Assembly: GCA_964016885.1 (NCBI GenBank)
Contig: OZ024749.1
Span: 47,616,001 to 47,680,000, forward strand
Source: Eledone cirrhosa
Lineage: Eukaryota
Direction: 5' to 3'
Length of the DNA: 64,000 bases
The notes beneath the pieces were generated by a model. The model was not told the origin of the DNA. It saw only the letters and a list, made by a program, of their open reading frames with translations, and did no database searches. Of the stretch, positions 1 to 64,000 are shown one piece after another. A program made the position numbers and the translations under genes. How positions within the stretch are numbered: position 1 is the first letter of the stretch; every line of letters begins with the position of its first letter.

Positions 1-352
1 AAAGTCATCTATGTCAGCTAACTATTTATATTTATTATTTCTATCACATTGTCAGAATAGTTTAACCTGTCTGAAAATAATTTAAAATATACCGAAAGTA
101 CGATTCAATACACGAAGAAGACATAAACAGAAATAATATTGCTTTATTACTTGTTTTCAAATATACATTATGTTTGGGGTAAATCATAACTGAGTAATAT
201 TCTACACTTCACTTCATAAAAAAAGAACGACTGGTTTTGTGATGCCCAAAGTATTTGACAAATGTGACATTAATAGATAATATTTAAAATACATTATCGA
301 TTTCATTCTATCTAAACGAAACAGTAAAAGAAATCAGCCACATGAACATCAC

Positions 353-353
353 C

Positions 354-430
<77 letters not shown>

Positions 431-450
431 AAATAACAATAATAATAATA
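353..450. repeat. (AAT)n microsatellite
   Basis: Direct reading of aataataat tract. Confidence 0.95.
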
Positions 451-1158
451 AACAATCGGTTTCTTATTTTATCTGCTTATTCCAAATTTGGTGGATGTGA
501 TATTCATTAAAATATCTAACCGCCCATTATAATGATTTTTATATCTTCTAAATTATCTCTAAAACTCTAACTTAATGTGGCGAATGGTTAATGTTTATGT
601 ACCAAATGAAAAAAATGACATCGATTAAAATAGCGATAATCATCGCTTGAAGAGTACTTGCTTTTATTTATGTATTTATTTCATATAACTTTTTTACCGT
701 AAAGGATTGCGCTAGAGTTTATTTATTTAATTTTTTTTTTTTTTTACTATGTTGGTCACTTCCCCTCGCCACACTTTTATTTCTTGCCATGATTTCATTG
801 ATTGCTACTGATGTAAAATGATTAGTCGGGTAATACAAAATAACACGCCGATATGATATAAAAGAAAAAGAAGCAATTATGAAACAAATGAACGAATGGC
901 TAATATGAAGAAAATGAAGTGAAGATTTAGTAGAAAATTATGAGAATAATCAATGGCATAGTAACATTTTTAGTTCGTTAATTTAATTACAATCTAATAT
1001 CGTTACATACACATATACAAATGAGGAAATCTAAAAATAAATATGTATGTGCATACATAAGCTCACGTATAGAGACAGAGACATACTTACAAATACACGC
1101 ATCTCCACATGCACACTGACTCACACGTATCATCACGCTCTGTGCCCCCAATCACGTG

Positions 1159-1247
<89 letters not shown>

Positions 1248-2174
1248 CATACATGTGTGTGTGTGTGCGTCTAAGTTTGTTTGCGTGTGTGTGTGATACT
1301 AACTGAAACTTCCCATACCACGACACGATTTTCTCGTTTTTCATTTACGTAGCATTATGTAAATGCAACACCATATATGAGCTATGAATACATGCACTAT
1401 TGATATTTAAAGGATGAGTACATTACAATAAAATGATTTCAGGCAAAATGATTTTCATTTTAGACCTTGTATGTTATATTTTACAAACACATTATGTGGA
1501 CATGGAGACGTATTTTTTATCAGTAAAGGACAGTAAAGGACAAGTTATATAAAATACGTCACAGAACATCTGGTGTCACGCAGTGAGGTATGTAGAGTTT
1601 GTTTATATTTTATTTAGTATTAATATACTCCTGCCTAAAACAAATATACATGGGGATGAATTCATTTGTTTGGCAAACGGTGTTCATTTGCGTCCTGCAT
1701 TCTGCAGAATTATGGACATTAGAGTTTTACTCCATTACTCAAGATGTAAAACAGGTGAGAATTATTTGTTTCACTTCGTTAAGGAGGAAATATAATTAAA
1801 TTGGATGTACTAATGATATTGCTGGTTGTATGTTTAAGGAATATTTACGAATATTTATTTATGGTTCCATTCATGATGTGTGTACCAATCCTTACAGTCA
1901 AATAAAACATTGACCTCTTCCACAATGCCTTCCTAATTTGTATTCTAATTAGCTGCGATATTGACTAAAATGCACCACTATAATGTTAATACGACATCAT
2001 AAATCCATTTCCCTAAAATGGTTCCTTGCCCTGCTCCATGTCAAAGTTTGTGGTTTTAACACAAGCTTATGAGGAAAGGCATGGGTGAGGTGTAAAATAT
2101 CATGGAAACGGACACAGATAACAAAATCCACAATTTATGTGCAAGAGGTAAATGGCCAATGCGAATATCTGTAC

Positions 2175-2296
2175 CCGCGTATCGAATGATGTTTATTGGG
2201 AACTATCGGTGCCGTTGCAAGCTCGAAAGGCTGACAGCAGCACATGGATAGCAGCGTAGAACAAGTGAACACTGCTAAAAACAGCGCGCAAAGCAT
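2175..2296 (-). CDS. Possible exon encoding a signal peptide (MLCALFLAVFTCSTLLSMCCC/QPFELATAP...)
   Basis: Minus strand has a polypyrimidine acceptor tttgtcctttttctag two bases before ATG, then a hydrophobic stretch followed by QP. The donor (gg|gtacag) is weak and no homology was recognised. Confidence 0.25.
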
Positions 2297-3387
2297 TGCT
2301 AGAAAAAGGACAAACACATACAAAAATATGTATTATATATATGTATACGACAACATATACGATTTTTCAGGAATATTCCTTTCCTTATTTAAACAAACGT
2401 GTTTCATTGGTAGCCTATGTTTCAGTGGGGCTTTTAAAAACAATTTCTAGAGAGCCTTCGCTTAATAGAAACACCGTTTTCAATGTCCTCTTTTAATATT
2501 AGCATTTTAAATGCTAGCGCTTCTGCATTTGATTCCCTACGAAACATTCACTTCTCTAAATATTGAGTGAAATTTCTTACCTACTGTAATGTAATCGATA
2601 AGCTAAAAATAATAAAGCAATGTATATATATTCTCTATTTTAAAATTACTTTTTTCGGTGACGTAGACGTCATAACGGCTTTATAACTTCAGTTTCATCA
2701 CACTAATTTCACATCAAAAAGATATATTCTCAGAAAAGAATGGAAAAATAAAACAAATCAAACACAGACAAAATAAAAGAAAACGAATATACAATGCACA
2801 AGAATGTAATGTGCTATATATTTTATACTAGATTATTTTCCCTCTTATGGAGAGTAAAGTGTTATATAATGTATGATAATGCAATAAACATGGTATAACT
2901 TTGAAGGTTAACCTCATATAGTGTATACAACGGGAGCCCCATTACTTAATTCTCTCTCAAATTTGCTCAGTAACAACCACTATAAATATATAAACCTATT
3001 CCTTCTTTTTACCTTCTGCTTTCAGTTTGTTCATTACACTATATCCACCTCATTACAAATATCTATATGTTACCTTGTGATTTGTCTCCATTAATTGGCG
3101 TGCTGCGGCTGAAGTATATAAAGTCGTAGTGATGAATATAACATTGAATTAGATAAAGATTGAGTCCAATAAAGAGCGAGAGATAATAATTCAATTGTCC
3201 AAGAGGAAATTATATTATTCTAATGCTTACAGTGATATACAATACGCGTTCGCACGCCCTCCCATGCAGACGCAGACATGCATGCATATACACACACTCA
3301 TACACATACCCGCACACAGAGACGCACACACACCCTCAAACACACGTACACACACACAAAAAACACACATACATACACACACACACC

Positions 3388-3427
<40 letters not shown>

Positions 3428-3428
<1 letters not shown>

Positions 3429-3515
3429 CAAAGGAATTATGGTAAGGAACCAAATGGACCATACCGCACAATAGTACTGAATACTTAGCGAAGTAGAGTG
3501 GGAAATAAGAAAACC
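3428..3515 (-). mobile_element. 3' end fragment of the short (TA)n-linked element family also at 32189-32282 and 62031-62226
   Basis: Reverse complement matches ccactctact...tatggtccat.tggttc.ttacca at 62150-62215; abuts (TA)n. Confidence 0.7.
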
Positions 3516-3623
3516 TCTACTTCGTTAACCCTGACAGATACCACAAACTGACCAGGAGCAGCCTAACCTCCACCTATAAAAATACTAACCAGTCAATTAT
3601 CGAGGAAATGGGTCATACTTGTT

Positions 3624-3663
<40 letters not shown>

Positions 3664-3825
3664 CATATATGCACAACACAGATGGACATATTAATTAAGT
3701 TAACGGAAGTGCAGACTTTAAATTCAAGGAAACTATATATCTTATGACCTTTTAATTCCAGAATTGGGCACAGCGTACCTGGTGTTGGTCAATCTTGAAA
3801 CACGCGTCATACCAGAATACATTAA

Positions 3826-4005
3826 ATAATTGTTTCTACTTGTGGCACAAGGCCAGCAATTACGGGTACGTTATTTTATAGACCCCGTAAGGATGAAAGG
3901 CAAAGTTAAGCTCGGTGGGATTTGAACTCAGAATGGCTAGAACCGTAACTCTATGCTGCAAAGCATAGCATCCGATCCTCTTCCGATACTGCCAATCCAC
4001 CACCC
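3826..4005 (-). mobile_element. tRNA-derived SINE (main family)
   Basis: Reverse complement shows A-box-like tggcagtatcgg, B-box gttcaaatc, body tttgcctttcatccttacggggtc and tail agaaacaatta. Confidence 0.9.
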
Positions 4006-4395
4006 TTTAATAATTATACTTCTATATCTCATTAGCAATGTATCTCTTTCTAAACGTCAATAATAGTTAATATACAGTAAATATTATTTTCCAACTATAC
4101 TATGCGTTACACTAATATGTTTCATTGTATGGTTTGTTGTTTCGGTTTACTTTTCACAGCGGATCTAGGAGCTCAGCCGTGTATGTCCCGAATTCATCAT
4201 CTATATATATGTATATATATATATATTAGGTATAGGATTATCCTGGATGCAGTTATGGTTAAATACTACACTGGATAGAGTTGACGGTACGGTGAGACAT
4301 AGCATAACGAGGCTGTATAAGGACCGTGGAAACATTTGTAAGTACACAGAATAAATAACCGTTTTATGATGTCTACCTGCTATTATTCATTCTTT

Positions 4396-4455
<60 letters not shown>

Positions 4456-4456
<1 letters not shown>

Positions 4457-5150
4457 AAATTAAGATAAATCAAATGAATTTAATCTAAATCAAAATTATG
4501 GGTGTCATGCCAAAAAGACATGCGCCATATCACCCGCAAAATAAGCTCTAAGATTCTAACGAGTAGGTCCTAGCATTTTATAATAACTAGATATTGATTA
4601 ACATATAAATAAACATGAATAATCACAGGAGAGAATTTTTACAAGTGTGTAATCACATGACACCCATGATTTTGATTTAGATTAAATTCATTTGATTGAT
4701 CTTAATTTTAGATATAGATATATAAAAACGGCTCCTTAATTGTACAGCTAAATCTGTTGAAAGGACTCGACTGCTGTTTCTAGTTGTCGATAACTCTATT
4801 CACGCCACTGGACGAAGCTAGTATGATGTGTGTATTTCTAGTAGATATAGCACGTGTTGCTGGCCAGTCGCTGATTTGAACTTGAAGTGTAAACAATGAT
4901 AGCTGGAACCTCTTCCTCGTTGAAAATCCAAGTATCCGCTTCCGTGGTTTACCATTCGATTAATTGGTGAAATATATGTATTTAATGGAATATATACAGG
5001 GAAGATTAATCATATTATAAGGTATCTATTTTTGAAGTTCTGGTCAACATTATTTAGTTACCTACCTAGTTATGTGTGGTTACACACTTGTAAAAATTAC
5101 CTCCTGTGATTATTCATGTCTATTTATATGTTAATAAATTTCTAGTTATT
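4456..5150. mobile_element. (TA)n-embedded element with two interleaved inverted repeats
   Basis: 4456-4509 is inverted at 4656-4710, and 4580-4657 is inverted at 5072-5150; (TA)n on both sides. Confidence 0.75.
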
Positions 5151-5169
5151 ATATATATATATATATATA

Positions 5170-5440
5170 TGGAAAGTTATATTTAAATTGTTGGGTTACA
5201 ACTAGTAAATATTTATAACTGATATAAAAGCACTCAACAAGTATTTGGAGTATATTTACGATATTAAATAAATGGAAACTATATTTATAAAACCATATTT
5301 ATTTCATTATATATATTTCAGGGATATCATATTAACAATATGTTTTGCCTTCTTCAGACAAAATGCAATATAGACAGTTTTATAGATAAATAGATTTGAC
5401 ATACCGTTCAACATCGACTTGTATTTGAAAAAGTTGATTT
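5170..5440 (-). mobile_element. Solo 3' pseudo-LTR end (with tail) of the PLE at 45.3-50.1 kb
   Basis: Near-identical to the reverse complement of about 49790-50061; (TA)n on both sides. Confidence 0.9.
5300..5365 (-). ncRNA. Type I hammerhead ribozyme, family A (core CUGAAGA)
   Basis: Reverse complement: attttgt CTGAAGA agg..catattgttaatatg..cct GAAA tatata TA atgaaat. Confidence 0.7.
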
Positions 5441-5443
5441 ATA

Positions 5444-5498
<55 letters not shown>

Positions 5499-5566
5499 TT
5501 ATAAAGTTATCGAAATAAAGACCCTTGTTGTACAGACAGCCAACCATGTTACTCTTCAATCTCTCA

Positions 5567-5627
<61 letters not shown>

Positions 5628-5652
5628 TATAAATATATAAATATATATATAC

Positions 5653-5699
<47 letters not shown>

Positions 5700-5803
5700 T
5701 AAGTATATATACACATATATACACATATATATGTGTCTGATCGTAGCTAAGATGCTTTCATAGCCGGTATGCCGGTTGAGACCTCCCTGTTCTTACAGAG
5801 CAG

Positions 5804-6145
5804 TGTATAATATAATATAAAACGGAAAATCAATGATGTATCTGAACTCAATTTAATATGAGTTACAATAGTTTCGCCAACGGACAGCTCGAGACACGAT
5901 CATTGTGTGGAATCTGTCTGATTATTGATCCACTGGTTCGATGGACACGTCGAATGATTTTGGAGCAAATTCTTTCTTAAAATAATTTGCTCCCAATCAT
6001 TAGACGTGTCCGTCGAACCTGAGGACCCACAATCAGACAGTTCCACACAATGATCGTGTCTCGAACTGTCAGCTGGTGAAACAATTTTAAGACACAATAA
6101 ATTGATTTCAGATGCATCACTGATTTGTCGTTTTATATTATACAC
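5804..6145. repeat. Fold-back element with about 165-bp diverged arms and a degenerate hammerhead at 6019-6089
   Basis: 5804-5971 is the reverse complement of 5983-6145. The right arm reads CTGAGGA c cca..gacagttc..gaactgtc..tgg t GAAA caattt TA, but stem I pairs poorly. Confidence 0.75.
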
Positions 6146-6162
6146 ACACACGCACAGACACA

Positions 6163-6219
<57 letters not shown>

Positions 6220-6510
6220 ATTTATATATGTGTGTATATGTGTGTGTGGGAGAAAGGGAGATAGAGAGAGAGTGAGAGTGAGCGTATTGAATCATATATT
6301 TTGAAAAGTCTAAGGAAGAATAAATACGTACAAATCCGCTACGGAGTAAGCTTAATCTAAGCTACCTGATATATATTTAAAAGTGTATCAAATGATACAT
6401 CACTTCTTTCAAAAATAGCTTCAATATTAATAAAACAGAAACTGGACAGGCATACACACCACACGCAGACACACGCACCCACACATACCCACACACATAC
6501 ACGCACACAT

Positions 6511-6558
<48 letters not shown>

Positions 6559-6787
6559 GGATAGATAAATAGATAGATAGATATATAGAGAGAGAAAGAG
6601 AGAGCGAGAGATAGAGATAGAAGCAGAGAGAGCGAGAAAGGCAGAGACTATAGATATTGGTTCAAATATATTCAAAAATGTATGGACCCACCGGCAAATA
6701 CTGGAGTGAGCCAGAGATATAATAGCTAATATTTGTTTAACTTCTTATTAAGTGATATATGTATTATATCATATATAACTGTAATAA

Positions 6788-6975
6788 TAATTGTTTCTAT
6801 TTTTGGCACAAGGCCAACAAATTAAACAGTGCATTACTGGTACTTTATTTTATCGCCCCGTAAGGATGAAAAGCAAAGTTAACCTCGGCGGGATTTGACC
6901 TCAGGTCATAAAGTAACGTAACTCTATACTTCAAAGCATGGTGTCCGACCCTCTACCGATACTGCAAATCCACAA
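6788..6975 (-). mobile_element. tRNA-derived SINE (main family)
   Basis: Same consensus as 3826-4005. Confidence 0.9.
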
Positions 6976-7513
6976 TCCAAATAATAATAAGAAATAATTT
7001 GACATATTACTTACCGTTTATTGATTTCAACTTAAGTAAAAAAAAAATTAACAATGGCGTTCTTGAAAATTACCATACTTCTCTCGAACCGTTTATAATA
7101 TTACGTTAAAAAATGTAAGCTACGAATAATTCAGGTCTTTTACTAACACTTGGGAAATATACCGGTATTGTTATTTTTTTCCCTGTCTCTCTCATCTTAT
7201 TTTCTAATTCATATTATACGAATTATGGAAATGTAATTCATATTCTATGCAGTATTATCCTTCAAAAGTTCATGACAATATAAAAAGTGTGGCATTTTCA
7301 AGTCTTTATATTATATTTTCTTGTTCTTTTGATAAATTCCATCAATCTTTTCTTGCAAATGATCATGCGGTTTCGAATAGTTTAATATGTGTTCTCATAA
7401 TCTCATTTTTATGGAAAAAAGATTTGAAAAAAAATTCATGGAATACAAATGTATTTTTCCTCTCCACTTTAAATTGCTTTTCCTGACATTTTAAAAGTTA
7501 TATATATGTATTT

Positions 7514-7593
<80 letters not shown>

Positions 7594-7667
7594 CATACAT
7601 ACACACACACACATATATATTTATACATACACACTCATATATATATATATATATATATATATACATT

Positions 7668-7725
<58 letters not shown>

Positions 7726-8819
7726 CTAACATAACCATTTACCAATCTATTTTCTGCATATGCGCTTCCCACTATCTCTATTAAGTCAATTTATTTTATT
7801 GTGTTTGTAGACAGAAATATTTAACTAAATAACTTTCCATTTCTGAATATATATTCAGGCTACTAAATATATAAGCAAGTTATTAGTTTCAGTTAGAACC
7901 AGGCGTATGTTTTTTTGCCATAAAATGCTTTTCAAAGAAATACTTATATGCTTAATACTTTCAGGTTTGTATGAATAAGTCCAGTTATGTAACACACAGT
8001 AATTAACTGTGTAACAGTATTAATATCGTGGACTATATGATACATTATATGGTTTCGAACAAATCGCATTTCACTTTCAGCAATATAGTATACTAACTGA
8101 TTAATTTCATTCAAATAGTAATGGAATCAATTTATCTTTATTCATTGGTTAAGTTGAATAGAGTTTCATGATGTATAACTACAATTCCATTGAACTGAAA
8201 GTAATATTGTTTGAATACTGAAGAATTACATTTCCTCCAATCACATTCATTCAATTTCTCTGGACCTAATATCGTCGTTGCTCTTTCAAAATAAAATAAG
8301 ATTTTAACTTTGGCGTATTTCATTCATTATGAATAGAGAAAGCGAATAACTTTATCCTTAAATATACAAAAGTGAAATCCTACATACTGGAAGAAAACAT
8401 TAAAACAAATAACGTAATTTTCAAACATTGTGAAAAGAAATATATTATTTATAACCCAAAAGTATTCTCCAGAGACTAGACTGGCACTTTTCATAGATTT
8501 CTGGGCGACAGTATGCGTATTCAGGAAACAGAATGATTAACTGACCTCGGTCTCCCCTCTAAATCATTTTTGAAATTACGTGTATATATATATATGCTAT
8601 GGTAGCAGGCAGGCCGCTGTCTTATTAGCAAACCAATTTCCACTGATTGACCTCTATCTCACGTGATTGATTCTTTTTGAATTTACCACCGACGCAGAGG
8701 CAGTGATTTTCTCAATGGCTAGGAATTCAGTCCACGCTTTGCTATGTTCTAACCACTGAATTATTTTTTAATAAGTTTCCAGAGTCCACGCTTTGCCTGG
8801 ATACTTAGATGTGAATAGT

Positions 8820-8899
8820 CTTCCCTGACGACGGAATGATTCTCTGTATTTTCCTCGGAAAATATATTTATTCCATTCCAGAAACTAATTAGTTGGAAG
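8820..8899 (+). ncRNA. Type I hammerhead ribozyme (family D)
   Basis: cttcc CTGACGA c ggaatg...cattcc a GAAA ctaattag TT ggaag: 5-bp stem I, 6-bp base of stem II and palindromic stem III; about 50 nt upstream of (TA)n. Confidence 0.8.
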
Positions 8900-8945
8900 T
8901 GATATTTTAGTAAGTAAGTTAATTCTATAATTTTCTTATTTTACG

Positions 8946-9076
<131 letters not shown>

Positions 9077-9080
9077 TATA

Positions 9081-9129
<49 letters not shown>

Positions 9130-9334
9130 CGTATGTGTGTGTACGTATATATGTATATATATATATATATAATATATTTAGAAACACACAGATACATGCG
9201 AACACACACATATACATGAATGCATCCACACCCAACCGTGAGTTAAAGGGTGCCAACCTCACCGATGTTGCTCAATGAATGACTGGGACAGACCAATCCG
9301 GTTGAACTAGACTGAACCAGTATCAGAGTTAAAA

Positions 9335-9883
9335 ATACATTATGAAGAGAGAAGAAACATTTAGATATAATTAGTAATCAAATGTATCATACCTAAACTG
9401 CTCCTAGATTCTTCGACTACGTAGTTTCGTGGCATAAACAAAAACAATACATCATAAAGATATAGTGTCCTTGCGAGGTCTGCCGACTTATCAAGATGTG
9501 TGACTGCTGGAAAGCTGCCATTACTCATACTTCTCGTCTCCTTCACCACCTCTTCTACGGCTTCGATATAAATACCCCCTCCGCCTCCGTGGTATTTTCT
9601 TCGGGGTTATAAGAGGCTTAGCTCTGTTTCTCGACCGTTATATCGCGTGACTATCTCCCCCTCCGCCTTTTGGGATTCTTTCTCACGTCGTGTAGACGCG
9701 TTCTTGAGGCTAGTAAATGAGGTATCCTCTTGATAAGTCGGCAAACGTCGCAAGGCCTCTATATCTTTATGATGTATTGTTTTTGTTTATGCCACGAAAC
9801 TACGTAGTCGAGGAATCTAGGCTCAGTTTAGGTATGATACATTTTATTACTAATTATATCTAAATGTTTCTTCTCTCTTCATA

Positions 9884-9889
<6 letters not shown>
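9335..9889. mobile_element. Fold-back element with about 162-bp inverted arms
   Basis: 9335-9496 is the reverse complement of 9728-9889; the right end runs into (TA)n. Confidence 0.9.
9725..9814 (+). ncRNA. Type I hammerhead ribozyme with U3:A8 variant core (family C)
   Basis: tcctc TTGATAA gtcggca...tgccac GAAA ctacgtag TC gagga: perfect 5-bp stem I, palindromic stem III, GUC site. Confidence 0.75.
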
Positions 9890-9942
<53 letters not shown>

Positions 9943-10013
9943 AATTCTTATATATATATATATACATATTTATATATATAGAAGTGAGGACACAACAGTT
10001 AGTTCACCATACC

Positions 10014-10049
10014 GAGAACAATTCTTTCACCTTAGCGGGTCCTCAGCTC
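10014..10049 (-). ncRNA. Minimal hammerhead in the PLE 3'UTR (family E), partly degenerate
   Basis: Reverse complement: gag CTGAGGA c cc gctaa gg t GAAA gaattg TT ctc. Confidence 0.55.
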
Positions 10050-10740
10050 CTAATGGACATGGTTATCCGGAACAGGAAGGACAACCGTACGAATGTGCAT
10101 GCGCAGAAACGATCACTTCATACAGGCAATTCTAAAGTCCGTGAGTCAGAAAAGTTTCTAGTTGATATGAACATTAGGATGTTGTTGTAATTCAATCCGG
10201 AGATTTGTAGTTATGTAAGATGTGTTTCCAGACGTGTGGACAACGTGTGAATAATTTGTTTCTCTTGTTTAGGCAATCAATATTGCGTAATCTCTTTGGA
10301 TATTTATTCGTTCATCAATACATAAACCACACGACGGATTGTCCAGTGCGTATGGCTTGGACTTAGTGATGGCTTTACATTGAATGGAGTAGTCTATACT
10401 TGATACCTTGAGTGGCCATACGTGGCTTGCGAGTTTCGTGGATGAACGTCTGTCCGGGTACCCACTATCAACAACAGCAATAAGAAAAGAAAGCGTAACA
10501 ATAGACAAATTATACGGTTCTCTCCACCCTTCTCACTCAACGTTAAAACCAATGTAGGCAAATCATTTCTAGCCCTCTTACATATATCATAAATACCGCT
10601 ACACTATTACATATATCATAAATACCGCTCCATCTTTAACCGACACAAAGTAAAACTAAGATACTCCTGCGCTAAGAACATGAAGGCCCACATCACCAAC
10701 AGCCGTAAAAGCAACACCCCCGCCAGAATGCTCTTGCCGT

Positions 10741-11178
10741 ATGCCTGAAGCTTGCCCCACTCAACAGCAATGCAACACACCCGCTGTAGTTTATGAAGCT
10801 GTGGTCATTTCCAACCAACCAAATCAACCACAGGACGTCAAATCCTATGTGGGTATGGTGGAGGGCCGATTTATGGAATGCTTCATGAACAACCAGTCGA
10901 CCTTTAGGTACCCGGACAGACGTTCATCCACGAAACTCGCGAGCCACGTATGGTCCCTCAATGACTCAAGTATAGTCTACTCCGTTCAATGGAAAGCCAT
11001 CTCTATGTACATGCCATACACATGGGGCAATCCATCGTGTGGAATATGTATTGATGAGCGAATAAATATTCTAAAGAGATTACGCAATAGTGATTGCCTA
11101 AACATGGGATATGAATTCTTCACACGTTGCCCACACGAATCGACACACCTCTTACTTAACTACAAATCTCCGTATTGA
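10741..11178 (+). pseudogene. GIY-YIG endonuclease domain of a Penelope-like element
   Basis: VVY...YVG motif, STKLASHVW, CGIC and CPH; collinear with the 47792-48436 protein. Confidence 0.85.
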
Positions 11179-11541
11179 ATTACAATCAGACGAATACAAC
11201 TTCCAGAATGCCATCAACCGTCGATACTGAGATCGTGCATATCTTTAATGAGATTTGTTCGCTTTTAAACATGAAATAATCCAATGTTTAAACAACGATG
11301 CATTGAAATAATCATATGTATATATATATATTTCATTTCTGAATTTGTTTAGCAAGATTCTTTATCTGAAAAGGTGTGTTGAAACCGATATTGTTATACT
11401 TTGGGAGGGTCATGTTGCCAATAAGAAACACACGCACCAGTTGCTTTCACCTCAATTTATTATAATAAATGTATAAATTTATAAATTTATAAATTTCTGG
11501 TAGGTTGGTTGGTTCCACAACCAGATGGTTGTTTATATATT

Positions 11542-11584
11542 GTCAAAGTTATTTCGTCACACATTTTGTGAACTCTTCAGTGAC
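11542..11584 (-). ncRNA. Minimal hammerhead, family B (core CUGAAGA)
   Basis: Reverse complement: gtca CTGAAGA gttcacaaaatgtgtgac GAAA taac TT tgac. Confidence 0.6.
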
Positions 11585-11734
11585 TGGGGATACTTTTCTT
11601 TGTTTTATGTGCCTCTCCTTTGTTCTCTCCTACGCCATCTTGTTTGTGTGTGTGTATGTGAACACACACACAAAAACAAGATAGCGCAAGACAGAACAAA
11701 GGAGAGGCACAACAAACAAAGAAAATAATCCCCA

Positions 11735-11777
11735 GTCACTGACGAAGTCACACAATGTGTGACGAAAGAACTTTGAC
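11735..11777 (+). ncRNA. Minimal hammerhead, family B (core CUGACGA)
   Basis: gtca CTGACGA a gtcacac aat gtgtgac GAAA gaac TT tgac: 4-bp stem I and 7-bp stem II. Confidence 0.75.
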
Positions 11778-11926
11778 AATATATAAACAATCATCTGGCT
11801 GTGGAACCTACCAACCAACCAGAAATGTATAAATTACTAAATTTATAAATTTATTAAAATACATTGAAGTGAAACAACTGGTACGTGTGTTTCTTATTGG
11901 CAACATGACCCTCCCAAATTATAACA

Positions 11927-11962
<36 letters not shown>

Positions 11963-12151
11963 ATGTATGTGTGTATGTGTGTGGAGGGGTGCGTATGTGT
12001 GTATGTGTAGATGCATCTACCAAAATATACGGTAGTGTCCAATCCGAATGAAGAACTCAATGTAATCCAAATATCATGAACAGAGGAGATGTATTCCAAA
12101 ATGATGAAAATCACAGGAAAACAGAGTCAAGATAAATTAATAAAAAAAATT

Positions 12152-12486
12152 TATAAAAACAAAGAAACAGTTCCTTATATTAAAAAAATCATCATTTTAC
12201 GATCGTTTCTAAATATATATGTGTGTGTTGGTATGTATATCATATAGATCTATGTAAACATTTTACAAACTATCAGAGGAAATATACATACCTACACATA
12301 TATATGCTGTCTTCAGAAATAAGTAGACAGCATATATATGTGTAGGTATGTATATTTCGTCAGATCGTTTGTAAAATGTTTACATAGATTCATATGATAT
12401 ACATACCAACACACACATATATATCCTAGAAACGATCGTGAAATGATGAATTGTTTAAAATAAGGAACTGTTTCTTTGTTTTTATT
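12152..12486. mobile_element. Fold-back element with about 160-bp arms and a 12-nt spacer
   Basis: 12152-12312 is the reverse complement of 12325-12486; (TA)n(GA)n follows. Confidence 0.9.
12193..12321 (-). ncRNA. Hammerhead with long stem II (family F)
   Basis: Reverse complement: tattt CTGAAGA cagc atatatatgtgt.ggtatgtatat...atatacatacc...acacatatatat tta GAAA cgatcg TA aaatg. Confidence 0.65.
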
Positions 12487-12494
12487 CATTTTTG

Positions 12495-12659
<165 letters not shown>

Positions 12660-13917
12660 TTTATATGTGTGTGTGTGGATATATGTGTGTGTATTTAGGG
12701 TGGGATATAATTAAGTCGACGTAATGCAAAGAGTGTTTAATACTGTCTATGTATTAAAAACTCTATTACTTCTGTTTCAACGTCAAACGTTACGAAGCAG
12801 GTGATATTAAAGTGAATGATCATACCAAAGAATACATATCTTTACATAAATTAATACTCAGTCTCTTAATTAACTTGAAATATATCTTAAATATGCAACT
12901 CTTCTGAAACAATTACGAATATATATTTCATAATAATTGCATATATTCTGCGTAAAATTTTGATAATAGTTCCACATGACATTTTTATAAAAGGTTATTA
13001 TTTTAATAATATTAATTATCTTATGATAAATTTGTATTTTAAAAGAAATATATTCTCTCATTTCCTGAAATCACTTACACTATTTTCCTCTCAGTTACAG
13101 ATATGCTAAATTTTGGAACGAGTAAACCTTAAATTATTTGACAGTTTAATCCCTTTTAAATCACATTTGATACATAACTACATGCTTAAACACGGACATT
13201 GAAACAATGGATATCCTTTGGAGATTTGTTCAGACAACCCGAACGCATTGCAACATTAGATTGTGCCAAAGTTGCTGTGTTTAGGCACTAATGTTTTTGG
13301 AGAGAAACTTATGGTATACCACAAATTCTAAGCTTATGGAAGTCTTGAAATGTCGAATCTCAGTTGCAGCAGAATGTGCATATTACTATTTAGATACATA
13401 TCGGAAACATAAGATTGAGAGCGAGAGATTAGTAATATGCATGCCTGATTTAATGCGACATATTTGTTTTAGAGGAAATAAGAGATTGAAGAAGTATCTG
13501 GAGAAAACACTTTCAGTTTGACTCTTAATCTTCTTGTTAGTATTTCTTTTTCGTATACGTCTTTCTTTTTATATTTTTTTCTTACTTATTCTTCACCCAC
13601 CTCTTCCTGTGAGAGTGATCGGGGTAGAGTTCACAAACACTCGGACCATTGATTCTTCTCAGTATCCGACTATTCCTGCTGGATACATAACTATGTTAAC
13701 GTTTTCAAACATGACACTAGAAATAGAAGATGAATCTCAGATATACTAATATGCGTGAATCTTACATGTTCATTTACTATACACATATTAGATATATCTG
13801 AAATTAGCCTCTGGTGTTTAGTGTCACTTTTTATACTCATTTTCTATTCTGTAGGAAATGTTATATGTGTCGTTAGAACCACTGTATGTTGAACTAATGT
13901 ATGATTTGCATTATATT

Positions 13918-14227
13918 AATGCATTTCATCCTTACGGGGTCGATAAAATAAAGTACCAGTAATGCACTGGGTAATTTTTGGCCTTGTGCCAAAAGTAGAA
14001 ACAATTATTTCCATAAACATTGCAGTTCACGCCTGGAATTAAATATATTGGCAGTATCGATGGAGCATCATACATCATGCGTTGCAGCATAGAGTTACGG
14101 CCCTTTATGATCTGAGTTCAAATCCCGCCGAGTTTAACTTTGCCTTTCATCATTACGGGCTCGATAAAATGAAGTGCCAGTAATCCACTGGCATAATTGC
14201 TGGCCTTGTGCCAAAAGTAGAAACAAT
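13918..14227 (+). mobile_element. Two SINE copies (13918-14009 is a 3' part; 14048-14227)
   Basis: Match the main SINE consensus. Confidence 0.88.
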
Positions 14228-15036
14228 ATGTTACTACGTATGTGCAGCAATGAGTAATTCTAATTCAGTCATTATGTTAATGTATATAAGCAAACCGTTG
14301 ATGTAAAACAATAATTAGAACTATTTCAAAAATTATTGATTACTCATATGTAAGTAATCTGTGAATCAATCTTCGACCTAGGATAGTATTATGTGCAGAG
14401 GTCAGATGCATACGGTATGTTGATATAAGGAATTATCTAAATGCTTTCTTGTTACTCTAAAATTGGAAGTCATATTTTACCCCAAAGATCAAAGACTGGT
14501 ATATGTATGCACAATAAAACAATATTTTGTTATATTAAATAGTTGTTAGAATAATAAAAAAATCATGGGTGAAATGCTTATATCATAGGTGCACACTATT
14601 ATTGTTATACCGATATTATATAAGAGTAAACATTTTCGGTTACCGTTAGAGTTCTACACAAGTAAATGGTATTAGTTTGATAGCTATTATCTCTGTATAG
14701 TCTGTAACATATAAATATAAGGGACATTTGACAATCGTGCAGATTCCAATATGCAACATATGATCACACACATAGATTATCTTTTCTTACCTAACAATTT
14801 GCTTTCCATGAAGCCAATTTCCCCCTGGTAGCATAAGCTGGAATTATTCCAATTTTAAGAATCCTTTCTTCAAAAAAATGTTAGAGTCAATAATAAATTA
14901 TAATGCTGTATCTAGAGCTTTGATGTGTTTAACAGTGTCGGCTATAAAAGAATCAACTCTGCTTGACAATAATTAACACTCTTATGGGAAGTATAGCCAT
15001 TGTATACCACATTATTATTAGTGTTATTATTGTAAA

Positions 15037-15420
15037 GGGCGGTGCATTGGCAGTATCGGTAGAGAGTCTGATGTCTGACAAAGAGATATGGCCCTTTATG
15101 ATCTGATTTCAAATCCCACCGAAGTTAACTTTGCCTTTCATTCTTACGGGGTGGATAGAATAAAGTACCATTAATAGCTGGCAATGTGCCAACACGAGAA
15201 AAATGACTATTATTATGATTATTAGTATTTAAGGGCGGTGGATTGGCAGTATCGGTAGAAGGTCGGACGCCATGCTTTGCAGCATAGTTACGTCCATTTA
15301 CGATCTGAGTTCAAATCCCGCCAAGGTTAACTTTGCCTTTCATCCTTACGGGGTCGATAAAATAAAGTACCAGTAATGCACTGGGTAATTGCTGGCCTTG
15401 TGCCTAAAATAGAAACAATT
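15037..15420 (+). mobile_element. Two tandem SINE copies (15037-15203 diverged; 15233-15420 full length)
   Basis: Begin ggcggtg.attggcagtatcgg, contain a B-box-like motif and end in (ATT)n. Confidence 0.9.
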
Positions 15421-15444
15421 ATTATTATTATTATTATTATTATT

Positions 15445-16450
15445 ACAGTTGCATTTATCTTGCTTTATGTTCATACGAGTTATCACCAAGTCACAACCAG
15501 TGACCTCAAGAGACAACAAGGTCCGCCATGTTCAAGAAAGAACATACATACTCACACATGCATCTTTCGTGTTTAGACTTGTGATGTACTTATATTGACA
15601 GAATCTTCCTTAGCATATGGGCAGTTCCCATCAGTACTATCTTTTGTATTTCTCCTATACGCGGGTTTCCTGGGATTTGCGATAAGTAATCATTAGACAC
15701 CTTAGGTATGATTCCCAGAGCACCGACAACCACTGGTATTGTTTTAGTTCTCAATTTCCACATTTTTCTAATTTGTATCTCCAGGTCCTTATACTTGCTC
15801 AATGTTTCAAATGTTTGTATAGATACATTCTTGTCTATTGGAACGGACATATCAATTAGCAGGCATACCCTCTTTTTAAAGTCCTTCAGGATTATATCAG
15901 GTCTATTTGCATCTATTTTTCGGACTGTCTGGATGCTAAAGTTCCACAAGATTCAGATGTGATATTTTTTCCAGTGTGGGAGGTGGTTGATGCTCCCACC
16001 AATTCTTTTGATGGGACCGGTCAAAATGCTTACACATTATCCAATGTATGTATTGTGCAGCTCTATCATGCCTGGTTGGAGCTATAGGACTGCACATTGA
16101 GATTATATGATCGATGGTCTCTGGTTGTTTTTTTACATACACGGCATAATGGGTTGCATCCATTTTTTATTATGTTGGCTGGGTAATTTTTTGTTGGCAG
16201 ACACTGATCTTGTCCTGATATAATTAGTCCTTCAGTCTCCGATTTCAGTCCAGAGGATGCCAACCACTGATGGGTTAAAGTTTTGTCAACATAAAGATTG
16301 TTAGCTGTTTATGGGTATTTTACATACATAGGCTTTTCTTGCCATTTCTTAGCCAGTTTCTGTAGCAGTTCTTTCTTTGCAGTTACTTTTACCTGCTTTC
16401 CTTTTTCTGTGTTTTCCATTTCAGCAGTAAATGTGACTTCTGAAATGTGT
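15445..16450 (-). mobile_element. 5'-truncated R4/Dong-like non-LTR retrotransposon, family A (CCHC finger plus restriction-like endonuclease)
   Basis: ETEGLIISGQDQ, CRVCKK..ETIDHIISMC, NRPDIILKD..LIDMSVP..KY.DL, PVVVGALG, GTAHMLRKIL; frameshifted; (TAA)n at both ends. Confidence 0.9.
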
Positions 16451-16469
16451 ATTATTATTATTATTATTG

Positions 16470-16940
16470 TCATTGATGTTATTTAACTGGAAAGTTTGTT
16501 GAAATGAATATCAAGCCACTACCTGCAGCCTCAGATATTCAGGACGTAACGGAGGGTTCTTGCTGTTCCCAGCAAGCTGTTCCAAAAAGCGTGAAGGAGC
16601 CAATTTTCTTTAACGATCCCTGCAAACTTTTTGAGATAGTACCTAGTGCGCCTATGACAATCGGGACCACTTTGACTTCATGGCAGTTCCAAATCCTTTT
16701 TACCTCCCACTTTACGTCCTGGTATCGGTTAATTTTCTCACTCTCCTCCTCTTGCACTCTCGTGTCGAATGGGCAGGCCACATCCACAATCAGGCACGAT
16801 CTTTTTTCTTTGTCCACAACCACCAGGTCAGGTCTATTGTGTTCCAGTTTCTTGTTCGTCTGTATCCTAATATCCCACAGGACCTTCACCTGATCGTTTT
16901 CTATCACCGACTCTGGCTTATGTTCATACCACTTCTCATA
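16470..16940 (-). mobile_element. 5'-truncated R4/Dong-like element, family B (endonuclease part)
   Basis: VLWDIRIQTNKKLEHNRPDLVVVDK...IVDVACPFD...PIVIGALG; collinear with 38200-38650. Confidence 0.9.
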
Positions 16941-16949
16941 TTATTATTG

Positions 16950-17240
16950 CTCTTTGAGTCTCAATCACTGATGTTATTTAACTGTCGGACGCCATGTTAT
17001 TTAAAATGTCGGACGCCATGCTTTCCAGCATAGTTACTTCCCTTTACGATCTGAGTTCAAATACCGCCGAGGTTGACTTTGCATTTCATCCTTAGGGGGT
17101 CGATAAAATAAAGTACCAGTAATGCACTGGATAATCGTGGCCTTGTGCCTAAAGTAGAAACATTTATTTAACTGGAAAGTTTGTTGAAATGAATATCAAG
17201 CCACTACCTGCAGCCTCAGATATTCAGGACGTATCGGAGT
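16950..17240. mobile_element. Family B LINE 3' stub (minus) interrupted by a SINE (16985-17163, plus) with an 11-bp target-site duplication
   Basis: ttatttaactg at 16974-16984 and 17164-17174; the flanks rejoin into the family B 3' end. Confidence 0.85.
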
Positions 17241-17309
17241 GTTATTGTTGTGTATTGTGTGTATAGGTCTTATATACACACACACACACACAGACACACA
17301 CACACACAC

Positions 17310-17383
<74 letters not shown>

Positions 17384-18089
17384 CTCCGTATAAGACAAGA
17401 GCTGAAAAATATATTTTAACATGTTAAAATATCTCCCACTCACTTACAGACACATTCCTACTGACCATCCCTCTACCACGAATTACTCTGCTATACACAC
17501 ACACACACATACATACACACACACACCCACACACACACACTCACACTTGTCTTAATAGGCATTTGAACTGTCAACAGGCTGCGGTTCGCACACACATCGC
17601 TGCTAACCATTATCACAACAACGAACACTTTACTACTAATACTACACACACACACACACACACATATATTTGTTGTGAAAGAGTCATTTCTCAGACTTGG
17701 CGCAAAATCAATTTTTTACATTCACATGATCTCTACCGACCAATCAAAATTGTTTTGACCACAAGAATTTTTGCAACACGAATTGGCGCAAAAAACAATT
17801 TTAATAGCGCTGGAGCCACTTTTTTAACATAAAAACAGGTAGAATTCCCAAAACTAATCAGATCAGAGCAAACATCACGGACGCTCTATCTCAAAATTAT
17901 TTTTGAAAAGCATTTAGAAATGCGCAACCGGTAAAACTTAAAACTAAAACTGAATACTAACCAATACAATTACTAATTCTCATTTATTCCTAATTAAACA
18001 ATTTTTCACTGTGAACAATTTGTCAGCATTTTCTATTCCGTTTACCAATATATAATAACTTGTGTGTTACACCACTATTCTTTTAACTA

Positions 18090-18151
<62 letters not shown>

Positions 18152-19118
18152 AGAGGTGGTATATATTGCACTATTTGCCCTCGAGTGAAAATTATTCATT
18201 TCTGCATGTGCGTACGTGTGTGTTTACGTAGGGGTGTGGGAGCGCATGTTTTTCCTATACAAACAGTTATGTATCTCCCAGGGAATGTTCACAAGTGTCT
18301 TTCATTCAAACATTCATTTCTTTTCGAGACGAGAGTGTGAATGATATATATATTAATATAATAATGATAGGTCAAATTATTCAGTAAACTACAAGACAAT
18401 TCCTATTGAGAGATACGCTTGTATAATTTGTTTAGTCTGAATATGAAACAATTGCCAGCTTCTCATTTTACAAGTTAAGGTCATGAATAACCTTGCACGA
18501 TTTAAGTTCACTTGCCTATAAGACATTTCCATAAAGAATTCTCAATTCTTTTGTTTGAACCATAAATATATGGCCTTTGAATAGCAACGATTCTCTTCTG
18601 TACAAATTTGACTTGTGACGATTTTTCCCTGATATATGACCGTATTTAGTTTCTCTGTTATTTCATTGTTCTTATTTCCTATATTTATACTCTCTTTATA
18701 TATATTTCTGTATCTTCATTCATTCATTTTCAATCTCCTTTGTGTGTAAGTAGATTCCCAGCAAACATAAATACCTCTGACTTTTTCGTATTCAACATAT
18801 ACATATATATAGCTGATATAATCATATGTTCTTCATTTTATAATTCTATGAATTACTTTTATCGATATTCAGATATATTATTTTGATCATTAATATTTGG
18901 TTAATCTTTTGTTGTCATTTGTTCCATTATAATCTCTATATTATTTCTAAAAATTGCTTTATATATTGTCAACAGCTGGCTTCATTTATTGATATTTATT
19001 GATACTTCAAATAATAAACATCAGTCTCATATATGCAAACAAACACAAACGCTCTCTCTCACACACACAGATACATACACACCTACACACAGACATACAG
19101 AACAGTACACACACACTT

Positions 19119-19158
<40 letters not shown>

Positions 19159-19192
19159 TGTTATTTGAGTTTAACGTATATATATATATATA

Positions 19193-19385
19193 TATTGTTA
19201 TACTTTGGGAGGGTCATGTTGCCAATAAGAAACACACGCACCAGGCTTTCACTTCAATTTAATTTATTATATATTTACAAATTTACAAATTTATAAATTT
19301 ATAAATCTATAAATTCATAAATTTCTGGTTGGTCGGTTTCAACACACGATTTCAGATAAAGAATCTTGCTAAACAAATTCAGAAA

Positions 19386-19389
<4 letters not shown>
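19193..19389. mobile_element. Family B fold-back derivative: tail-less inverted arm joined directly to the tail
   Basis: 19193-19335 matches about 11389-11510; 19336-19389 is the reverse complement of 11333-11385. Confidence 0.8.
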
Positions 19390-19419
<30 letters not shown>

Positions 19420-19458
19420 GATATTAACAAATGGAAACTATATTTATAAAACCATATC

Positions 19459-19523
19459 TATTTTATTATACATATTTCAAGGATACCATGTTAAATTATG
19501 GTATGCTTTCATCAGACAAAATA
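19459..19523 (-). ncRNA. Hammerhead, family A' (core CUGAUGA)
   Basis: Reverse complement: tattttgt CTGATGA aag c ataccat..atggtat c ctt GAAA tatgta TA ataaaata. Confidence 0.8.
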
Positions 19524-19692
19524 CAATATATACCAGTTTTATAATTAAATGTTAACATACCCTTTCAAAATGCAACCGTTACTTTTGGAAGACATCAGGA
19601 TATTGGATTTGTTTATCTTAATAAGTCATTGTGTAACACAATGACTTTTGAAAGGGTATATTAAAATGTATTTATAAAACTGGTATATATTG

Positions 19693-19757
19693 TATTTTGT
19701 CTGATGAAATCATACCATACTTTAACATGGTATCCTTGAAATATGTATAATAAAATA
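19693..19757 (+). ncRNA. Hammerhead, family A' (core CUGAUGA)
   Basis: tattttgt CTGATGA aat c ataccat..atggtat c ctt GAAA tatgta TA ataaaata. Confidence 0.78.
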
Positions 19758-19887
19758 GATATGGTTTTATAAATATACTTTCCATTTGATAATATCGTAT
19801 ATTTACTCCAATTACTTGTCGAGTGCTTTATATCAGTTATAAAAGTGTTTGCTTGTTGTATCCCAACAATTTAAATAGAACTTTTGC

Positions 19888-19996
<109 letters not shown>

Positions 19997-20142
19997 ATAT
20001 ATATTTAATATATATATATTAAATTACTTTTACTCTGCTATGTATTGAGTACCTTACCTACTGTGGTTATCCGCGATTAAACCCGGGATCTACTTATATA
20101 TATATATATATATATATATTACATATATATATATATATATAT

Positions 20143-20270
20143 ATTATCAGCTATTCCAACAAATCATATATTGTCAATGTAGTAAATATATGATTGTAAT
20201 ATATATATATATATTACAATCATATATTTACTACATTGACAATACATGATTTGTTGGAATCGCTGATAAT
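20143..20270. repeat. Palindrome with about 57-bp arms centred on (TA)n
   Basis: ttatcagctattccaacaaatcat...tgattgtaa (TA)n ttacaatca...atgatttgttggaatcgctgataa. Confidence 0.9.
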
Positions 20271-20558
20271 ATTTACAATATATATATTAATGTCTGTGTT
20301 ATGAAATATTATGTTCTGATCTATATGCTCGATGTCATTTTTATTGCATACTAGATTGAATTTGTAAGATAGTGTTTTGTTTCAGTTATTAAGCAAATAA
20401 AATAACCACCTTCCGCTCTAATCATTATGCTGTACATCCAGCACTGCTCATCTTTTGTTCTATTCCAAAGTATATATCATGTCCCATTTATTCCTATTGA
20501 ACTTATTACCTGAGTTGCTCCAATTATTTTAACCCACATTAACAGCATGTAGACTCGA

Positions 20559-20610
<52 letters not shown>

Positions 20611-20789
20611 CGTTGTAATTTGCAATGCACGTATGCTTGACATTGTTATTCTTAAAGATTAATGTCACTTTAAATAATTCTTTGATATGAACGAGAATAC
20701 TGCACTGCTAATTGTGAATGCTTTTATCATTGATAGTCTTATGGAATGTCACGAAGAAAATGAGGAACGGATAAAAGATAGGGAAGATA

Positions 20790-21210
20790 TTGATAGTGAC
20801 TGTGTTTGTTGTGGTAGCAGTGATGATGATTATGGTGGTGATGTGGATGAGGAGGATCACGAAGTTGGTGTTAGTGGTGGTCGTGACAAGGATGACGAAG
20901 ATGGTTGAAATGCTGATGATGATCATTATCATAACGAACTGTACAAAGTTGCTGCTAGTGGTTATGATAATGATGAGCACGAAGGAGCTGGTGGTGACGA
21001 TGATGAAGATGATGATGATGAAGAAAAGTGTACGAACGTGTGAATGGTGGTGGTGATGATGATGAGAACGAAGAACGTGGTGGTAATGATGAGGAGGAGG
21101 AGGACAGTGATGGTGGTGGAGAGGGCGCTGATGTTGATGACGATGGGGAGGAGGAGAAGGATGTGGATGGTGAAGATCAGGGTTAGAGCGGAAGAGGAAA
21201 CGAAGGTGAA
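20790..21210. repeat. Degenerate (GAT/GGT/GAG)n low-complexity tract
   Basis: Trinucleotide-like composition; the acidic reading frame is interrupted by a stop at 20906. Confidence 0.7.
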
Positions 21211-21811
21211 GTATAACAATAAAATAACTCGAAGAAGGATATTATAATATACTTGTGTAAAAATCATAGTTAATTTTAAATGTAGTAACATACAAGTATT
21301 CATATGAAGGGGAATAACGAAAGTATGTATATGAATTTGAAGTTATCTAGAGAATCAGGAAAACAAAACCAGTAGCTTTGTTTTGGAGGTAGACAAAGAA
21401 ATACATATTCAAAAGAAATGGACAAATACTGAAATAATTGTTCATTTTAAATGTCTACTAAATATCTTAAAGTTTTATATTCTTACGCACTATTTCCTTT
21501 GTTTCGAATATAGTAAGTGATTTTCTTACACTGTTCAAAGTATTCCTTTCATTCTGATTTAAATTCGGTGTATGGTAATGGGATTAAATACGAGGAATTC
21601 AATCGAGATACACATGTGCATTCTTACGTTCCCATGAAACATATGTTTGTATATATTCAACAACCATAATTTCTGGCGTATATACACCTAATACGTACAA
21701 TCATTGTATACATGAAAGAATTGTAAATAAAAAAAACATGAAAGTTTATGTGTATATATACATATATATATACACACTCACAAAGAGGCAGACATACTCA
21801 CCTCTCTGTCT

Positions 21812-21956
<145 letters not shown>

Positions 21957-22350
21957 GAGAGAGTGACAGAGAGGGAAGTGCATGTGATTCAACGTGAGTG
22001 TACGTGCATAAATATGTGTGTATATACAGATAGATTCACACACAAATGTCTACTTGTACGGTCACATATACTAACATACACGCATATATATATATATATA
22101 TATGGTTATTTTGTTAATTCGTATATTATGTACGGTATACTGAATCTTATACAGTGATTTATCTCGGTGAATTCATCACAAACCTCTCTTTGTCTTAACA
22201 AAAGATCCTGAATCAATCACACGTAAATTTGAATGGTAGGATGTGTAACTTAACTAACACGTTTCTGCATTTATGACATTCCATAATGACGATACATACA
22301 TGAACACACCACGCAAACACATACACCGGGTTGTAGTCTTGTAGAAGCCA

Positions 22351-22427
<77 letters not shown>

Positions 22428-22429
22428 AA

Positions 22430-22460
<31 letters not shown>

Positions 22461-22702
22461 TATGTGTGTGTGTGTGTGCTTGTTTATATTCAACATATAC
22501 ATTTTTAGGCTATTAAGTACATTTATAGTTACACTTTTCACTCTCCCCCTCTCTCCCTCCCTCTATTTATGTAGAGAGAGAGAGTGATTGACAGAGATAT
22601 ATATAAATATACAACTTATGAATAATATTATAGAATTGCACTTAATACCCTACTGACATATATGTTGAATGTAAACAGAGAGAGTCGTGCGTACGTGTTG
22701 AA

Positions 22703-22751
<49 letters not shown>

Positions 22752-22758
22752 AAATATA

Positions 22759-22798
<40 letters not shown>

Positions 22799-22807
<9 letters not shown>

Positions 22808-22871
22808 TATATTTATATATACACCATATATATATATATACACCTTTGCGTGTGGCCATATGTATATATAT

Positions 22872-22921
<50 letters not shown>

Positions 22922-23001
22922 TATATTTATATATACACCATATATATATATATACACCTTTGCGTGTGGCCATATGTATATATATATACACACACACACA
23001 T
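22799..23001. repeat. Tandem duplication, period about 114 bp, inside a compound microsatellite
   Basis: cacctttgcgtgtggccatatg occurs at 22841 and 22955 with matching flanks. Confidence 0.85.
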
Positions 23002-23040
23002 ATATATATACATGCTCGTGTGAGTGTATGTGGGTAAATG

Positions 23041-23122
<82 letters not shown>

Positions 23123-23506
23123 GTATGGATATACCATAAGCTATATGTGCCTAGAGATGTAACATCTTGAGTTATTTATATTTCAAAAGCTGATTTTTCC
23201 AGTCCGGTTATTCATGCCTCGTTGTTAGAATTGTTTTTATATAAGTCTATAGCGTCGCATCACTTTTTAGTGCCTTATACAAACGCACTCGTTTATCAAT
23301 AAATATATACGCACGACTGTCAGCTTCACATTCACACTCTCCTGACGAGTTATTTGTGAAATGGAACATCAATTGCTATGCATATATGTATGCACTTAGG
23401 TAAAACGTATATACTTATAAGCACGCACACACACACACACACACACACTACATAGATACAGTCAACATACGCTCGCACACAGACACACACACACACACAC
23501 ACATAG

Positions 23507-23646
<140 letters not shown>

Positions 23647-23945
23647 AGGGTGTGTGTGTAAGAGAGAGTAATAACATGCGCAAGCAGGGTTTTGTGAGCT
23701 TGCTGTATATGTCAGTCGCTTTCGGGCTGCCAACAATCATTTGATATTTATGAATGCCGTGTTAACAGGAGATAAGATATATTGCGTCTTAATGAGTAAA
23801 TGAGTTATAACAGCGAAATCACGCCCGGTCGTTCCAAAGTTTCAAAACGTTCGTCAGCTGTGGAGAAAAATAAGGTTAATACTGATCGCTTTCTTGCAAC
23901 AGTTGGAATACTCAGCTAGAAAACTCAGGAATACTCACCAGAAAT

Positions 23946-24083
23946 AATTGTTTCTACTTTTGGCACAAGGCCACCAATTATATCAGTGTATTACTGGTAC
24001 TTTATCTTATCAACCCCGTAAGGACGAAATGCAAAGTTATCCTCGGCGGGATTTTAACTCAGATCGTAAAGGACCGTAACCCC
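23946..24083 (-). mobile_element. SINE (main family), head missing
   Basis: Consensus match from the tail to just beyond the B-box. Confidence 0.85.
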
Positions 24084-24295
24084 ATTTTGAAAAATAATAA
24101 TAATAATAAAAATATCAGGGAATGTGCCGACATGTTAAGAGTGAGGTTCTGAGACAGAGTGTAAATCCGTCGGCTTCGCAAATCAGAAGCTACGTCAGGA
24201 CAACTATCGCTCTCATTCTTTGCAATTGCTACAAAATGCATGTGAACTAAATATATTTCTTTCAGGTGTGTCAAATAATATATAACCTTTATATT

Positions 24296-24420
24296 TCGCG
24301 GCTGAGTGGGTAGAGAATTAGGTTCGCAATTCTGACGTTGTGTGTTCAAAAGCTGGATCGGTGATGCGTTGTCTTTGAGCAAGAGAATTTATTTCACGTT
24401 TCTCCTTTTTCTTGAACTTG
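24296..24420 (+). mobile_element. Second, older tRNA-derived SINE family
   Basis: A-box-like cggctgagtgggta, B-box-like gtgttcaaaagc, then gcgttgtctttgagcaaga.aatttatttcacgtt. Confidence 0.55.
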
Positions 24421-25316
24421 CGACCAGTAGATAATATTAGCAATTGGAAAGATCAATGGAATCATTGTTTCCCCGGTCAGATCTGAGGAAGTATAGGGTA
24501 TTATTCTATGACAGTTTCACGAGCAAGGCATGGAGAAACGTCTGTTATAGTTCGCTAAATGATGTAGAAAAGAGGTGCTATGTCTATTACTTTGTGGGTG
24601 TGAGTATACATTAGGGGGACTTTGTATGTAAATTAGTCATATTTTCACTCAGAAAGTTAATGAATATACACGATTTGCCTTTATTCAATGAAAATATTTT
24701 CATATCTCGTAGGGCATTCATTGCACACTCTTAGCTATAGTATTGTTCGTACATTCACCAGCTCCAAACACACTGCAAGGGACTGCGATAAAATTATAAA
24801 TATGCGATAAAAGCTTGAAATATACATACATATATATATGTGAATATATACCTATATATATACCTATATACATATAGGTGAGTGAGAGAAGGAGAGACGA
24901 GCAATAACGTGATCGAAGGAAACACTGTAATAGAGGTCAAGTAAAAATTGTATAAATTAGCAAAACAACCGTTGCTTTTCAAGGAATTGATCAACATGCA
25001 TGTGTTAGATAAGCTTCCAAGGAAGGAGCTGTTGTATTATTATTTAATTACCCGATATTGAAATTTCTGAAATATTTCACGGCAGCTAAAAAACATTCTA
25101 TAGAAATGCAGTAACATGCCGAAAACTATGTACAATTGTTTGTGAAAATATGTCACTCTCTATATAATATATTCAACATTTTCTTTAGATTTTCAGAGGC
25201 GTATAAATCGGCTTTCTTTGTATTGTGTAAAAATGATATAATACATATAAATACGAAATAAGCTTATCCATAGTAACTCGTATAGGAACACACATACGAA
25301 TAGGCACAAATGCCCC

Positions 25317-25458
<142 letters not shown>

Positions 25459-25848
25459 CTAGATGAAGGAAATTATATGTCTAGTAAAAATCGACTTTCA
25501 ATGTAAATTTAATTAATTGCTTATTTAAGTAAATCCAATATATCTATACGCATCGGAATTACTTTACTTCTGGGTCTTCATTCCTAAGAGACAGAGATTA
25601 GAATAAATGAAATACATAGGTATATCATACAGCTTATGGGAGAACCTGCAAGGCCAATATGTTATCTTTAAAAATACATTACGATCACTAATTTGTGCAA
25701 CAGCATTGTTGTATATCTACAAAATAATTATTGTAATTCAATGAATGTCCAGCAGGATTTTCGCTGATTTAAGAATGCGGATATTTTGAAATACCCAGAA
25801 ACATATATATATATATATATACACGTAAAACGGGTACCTATAAGGTTC

Positions 25849-25955
25849 CCGGACTGGAGTTTCTGCAGCACTAATGCAGCAGTAAGGTGCACTGCACCAT
25901 CTGTGTGCATATATTATGCCACAATGCACAATCGATTATGCGGCTTCATCAGCGG
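25849..25955 (-). ncRNA. Hammerhead with long stem II (family G)
   Basis: Reverse complement: ccg CTGATGA a gccgcataat...attagtgctgc a GAAA ctccag TC cgg; the element lies between (TA)n at about 25803 and 25995. Confidence 0.7.
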
Positions 25956-27109
25956 CTATCGCCTAATCAATAACCAATCGATCGATATAATCCAATATAT
26001 ATATATATATACATGCTATACCCGAACTACTAGGCTCATGTTGGTGCGATATTGTATTAAATATCATACTCATGCTTCCATTTCTATCTATATTCCTATT
26101 GCGTTATCGGTAAGTGAACATACAATATACACAGTTACAGTTTTTTTTTTATATTTGTGTAATTGATGAGAATAAAAGTTGAATATCTGAAATATGAAAT
26201 AAAATGTAATCTGTGATTGCAATACAATTGTAACTAACAACATTCCATGCACTTTGGAATCTAATTAACTTCAAACAAAAATGTAAGCCGTAATAAGGTA
26301 TTTTATAGGCAGAAGGATATTTGCATATGATATTAACCAAATATGTAGGATGGTATGGACCTGTCTTACCACGTGCTGAGGTGCTGAGGGCACGGGATAG
26401 GGACTATTGAATTTGTGCTTCGGACTTCCCCTCGTTGTTATCGAGAACGGAGTCGAAGTTCCAAGTTCGAAGCGATACAGTGACGTTATTGGCATAGGTT
26501 TACACGTTCTATTACATAACAATGCGCTTTAAAGTGCTCTATGCACCTCTTTTTTTACAATAGTGTTATTAGGATCATATACGGATTACGACAAATTAGA
26601 AAAATAATATTTGTTTGTTTCCGTGTGGTGATCCTTCCCTCTGATTCCCGAGGCGCATATAATTTTCGACAGATTGCCTATCGAAATAATTTGATAGGTA
26701 TGCATTCACAGGGCTAAAACTCTGCCAGCTTATTTAGTACTATTTCGGAAAGTTATAATATTGTCCCAAACCTATCTGAGCATCAATGACAAGCCCCACG
26801 CTCGGGGATAATGTATTATCTTATATATTGAAATCTACTCAAATCTGGAAAATTTTGATAGAATAATTATTGTCTTAATATATACAGATATGTATTTATA
26901 TATGTATGTCTCTATATTCATATGTATTTAAAGATTTAGCGTATAGTTATGTTAAACTTTTAATTATATTATCATTTGTTTCTATATCAAAGTCGTATAA
27001 ATTATTCGTCATACCTGTCATTTCATTTAGATAATGTACCGGAATCTCTGAGTTTATAATCTATATGTATATCATACAACTTGTTTATGCCCGATCATAT
27101 AACTTACGG

Positions 27110-27161
27110 ACATATACATATATATATATACATATATATATATATTTATATATATATATAC

Positions 27162-27207
<46 letters not shown>

Positions 27208-27213
27208 ATATAC

Positions 27214-27278
<65 letters not shown>

Positions 27279-27318
27279 TATATATTTATATATATATATA
27301 CACATATATATATATTTA

Positions 27319-27350
<32 letters not shown>

Positions 27351-27351
27351 C

Positions 27352-27424
<73 letters not shown>

Positions 27425-27458
27425 TATATATTTATATATATATATACACATATATATA

Positions 27459-27538
<80 letters not shown>

Positions 27539-27630
27539 CACACACATATACATATATATATATATATACACACACATATACATATATATATATATATATA
27601 TCTATATACACACATATATATATATACATA

Positions 27631-27710
<80 letters not shown>
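27110..27710. repeat. 600-bp compound (TA)n with higher-order interruptions
   Basis: Recurring cacatatatatatatttata and tacatatatatatataaata units. Confidence 0.95.
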
Positions 27711-27713
<3 letters not shown>

Positions 27714-29599
27714 CATATACACATACTGAGATTGAGAGAAAGTACGAGAAAACGGAAGGTAAAAAGGGGTTGCAATAATTAAACGTAATATATTCTCAAA
27801 TTCAAAAGACAAAATAAACATTAAACAAGCATATCTCTTTTATAGTCTCTCTTGTTTTCAAATAATCCTATGCTGTTACTTTCGTTTGACTCAGATCTTT
27901 TTTGCTAGCATATCCGCTTGTTTTCCTTTTGCCTAGATTGCGTTTAGGGGTTATCTATAATTGAATTTACATGTATGAAATAATATTAAATATTTTTGTC
28001 GGTTTTTTGTGAATATTGCAATTCAATTAATATTGTCGGTCCTTATATTTAGTTTTTAGTAATTTTCAATTATTATATCTAAGCGCAATTCTTTATAAAA
28101 TGTGATTAATATTTCGTGGGTTAAAAATGTGAGTTACTTGAATATTGATCTTGCTGTACTCTAATCTAATATTATAGCTTCTACTTTAACGAATTCCTCA
28201 TCAACAGCATTCTTTGCAGCACCACATCTTCCACATCCTCACCGGGCAACTTAAATCTTAATACTGTCTAAATTTAATGTGGATATATTCATCCATATGG
28301 GGCATATCTATTTTATCAATATTAATTCAAAATCAAAATCAAATGGAGGGAAGAAGTGAAATATATTTACCAGACAAATAAAATTTAAATAGTCAGGTTT
28401 ATCCTATGTAATAAAAAAACTGATTAATACATAATTTTTTTATAACAATATTTATTCTTATGACACACAAATACAGATAAATTAATTTAAAATATATTTT
28501 GTAATTAAATACCTTGTTGAACTATCTAGTTATCAATTATTTGGAACTGGGTCGTTCGTGTTGTAGTTTTGACACAAGCAATGCGGACATCTCGTTTTAT
28601 GAACTTTCTAAATGAAATAAAATTTGAAATATTATTTATAGTTTGTGCTATAGGACTGTGGCGTAGAAAGCCGGCTCTCGTATAAAATCTCATTTTCTAT
28701 ATTTGTGAATTTTAAATGCGTGTGCTCAGGTCCAATCTAATAATGAACGATATATATTCAGTAAAATAGAAACACAAATACATGCGTAAAATCACACTTG
28801 TAAGAGCCGCAAATACGTAGAGTAACACTTATACATACACACTTGTAAGTTACTCTTTTATATATTTACAAATAAATATAGCTTATGCGCTTATAATCTT
28901 CATTTCTTTACTTTGCTATAGGTGAAAAATTGAACTAACTATTTTTGTAAACTACAAAATTAAACAAATAAAACATAAATAGATAAATACATACACATAA
29001 ATTGTGTTTCCCCACGGAAATACAAGAAATTTAAAACAACTGCATAACCTTCAAAGATTTCAAATCCTAATTTTCAGAGATTTTCGTTGTTATATTTATG
29101 CTCTCCTTTCATTCATGTATTCTATTTTTTATTCTTTTCTCACAGACTGCCTATTTTGTTTTTCATGGTCTTTTAATTGATATTATTTAAAACAAAAACA
29201 TATATATTTTTTGTGTTTTCATTTTCTGTTATAAACTCGTTTTTCTGAAAGCTTGTCAAATTATTTTCCTTCCCAATTCACATTAATAAAGATAATAATG
29301 AATTATGCTTTTATCTGTTTTCTTTTCTTATTTTATACATTATACATCATAGTTTTTTGTCATTATCGTTTTATCATTTCGGAATTGTTTTATATATGTG
29401 ATTTTATTATCATAAATTTTAGATTTAGATGTGTATTTACTTTTAGTTTTCTTTTTCTAAAGTTCGGTATATTTCTTATTTAAATTTAACTTCATTTCAT
29501 TTACACAAATTATTGATTCGCAACAAGAAAAGCAATCAATATTATAAAGTTGTAGATTACTACTTCTGCAGATTACTAATTCTCGTGAAACTTTCATTA

Positions 29600-29633
29600 A
29601 CTACTCCTACTACTGCTGCTACTGCTGCTGCAG

Positions 29634-29716
<83 letters not shown>

Positions 29717-29799
29717 ACTGATGCTGCAGCTACTACTACAACGACTACTACTACAACTACTACTACTACTACTCCTACTACTACTACTACTAATACTAA

Positions 29800-29883
<84 letters not shown>
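29600..29883. repeat. (TAC)n/(TGC)n microsatellite
   Basis: Direct reading. Confidence 0.95.
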
Positions 29884-29907
29884 GTGCATGCATTATTAAA
29901 AATATTA

Positions 29908-30094
29908 GGCCGTGAATTGGCAGTAGGTAGAGTGTTGGACAGCATGCTTTCTAGCATAATTACGTCCCATTACGGCCTCAGTTCAAATCCCGCCGAGGTT
30001 AACTTTGCCTTTCATCCTCACGGGGTCGATAAAATAAAGTACCAGTAACGCACTGGTTATTTGCTGTCCTTGTGCCAAAAGTAGAACCAATGAT
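29908..30094 (+). mobile_element. SINE (main family)
   Basis: Consensus match. Confidence 0.9.
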
Positions 30095-30176
30095 TACAAA
30101 TACTTTGGGAATGTAGGGAAAATGGTAATCATTATATTTCTACACAGGTAAACAGGAGTTAATAAATAAAGTATGG

Positions 30177-30237
<61 letters not shown>

Positions 30238-30480
30238 CGGAAATAACAACTCGCACGGTAGAATGCATCGGAGAAATATATTTGGTTACAATTTGAAATA
30301 GCAGCAAAGAAGTTTTGACGTTTTGACGCGTATCCTTCATCCGAATATAGAGTTAGTAATAGAAGATAAATAGAAAGAAAAAAATATATAAGTAGGAGGA
30401 ACAGGGGAAAAGGACGTAAAAGTGTAAACTACAAATTGTGAACTCATTACGGGCGTTGAAGTAGACAGAGACTGGAGATG

Positions 30481-30577
<97 letters not shown>

Positions 30578-31140
30578 TAGATATATGTATATATATGGAG
30601 AGAGAGATAGAGAGAGAGAGATAGAGAGGGAGAGAGAGTGAGGGAGAGAGATATAAGAATACATCCATTGGTAGGAAAGGACCCTCTTTCGTAAAATTAT
30701 AAATATCCTTGCGGGGGTAAAATGTTACGATTCACATTGAACATATTTAAAACACTAAATGTTCGACATAAGACAAATTTATTAACGGGCATAAGCTTGT
30801 AGAGTCAAACGTAAAGTTATGTTCATAATGGTGTGCCTTGAACTCAGATATATATATATCAATTTAGGACAAAATCAAATGTGATTAGTATTTTCAAAGT
30901 GCAAAATATTCAAATATAAAACATGATCAGTATCAGTTAAGTTAGGGCCAAATAGGAACATATTTAATAACGACGTAAGTGAGCCCATATATGAACATCT
31001 ATATTAACGACATAACTGAGTCGATATATATATATATATCAATGTTCACATGCCAACACAAGAGCAAGACGATTCATTTTACTGACATGGCTACAATATT
31101 GAGGCTTGTTTGCATAATTGCAAACGAATCAAATGTTATT

Positions 31141-31224
31141 ATTAACTTTGCCTTTCATCCTTCCGGGGTCGATAGAATAAAGTACCAGTAATGCATTGGA
31201 TAATTGCCAAAAGTAGAAACAGTT
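31141..31224 (+). mobile_element. SINE 3' fragment
   Basis: ttaactttgcctttcatccttccggggtcgatag...aaagtagaaac. Confidence 0.85.
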
Positions 31225-31250
31225 ATTAATATTCACAAAACTCAGTTTAC

Positions 31251-31366
<116 letters not shown>

Positions 31367-32119
31367 TGTTCGTTTCCATATCAGTTTTTCTATTGATAAC
31401 GTATCATTCACCTTCGTTTGAATATTGAAATTGGGAGCCTGTAATTAAATGCCAAAATCCTGTAATATATTATATATTCAGTGGCAAAAATAATTATTAA
31501 TATTTATGAGCTATTGTTAATTATATCTCCAAAATTTAGAATTCGATAAAGAAAATTGCATTTTGTTTTGTCATAAAATTTACGAAATGTAAATTTAGAA
31601 TATTCAGATATTGTTTTCTAAATCGTGACCATGGGATTAGAATTTTTAAAGAAACAGAAAAAGAAAATCCAATTTAATTTGCATGTATACTATATATACA
31701 CACACACACTAAGGCTTTTCGTGTAATCTATGGCGAATTGATAGTAAAGAGTAGTATGATTTGCATAAATTCAAACCATAATCATAGACGCAAATGACAT
31801 CATTCTCCTATTCAAAGTCATTGCGATTGTTATAATGTTTACCTTTAAACAAGAAAAAATAGAGAAGTGGAATACGAGACGAAAGAGATTAATAAAACTT
31901 ACGTACAATTCTTCACGCATCCTGTCTCATGCAAACTGAGTTCATATAGCGTGGAGGAAAAGTGTTTCAGTCGTCCTAATAGTTGGATTGCATTTGCAGC
32001 GACGTAATATTGTCCCGTTCCTTGGAAGTCAATCTTTCCAAATAATAAAATCGAAGTAAACACTGATGAATCATGTATTAGACAAACACACACACACACA
32101 TACACACATACACGCACAT

Positions 32120-32188
<69 letters not shown>

Positions 32189-32190
<2 letters not shown>

Positions 32191-32282
32191 AGTAAGTAAT
32201 ACCCCGACGGCTGAGCTCAAGCCGTTTCGACGGCTAATTCTGTACTGGTCCACCTGGTTCCTTACCACTTTTCCCTCGCTAT
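32189..32282. mobile_element. Short rearranged copy of family K between (TA)n tracts, carrying the 3' half of a hammerhead (minus strand)
   Basis: Reverse complement: aattagccgtc GAAA cggct tgagctc agccg TC gggg; homologous to 62031-62226. Confidence 0.7.
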
Positions 32283-32347
32283 ATATATATACATATATTT
32301 ATTACAGATTAACAGGAGGCATGTACAGGTGTAAATCCTTGAAATGT

Positions 32348-32405
32348 TTATTATGATCATTTCAGTGACCGGGATCAGTATGAATCCGGTGACATCATCA
32401 GGTAA
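32348..32405 (-). ncRNA. Hammerhead (family H)
   Basis: Reverse complement: ttac CTGATGA t gtcaccggat..atcccggtcac t GAAA tgatca TA ataa; palindromic stem III, one mismatch in stem I. Confidence 0.7.
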
Positions 32406-32533
32406 TTCAAAATATAACGAAGGAATAAAACAGGTAAAAATCCATGGTGTTTAAATCAGAGACAGGAGGGCGGCCGTCAACTTAGCAGCTTCTAGCTGCG
32501 TCGACCGCCCAAATATATATATATATATATATA

Positions 32534-32618
<85 letters not shown>

Positions 32619-34009
32619 AGAGATAAAACTTATAAGTAGGAGAGAAGGATTGCATCAAGCAGACAAAGAAATTATTACAAATACATTTGCATATATAGAC
32701 AATAAAAACGCTACGACACCATGTTCTTTGGCCTCAATAATATAGTAAAGGAAATAAGCGCATATTTGATTAATAAGGTAACCATATATTCATTCAAAAT
32801 CATATGAACCGCTAGATCGATTATTTCATTTAAACATTTCATGACATTTTCTCCACCATTTACATCTTTCGCATTTCAATTTTTATTCGAGTTTTAACCA
32901 AAGTTCAATGGAAATTGTTGTTCATTTTGACATAGTTTTTTCACTAATATTTTTCTTTCCGGGGGATTTTTGCTATTGAAATAATTTTTATCCGTTCTTC
33001 ACATGAATTTGTCTGAAAGTTGTTGTTTTTTTTCATTTCTCGCTTTTTGCAGATTTCTTTCTTTTTATCTAATTAACCTTTTTGAATAAAACACAAGAGA
33101 GATTTTTCTTCTTGTTTGTCTTTAGTTCAGAATAGTTTTAGTCTTTACTGAAAATATCTTCAATATCCCGTATGTTTTTTGTATTTTTAAGTTTTTGTAA
33201 TGTTGTTTGTTTGGAGAAGTTAAATTAACGAGAGAGAAAAATCAAAGAACTATATTTTCCATGAAAACTCTATTTACAATCTCATAAAAAATAAAATAAA
33301 AATAAATTAAATCAATTATAAAGATCACCCACATATTCCGCAGGAATGGAAAGTAATAGAAAGCCATATCAACGTGAATCGTAGTACTTGAATTTAAAAA
33401 CTACAGTCGAAGTTCAGTTTTATCGAAATGTTATCTTACTTCATTTTCTTTTCCTTCAGTATTCTTCTATATTCATTAGGATAAAGATAGCGTTTGTTTA
33501 TTTCTTTGTTTTTATTTTAAAATCACTTGCCATTTAATTCTGTATGCCCATGCCAATGTCTGTGTGTCTAATAGTGCGTATTAATATATTTTAGTGAATG
33601 TGCTCTATCCTTCATTATTAGTGTAAGTGCACACAATATTATCATTTAGCAAATAATTTTGTGACACTCTAAAGTATGTATATGTGCTTATTATTCCGAG
33701 TGTTTCTTGTGTACGCCTGTTTTAATTCTTTTAATATTTCGTTCTCCTAATCCTAATCATTTCTGGAGAAATATTTATTTTATATCTTTTATTTTAGCCA
33801 TATTTTTATTGAAAAAAATATTGTTTATGCCTCCAATTATTTCTCAAATTTTATAACTCCATTTTATTTTTCATATTTTAAATTTTAGAATATCACAAAA
33901 CTCTTTTTATTCTATTTCATTCCGGTAGAATTTCTATGCCATTTGAATATGTAGAGTCTATTTCAATTGATATGTATTATTAGTAGGAGCAACCAGAAGC
34001 AGCATGATG

Positions 34010-34081
<72 letters not shown>

Positions 34082-34082
<1 letters not shown>

Positions 34083-34303
34083 GGAAACCCGCGTATAGGA
34101 GAAATACAAAAGATAGTACTAATGGGAACTGCCCATATACTAAGGAAGATCCTGTCAATATAAGTACATCACAAGTCTAAACACTAAGGATGCATGTGTG
34201 AATATGTGTGTTCTTTCTTGAACATGGCGGACCTTGTTGTCTCTTGAGGTCACTGGTTGTGACTTGGTGATAACTCGTATAAACATAAAGCAAGATAAAT
34301 GCA

Positions 34304-34305
<2 letters not shown>
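34082..34305 (+). mobile_element. R4/Dong family A 3' stub
   Basis: GNPRIGEIQKIVLMGTAHILRKILSI* plus 3'UTR; (TAA)n on both sides. Confidence 0.9.
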
Positions 34306-34366
<61 letters not shown>

Positions 34367-34370
34367 AAGA

Positions 34371-35284
34371 AGAAATGGCAAGAAAAGCCTCTGTATGGAA
34401 AATACCCAGAGCGAGCTAACAATCCTGATGTTGACAAAACTTTAACCCATCAGTGGTTGGCATCCTCTGCACTGAAATCGGAGACTGAAGGACTGATTAT
34501 ATCGGCACAAGATCAGTGTCTGCCAACAAAAAATTACCAAGCCAACATAATAAAAGATGGGTGCAGCCCATTATGCCGTGTATGCAAAAAACAACCAGAG
34601 ACCATTGACCATATAATTTCAATGTGCAGTCCTATAGCTCCAACCGAATACCTAAAAAGGCATGCCAGAGCTGCACAACACATACATTGGATAATGTGTA
34701 AGCATTTTGACATGCCCCATCAAAAGAATTGGTGGGAGCATCAGCCACCTCTCATACTTGAAAAAGATCACATCTCAATCTTGTGGAACTTTAGCATCCA
34801 AACAGACCGAAAAATAGATGCAAACATACCTGATATAATATTGAAAGACTTTCAAAAGAGGGTATGCCTGCTAATTGATATGTCTGTTCCAATAGACAAG
34901 AATGTATCCATAAAAAACATTTGAAAAATTGAGCAAGTATATGGACCTGGAGATAGAAATTTGAAAAATGTGGAAATTGAGAACTAAAACAATACCAGTG
35001 GTTGTAGGCGCTCTGGGAATGATACCTAAGGGGTCTAATGATTACTTATCGCAAATCCCAGGAAACCTGCGTATAGGAGAAATACAAACGATATTACAAA
35101 TGAGAACTGCCCATATACTAAGGAAGATTCTGTCAATATAAGTACATCACAGGTCTAAACACTAAAGATGCATGTGTGAATATGTATGTTCTTTCTTGAA
35201 CATGGCGGACCTTGTTGTCTCTTGAGGTCACTGGTTGTGACTTGGTGATAACTCGTATGAACATAAAGCAAGAGAAATGCAACT

Positions 35285-35287
<3 letters not shown>
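34371..35287 (+). mobile_element. R4/Dong family A, 5'-truncated
   Basis: ORF 34457-34924 has a CCHC finger (CRVC..HIISMC) and a PD..D endonuclease motif; frameshift near 34920; (TAA)n tail. Confidence 0.92.
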
Positions 35288-35333
<46 letters not shown>

Positions 35334-35342
35334 AAATAATAA

Positions 35343-38300
35343 ATGATAAATAATAAACTAAATACTGCTGGTGCCGGAGGAAGAAGAAGGAAAGGGACCA
35401 GAACCAAATGGACGAAAGAATTGAATATAACTGTTATGCAATGTTACCTGAAGAGTAACCCCAAGGAAAAAGGCTATAGGAAACGGATGCATAACATCTG
35501 GAACGAGATTGGTCTATTTAAATTAGATGAATAAAAATTGGCCGGATAAGCGAGCTGGAACTGGAGGAACTGAGCAGAGAGATTGGGTAGGAAATGGAGA
35601 GTGGAGTATGTCAGGCAAATGAGCCAGTGGGAAATGAAGGTGAAGAGGTTGAGAGAACGGAGGAACCATCCGAAGCAGACAATGATCTGAATGCTGAAAT
35701 AAATATATACCTGGAACAAAGATACGGCCATTGAGGAGATGAATGCTGACGGGCTAGGCCAAGATTTGGTTGATATCCTAAACTTAGTGGTAGATGAAAT
35801 TAACAATGATAGTGGGAAACCTATGAACCTAATATTTGTAGACAGGGAAAAGTTAAAAGAAACAACAGCTAAGGTAAGCAAAGTCATCCCATACCTTGAG
35901 GCGAGGAGCCTTCACCAGTGCAACAATATCCTCAAAGCAACAGCAATTGCGGTGAGGAAATTACTTGGCATAAAAGCGAGAGGAAACAACAAAGAAGAAA
36001 GATCAGAACATGGGTGGAAGAAACGACTGAATGATCAAATCAGGGAAATGAGAAATGACATTGGAAAGCTTGAGTTCCTACTGAATGAGACACTAAAACA
36101 CATAGACACTAAAAATGGACTGGAAATAAAGTACAAAACTAGGAGGAAAAGGCTAAATATTACCATAGAGGAACTGAAGCAACGCATTGTAGCAAAGAGT
36201 GAAAACATTAGGCGATACGAGAGCAGAGTCAGTCAGTATAGACAGAACCGCATATCTGACAACAACCAGATCTTGTTTGGACAGCTTGAAGGGAAAGAAA
36301 GAAGCAACGACTTCATCCCTGAGGCGGAACAAACTAAGACATTCTGGAGAGGAATATGGGAGCAGGATGTTAAACATAATAACCAGGCAGTGTGGATTGA
36401 GACAGTACAAAAGGAGATTAGTGAACAGGCACACCAACAAACTGATTTGAGTATCAGAGTTGAAACTCTCAAGGGGCGGGCAAAAAGACTAACCAACTGG
36501 AAATCACCAGGCCCAGATGGGGTGCAGGGGTATTGGATTACAAATGTTAACATCCCTCCACCCAAACTGACAACCATGTTCAATGACTCCTTGATGTCAG
36601 GTGAGGTACCAGAGTGGTTGACAAAAAGGTACCACAGTTCTGGTATGAAAGACCGAATCAAGGGTAATGATGTTACCAACTATAGACCTATCACATGTCT
36701 GGCCGTAATGTGGAAACTGTTGACAAGCATTGTGTCTGAGGAAATCTACCATCACCTCCACACAAACAACTTGTTCCCGGACGAACAGAAAGGATGCCGA
36801 AAGAGGTCCCGTGGTACAAAGGACCAATTACTTATTGATAAGATGGTAATGAGGAATTGCAAGAGGAGACACACTGGTCTTGCCATGGGATGGATATACT
36901 ACAAAAAGGCATTTGACATAGTGCGTCATTCTTGGATCACCAAAACCTAGAGATCTTCAAGGTGGCAGATAACACCAAACAGTTATTGAGCAAAATTATG
37001 AAGTCCTGGAAAACAGAGTTAACATCAGCTGGAGAATCCTTGGGAGGCGTGAAGATCAAGAGAGGTATCTTCCATGGAGATAGTCTGTCCCCTCTGTTGT
37101 TTGTCCTTGCCCTGATGCCCCTGACCATTATACTGCGAAAAGTGAGAGCAGGATACAAGTTGGGAAAGGGAGAGCTTACCATCAATCACCTCCTCTGCAT
37201 GCACGATCTTAAGCTCTTCGGGAAGAGTGAGAAGGAGTTGGATATGATTGTTGACACTGTTCGTATTTTCAGCAATGATATATGTATGCAATTTGGTATT
37301 AGTAAGTGTGGAGTCCTTGTGATGAAGAGGGGTAAATTGAGCAGAAGCAACGGAATCCAGGTACCAACAGGTGATAGGATAAAGGAAATTGACACTGAAG
37401 AAAGATACACACATGTTGGTGTTCTGGAGGCAGATGACATCAAGAACAAAAGAAATGAAGGAATTGGTAAGATCTTAGTACATTAGGAGAGTAAGGAGCG
37501 TATTAACATCACATCTAAAAAGTAGGAATGTCATAAGTGCAGTGAATTCCCGAGCTGTGTCTATTATTAGGTACAGTGCGGGAATTCTGAAATGGAATGT
37601 TACTGAACAAAAAGAAATGGATAGGAAGAATAGGAAGCTATTGACTATATACAACATGTTCCACAAGAGGAGTGATGTCGATAGACACTACTTAAAGAGA
37701 TCTGAAGGTAGAAGAGCTCTTATCAGCATAGAGGAATGTGTTCAGATGGAGAAAAGCAACCTGTACACATACGTGACTGACAGTAGGGAGACAATGCTTA
37801 ACATTGTACTGAAGGAGAAGGCAATAGAATAGGTGATGTCCAAGGTGGATATAACAAGAGCAACCTTCTTGAAAAATCCCTTCATAGTACCTTCTATAAC
37901 AAAACTGAATTTAGAGGTCCACAGACATGGAACTGGTTAAAAAAGAGGATACCCTAAAAGGAATGATAATGGCTGCGCAAGAGCAGGCCCTCAGAACGGA
38001 GTGGGTGAAACACCATATTTACAAGGAGGAGGCTAGCCCACTGTGTAGGATCTGTGGAGAGAGAGAGGAGACTGTGGCTCACATTGTATCCGTGTGTAAA
38101 CACCTAGCCCAGACACACTATAAAGGCTGGAGACACGATGTGATGGGCAGGGTGATCCACTGGCCCCTATGAAAAGTAAACAATTTACCACATTCTGAGA
38201 CGTCGTATGAGCATAAACCAGAGTCGGTGATAGAAAACGATTAGGTAAAGTTGCTATGGGATTTTAGGATACAGACGGACAATAAATTAGAACATAATAG

Positions 38301-38663
38301 GCCTAACCTGGTGTTTTTGGACAAGGGAAAGAGAACGTTATTGATTGAGTGCAAGAGAAGGAGAGGGAGAAAATTAACCGATACCAGGATTTAAAGTGGG
38401 AGGTAAAAAGGATTTGGAACTGTCATGAAGTCAGAATCGTTCCGATTGTCATAGGCGCACTAGGTACTATCTCAAAGAGGTTCCAATGATGGTTAAAGTA
38501 ATTAGTACAGCCCCGCTTTTTGGAACACTTCAAGAGGCTTGCTTGCTGGGAACAGCAATAATCCTCCGATACGTCCTGAATATCTGAGGCTGCAGGTAGC
38601 GGCTTGATTTTTATTTTAACAAACTTTCCAATTAAATAACATCAATGACTGAGACTCAAAAAT

Positions 38664-38665
<2 letters not shown>
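35343..38665 (+). mobile_element. Near full-length decayed R4/Dong-clade non-LTR retrotransposon, family B
   Basis: N-terminal KWTKELN..VMQCY..GYRKRMHNIW (Myb-like); RT motifs NWKSPGPDG, NYRPITCL, EQKGCR, KKAFDIV.HSW, RGIFHGDSLSPLLF, HLLCMHDLKLF (catalytic YMDD lost); CRIC..HIVSVC; endonuclease; several stops and frameshifts; (TAA)n at both ends. Confidence 0.93.
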
Positions 38666-38711
<46 letters not shown>

Positions 38712-38714
<3 letters not shown>

Positions 38715-39199
38715 TGTTTCTACATTTGGCACAAGGCCAGCAATTATCCAGTACGTGACTGGTTCTTTATTTTATCGACACCGTAAGGATGAAAGGCAAA
38801 ATTGACCTCGGCGGGATTTAATAATAATAATAATAATAATAATAATTGTGTCTACTTTTGGCACAAGGCCAGCAATTATCCAGTGCATTACTGGTACTTT
38901 ATTTTATCGACCATAAATAACCTTAAAGGACCGTAACCCTATGCTGCAAGCATGGTGTCCCACTCTCTACCGATACTGCCAGTTCACCAACAATACTTCT
39001 TATAATAATAATTGTTTCTACTTTTGGCACAAGGCTAGCAATTACCCAATGCATTACTGGTAGTTTACTTTATCGAACCCGTAAGGATGAAAATGCAAAG
39101 TAAACCTCGGCGGGATTTGAACTCAGAATGGCAAGGACCGTAACTCTATGCGTCAAAGCATGGCGTCCCACCCTCTACCGATATTGCCAATCCACCGCC
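38712..39199 (-). mobile_element. Three stacked SINE copies (38712-38819, 38843-38988, 39009-39199)
   Basis: Consensus matches separated by (TAA)n. Confidence 0.9.
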
Positions 39200-39216
39200 A
39201 ATAATAATAATAATAT

Positions 39217-39358
39217 TTTGGAACTGCTAGGATGTTACGTAAAGTTTAGATACAACCTGAAAGGAGGGAAACAGCGTCATGATAACTAAGACTACTAGAA
39301 GTATCCAGCTGTCTTGCACGAGCCAGGAAACAAGATCAACGCTGTGGTAGGATGTGAT
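39217..39358 (+). mobile_element. 3' stub of a third R4/Dong-like family
   Basis: gga act gct agg atg tta cgt aaa gtt = GTARMLRKV, then a distinct 3'UTR, between TAA repeats. Confidence 0.6.
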
Positions 39359-39447
39359 AATAATGGTAATGCGAAGAAGAAATATAAGAAGACCAAATTA
39401 GAACATGTATACTAACGGTTATGTTGTCCAGTTCATCACACAAATAT

Positions 39448-39631
39448 AATTGTTTCTACGTTTGGCACAAGGACAGCAATTATACCAGTATATTACTGGT
39501 ACTTTATTTTATCGACCCCGTAAGGATGAAAGGGAAAGTTAACCTTGGCGGGATTTGAACTCAGATCGTAAAGGGACATAACTACGCTGGAAAGCATGTC
39601 CGACACTCTACCGATACTGCCAATTCACCGC
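39448..39631 (-). mobile_element. SINE with a 14-bp target-site duplication
   Basis: cacacaaatataat at 39437-39450 and 39631-39644. Confidence 0.9.
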
Positions 39632-42600
39632 ACACAAATATAATGCCTTTATTTATGGATACATGGGTAAGTTCTGAAATTCATATATTGATGTCATTAT
39701 GAAATCCTACCTTTGATTAAGACTGCTCCCTTACTCCCCACCAGTTAACACTTAATAGTAAGTGGTCACAGTGGTACTTTACTTTCAAAACTCTTCCCCA
39801 TTCGAACATGGTATATTCAATATGCACGAAACTGTCATGGCTAAATGACTCTTCAAAGCACTCTATCTTATAAGCGCTACACTGTGATAAATAGTAAACA
39901 TAAATAATCTGTCTCTGTGGATTACAGTCATAATGTGAAAGCGAAAAAAAACTTTTAAACTTTTAGACTTTTAATTATAGGATGTAATGTAGATTTCGAT
40001 TAGTTTAGGTTCATTGTTGCCTGGAATATATTACAGGAATCTTATTCCAGTAGTAATATCCTTAAGACACGACACTTGTCAACAATTATGTCACGCTACT
40101 AGGCAATCGGCCGAGTAATTACATGTTATTTTATATTTTATATCATGTTCAAATTATGTGTTAGCTGAACACAATATAACCCACCCATTCCCGAAACAAA
40201 ACTGCTAGGTTACTCAATGATTGACGGCTAAATTGCTTCTGAAATTAAATAATGCCAACATTATTTTATGAAAAAAATGCCGTTATTTTATCTGCTTAAC
40301 AATTCATCCCAAAACAAGGAAGAAATAATTAGAAGAAAAAATACTGAATGTAATGTCATCAATGAGGTTAGCGTAGGTTCTATTTATTGTAAAAATATGT
40401 GACCCATACTTTGCTCATATTACAAACACAACGCCGTAGAAACAAATGTGTCAGTAAATCAATATCTGACCGACGATAATCTATACTGGTGAAGAAGATT
40501 AAATCATAATTAAAATTTGAAATAATTGATATCACTATGCCTGCATGTATGTGTATATGTGTGTTTTTGCGTGTGCGTGTGTGCACTAATGTAATACAGT
40601 ACAATATTATTAGAGCCATCATTTTCCCATAAATCTCATTATAAACAAATCTGTATATTCAAAATACATATATACTAATAATTAAATGGATATCCATAAA
40701 GTGCATTAATGGGTTATAGATGATTAACCATATATCATTCTTCCTATCTTTATTAGTTCAATGAATTGCTTCACATGAATTAAGTGAATATCAACCCATA
40801 GACTTTTGTACATTATAGAGCAATTTCGTTTGTTTTTACCTGTGTGGAAAATAACATTGATCATGTATATTACATAAGTTATTCCGTTAGCGTCAGCAAT
40901 CTATTATTTATTAATTTACTTGTGGAATATATAAATATTACCAGCCTAACCTGTGATAGGTTGAAAGGATGTAAGGGACATAAATAATAGCGACAAAGTG
41001 TGAAAGATGTTAAATAGATTAGTTCTCTTCCCTTGCATTTTTTTTTTGCTAACATTGCTCCACATATATAACGTTGTCCTTTGACTTAAGAAGTGTTTGC
41101 TGGATGGAAACGGAACGGATTGCCGGATTGAGGTACTAATTCTAATTTAACTTTTAGTTCTATTTTGTACAAATTAATTTCCAATTCTTATCTATTTTAA
41201 TGACTGAGAGTAACTTAATTTAGGAATGGTGAATATTTACATGTCTTATGACATTGATTTTTGAAGTCTAGCTTTGGGTAGATTATTTTGATTATTATAC
41301 TGTTACTTTTTAATTTGATGACTGAATGTAAATCATTACTCTTCCTTATGGTTGGATCACTATATACTATATCGGTATCTGATGTTTCTTGTACAGTAAG
41401 TAATTGTGTAGTAATCAATCTTGAGCATATATGTTTACTCTATTAATCACTTACCTGTTCCAGACATACAGCTGGGGCCATGCTGGGACTTGATTTTATT
41501 ATAAATGCCATTATGAGAAAAGAAAATGCTAATCGTATTCTATATAGTTTTCAATGTTAATCAATTAAGCTTCAAAATAGAGAGAAAGATGTCCTGCAAC
41601 AGATTTGTAGAGAGTCACATAGATAATATTTTCTGCAAAACAAATGTTCATTAAATATTGATATAGGTTTTACCCTTTAGCTTAGTGAGCAATTATTATA
41701 CGTTGCGCCAACGCCCATCGACACTACATACAACACAAGCTGCTTCGAACTCAATTATTGTCATCTGAAACTATAATTACGGTAGAAGTACTATGCTTAT
41801 ATTATAACGTTTTTTTCTTCATTGAATATTCCAGAACTAGACGCTATGGAAGGCATTCTTAAATAATTTCAGATCGATAAAGGCTTCACAATTGCTCTTA
41901 ACCGATAACGGACTGTTTGGCCACGTTAGATAGAATGATATTATCTCCTAAAATACAACAAGTGCTACTAAACAATATTAGAGATGAAAAAATAAAGTTA
42001 ACAAATAATAGTGGAAATTTATAAAGTAGAAATACATGAACAAATATGATGGGGAACAATTGATGTTCAGAGATTAACAGTATGGTATGGTTAGTACAAT
42101 TATTTCCTGATATTTCCTTTGCGGTGGTTTGCTGTAATGATGAATGTTGTTGTATAATGCGAGCTGGTCGAGCGTAATAGAATGGGATTTCGAGCCGACA
42201 CTATTAATTAGATGGATACAATGATAAATTAAACACAAATTATCCTCAGACAACTAGAAGCAGACACATTTATATTCAGCCACCATGAACTTAGAGGCAG
42301 ATGCATAGCCGTTCAATCACACGCATTATGCAACACAGAAAATGTATATGCATACACATAAGATAATTGAGAGCATTTAATCGAGCATTTCCTTTTCTTT
42401 TTTTAACATCCTATTCTGTAGATAGTAAACCATATTCATAATTCATTCCATGCTGACACGCCTGCCAAAGACATTGCTTGGCAGAATGTTTAGTACAATT
42501 AATCAAAGGAAAATCATAATCACGCTTAGAATACCCGTTGGCAAACTAAAATCGATAAGAATAATAATGTAATTAATAAAGGATGACAGATATTTTTGAA

Positions 42601-43299
42601 ACAAAATTTAAAACAAAGCAATTATTCCCGAAGAAATAATAAATCAACAACCACATGACATTCACCATTGCTGTTTCTTAATTCATTTATCCTCCATTAA
42701 TATTCCTATTCATATTACACTCGTCCATTTATTATTTTTCCATATCAATCTGCAGTTGCCTCTTCCCTCTTATAATCTATTTGTATATTTTTTACTATCG
42801 TTTTTAGCATCCAGTTTTTAAGACGTGTATTATTTCTTCTCCCATCACATTTCGAGATGTGTTTTATTTTACATGCTATTGCTTTATTTACATAAATAAA
42901 TGCATACCGATATACGATATGCACATATGCTCACTTAAAAATATATACAATCATACACACAATATAAACAATACATTACAACTAGACTTGCAAGCATTGC
43001 CAAAAATAGACAAAACATCGGGGTGAACATTTTGCTATATTATTTCTGCCTTCATCTCTTGAGTTCAAATTGAAGTGCTGTTGAAATAAGCATAGGAATA
43101 TTTTGCCCATTATTGGGGGCTCGATATATCTGAATTTGGCTGTACCTACTGAATAATGCACGCATTTTACAAATGATGTCTCCATCGAGCAAACTAGAAT
43201 TATAATATTTAAAATCTCCATCATAGACGAACATTTAGATATAGATTAGATTATGTACTTCAATGCTTGAACCAATACAATAAATGTTAATAGACAGTT

Positions 43300-43333
<34 letters not shown>

Positions 43334-44890
43334 TTATATATACGCGTTATCGACTTTTACTCTGGGATCAACATGCTAACCTCTAATGACGTCATCTTAC
43401 TCTCTACATTGCGATCTATTATATGTGAAATCTGACATCACATAACAGATTAAATAATTTACATTCAACAATTCAATGAGTTTCATCCAATTTTTAATTG
43501 GGACGATGTTCCATTCTCTTATGTGATTTTGAGGTATCTGCTATATGTATATGTGGACAGATCCCGCAATTTGTAAACAACTATGATATTACTATTGGTG
43601 TATTTGAACGCTTTACATGCACTTGTCATCTTTATTATATCTGAATATATTTACAAATATGTTGATAGGTGATAAATACTCTATTAACTTTAATATCTAC
43701 CAATGTAAATGTTACATCTGTCGGTTGCGAGGGTTATTCCCACATGCTGAGAAAATGTGTCCTTTATCGGTAGCTATTGTTTTCATATGTATTGTTTATT
43801 ACGGGGGAGGTGTCTTTGTCTGTGAATGATGTATTTCTACATCAAAATCTGGCTACCGCAGAGCATGCAGATGGCGTGATCCTCAAATTTAGTATTTTCA
43901 TATTATGAAACACAAGAGGCTATAACTTAAAATAATTAATAGAAATAAATTTTAATTCATGTGTTACTGATTTAGTCTTTGATTAACATTTGTGTATGGC
44001 TAATGCATAAGTGTAGTGATGCTATTGATTTGAGGAAATTGGTTTGGAAGATTCATTGTGTGTTTCAGTTTCTACTATCTTATAATGAAAGAAAAATATG
44101 GACGAAAAGATTTTGTGTGAAAATGGATTTCTGTCCCTTCATGCTTAAGATATATAATACTACTCGATACAATACATGAGCAATATAACTCCAAGAGTGA
44201 AAGCCTTAAAGACAGAATATATAACATAGTATAAGTTACACATATCACTTTGAAAAGACGACAGTGTAGCGTGCAAGTCTCTCTGCAAAGCACAATTTCT
44301 TAACTCAGGATATTGAGTACTGCTCCTCATGCGTCTCCATAACCGATGGTGATATATACACACACCCACACACTCACGCAGTCTCTCACGCACGCACACA
44401 CATACACACACATATGTATATATATATAGACAGATATATAGATAGTTAGATAGCTAGATAGATATATATATATAGATATATAGATAACATAACAACAGAG
44501 GAAAATTGCAACACACATAAATCACACATCAGCTATATAAAAAAAAAGTACCAGCCTTCCTTTTACAAACAAGCCTCCATTTTTTCGTCTCATTTCTGTC
44601 TTCAGTGTTTATTCATCAATCATAACAATAGAAAATGTAGCATCGAAAAAAGATGAGAATTACCACAAAACGAAAAACAATATGAATATGAAGAAAAAAA
44701 GATGTTAGCTAAATCGAATGAAAAAGCAGAAAAGAAAAGAAAACGAGGAGAAAAGAAAAAAAAAACAAGAAGTGAGCAGCAACAAGAATAATAAATATCT
44801 GAAGATATACCATAGATATTTAGAAGCTGAATTAGGAAAAAAACAATATAGCCAAGTAAAACATCGAAACTTCATGAGAAATAAAAAACG

Positions 44891-44974
<84 letters not shown>

Positions 44975-44995
44975 TACACATATATATATATATAC

Positions 44996-45050
<55 letters not shown>

Positions 45051-45235
45051 AATACATATATATATTGTGTAAGTTTGTGTGTGTGTGAATAGACACAAAA
45101 AATAAGATACTGGTTATATTTTTGTTCCTCGTCGAAATCGAATCGTTCATAAGGGGATATATATGGAAAATATAGAATAGGAATGGTATTCACGCAAGTC
45201 TATGATGGAGATACACGGTACACAAGCATAGGCAA

Positions 45236-45312
<77 letters not shown>

Positions 45313-45318
<6 letters not shown>

Positions 45319-46769
45319 ATTAAATAAATGGAAACTATATTTATAAAACCATATTTATTTCATTATATATATTTCAGGGATATCATATTAACAATATGCT
45401 ATGCCTTCCTCAGACAAAATAAAATATAAACAGTTTTATAGATAAATAGATTCGACATACCGTAACAACATCGACTTGTATTTGAAAAGGTTGATTTGGC
45501 AGTGAAAAAATTGTACACAGAGAGAAAGAAAGAGAGAAAAAAAGAGAGAAAAAAGGAAAGAAAGACAGAAAACGAAGAAAAAGAAGAAAAAGAAGAAATG
45601 CATGGAACAAAATAGAGAGATGGAAAGATCGATAAAGAGAAGAACTTCATGTAAAGAAACAGAGAGATATATATATATATATATATAGAGAGAGAGGAAA
45701 TAGAGATAGATACATATATATAGAAAACTAGGTAGTGGGACGTCTGTTGGGTAAACGTATCAATGATACATTTATTTATTTATTTATTTATTTAGCTCTA
45801 GTATTAATGTAAGGGAGATATATGGAGAGAAACCAGCAGTATATATATAGAGAAAAAATATAGAGAGAGAAAAAAATATAGAGAGAGAAAAAATTTAAAA
45901 ATACCAGACATAGGCAAGGCGTAAAAACCCTATGTTTTAATGTAGAGGTATTAGTATTTATAAAAACCAGCCACTATATTGTAAATATCAGTATTCCGGA
46001 ATGAGACATGTATCCATAATGTGTGAAAATTAATGATCTTATGTTTAGTTTTTTAAAAAAATTCATATGTTTATGTGATAACTACAAACATCTATGTGAA
46101 TTTACATGATCAACTCTGCAAACCCTAACTTCACGGAAAAGATTCTCATTGTGGTATAAACATTTAAGTATACATATATGTGTATATATATACACACAAA
46201 TATATATAGAGTCAATATTACTATTCCTGTCTTTACTCTACAAGATTATCTATCAAGCAGAAATAGAGAGCAGATTTCAATATACTAATAAAAATATATA
46301 TCAGAAACAAAACTAAAAAATAACAATAATAATAATAAGTAATAATAAAATAGAAAACTAAAAAAATATTACGAAAGAATATTACATATTAAAAATATTA
46401 CATATTAAAAAATTTACATATTAAAAATATTAAAAATAAAAATATTATAAAATACTACAATAATAAAAATAAAAATAAAAATAAACCACAAAGATCAACC
46501 CTTCAAAATTAATTGACAATATATTGCCAAGTTCATTATAAGCATCAGAGTCGAAAAACAGATAAAGCCAAAAATTATCTATCAAATCGCATCTAGCAAA
46601 GATCATTTCAAAAAGTTTAGGATGCCCATTTGGTCTACATGTGTTCTTATATTTAATATAGAAGTTTATCTAGTGTAACGTTTATTCGAAATATTTGGAG
46701 CATCAACTTTTAGGGTAGCTTAATTTTTCATGAAGAGTGTTTAAATAAAAATAAAATAAAAATAAAAAG
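45313..46769 (-). repeat. Left (inverted, tail-less) pseudo-LTR, about 1.46 kb
   Basis: Near-identical reverse complement of 48504-49974 with scattered substitutions. Confidence 0.95.
45356..45421 (-). ncRNA. Hammerhead, family A (left pseudo-LTR)
   Basis: Reverse complement of 49866-49931. Confidence 0.75.
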
Positions 46770-46800
46770 TTAGATTGATCTAGATTGATCTAGATCTAGA

Positions 46801-48436
46801 TTGCCAGTTAGATTGATCGCACCATCAAAATCGGACCTGGGCAAATTAAGCAAAAACATTCTTGACAGGGTGATACAGCAAATTAAGAACTTGGATTGTT
46901 TATCTAACCTGAGCTTGTGGAAGGGAACTGGAGAGGTTGTTGAGTGGTTTAAGCAAATTAAATATAACAATAATAATAAGTTTATTCAACTTGATATAGC
47001 TAACTATTATTCTTCTATTACCCCTAATCTACTAAATAAGGCACTAAATTACGCATTCAAACATACTGACCTAACTAGCAATGAAATGCATATTATATTA
47101 TCGGCTAGGAAAACTTTGATAGAATTTAATGACCAACTATGGACCAGAGCAGATAGAGATAGCAATTTTGACATTACTATGGGATCATCCGACTCAGCTC
47201 AGGTAACTGACCTTGTGGGCTTATTTTTAATCAATTCGCTACATAGGAAAATACCTGGTACTACCGGAGGTTTATATAGAGATGACATGCTTTTACTTAT
47301 TGATAATAATAACTCTGAACTAAATAGAAAATGTAAACAAATTACACAATTTTTTAATTACTTTAATCTTAAAATAGAAATTGAGAACAACCATAGAATA
47401 GTCAATTTCCTAGATATAACATTAAATCTCAAAACATGTCTTCACTATCCTTTTCACAAGTTGAATGAAAACTTAAACTATGTCAACTTTAACTCTAACC
47501 ACCCCAGATCTGTCAAAAACACTATAGTAAACTCTGTTCAAAAACGTATCTCTAGGATCTCGTCGAATAGAAAGATTTTCGACGAAAAAGCCCAATACTA
47601 CAATGAAGCATTAGCTAGAGCAGGATATGCTGATAAGATTGTGTACATAGATAATGATAGACAAACTAAACAAAATAACAACTATTGTAATTACGGCAAC
47701 AACCTTAACAACTATAATAGAAAGCATTACAATAATTCCAAAGGCCAAAAAAGAAATAGAACTAGGAACATAATTTGGTTCGCCCCCCCCTTTCTCACTA
47801 AACATTAAAACCCACATCGCTAAACTATTTTTTAAAGCTCTTGATAATCGCTTCCCTAGAACACATAGGTATCACTCAATTTTCAATAGACATACAATAA
47901 AATTAACCTACTCATCCACCAAAAATTTAGCACAAAATATTAATAGAATAAATAATAGGAACTTAAAACCTAGTGATAATAGCATAAATAATATCCAAGT
48001 TAACAAATGTAACTGTAGAGATAGATCTAAATGTCCGTTAAATAACAACTGCTTAGTTAAAAATATAGTATACAATTGTAATGTTAATACTGACTCTAAT
48101 TCTTTTAACTACGTCGGTTCCACATCGACGGAATTTAAACTTCGCTATAATAACCACAAGAATTCTTTCACAGATCCAAGCAAAAAATCCTCAACGGCAC
48201 TATCAGGCGTACTCTGGCAACTTAAGCTAGATAACGTTAGATATTCGACGGCTTGGAATATAGTCTCAAGAGGGATTCCTTTTAATTCATCCTCTGAGAC
48301 ATGTGACCTCTGCGCAGAGGAGATATTCTTTATACTAAAATCTAAAAATTCCCTTAATCTACGGACAAATTTATTCAGTTGCTGCAAACATAGATTAAAC
48401 TCAACGTTTAAATATAAATTTAAATTTAAAATGTAG
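46801..48436 (+). pseudogene. PLE reverse transcriptase-GIY-YIG polyprotein, N-terminally truncated, one +1 frameshift in the C8 run at 47783-47790
   Basis: RLIAPSKSDLGK, FIQLDIANYYSSI, TMGSSDSAQVTDLVG, GLYRDDML, NFLDITL. Removing one C gives WFAPPFSLNIKT...IFNRHTIKLTYS...CNCRDRSKCPLNNNC..IVY...YVGSTSTEFKLRYNNH...CDLC...CCKH, stop at 48434-48436. Confidence 0.93.
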
Positions 48437-48503
48437 TATATTTAGCTTGATTTATAATTATATGGGAAACTAGCCGATAAATCTTTGATTCCTTCTTTTT
48501 ATT

Positions 48504-50061
48504 CTTTTTATTTTTATTTTATTTTTATTTAAACATTCTTCATGAAAAATTAAGCTACCCTAAACGTTGATGCTCCAAATATTTCGAATAAACGTTACAC
48601 TAGATAAACTTCTATATTAAATATAAGAACACATGTAGACCAAATGGGCATCCTAAACTTTTTGAAATGATCTTTGCTAGATGCGATTTGATAGATAATT
48701 TTTGGCTTTATCTGTTTTTCGACTCTGATGCTTATAATGAACTTGGCAATATGTTGTCAATTAATTTTGAAGGGTTGATCTTTGTGGTTTATTTATATTT
48801 TTATTTTTATTTTTATTATTGTAGTATTTTCTAATATTTTTATTTTTAATATTTTTAATATGTAAATTTTTTAATATGTAATATTTTTAATATGTAATAT
48901 TCTTTCGTAATATTTTTTAATTTTCTATTTTATTATTACTTATTATTATTATTGTTATTTTTTAGTTTTGTTTCTGATATATGTTTTTATTAGTATATTG
49001 AAATCTGCTCTCTATTTCTGCTTGATAGATAATCTTGTAGAGTAAAGACAGGAATAGTAATATTGACTCTATATATATTTGTGTGTATATATATACACAT
49101 ATATGTATACTTAAATTGTTATACCACAATGAGAATGTTTTCCGTGAACTTAGGGTTTGCAGAGTTGATCATGTAAATTCACATAGATGTTTGTAGTTAT
49201 CACATAAACATATGAATTTTTTTAAAAAACTAAACATAAGATCATTAATTTTCACACATTATGGATACATGTCTCATTCAGGAATACTGATATTTACAAT
49301 ATAGTGGCTGGTTTTTATAAATACTAATACCTCTACATTAAAACATAGGGTTTTTACGCCTTGCCTATGTCTGGTATTTTTAAATTTTTTCTCTCTCTAT
49401 ATTTTTTTCTCTCTATATATTTTTTCTCTCTCTATATAACAGCTGGTTTCTCTCCATATATCTCCCTTACATTAATACTAGAGCTAAATAAATAAATAAA
49501 TAAATAAATGTATCATTGATACGTTTACCCAACAGACGTCCCACTACCTAGTTTTCTATATATATGTATCTATCTCTATTTCCTCTCTCTCTCTATATAT
49601 ATATATATATATCTGTTTCTTTACATGAAGTTCTTCTCTTTATCTATCTTTCCATCTCTCTATTTTGTTCCATGCATTTCTTCTTTTTCTTCTTTTTCTT
49701 CGTTTTCTGTCTTTCTTTCATTTTTTCTCTCTTTTTTTCTCTCTTTTTTTCTCTCTTTCTTTCTCTCTGTGTACAATTTTTTCACTGCCAAATCAACCTT
49801 TTCAAATACAAGTCGATGTTGTTACGGTATGTCGAATCTATTTATCTATAAAACTGTTTATATTGTATTTTGTCTGAGGAAGGCATAGCATATTGTTAAT
49901 ATGATATCCCTGAAATATATATAATGAAATAAATATGGTTTTATAAATATAGTTTCCATTTATTTAATATTGTAAATATACTCCAAATACTTGTCAAGTG
50001 CTTTTATATCAGTTATAAATATTTACTAGTTGTAACCCAACAATTTAAATATAACTTTCCA
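48504..50061 (+). repeat. Right pseudo-LTR/3'UTR with tail
   Basis: Partner of the left arm; the last 87 nt or so are unique to this arm. Confidence 0.95.
49866..49931 (+). ncRNA. Type I hammerhead, family A (core CUGAGGA), in the PLE 3' pseudo-LTR, sense to the RT
   Basis: tattttgt CTGAGGA agg c ata g catatt gtt aatatg a tat c cct GAAA tatata TA atgaaata. Confidence 0.78.
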
Positions 50062-50589
50062 TATATATATATATATATACGTGTATAGGGCTGCCAACAT
50101 GCTGAAAGAAACAGATTGTAAGGGTTTTGTTGGATTTATCTATAAGAACAGTTGCAATAAGAATATTATACAATAATCAAATTATCTTAGTTTGTGATAC
50201 TGCCAAGAGAAGTTTTCTCATCCTAGAGACATTATGTCTATTTTGATATCAGAATAGGAAACAAAAAGCAGAAAAACTGACAAACTACAACACGTTGAAG
50301 TACGATACTCACCACTGGAAGATGCAACAACTCACAATTCCACCTATTGCTATTTGTTTTACTTCATCCTTTGGAAGAGGGGTAAAGTGTAAAGAAAGTC
50401 GAAATGTACGAACCAGAAGCATTAGAAAATGAACAAGCACATATCAAATTGAATGCACATGATATATAAGACTACACTTTATTGTCGGCTATCAATGCAT
50501 TTTACAAGATAATAAGCGTTTAATTGAGATAATCTAGTAGTAGTAGTAGTAGTAGTAGTAGTAATAGTAGTAGTAGTAGTAGTAGTAAA

Positions 50590-51012
50590 GATTTCTGATT
50601 TAGGCACCAGCGTGCAATTTTAGGGGAGGTGAAATGCGATCCAAACGATGCCGGTGCGATACTGCTAGTTTAAATCGTTGACAGCATAAGGATGAAAGAG
50701 CAAAGCTAACATCTGCGTAATTTGAACTCAGGACGTAAAGGGCTGTAATTCTATGACGTAAAGCATATCGTCCAACGCACTACTGATATTGCCCATCCGC
50801 CTTTAAGTAGTTGGTATAATAATATCGGTTTCTGACTTAGGCACAAGTCCAGGAATTTTAGCTAACGGGAGAGACGTTAAAACCCACCGCAGTGCTAGGA
50901 AGTTACTTCAATTTATCGAAAGTGAAAATTAACTACCGCAAAATTTGAACTCAAGATAGAAAGGGCCGTGATTTAATGTCGTCCGACGCCCAACCGATAT
51001 TGGCAATCCAGC
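50590..51012 (-). mobile_element. Two old diverged SINE copies (50590-50802, 50826-51012)
   Basis: tttct.a.ttaggcac...tttgaactca...gtcc.acgc...gatattg.c.atcc. Confidence 0.75.
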
Positions 51013-51646
51013 ACATTAAATATTATGAGGCATCATACACCAACATGTTCTGATTAGAGATATGTAAAACAATAGATGTGTAAATCCAATTAATATCTGC
51101 TATACAATAAATCGCTGTATGATGTCAGAAACACAGATAATAGTGGTTTTCAATAATTAGACCAGGAACATGTTCAGGTATTACCATGATTTAGCCGTTA
51201 TATCGACACAACATGTAAGAAATGGCATTGTTTTTATTGTCGTCGGAATTGTAATGTACGTAAAACAACGTCCATATGCAGTTCAATTCATTGATGAGAT
51301 GCAAATAGTATATATAATCAAATCATTTGACCACAGAAAAAATCATATTTATTTCAAGATTTTGTTTATATGATCATAGTGTATATATCAAATGATTCTG
51401 AAAATGTTGTATTCATCAAGTTTTTCAAGTTTTTCTTTCACACGCAAAAGCTACTATTATTTCATAGCTTTTCATAATATTTACATTTGTCTGCATTTTC
51501 TTGCTTTTCCTTGCACTCATCAATCATATGTTTTCCTAACGGGGTATGTTTTTGATATAGCATCCGTTATCTGCACCTATCTAGATAATGTCTACTTAGC
51601 ACACGAGGTCAAGTAGAAATAAACACGTAGTCTGTCCCCTTCTCAA

Positions 51647-51702
<56 letters not shown>

Positions 51703-51723
51703 ATGTGTTTCTGTATGTATATG

Positions 51724-51803
<80 letters not shown>

Positions 51804-52122
51804 GTAGGAGCTGAGTTTTATTGTAGTATCGAGATATCGGATAGGTAGCACTCTACAGTTTGTAGGACTGGAGTATAAATAATATATAAGATCTCCTCCT
51901 CTTTTTCATGCTTCCCACCCACCCCCACCCTCATTTTTTTCCCAATATCACACTTCAAACTAAAACTACTTTTCATATGTTGATTTAAAATTGCTCTATT
52001 CACAATTGTTTTTTAAATTTCATATGATGTATCCCCATTTCAACTGACGAAAACGCAAATGTCATCGCATGATGATATTTGTTTTTGAAATGCGCATAAT
52101 AAAATACATGGAACTCTTTGAG

Positions 52123-52204
<82 letters not shown>

Positions 52205-52285
52205 TATATAGATATATATGTATAGATATATGTATATATAAAGAAAGAGGAATTGAGAGAGAGACAGATAGAGTGAGAGAGAGAG

Positions 52286-52347
<62 letters not shown>

Positions 52348-52653
52348 GGGATATATAAGTGGTTGTGTGTGTGCGTATGTATATATATATGGGTGTATAT
52401 ATATGTATGTATATATATGTGTCCGTGTCACCGCGTCTAATTGATATTCAATCCGGCATTTGTTCCAATATAGGCCCACTTAACCCCACTACCCACCCCT
52501 TTGTCCTCATCCAGAAAAAGCACTTTAAATATCTGAATATTTATTACGTAGCATTAGGAATATTTGTTATTATCTTTAACCCTTTTCTATATCACCATGT
52601 ACATTGGAAAGACTGACCGAATAGTAGGACATAGCTTTTAATATTATATCACT

Positions 52654-52871
52654 AGTGGATTGCCAGTATTGGTAGAGGGCCGGACGCCATGCTTTGCAAC
52701 ATAGAGATACGGCCCTTTATTATCTGAGTTCAAATCCCGCCCAGGTTAACTTTGCCTTTCATCTTTACGGAGTCGATAAAATAAAGCACCAGTAACGTAA
52801 TGTGGTTGATTTAGTCGACCTTCTCCTCACCCCGGATTCCTGACCTTGTACTTATACTAGAAATAGAAATC
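52654..52871 (+). mobile_element. SINE, subfamily with a longer 3' part
   Basis: Consensus head and body, then tgtggttgatttagtcgacc...cctgaccttgtac. Confidence 0.85.
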
Positions 52872-52912
52872 ATTAAACATATATACACATATAAATGTAT
52901 ATATATATATAT

Positions 52913-52951
<39 letters not shown>

Positions 52952-54154
52952 ACGCGAATATACAGATCCTCATCGTCAAAGTAGTTAACATTAGTCTAAC
53001 ATACATTTGAAATGCATAATACGTTGAACGATCATTACGATACGATTTACATATGTAAAGATTGCAACTTCAAAGCGACGTTGTTCGTGGAAGATGCAAT
53101 TTGTTAAATATGTATTGAAATAGGGTTATTTATTTTGCATGGCATCTAGGTGGTTTAAGCGTACAGAAAGCAAGAAGTGCCTCATACGTTGTAGGAGGGT
53201 CAGGGAAGAGCGGAAGCAAAAATAACAAAGATATAACAAAATATATATTTGTTTTTCACTATCGCTCTAGTCTTTGCGTAGGCTGGCATTACTACTTCGC
53301 AGATGCTTAATATCATATTACGAAAATAGAAAAGTAATATATGTGCATAGAAAAACCCTGGGCAGTGAGGGAAATTCGTGCACGATACATCGGTGCACAT
53401 GTACACGGAAATATGTGCACATATATACATAGACTGATATATACACAGAAACAGGCGGGTAGTACTTCAACGGACATGAGATTATAATCATCGGCAATAA
53501 CTATCACGACAATTTAACTCTTAAAATTACTCTATAAATATACAGAATCATCGCACATTACCATACTCTTGAGCAACGTTTGATTACCAACACAGACATA
53601 AACTATAGCATGACATCGAGTCTCCCGCTTGTAAACACCATTTTCGTGATAATCGATATTCCAAGTGCATAAATAATTGAATAAACAGAAATATATAAAA
53701 ATAAATACATAAATTCATGAACGTTTTATTGCCATCCAAATGCATTCATGTGCATGTATTTAAGACAATGAATGTAATTTTATGGCAAAGCCATAGCAGT
53801 GATTTTAACTTTAGAATTTATAATTTACAGTTACCGTTAAGATCGGAAATTTATTTTTGCGCTTTTTCTATGATTATTCACTAATCAATCCTTTTGCAAC
53901 CGAGTCATTAAAAACAACTACAATTAAATTTTCGAACAATAGCTGGTTTCTAATATAATTCAACATGTGGCAAAGAGTTAATTTCTCTATTGCGATCTTA
54001 CTGGTTTGTGTAGACATGTTACATTTCGATAAAGCAGGACATAATTACAAAATATTACTATTACTTTTACGACTATGTCGGCCCTTGTGGCCAATACAAC
54101 TATTACTACTACTACTACTACCACAAACTACTACTACTACGACAAATATTATTA

Positions 54155-54337
54155 ATAGTTGTTTCTACTTTAGGCATAAGGCCAGCAATCACCCAGTGCA
54201 TTACTGGTACTTTATTTTATCGACCCCTTAAGTATGAAAGGCAACCTCGGCGGGATTTGAACTCAGATCGTAAAGGGACGTAACTATGCTGGAAAGCATG
54301 GCGTCCGACCCTCTATCGATACTGCCAATCCACCGCC
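54155..54337 (-). mobile_element. SINE (main family)
   Basis: Consensus match. Confidence 0.92.
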
Positions 54338-56828
54338 TGCATAATAATAATATTAAAATAATGGCTGAGAAAACTTCTATTTATGTCTTGCCATTCAATT
54401 TTAAACTACATTTATAGTAATATGACCAATGTCTATCGTACTTTTGAGTCATCATATCATTTTACGAAGGAATTGACTAAATACGAGTGAGCTCTGCCAT
54501 ATGTAAATATCGAAAACTCGAAATATATGTGAATGGCTTCTTTGGAGTTTCGTTAGAAGTGACACACTCAATGTAAGAAATATTTCAAACGCATATGTAT
54601 GATTTTATAAATGGAGACAGTAAGGCGCATAGCGTATTGGTGAGATCTTTAGATGAATAACATTAATAAACTGTAACTGAATCTCCCTGAATATTACGTG
54701 AATAATATACGTGGTTGTGGAGCAACCAGTCCCCCGTGTATGAACTCATGATTAAGCCTTTCCGTTTTGTGTCGTATGAAATAGGAAATCATTTGTATAT
54801 AATTTATACTTACATAAATCATTTTACATATATTTCGTTTATGAATTGTTATAGAATGCACGTATCTAATCAGATTGGAACCTTCGTCTTTATGATTTAC
54901 AATTAAAATGGAGGTGATGACAAACAAAACTGATTTTTGCAAATGCAATACATAATATTAAGCTTTACATGAATTCGAATGTTCACTCAATGCTCTAAAT
55001 TAATTAGAAAATAAATAATTCTGCAACATCATTTTACGTTAGAATGCTTCCATTATTCTGATAAATAATGCGGGAAGTAATATGATATGTCAGATAAAGA
55101 ATATATAACATTATATAAAATAATACATATAACAATTTAAACATGAATCCTTGCGTATAATTAATAGATTTATTTATAGTGAGTTCATTATTATTGTTTC
55201 CTAGGTTAATCTAATAGGCAAAAATAATAATTCTTAAAATGAATATATCAACATTATTAAATCTCTATGGAGATGTTCACAGAGTAACATGGCGTTTCTG
55301 AAGACATTAATATTTATTACACCTTAAGACATGTGCATGTTGAGCATCAATTATGTATAACTATTATTTGGATATGTTGAGCACCACCGCATGATTAGTA
55401 CAACGCACCTTTTCACATTAGTGACAAACATCATAGGATTATGTAAACTGATTTGTTGACGGTGTCTGTTATTGAACCCACATCTCAAGTAGACATCTAG
55501 CGTATTAATTCGAGATGAAGCGATACATATAATTTAAACACAGTATGCAGCCTCACTATAACCAGACCACCCAAATGATACCCTATTATCTTTCACATTT
55601 GCTGCTAAAAGAAAGCATCATAAACTCACTTTGTTGTATTTGATATCACTGAGAATGAAAATTAGATATAATCAATGAAGACATATTTCAAAGTTAGTGT
55701 TGCTATTTATTCAAGTTACGTTCAATTGATCTCCAGGTTATCATTATAAACGTGGAGGATAATATGATAAATATTAGAATTCATCATAACTGCTATTCAT
55801 GTTCAACTCTGTTACCCCTATTATCATTATCCTAATCATCATCATCCAAAAATTAACATCGGCAAATAAATCAGGTAAATAACCGTTGTCAAAAACTATA
55901 CATCACCACAACCAACATCTTCATCAACAGTATTATCAACAACAAAAGCAATGCCCCAACGAACACCCCGCAATCAATATAATGCCTCACGTAGATTAAC
56001 TCATTAACATCGTATAACTAAATATAACATATTATCTATGAATTCCACAATGAAAACAACGTTACACATAACATATACGAAATTTTATAAGGCAAGCAGA
56101 ACTTGTATGATAACATATATTTTGTGAGGATAAAAGACTGGACCTTTTTTTTCAATTACTGACTCTATTGTCAAGGTAATATTGCACTGTATTAGTCTAT
56201 AACATTGTCATTGTCTGTTGGTTCATCTTGCTAGTTTAGTTGAGTAGTAAATGATATTACTATAAACGATTATTCCTAGAACGCCTACGGTTTCACATTA
56301 TTTTCGTTATAATTCAGAATGGATATTAACTATTCATTTATGAATCTTCTCTTTTCTAGCTTTTTATTTATATTTGTATATTTTTTAAACTATTGAAGAC
56401 ATTAATTCTTAATTATTTTTAATTCTTTAATTTTTGTAATGAGAATAATACCCTCTTTAAGATTAAATTGTACTCGTTTTTCATTAAATAATATTTCAAT
56501 TCATTTACAAACTCCTTATAGTGTATGACAAAATCTACCTCTAGTTAAAGCATCCAACACACACAGATTATTTTACGGTTATATCTGGTTAAAAAGGTAC
56601 CTCTAAAGAAATTGAACTGTATTCATTTATCAGAAAATTGTAACATTAGCAGAGGTCGGAGTTTACAAGTGGGTGATTGGTTTATGAGGTGGGATGAGCT
56701 GGATAGGTAAATTTGTCCTTTGTGGGTGTGCCGTTGTGTAAGTGGCAAGACAGTTTCCGCATTTATATGGTATGAGAAGCATCATGTGAGTGTGTGATTT
56801 GTTGCGCAGAGCTACATATTCTCTCTCC

Positions 56829-56907
<79 letters not shown>

Positions 56908-56974
56908 TATATAAGGAGGAGGTTATATATATATATATTTCTCTCTCCTATGTCTATCTCTCTCTATCTATCTA

Positions 56975-57007
<33 letters not shown>

Positions 57008-57665
57008 CTCTCTTTCACTATCTTTCTTTCTCTCTCTCTCTATCTCTCTCTTTCTCTCTTTCTCTCTCTCTCTCTCTTTCCCCATCACACTCTCGGTTTA
57101 TATATGTGCACATATATATTTCTGGCGTGCTATCTCCAATATAAAAGTCTTAGTGCCTTTCATATTCCGATTCCCAAAGTGTTAATAGAAGCAACAATTG
57201 CCTCTCTGCTATATGCTAGACATATTTCCTTAGTCTCAGATGTATGAAACTTAACATAAAATCTATGGAAATTTTTATTTTCAACAGTCGCTTTTATCAA
57301 CAATAAAATTGGGTTTGTGTTTTGTCAGTAGATAGGTTATAAATGTTCAGCGTTGGTTTTCCCGTCTGGCAAAGGGTTATATCTTTGAAAGTACAATATT
57401 CTCAATACAGGCATTGTATTTTCTATTTAATCTCCGGCCGTTTTATCCAAAACAATAAATAATAATACATAATTCAAGACATAATAAAAGTTTAAAATTT
57501 GTTCATAAAGAATACATTCCACCTAACCGTGAAATACGCAGGTCTGAGATAAATCACTGAGGTAATGGATTGAATCAACTATATAGAATACCAACATGAA
57601 ACAATGTAGTTGGTCTTCTACAAAAGAATAATTCTCGGTTTTATGATTGTGTGCAATTTTTTAAT

Positions 57666-57792
57666 GTTTCTGAAGATGGCGGTCGATCGAACAGGAATTT
57701 CGAGCCTCGAAACTAGAAACAGGTACTGACGTAACTACTATCATTCCGCGGTCTAGCCACGGTCAACCGAATCACTGAAACGATCGTAAGAC
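57666..57792 (+). ncRNA. Hammerhead with long stem II (family I)
   Basis: gttt CTGAAGA tgg cggtcgatcg...cggtcaaccg aatcact GAAA cgatcg TA agac; a GC-richer island in AT-rich DNA. Confidence 0.65.
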
Positions 57793-58414
57793 TATGAACT
57801 AATTTACTAACTTAATTTACTATCTCTGAATTATGTTTTGTTTTCATTGCTATATTTACACAGACGCACACACGAAAACAAACGTATATGTATGTATGTA
57901 TGTACATTTATGTGTTAGTGTGTGGGTGTTTGTCTTGATGGCTTAGCACGTGTGTGTGCGCGGACGTATATATAATTATAAACAAAAGAAGTTTAGTATC
58001 ATTAATCTTTCCAAAATGTCGAAACTTATATACATTACGCAAAATTCTTTCCAAAAGATACAATTACCGATCGATAAAGAAATAATTTTTTTTAATTGCC
58101 GTTTTTTCTCCAATCTCATTTCGGTTTATACAACAGGAAATTCTTTCGTGTTCAACTATTGTCTAGGCAACGAAATAGAGTATTAATTTTCAGGGGAATT
58201 AATTTCTTCGGCAGCTTTTTTTTTTCGCAGTAATTTTGAAGTTTACACTTTTCATCCTTTCAACGTTCATTGACTGATTGTCATCAGTTAAGATGGTAGC
58301 ATTTCAAGACGAAAATATGAACGAATTGTTATTAGAAGCAACATTGAAATAATAACAAGCATACTCCTCTCTAACACCTGCTCTTTTTCTTCCTCCACCT
58401 CCTCTCTCACAGAA

Positions 58415-58489
<75 letters not shown>

Positions 58490-58588
58490 CACTACTACTA
58501 CCAATGCTACTACAAATACTACTACTACTAATACTAATGCTACTGCTGCTGCTATGTTGCTGGTGCTGCTGCTGCTGCTGCTGCTGCA
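58415..58588. repeat. (TAC)n/(TGC)n microsatellite
   Basis: Direct reading. Confidence 0.95.
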
Positions 58589-59429
58589 ATAACAATACGA
58601 TGGAAAAATTATGCGTGTTGAGTACGTGATGGCTAACCGTAGTAAATATAATGTTATCTGTAAATAGCTAGATAGAGAGAGAAAGAGAGAGAGAGAGCGA
58701 GAGAGGGATAGAGAGAGAGAGAGAGACAGGCATACAGACAGACAGACAGACAGACAGAGAAATTGTTTCATATGTGTCTGCGTGTTTCTAAAAGCAATTG
58801 AAATAAATATATCTGAAAAACATTGATCATATTAATGGGAAGTGGGATATCTTAGAAGAGTTACCAAAACAAATGAAATGAATTAAGTGGAGTAATATAA
58901 GAAAAAAGGAACAAATGGTTGAAACTAAATGCTGTCAGAAAATAATAATCAGATCATATACATTAAATACAAATTACGTTAGAATTAAGTTAATATTGTC
59001 ATATTTCTTGAATTTGAAGTTGCAAATAATTACGGCAAAACTGTCAGCAATGGATAGAAATCGTCTTTATTTACAATAGCATGAGAACAGAAATTAATAT
59101 GATGATTAACGAAAGGAGAATAATTAAAGGTAAAGTTTGACCTTCAAAATCACTTCACTACTTGAAACAATTACCGTTAATGAAATAATTCTAAACTAAA
59201 ATATATAAATATTATAATAATGTCTAATAGCGATATTTAATTGTGTATGCATTTCACTCATCGTTTGCGAATAGTTTGTATACATACAGTAACAATATTA
59301 ATTCGAACATTAAAACTATATAATTGAAAACTTTCTGGAGTAAAAGAAATAAAATCTAAGCATATACAACAAACACACCCTCACGCATACGCACATATAT
59401 ACTCACATATATACTCACAAACGCGTATT

Positions 59430-59835
59430 CACCAGTTGCTTTCACTTCAACTTATTATAAATTAAATTTATAAATTTAGGAATTTATAAATTTCCGGTTG
59501 GTTGGTTCCACAACCAGATGATTGTTCATATATTGTCAAAGTTCTATCGTCACACATTATGTGACCTCATCAGTGACTGGGGATTCTTTTCTTTGTTTTT
59601 GTGCCTCTCCTTTGTTCTGTGACGAAAGAACTTTGATAATATATGAACAATCATCTGGTTGTGGAAACAACCAACCAACCGGAAATTTATAAATTCCTAA
59701 ATTTATAAATTTAATTTAAAATAAATTGAAGTGAAATCGTTTGGTGCGTGTGTTTCTTATTGGCAACATGACCCTCCCAAAGTATAACTATATCTGTTTC
59801 AACACACGTTTTCAGATAAAGAATCTTGCAAACAC
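59430..59835. mobile_element. Family B fold-back copy; hammerhead at 59535-59577 (minus) with GAAA changed to GATA
   Basis: 59430-59553 is inverted at 59618-59746; homologous to 11332-11928. Reverse complement: gtca CTGATGA g gtcacataatgtgtgac GATA gaac TT tgac. Confidence 0.88.
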
Positions 59836-60056
59836 TACGGCTTAATACTGGATGTTTGTTTAAAACACACCGAGCATTATAATAAATGTTCGGTGAATCC
59901 ATACGTGCTTATATATATATATATGTGTGCATGTATATATATATATATATACATACTACTTTGCGTCTGTATACATATATGTATGTACGTGTACATACTT
60001 ATATTTAAGTAACAGCAGTATTAAGTACGAAAATGAAATTTCGTTTCATGTTTTCC

Positions 60057-60099
<43 letters not shown>

Positions 60100-60660
60100 A
60101 CCACCTCCCCCATTCAATTATCTGAAGTATAATCTTTCCAGCGTCAACCATATCTTCTCATGTTATTAATTGTTTTTCATATCGTTTCATTTTTTTTTCT
60201 TATATTCTTTAATAAAAATAAAATATTGTAATTTGCCTAAGTGGATTTAGCATTCAAAGAAATAAATATCAAAATCCAAATCTCAAATTTATGCATTTGC
60301 TTATTTATCGAATCCTAACTATCAAAATGTAATCCATGTTCCTAGAAGGTGAAGAATGGCAAGCTCATTGATTGCCTGATATACACAAGAACATCAATCC
60401 CTCTGGTTCTACATCCCTGATGTTCTACGATGCTTTTTACAGACGGGAGATTGTCAAGCGTAATTCTGTTATGTATTGCATATGTCTAGGCATCTCCGAC
60501 TCTAATAAACAAGCACGAAATATGTAGCCACCACCGTTGGAAAACCTTCATCCTAAATTCAAATGAGGCACGGGCAGGGGGTTTTCTCTTATGCCCTTCA
60601 CACATTGGTCATTCCTTACCACTAACATTATGCCCGGGTTAAATGAAATGGGGAAGGGCT

Positions 60661-60839
60661 TCATCCGAAATACAAAGCTGTCAAGACAGCCATGAACAAG
60701 TCTGTTGTGTGGAAGTAGATCTCGAAACTTAGGTTGAAGAAAGATAGTGTGTTGTCCTTCACAATCTGGCCCGGCACCCCAGCCACTTGATGACATCGGT
60801 GACATTTTCTACAACCTCCGCCACATTGCTTTTTCGTGG
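60661..60839 (-). CDS. Possible terminal coding exon (TKKQCGGGCRKCHRCHQVAG...DLFMAVLTALYFG*)
   Basis: GC-richer unique island; acceptor-like tcctaccttaaacag at 60840; 58 open codons, Cys-rich then a hydrophobic end; no homology recognised. Confidence 0.25.
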
Positions 60840-60939
60840 CTGTTTAAGGTAGGATATGATGTATCTCCATAAATTGTTAATCCTCGCAAAATATTCAACA
60901 AAATGATGGTCGTTAATTGAAATATAATCTATTTATAAA

Positions 60940-60940
60940 A

Positions 60941-61004
<64 letters not shown>

Positions 61005-61043
61005 CACAGCAGCAGTAGCAGTGGTGGCGGTGGCGGCGGTGGC

Positions 61044-61078
<35 letters not shown>

Positions 61079-61079
61079 C

Positions 61080-61148
<69 letters not shown>

Positions 61149-61200
61149 TGTGGTGGCGGTGGTGGTGGCATTGATAGTGGTGGTAACCTCAGCAGCAGTA
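60940..61200. repeat. (TAG)n/(GGT)n microsatellite
   Basis: Direct reading. Confidence 0.95.
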
Positions 61201-61996
61201 ATTGTTGTTATAACATAAACTAGAAAAATCCAATAATACAAACTTTCGCCCAAATATGGCTACAGCGAATTATTTATATCATCAATACTGATTTTTAATA
61301 AGATGGTGCTTGATTCAATTTCTATATATCAAACCATCGATTGCAATACACACCTGGCTATTAGATACACACACGCGCAAATAAACGGTAACATACATAC
61401 CCCCCCCCACACACACACACACGCGCACACACATATATATATAGTTATATATATATATATATATATATGTATACTTGTAAGGTAACAAAAGTGTACCATT
61501 TAAAATAACTACATAAACATAGAAGCATGAACACAATAATTTTGTTTTTTATATTAATAATAATAAAAATAATATTAAACAATAATGTCTAGGATAAAAA
61601 ACAACTTAAAATATACAAAAGCAAATCTAAAATATCGCCAGTATCAGGGTTACTAATATTTAATTATTATTGTATTTTATGTAATCTTCAATTATTCATT
61701 CAAACTATCAAAAAACATCACGATTAATAATCTATCATGTACTCAGACACATACATATCTATTAATCTTATATACTCTTTACCACCCTCTGACGTGCTCT
61801 CTCCTCTTCTCTTTGTAAACCACAAATTCACACACACACACATAGCCATATGTATATCCATCTATATATCTGACTGTTGATATATATATATATATACAAA
61901 CTATGTAACTGTATATCAATCTCCCTCTCAGTGTTTTGGCCTGGAAAATAATATATATATATAGATATATTTAGATATATATAATCTGTTATTTTA

Positions 61997-62030
<34 letters not shown>

Positions 62031-62033
<3 letters not shown>

Positions 62034-62223
62034 TACAGGTAGGACCCCGACGGCGGAGCTCAAGCCGTTTCGATGGCTAATTCTGGACTCCAGAATTAGC
62101 CGTCGAACCGGCTTGAGCTCAGTCCTCAGGGTCCTCCTTGTTCCTATTACCCACTCTACTACCCTAAGTATTGAGTATGTTGGTGCGTTATGGTCCATAT
62201 GGTTCTTTACCACATCCCCTTCG

Positions 62224-62226
<3 letters not shown>
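62031..62226 (+). mobile_element. Family K fold-back element between (TA)n tracts
   Basis: 62042-62087 is the reverse complement of 62089-62135 (centre ctgga c tccag); 3' extension to 62226. Confidence 0.85.
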
Positions 62227-62287
<61 letters not shown>

Positions 62288-62298
62288 TTGTGTGTGTA

Positions 62299-62488
62299 AT
62301 AATTGTTTCTACTTTAGGCACAAGGCCAGCAATTACCCAGTGCATTACTGGTACTTTATTTTATCGACCCCGTAAGGATGAAAGGCAAAGTCAACCTCGG
62401 CGGGATTTGAACTCAGATCGTAAAGGGACGTAACTATGCTGGAAAGCATGGCGTCCGACCCACTACCGATACTGCCAATCCACCGCCC
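62299..62488 (-). mobile_element. SINE (main family), consensus-like full copy
   Basis: Full match; flanking direct repeat ttgtgtgtgta. Confidence 0.93.
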
Positions 62489-63757
62489 TTGTGTGTGTAT
62501 TAATGTGAGTATATATATATGATTGTGTGTGTGTATGTATACATATATATATATATACATATATATACACATATACATATATATATGTATGTATATATAT
62601 GTATACATATATATATATATATATATACATATATATACTCTTTTCCTGTCCACCTTTCGCCTCATGAAGGGTTTATGCTCGAAATGCGCCCCGCCCCCCA
62701 ACTCTCAAGCGTGAAACTAATATTAACATTTTGTACTGCCTCTTCGCTCCCTCGTTGTTGTTTTTTTTTTGTTTTCTTTTTAAAAAAAAAAAAATATATA
62801 TATATACACGCATACGCACACCCATATATGTATATATATATATATATACATATATGTACCCACTGAAACGGGGAAAGAATGGAGGAGGGGACAGATAGTG
62901 GTAAAATTCATACCTATTCGTATATGTGTTTGTGTGTGTTTGCACCCGTGTGTCTGTATTATGAATGTTTTTTAAAAAATGCGTTTCTGACTGTGTCTTT
63001 CCTTTTTACTTGTATTAATTATATATTTTATTTTGTGAATACATTTTAATTAGATTTCTTTGTGTCCACAAAGTATTGTATACATTTTTTTAACCATTTT
63101 TCGCACAACATTTTATTCAATTTTGGTTTATTTATTTTGTGAATAATATTATTTTATTTGTAAATTTTAATTAGTTTTTATTTATTATGTCTCATTTTCT
63201 TTTATTTCATATTATTTTTATTCATTAACTTCCTTTCTTTGCCTTTTTATGACTCGTCTTTTTTTTTTGTTTCATTATTTGTTTTCAATTTCCTTCTATA
63301 AATAATCGTTCTACTTTCATTTCAGTTTGTTTTTAATTCGAAATTTATGTTTATAGTGTTTACGTTTGTAGAATATTAATAAAACAAAATTCAAATATCT
63401 TAGACTCATTCATATTACGGGCTGAACGTTACACTTGATTGAACTAATTATTTTGAAACTTAAAATCTGAGACCTTACTAAGTCAGAAATATGGTTTTAT
63501 TCCTAACAAGTATCTCTTTAAATAATTGGTTAATCATGCATTACGATATGCTGCATTGTTCGCTCTCCACGGTTGAAAAACGAAACATATTTGAGTTGAA
63601 AAGTATTAGAATTCCAAATGTAGTTTGAATCATAGTGACCCTAGGGTATATGGGTTCTTGCTTCAGTTTAAGCTTAATGTATTATGTGTTGCTATTGCAT
63701 ACTCTGTTGAGAAAACGATGGTATAACCTCTCTAGCGTTGTCCTTTATACGCCCCAT

Positions 63758-63948
63758 TGGTGGATTGGAAGTAACGGTGGGGGTAGGACACCATATTTTG
63801 ACAGATAGAGTTACGCCCCTTGCCTTTCTGAGTTCAAATGCCGCCGAGGTTAACGTTGCCTTTCATCCTTACGGGGTCGATAAAATAACGTACCGGTAAT
63901 ATACTGAGAAAATTGCTAGTCTTGTGACAAAAGTATAGAAACGATTAT
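63758..63948 (+). mobile_element. SINE (main family)
   Basis: Consensus match. Confidence 0.88.
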
Positions 63949-64000
63949 TAGACTGTATGTTTTAGTCAAAATGTTACGGTAAAGCTTCTATTTATATTTA

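Follow-up and report, generated by a model that had tools for sequence, protein, structure and literature searches.

A predicted U3:A8 hammerhead in Eledone cirrhosa belongs to an abundant 593-nt repeat family of the non-LTR retrozyme type

A stretch of 64,000 nucleotides from the genome of Eledone cirrhosa (contig OZ024749.1, positions 47,616,001 to 47,680,000; hereafter the window) contains a hammerhead-like motif in which the core pair C3:G8 is replaced by U3:A8. The first-pass annotation of this DNA regarded the core as rare and took changes at exactly the two paired positions as an argument for selection on catalysis, with local decay of an ordinary core as the alternative. We asked whether the motif is a credible ribozyme, whether its core is fixed among its relatives in the genome, and whether such fixation speaks for selection.

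The motif has the features of a type I hammerhead, namely an N3-UGA-N7-N8-A core, GAAA (9796-9799), an NUH triplet, and three helices with the open end at helix I, and the Watson-Crick pairing of positions 3 and 8 is achieved via U3:A8. Stem I consists of TCCTC (9725-9729) paired with GAGGA (9810-9814), and the strands of stem II are GT(C)GGCA (9737-9743) and TGCCAC (9790-9795), with one bulged C. The stems and GUC that the first-pass annotation had seen in the right arm are thus all present (Table 1). The full descriptor matched once in the window and never in 100 order-2 Markov simulations of 59.6 kb each, and backwards-pattern controls for the family's hammerhead gave 0 matches across the genome. 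A search of Rfam returned no hammerhead for the window motif at the gathering score or at E<=10; because Rfam at the gathering score also missed canonical hammerheads in three other loci, we consider this test insensitive. Locally, a competing monomer fold is 1.1 kcal/mol more stable than the hammerhead fold, and the latter lies 5.7-7.5 kcal/mol above the minimum free energy (MFE) when the 390-nt arm or the whole 593-nt unit is folded. For stem III the calculated folding energy is -14.3 kcal/mol as a dimer duplex, versus +0.8 kcal/mol as a monomer hairpin. The RNA with the U3:A8 core is likely to be self-cutting.

Table 1. Features of the retrozyme insertion, in window coordinates (u, position in the 593-nt unit).
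Feature	Position	Strand	Evidence or remark
Single insertion of the 593-nt retrozyme family: inverted 5' arm and forward arm, (TA)n on both sides	9171..9889		BLAST of natural unit from L029
Inverted arm: u512-593, then u1-243; ends at fixed end B, 163 nt past end A (long "tail")	9171..9496	-	
Second hammerhead copy, same core; stem I cut short and mutated (2 bp)	9410..9496	-	Likely inactive
Forward arm: u283-593, then u1-80; ends at fixed end A	9500..9889	+	~98% identical to unit
TATAAATA, then C-rich (GC-box-like) runs; possible internal promoter	9567..9574	+	Not invariant between subfamilies
Type I hammerhead, secondary structure complete	9725..9814	+	Hammerhead fold 1.1 kcal/mol above local MFE
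Core U3-U4-G5-A6-U7-A8-A9 (TTGATAA), U3:A8 replacing C3:G8	9730..9736	+	5,941/5,964 genomic copies
Stem II: G10.1-C11.1 first, bulged C, closed by a 46-nt insert forming a long hairpin	9737..9795	+	
Stem III: 10-nt palindrome ACTACGTAGT; 3 bp and tetraloop as monomer, 10 bp as dimer	9799..9808	+	
Predicted cleavage site after GUC (C17 = 9809)	9809..9810	+	Hammerhead consensus
Splice-donor-like site AG|GTATGA, 22 nt past the cut site	9831..9832	+	Apparently used by another copy on contig C22

A BLAST search with the natural unit, which we number from the first base after the predicted cut (u1), extended the element to the left of the fold-back originally reported at 9335-9889, so that the insertion begins at 9171. 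Its two arms are identical at 154 of 162 positions. The TTGATAA that had been noted in both arms does recur on the minus strand of the left arm (9494-9488), but this recurrence is no evidence of selection, because the fold-back is a Penelope-type 5' inversion in which both arms were copied from one unit in one insertion, and the arms are therefore not independent. Stem I of the left-arm copy has only 2 pairs, since its 5' strand is interrupted by the inversion junction and its 3' strand has A in place of one G, and this hammerhead is likely inactive. We ruled out a reading of the fold-back as a MITE, as arm lengths vary from copy to copy. With only one complete hammerhead, and with both arms expected to pair in any read-through RNA, the window copy is probably a dead end. 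That TATAAATA and the C-rich runs following it act as an internal promoter is speculation.

The motif is one of thousands in this genome, which is 3.0 Gb in size and rich in (TA)n. A 24-nt pattern had 5,964 exact matches genome-wide (control 0), and the hammerheads of the whole family number 6,327 (control 0). The family forms head-to-tail arrays with a period of 591-595 nt and one type I hammerhead per unit, reaching 5 hammerheads per arm among the places listed. The unit is non-coding, the longest ATG-initiated ORF measuring 24-75 codons when the units of two subfamilies are read in tandem, and no ORF for a reverse transcriptase or GIY-YIG endonuclease was found within the unit or joined to the copies at 82 mapped loci. 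These loci, a small part of the ~6,300 hammerheads, comprise 58 of L001-L060 (two duplicates dropped) and 24 of L098-L121; L061-L097 were left out as loci of Penelope-like elements (PLEs) or a duplicate. An old subfamily, 79% identical, retains the hammerhead core and stems.

The mapped copies share a restricted set of layouts. A TA run lies within 20 nt on at least one side in 79 of 82 non-edge insertions, and the insertions display 5' truncation, partial tandem repetition, an inverted 5' copy and a tail at one end only, which is Penelope-like anatomy. Direct insertions end at A (~u80) or at B (~u243), 163 nt apart, in 33 of 34 cases, a count biased by the choice of loci with queries that end at A or B. 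The pairing of ends is free of this bias: 42 of 48 inverted insertions have one A and one B end, while two are B/B, four have another end and none is A/A. When two duplicates are removed, the A/B class stands at 40 of 46, and 40 of 42 against a coin toss gives p=2e-10. We conclude that this is a young family of the non-LTR retrozyme type, likely spreading with Penelope-like enzymes.

The core is nearly invariant across these copies. TTGATAA is kept in 5,941 of the 5,964, as the first-pass annotation had proposed to check, and C3:G8 occurs in 0, which disposes of the suggestion that most copies carry CTGATGA and that the window copy has decayed locally. Fixation alone does not argue for selection. 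Position 7 of the hammerhead is free to vary, and copies differ at this position in 8 cases; the corresponding counts are 11 for position 3 (Fisher p 0.65) and 12 for position 8 (p 0.50). Because the free position is equally fixed, fixation reflects descent from one source. Nor did two patterns find a C3G8 member of the 593-nt family anywhere in the genome (0 matches), and with no such relative the family's own switch at positions 3 and 8 has not been observed.

Better evidence comes from older and wider comparisons. Among six aligned copies of the old subfamily, 1 of 42 ribozyme columns differs, versus 113 of 469 others (p=2e-4, or p=0.003 without the 11 anchor columns). Between subfamilies the stem pairs are either invariant or altered on one side only, and because 0 of 27 predicted stem pairs within the family show a double-sided change, we describe the stems as conserved rather than covarying. 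The hairpin of the 46-nt insert is likewise kept across subfamilies through one-sided changes, with no double-sided change. A stem III variant in run X4 was considered as covariation and rejected, because the genome contains just 2 copies of it, each belonging to a different subfamily.

A Watson-Crick pair between positions 3 and 8 matters for hammerhead catalysis, and we counted the four core types over the whole genome with one descriptor: U3A8 21,025, C3G8 10,102, C3A8 383 and U3G8 339, with backwards controls of 650, 684, 211 and 226, respectively. The pair is thus kept in 97.7% of descriptor matches. The ratio of approximately 2:1 between U3A8 and C3G8 is valid for this descriptor alone, since a match requires C11.1 together with a short stem III, some canonical families go undetected, and the tally is of copies, not of events. 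Even so limited, these counts do not agree with the description of the core as rare, and the variant had already been published. A change at both positions can be seen in other repeats: a 309-bp CUGAUGA tandem family is homologous to a 316-bp UUGAUAA family outside the ribozyme (score 136 vs <=51 in 300 shuffles), which, from these alignments, makes the pair a real C3G8/U3A8 double change between relatives outside the 593-nt family. The claim that the paired changes point to selection on catalysis gains no support from the young copies, in which position 7 is equally fixed, but selection on the core is supported by sequence comparisons of three kinds: the old subfamily, the 309-bp and 316-bp homologues, and the genome-wide core counts.

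Several of these other families deserve description. Among the first 100 of the 21,025 U3A8 matches we recognized at least four U3A8 families besides the 593-nt one, some with a weak stem I. Most of those 100 belong to a very abundant family with core UUGAAAA, 4-bp stems and CCGG in stem III (L122-L127, L140, L141), which often occurs as inverted pairs beside (TA)n. The 309-bp C3G8 repeats (L041:6400-9100) and the 316-bp U3A8 repeats (L132:1400-3100) lie in tandem in (TA)n, and the array at L041 also contains an inversion. A canonical CUGAUGA hammerhead occurs in a tandem repeat of 466-469 bp, which forms arrays of more than 30 units, also with terminal inversions (L093:6825-7800; G000:C1:5738326-5752444).

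Autonomous PLEs are present in the same genome. The most abundant neighbouring PLE has 51,412 candidates and 4,130-bp tandem units (L091-L096; G000:C7:28553785 onward), with ORFs of 1,100-1,470 aa and ends 45-60 nt apart in (TA)n; its reverse transcriptase and GIY-YIG motifs were read by eye, and Pfam found no family in its 1,204-aa ORF. We rejected this PLE as the partner of the retrozyme, since its hammerhead-like motif is a different one (CUGACGA), its ends differ, and it shares no homology with the 593-nt unit. For three further retrozyme families, homology did not rise above shuffles, and neither among them nor in the abundant PLE was an autonomous partner homologous to the unit found. 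At another locus (L133), an ORF that weakly matches reverse transcriptase (E 0.003) and GIY-YIG (E 0.0003) is followed downstream by a U3A8 motif. The window itself contains nested long inverted repeats at 45307-49980 around broken ORFs (46789-48433), 85% identical to the L133 PLE, and from this sequence similarity we read the region as a Penelope-like insertion with an inverted 5' copy. At 10684-11874 there is a degenerate ORF that to the eye resembles a GIY-YIG endonuclease end but has no Pfam match; the right arm of the 211-nt fold-back that follows it includes a hammerhead-like motif (CUGACGA...GAAA) and terminates in (TA)n. LINE-like reverse transcriptase fragments occur on opposite strands at 15231-16350 and 34082-37483, as long inverted pairs.

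We also wish to highlight what sequencing runs suggest about transcription. No run is on record as RNA, and the types of the two runs used here, X4 and X5, are not on record. Run X4 yields a 1,396-nt contig (depth 182) that joins 40 nt of the element (u576-593, u1-22), ending at AG|GTATGA, to foreign sequence. The foreign part, at one time a candidate for the parent element, proved to be a host exon: it has a single genomic place on contig C22, with 1 mismatch in 30 nt, directly after a TTTTCTAG acceptor. A retrozyme copy on the same strand (G000:C22:8275624-8276268) lies 3,690 nt upstream of this exon, which begins at 8279896 (L145, L144); the copy differs from the reference at 3 of the 40 joined nucleotides, the same three as the X4 contig. 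It also has a variant unique in the genome, which accounts for the end point of the contig (31-letter words). The downstream exon holds a single-exon 363-aa ORF of the Anp1 family (E 1.5e-52). From one contig of one run we infer a spliced RNA with a 3,690-nt GT-AG intron that runs uncut through a single U3:A8 hammerhead; such an RNA implies that one C22 copy is transcribed in sense, and it is possible that this copy has been recruited as the 5' exon or promoter of the Anp1-family gene. The uncut RNA fits poor cleavage as a monomer, yet it would show survivors only. Among the papers listed by a weak literature search, none had a title pointing to retrozyme splicing to host genes. Run X5, from another organism, when compared with L029:1500-1760 gives a 621-nt contig (591+30; depth 7.8) that closes on itself at one unit, as either a circle or a tandem array would. 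Contigs from two other organisms have the core without difference.

The core variant has precedents. Perreault et al. (2011, PMC3088659), in the part dealing with rare variants, list "several" natural U3-A8 hammerheads and state that they are active in vitro; the covariation of positions 3 and 8 is the same as here, whereas U3A8 in our genome, under the one descriptor, is about twice as frequent as C3G8. In PLE hammerheads, Cervera and De la Pena (2014, PMC4209133) report ~1,300 U3-A8 matches in Schistosoma mansoni, and a literature search by variant name returned both names together only in that paper. The PLE hammerheads described there share with the window motif the U3-A8 covariation, a palindromic helix III, opposite-strand copies 100-700 bp apart and, in Drosophila virilis, a bulge in helix II; as described, they differ in having a shorter helix III than the 10-nt palindrome found here, an extra nucleotide between A9 and G10.1, and residence in elements with ORFs, where ours is in an ORF-less unit. 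A review states that PLE hammerheads cleave as dimers (PMC6765202). Because the core variant is already known, the finding as originally posed adds an example.

The family as a whole resembles non-LTR retrozymes in the accounts of PMC7229834 and the preprint 10.64898/2026.07.22.740005: non-coding tandems with one type I hammerhead per unit, in thousands of copies from monomers to multimers, together with co-occurring PLEs. Relative to the retrozymes presented in those sources, the U3:A8 core, the 46-nt stem II insert and the two fixed 3' ends are particular to this family. Its 591-595-nt unit is longer than those of retrozymes from invertebrates, for which ~170-400 nt is reported (Cervera and De la Pena 2020, PMC7229834), and is within the 51-972 bp given for animals at large (Li et al., preprint 10.64898/2026.07.22.740005). 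Circular retrozyme RNAs have been demonstrated for coral, mussel and axolotl (PMC7229834). For frog retrozymes, only 1 of 9 predicted dimers was reported to cleave in vitro (preprint 10.64898/2026.07.22.740005), which tells against easy cleavage. PLE insertions as described by Craig et al. (2021, PMC8557442) show the same 5' truncation, partial tandems, inverted 5' copy and one-ended tail, and their (TA)n or AT-rich targets (PMC8557442; PMC11167929) match the (TA)n targets here. Frangieh et al. (2024, PMC11167929) account for the layout of PLE insertions by reverse transcription that begins at two internal sites. Set against the PLEs of these two papers (PMC8557442; PMC11167929), our family has a tail of ~163 nt rather than 30-40 nt, and a unit without the reverse transcriptase/endonuclease ORF. 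We class the family as a new example of non-LTR retrozymes that carries an already published core variant.

On the basis of the observed structure, copy number and layouts, the two fixed 3' ends, the (TA)n targets, a ribozyme conserved from subfamily to subfamily and the presence of PLEs in the genome, we propose, with a probability of roughly 0.8, that the U3:A8 hammerhead cuts multimers of the 593-nt repeat, which are copied back by borrowed Penelope-like enzymes. Two hammerheads of a multimeric transcript would pair through the palindromic stem III; cleavage would follow C9809 (GUC), best as a dimer; and the unit-length RNAs would circularise, giving putative circular intermediates. A PLE reverse transcriptase and GIY-YIG endonuclease, borrowed in trans, would return the unit RNA to the genome, the PLE protein nicking a (TA)n target and reverse transcription presumably starting at u80 and u243, one on each target strand. 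A two-site start of this kind would give direct, tandem or inverted insertions, including the inverted one in the window. On this view U3:A8 would represent an exchange of the tertiary pair 3-8 that is tolerated and has been inherited.

Cleavage could be dispensable if the repeat were a Penelope-derived non-autonomous element copied from uncleaved multimers, with the hammerhead as a slow or protein-dependent folded signal. In the experiments reported for PAc, mutating the hammerhead left in vitro insertion unaffected, and the ribozyme depended on protein (PMC11167929). Three of our own observations point the same way, in that the genomic ends at u80 and u243 are away from the cut site, the spliced X4 contig spans that site uncut, and competing folds are more stable than the hammerhead fold. 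We nevertheless consider copying without cleavage quite unlikely, given that the core and stems are fixed while the flanks diverge by 21%, and that nearly all descriptor matches keep the Watson-Crick pair on which catalysis depends. Much less probable still is that U3:A8 is a decayed ribozyme in a founder amplified as DNA, as a satellite or MITE-like fold-back, without selection on catalysis. The AT-rich genome favours C-to-T and G-to-A change, and among young copies position 7 is as strongly fixed as positions 3 and 8; against this, old subfamilies keep the motif, at least five families have U3A8 with mismatched cores near control level, reverse transcription is indicated by the 5' truncations, the fixed 3' ends and the inversions, and the variable length of the inverted arm means that the arms are not terminal inverted repeats. 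The least probable of the alternatives makes the 593-nt unit the pseudo-LTR (pLTR) of an autonomous PLE whose ORF-bearing copies were unsampled; the anatomy is identical to that of pLTRs, and a published model, as set out in the preprint, derives retrozymes from them (10.64898/2026.07.22.740005), yet the 82 mapped loci continue upstream into unit, inversion or flank, with none joined to an ORF.

Beyond the preferred reading of cleaved multimers and borrowed enzymes, three aspects are less ordinary: U3:A8 is abundant in this genome, the long tail comes with a strict A/B rule, and one copy apparently serves as a host 5' exon. A tentative proposal, which we think doubtful, would join them: the U3:A8 majority core may be a damped ribozyme that cuts only in arrays and leaves single copies free as promoters or spliced first exons, and the A/B rule with the 163-nt tail may reflect asymmetric two-site Penelope priming. 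If the latter were true, it would be easy to test with a small RNA of the 593-nt unit.

As the first-pass annotation had foreseen, a search for CUGANGA misses the 593-nt family, whose core is UUGAUAA, and in this genome the motifs overlooked by hammerhead censuses based on that consensus would number more than 27,000. The family is young, with ~6,000 copies, and its two fixed ends and unusually long tail make it a compact substrate for studying double priming by Penelope-like elements. Should a host 5' exon with an intact ribozyme prove to be what the C22 copy provides, one could ask directly whether such ribozymes tune the mRNA levels of the host.

Follow-up and report, generated by a model that had tools for sequence, protein, structure and literature searches.

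Sister inverted arms and a one-tail rule in a young Hydra-clade Penelope-like element family of Eledone cirrhosa

Inverted insertions of a young Penelope-like element (PLE) family in Eledone cirrhosa consist, as a rule, of two sister arms of which exactly one carries a tail, and the short non-coding fold-backs of the same family share a sharp 5′ boundary. We think it probable that both arms are written at insertion by double priming on one RNA, linear RNA giving the fold-backs and circular or tandem RNA the ORF-bearing copies. Such double copying of one RNA, which we consider likely, would explain the long-puzzling shape of PLE insertions, and any PLE mechanism must reproduce the rules counted in this family.

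Results

A truncated copy of an autonomous family

The locus at 45313–50062 of the window (the whole 64,000-nt stretch of DNA analysed; Table 1) is, judging by its sequence, a 5′-truncated copy of a young autonomous Hydra-clade PLE family. In itself it is an ordinary truncated copy, and it was dead on arrival because it has no 5′ end. The arms (45307–46769 and 48504–49980) align over 1482 columns, of which 1438 are identical, 20 are mismatches and 24 are gap columns, and they lie 1.4% apart, in keeping with an earlier note, made from the letters alone, that described near-identical 1.46-kb inverted repeats around an RT–GIY-YIG ORF. Both outer ends run into (TA)n, the tail-less left end through ...TTGTA and the tailed right end through ...TTCCAT. 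The note was also right that the ORF is broken only by its 5′ truncation and an extra C, the RT frame (46789–47808) and the endonuclease frame (47774–48436) being offset by +1 at a C8 run. The 3′UTR has the 1.6-kb length claimed there, but the putative type I hammerhead (with the CUGAGGA of its core at 49874 and GAAA at 49912) sits ~140 nt before the element end and not at the very end. Locally templated inserts like the junction stutter of this copy occur at other loci of the family too.

Table 1 Features of the locus and of related copies in the window
Feature	Position	Strand	Basis
(TA)n target repeat, left	45256–45312	.	sequence
Inverted 5′-truncated second arm (3′UTR only), tail-less outer end	45313–46769	-	97% to 48504–49974; end type matches family's
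Putative hammerhead copy within inverted arm	45356–45422	-	core at 45413, minus strand
Junction stutter: short repeated copies of main arm's first bases	46770–46800	+	sequence
RT part of ORF, codons 194–524 of intact 737-aa protein; YRDD, Asn-rich linker	46801–47793	+	tblastn 97.6% to P0003
C8 run, +1 relative to in-frame C7	47783–47790	+	copy counts
Thumb/linker and GIY-YIG endonuclease (CxCx5Cx5C, IVY..YVG, CxxC, CxH), stop at 48436	47786–48436	+	motifs
3′UTR/pseudo-LTR, about 1.63 kb	48437–50062	+	sequence
Initiator-like box TTTTC-ACTGC; A at 49784, inferred RNA 5′ end and stop of short fold-backs	49779–49789	+	fold-back boundaries
Putative type I hammerhead with a palindromic loop on a minimal stem III; cut predicted after 49923	49865–49931	+	core/stems conserved
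Inner end, putative RT start 1, at which tail-less arms terminate	49970–49974	+	family ends
88-nt tail; last base is outer end, putative RT start 2	49975–50062	+	family ends
Hairpin 1 (ACTC..GAGT), lacking one of its pairs in window copy	49980–49999	+	sequence
(TA)n target repeat, right	50063–50079	.	sequence
Solo tailed stub, same family (96%), starts 6 nt inside initiator-like box	5169–5440	-	DNA match
Non-coding fold-back of older relative (84–85%): one tail-less, one tailed end	19411–19884	.	DNA match

The family unit is autonomous and 3815 nt long, and an intact RT–endonuclease ORF of 737–740 aa is present in 10 of 18 ATG-bearing copies on chromosome 1; a natural copy with the intact 737-aa protein is L114:4953–7166. 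The search for full-length copies that the earlier note had proposed yielded intact ones, and the counter-case that it had raised, of arms alike through gene conversion with no intact copies, does not hold. The endonuclease part of the ORF is under purifying selection across the family, and terminal branches of the family tree (median 0.0024), together with the closeness of the window arms, agree with the claim of youth. Both element ends are also present under two other organism labels and in raw reads.

Placement in the Hydra clade

A published motif definition (PMC8557442, section 11) supports assignment of the family to the Hydra clade, as the note had suggested, by motifs rather than by a labelled RT tree. 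A single ORF joins RT to a C-terminal GIY-YIG, and pseudo-LTRs (pLTRs) occur in tandem or inverted with an optional tail, as in EN+ PLEs. For the RWK motif of the clade the protein has RWR at 37–39 (RW[KR] in 34 of 42 aligned relatives) and DKT at 118–120 in place of DKG (D42 K42 T38 of 42). The endonuclease lacks CCHH, the stretch from IVY to YVG having a single Cys, which is not conserved; the linker contains CxCx5C (CNCRDRSKC), and CDLC-AEE, N712 and CRH form CxxC/CxH around a conserved E and N, all as the note had read these motifs (no CxxC between IVY and YVG, a CxCx5Cx5C linker, distal CxxC/CxH). By domain order there is no N-terminal EN, CxC domain or IFD, and the RT3–RT4 spacing is, by eye, that of the printed Hydra-1_Obim. 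GxKF/Y is not conserved in the clade; in the family protein no such motif precedes RWR, but after RWR comes a GVKF string at the place occupied by N-x-(K/R/E)-F in the Hydra proteins as printed. The predicted canonical hammerhead and the (TA)n insertion also agree with the clade.

Published Hydra-clade families (Hydra-1_Obim, Hydra-1_Ajap and Hydra-2_Amil; PMC8557442) have in common with ours the single RT–GIY-YIG ORF, RW(K/R), DKT and CxCx5C linker, likewise the missing CCHH, the CxxC and CxH, the (TA)n target and a hammerhead whose stem II is flanked on either side by extra bases; by eye, the family protein is collinear with the N-terminal part printed for Hydra-1_Obim. The window family is nevertheless distinct: its best database matches are 33–42% identical, the named ones coming from Argonauta hians, it has an Asn-rich stretch after the thumb, and its pLTRs are clear whereas none are reported for Hydra-1_Obim. 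Its 3815-nt unit with a 1.6-kb 3′UTR contrasts with 2.1–2.7 kb in complete listed families and departs from the size tendency of the clade (<3 kb, descriptive and not diagnostic). In a tree of 67 unlabelled relatives P0003 falls in a 7-row set, nearest to P0015, P0005 (Argonauta) and P0004. A model of the intact protein (pLDDT 88) gave TERT as its top two Foldseek matches (E about 1e-9, TM 0.34–0.35), with other RTs close behind; a PDB sequence search returned a single weak retron RT match, and neither the window ORFs nor P0003 had a Pfam match, the GIY-YIG profile matching weakly in 3 of 42 relatives.

The extra C

Slippage at a C7 hotspot, which recurs in the family and is not programmed, probably accounts for the extra C. 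Exact counts in 577 copies gave C6 in 35, C7 in 478, C8 in 52 and C9 in 12, C7 being the in-frame length and the other 99 copies length variants, and changes in run length are scattered over the tree (34, against 34.6 when shuffled). These figures rule out a programmed +1 frameshift dividing RT from endonuclease, which we regard as barely conceivable; the offset was kept in 29 of the 30 loci of the first DNA search, but that search was biased toward the query. The earlier note had allowed for a sequencing error. C8 recurs among the copies; at the window locus itself the extra C may be real or a read error, the reads over the run being mixed with those of hundreds of copies and many of them clipped there.

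Hammerhead and twin hairpins

The hammerhead core and stems are retained in 247 matches, some with compensatory changes. An Rfam scan of the window yielded AT-repeat noise and no hammerhead, single-sequence folding against shuffles gave no support for hammerhead or tail (z 0.95, 1.26 and -1.30), and no arms terminate at the predicted cut site among the family copies examined. A hairpin follows each of the two element ends, hairpin 1 having a twin (hairpin 2, GCTC..GAGC) in the 5′UTR of full-length copies. The first G of the 5′UTR is retained in 30 of 63 tailed ends and, since hairpin 2 also lies in the 5′UTR, the template spans the pLTR/5′UTR junction.

One tail per inverted insertion

The window and 80 ORF-bearing loci together gave 61 inverted insertions that could be resolved, and in 59 of these the 88-nt tail stands on exactly one end (p about 8e-16 when set against 50:50; a pooled p value including 17 loci chosen as pairs was excluded). 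The exceptions, each with two tail-less ends, are L077, whose flanks are duplicated too, and a side element of L111; L050 and L070 were not classed. Independent pattern lists held 30 tailed/tail-less pairs and no tailed/tailed pair, and the single apparent tail-less pair proved on inspection to be two ordinary insertions. At 40 further tail-anchored loci all 28 adjacent inverted partners were without a tail; the tail-anchored samples used here and below were drawn for one sequence variant of the end on chromosome 1. The pattern counts of 2083 tail ends and 4701 tail-less ends should not be set against each other, as the first pattern is limited to a single variant.

The arms are sisters

Where the short arm spans at least 400 nt, the two arms are each other's nearest copy at 44 of 48 loci (median 0.8% against 1.7%). 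Derived alleles were common to both arms in 286 cases and arm-specific in 62, and only 13 of the latter were common elsewhere. Microhomology of at least 1 nt was present at 26 of 30 insert-free junctions, to which the test was confined, against 163 of 300 random joins; the 33 junctions called as insertions are inflated by private SNPs. Divergence between tandem pLTRs (0.62%) and between arms (0.52%) does not separate a circle from a linear tandem.

A sharp boundary at the TCACT box

Short non-coding fold-backs stop sharply at the initiator-like TCACT, 23 of the 40 loci that reach the anchor ending within 3 nt of it (for 12 the end is the A of ACTGC itself, for another 11 it lies at most 3 nt away, and none end at +1 to +4). 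Partner arms of ORF-bearing loci, in contrast, run past the box in 55 of 56 cases. We had predicted that no locus would combine one stopped arm with one that passed, and none did. Fold-backs and ORF copies carry the same haplotypes. An Inr-like TCACT has been noted in a PLE pLTR (PMC3846280); a run-off boundary there was not described in the published papers searched.

Discussion

In the mechanism that we favour, the enzyme encoded by the element is predicted to nick a (TA)n repeat on each of its strands, and both nicks would be extended as cDNA on the same RNA molecule, with one start at each of the two hairpin-marked sites 88 nt apart. We infer that the two element ends are RT start sites by analogy with Poseidon_Ac, for which both strands were nicked and extended in vitro and two internal starts bracket the tail (PMC11167929). 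The cDNA 3′ ends would then join head to head through 0–4-nt microhomology or short templated inserts. Linear RNA beginning at the TCACT box would give, by run-off, the non-coding 0.3–0.5-kb fold-backs, while the template for ORF-bearing copies would have to lack that 5′ end; a circle cut by the hammerhead and then ligated is the likeliest candidate, with a tandem read-through RNA as the other option. A stricter version is plausible but tentative: one RNA is copied twice per insertion, the rear cDNA displacing the front; capped linear mRNA gives only non-coding fold-backs stopping at the transcription start, and only hammerhead-made circles give gene-bearing copies, for which reason circularisation would be the switch between sterile and productive insertion. 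Against the model, the start site of Poseidon_Ac did not differ between strands in vitro, nor was ribozyme cleavage needed (PMC11167929).

If a single asymmetric complex contained two RNA molecules derived from one source locus, each of them primed at a different site, the same sister arms and the same one-tail rule would result. We consider this unlikely. It would suit the arm pairs that disagree at the C run (4 of 12 loci where both arms span it) and L106, whose arms differ at 8 common alleles and look mosaic; yet both arms belong to the same template class, stopping at the box or passing it, at some loci (L146, L148, L166 and L180) their end points coincide to the base, and mixed pairs are rare although several subfamilies are young together (13 against 233 common alleles). 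Still less probable is that the ACTGC boundary marks an RT pause at the edge of a polypyrimidine tract and not an RNA 5′ end, a reading that touches only the two-template part of the model. A C/T tract of ~130 nt does lie directly 5′ of the box, and a few arms extend 5–8 nt past it (L159, L180), but arms stop in the box region in 29 of 47 tail-anchored pairs reaching it against 1 of 56 partner arms of ORF loci (p 3e-12), and therefore an independent pause on each arm cannot produce both.

For rotifer Penelope elements the inverted arms have been proposed to arise by fold-back self-priming with an antisense template (PMC3846280), an account that is improbable here. It would suit the many short fold-backs whose junctions lie at self-complementary bases (CTAG/GCTAGC, TATA) or close to them; against it, either arm can be the longer, and since 21 of the 56 loci classified directly have a tail-less long arm, neither arm is consistently copied from its partner. 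A start exactly at ACTGC is also seen in solo stubs and in pairs whose second arm is very short, and internal initiation on a sense template was seen in vitro for Poseidon_Ac (PMC11167929). Most improbable among accounts of the arms is a TIR DNA transposon, or arms equalised by later gene conversion. Some later conversion is possible, because 19 private alleles common to both arms appear neutral (13 N, 6 S), and L077 has undergone a later palindromic duplication. However, 40 private arm-specific alleles remain, there is no transposase, and solo and tandem forms of the unit exist. Arm lengths of 76–3664 nt and junctions that differ at every locus rule out a TIR transposon or MITE. The earlier note's phrase "disguised as a TIR transposon" needs correcting: there is no disguise, an inverted 5′-truncated copy with optional tail being a known EN+ PLE insertion shape (PMC8557442 fig. 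2; PMC3846280; PMC2377424).

To that shape the window family adds an 88-nt tail in place of 30–40 nt, and counts of the one-end rule, arm sisterhood and a shared run-off boundary. The origin of PLE inverted arms, tandems and tails has been named as open (PMC8557442, section 15), and in vitro work has so far been done on a single PLE. That element, Poseidon_Ac, shares with our family, as we read it, two RT starts bracketing the tail, a template across the pLTR–ORF junction, an AT-rich target and extension of both strands (PMC11167929); the pairing of starts within one insertion and the inverted arm were not addressed there, and its starts lie inside the ORF whereas the putative starts of our family lie upstream of the ATG. 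Because the window family offers intact proteins, counted rules and a set of mapped candidate cis signals, namely a start box, a hammerhead, two hairpins and two ends, the questions of one RNA and of the circle are directly testable with it.

The hammerhead-circle model for PLEs as well as for non-LTR retrozymes (PMC4209133; bioRxiv 10.64898/2026.07.22.740005) has in common with our family a minimal type I hammerhead in pLTRs and more-than-unit copies, but our short fold-backs look like run-off of the autonomous element's own RNA and not like a separate tandem retrozyme. The earlier note saw the family as a candidate driver of non-coding fold-backs; other fold-backs in the window have no DNA match to it, but the claim holds for the family's own stubs, with thousands of ends, and for the stub and older relative in Table 1. 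The family accounts for thousands of short palindromic repeats in the genome that would otherwise be annotated as MITEs.

A new family of the Hydra clade

The intact 737-aa RT-endonuclease of the family (P0003, from another copy) carries RWR, DKT, CxCx5C, CxxC and CxH and lacks CCHH, a pattern kept across 42 aligned relatives. These motifs match the definition of the Hydra clade in section 11 of PMC8557442, so the placement proposed in the earlier note appears sound. The predicted fold of this protein gave telomerase RTs as top matches. A protein database search returned 125 proteins, the best 33-42% identical among the 7997 best-word candidates scored, and the named proteins among the best matches were from Argonauta hians. 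The start of the Hydra-1_Obim protein, as printed in PMC8557442, is collinear by eye with ours, although it marks a different family. The element appears to be a new family; both its clade and its insertion shape are known ones.

In the species' own genome, a DNA search scoring the best 40 of 4440 candidates yielded 45 matches, and the pseudo-LTR (pLTR)/5′UTR junction pattern occurs 194 times. Our locus set (n=80) comprised all 72 chromosome-1 loci with an exact C7 or C8 junction pattern and 8 of the remaining C8 loci. The family unit is 3815 nt long (a 47-nt 5′UTR, the ORF and a ~1.55-kb 3′UTR). The family is young, as first proposed (median end branch of its tree 0.0024), and intact full-length copies exist, with an open 737-740-aa frame in 10 of 18 ATG-bearing chromosome-1 copies. 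Alleles present in at least four loci are mostly synonymous and singletons are not, both in the endonuclease part (27 synonymous to 6 nonsynonymous; singletons 33 to 92; Fisher p = 9e-9) and in the RT part (62 synonymous to 39 nonsynonymous or stop; singletons 84 to 163; p = 4e-6). This excess indicates that both domains remain under selection in the source copies, and hence that the family is autonomous.

Between subfamilies (L043-L122), the 3′UTR middle is 72-85% alike, versus 95-99% for the ORFs, mostly through simple-repeat turnover. DNA matches of 65-68% to the ORF at loci L059, L062, L067, L105 and L113 suggest that the genome also contains other Hydra families, more distantly related. 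Under other organism labels (runs X4 and X6; organisms B and C), 41-45% of the element's words are present, and contig pieces in organisms B and C are identical over 83-123 nt, suggesting close relatives or transfer.

The window locus itself is an ordinary dead copy. The two arms, split ORF, cysteine motifs, long 3′UTR and hammerhead core described in the earlier note are each present; the alignment of the arms comprises 1438 identical positions, 20 mismatches and 24 gap columns, and the mismatches are mostly private to a single arm. Between the thumb parts lies a low-confidence, Asn-rich (35%) stretch that recalls the Asn-rich inserts described for rotifer Penelope in PMC3846280.

One tail per insertion

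Direct classification put a tailed end opposite a tail-less one in 56 of 63 inverted junctions (the window's among them), with the long arm tailed in 35 and tail-less in 21. Three of the remaining seven are one-tailed by inspection, two are unclassed, and two are tail-less at both ends: an older side element in locus L111, and L077, where the flanks are duplicated too. The 300-nt flanks of L077 are also inverted copies, indicating later palindromic duplication or an assembly artefact. Eighteen of the 80 loci have no inverted junction. Pairing of the pattern matches listed for chromosome 1 up to 92.9 Mb yielded 30 mixed pairs (~6 overlapping the first locus set) and no tailed/tailed pair; a single seemingly tail-less pair turned out to be two ordinary insertions. 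Of a further 40 tail-anchored loci, 28 have an adjacent inverted partner, tail-less in every case, and 12 are solo or unclear. Raw reads, and contigs under two other organism labels, also show both end points as loose ends running into (TA)n. PMC8557442 and PMC3846280 describe the PLE tail as often one-sided; according to PMC11167929, it spans the region between two RT starts. A bulged hairpin follows each end by 3-7 nt (ACTC..GAGT in the tail, GCTC..GAGC in the 5′UTR); the two are alike in sequence, with a two-sided change.

Origin of the arms and of the fold-back boundary

The nearest copy of an arm is its partner in 44 of the 48 loci whose short arm reaches 400 nt or more, and in 48 of 59 loci with any match; four loci have no partner match. 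In 20 loci, with ORF overlap totalling 20,135 nt, derived alleles found in both arms number 233 (common), 34 (rare) and 19 (private); those at which the arms differ number 13 (common), 9 (rare) and 40 (private). Gene conversion, which the earlier note had raised as another cause of arm similarity, may have occurred to some extent; alone, it would not leave so many private differences yet erase nearly all lineage differences. The arms of an insertion therefore appear to come from one source. Locus L106 holds 8 of the 13 arm-differing common alleles and is possibly a two-template or recombinant insertion.

In the 17 listed pairs shorter than 1.1 kb (all fetched), the longer arm stops at the TTTTC-ACTGC box in 13, both arms are shorter in 3 and both pass in 1. 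The 28 pairs from the further loci comprise 16 stopping in the region, 8 shorter and 4 passing with both arms; none pairs a stopped arm with one past the box, as predicted beforehand. The anchor is reached in 40 of 57 loci, with 12 ends at the A of ACTGC, 6 at -1, 3 at -2, 2 at -3 and none at +1 to +4. In ORF-bearing loci, 55 partner arms pass the box (7 set by inspection), 1 stops there and 6 are shorter. An independent pause on each arm could not yield both results, so what halts the arms is a feature of their common template. Haplotypes are the same in fold-backs and ORF copies. By analogy, the TCACT box would be the family's transcription start: PMC3846280 treats TCACT as initiator-like in a rotifer pLTR, and section 10 of PMC8557442 places the Penelope start site within its pLTR. 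We found no paper on a paired-start count or run-off boundary in the literature searched. At loci L144, L148 and L176, joins recur at a second point, a self-complementary TATA ~216 nt ahead of the tailed end.

The first G of the 5′UTR is kept in 30 of 63 tailed ends, so the template likely crossed the pLTR/5′UTR junction. To yield an ORF-bearing tailed arm, the template must carry this junction downstream of the ORF; a circle or tandem RNA would do so, whereas a single genomic copy does not. Tandem pLTR divergence is compatible with both a circle and a tandem RNA. In L142 (G000:C2:316656200-316657500), which has one tailed and one tail-less end, a 168-nt unit (tail region, 5′UTR and ATG) is present more than twice, fitting a mini-circle or repeated jumps.

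We propose that both (TA)n strands are nicked and that a single RNA would be copied from each nick, the two cDNAs beginning at different starts. Their 3′ ends would be joined through 0-4 nt of microhomology or short local inserts, as in the window copy's stutter; linear RNA would give fold-backs, and circular or tandem RNA the ORF copies. In the main rival model, the arms would be copied from separate RNAs, both of one source, within an asymmetric complex. A worse fit is self-priming on an antisense template, since either arm can be longer and solo stubs begin at the same base. The rules counted here, in a family that is intact and under selection, make the PLE insertion mechanism testable.

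Slips at the C run

The +1 offset was kept in 29 of 30 loci of the first DNA search, prompting the idea of a programmed frameshift, which exact run-length counts overturned (C7 478 versus C8 52; C6 35, C9 12). On a tree of 113 rows, with five duplicate loci dropped and the C run itself removed, the +1 label changes 34 times versus 34.6 when shuffled. Twelve arm pairs span the run with both arms (7 both in frame, 4 in disagreement, 1 +1 in both), and the C6 matches include three C6/C6 arm pairs. Together, the counts, scattered changes and arm-pair states argue that slips are recurrent and at least partly biological; the extra C of the window copy itself may be such a slip or, as the earlier note suggested, a sequencing error.

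Other repeats in the window

Five fold-backs have no DNA match to the family, and an older one surrounds a Hydra-like fragment.

Features of the window copy and of other repeats in the window
Feature	Position	Remarks
Left arm end	45313	tail-less, adjoins (TA)n
Right arm end	50062	runs 88 nt further (tail), adjoins (TA)n
Stutter	46770-46800	
Asn-rich stretch	47660-47750	P0003 residues 479-512
Older fold-back	10185-11185	86% arms; decayed thumb/endonuclease fragment, 26-47% to P0003
Unmatched fold-back	11388-11930	hammerhead-like cores facing outward (11580, 11739)
Unmatched fold-backs	5811-6142, 9335-9889, 12257-12380, 59496-59676	
Dispersed ~190-nt repeat	15208-15417, 62297-62490	80-96%; ~15 more places
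0.9-kb repeat	15446-16344 / 34376-35285
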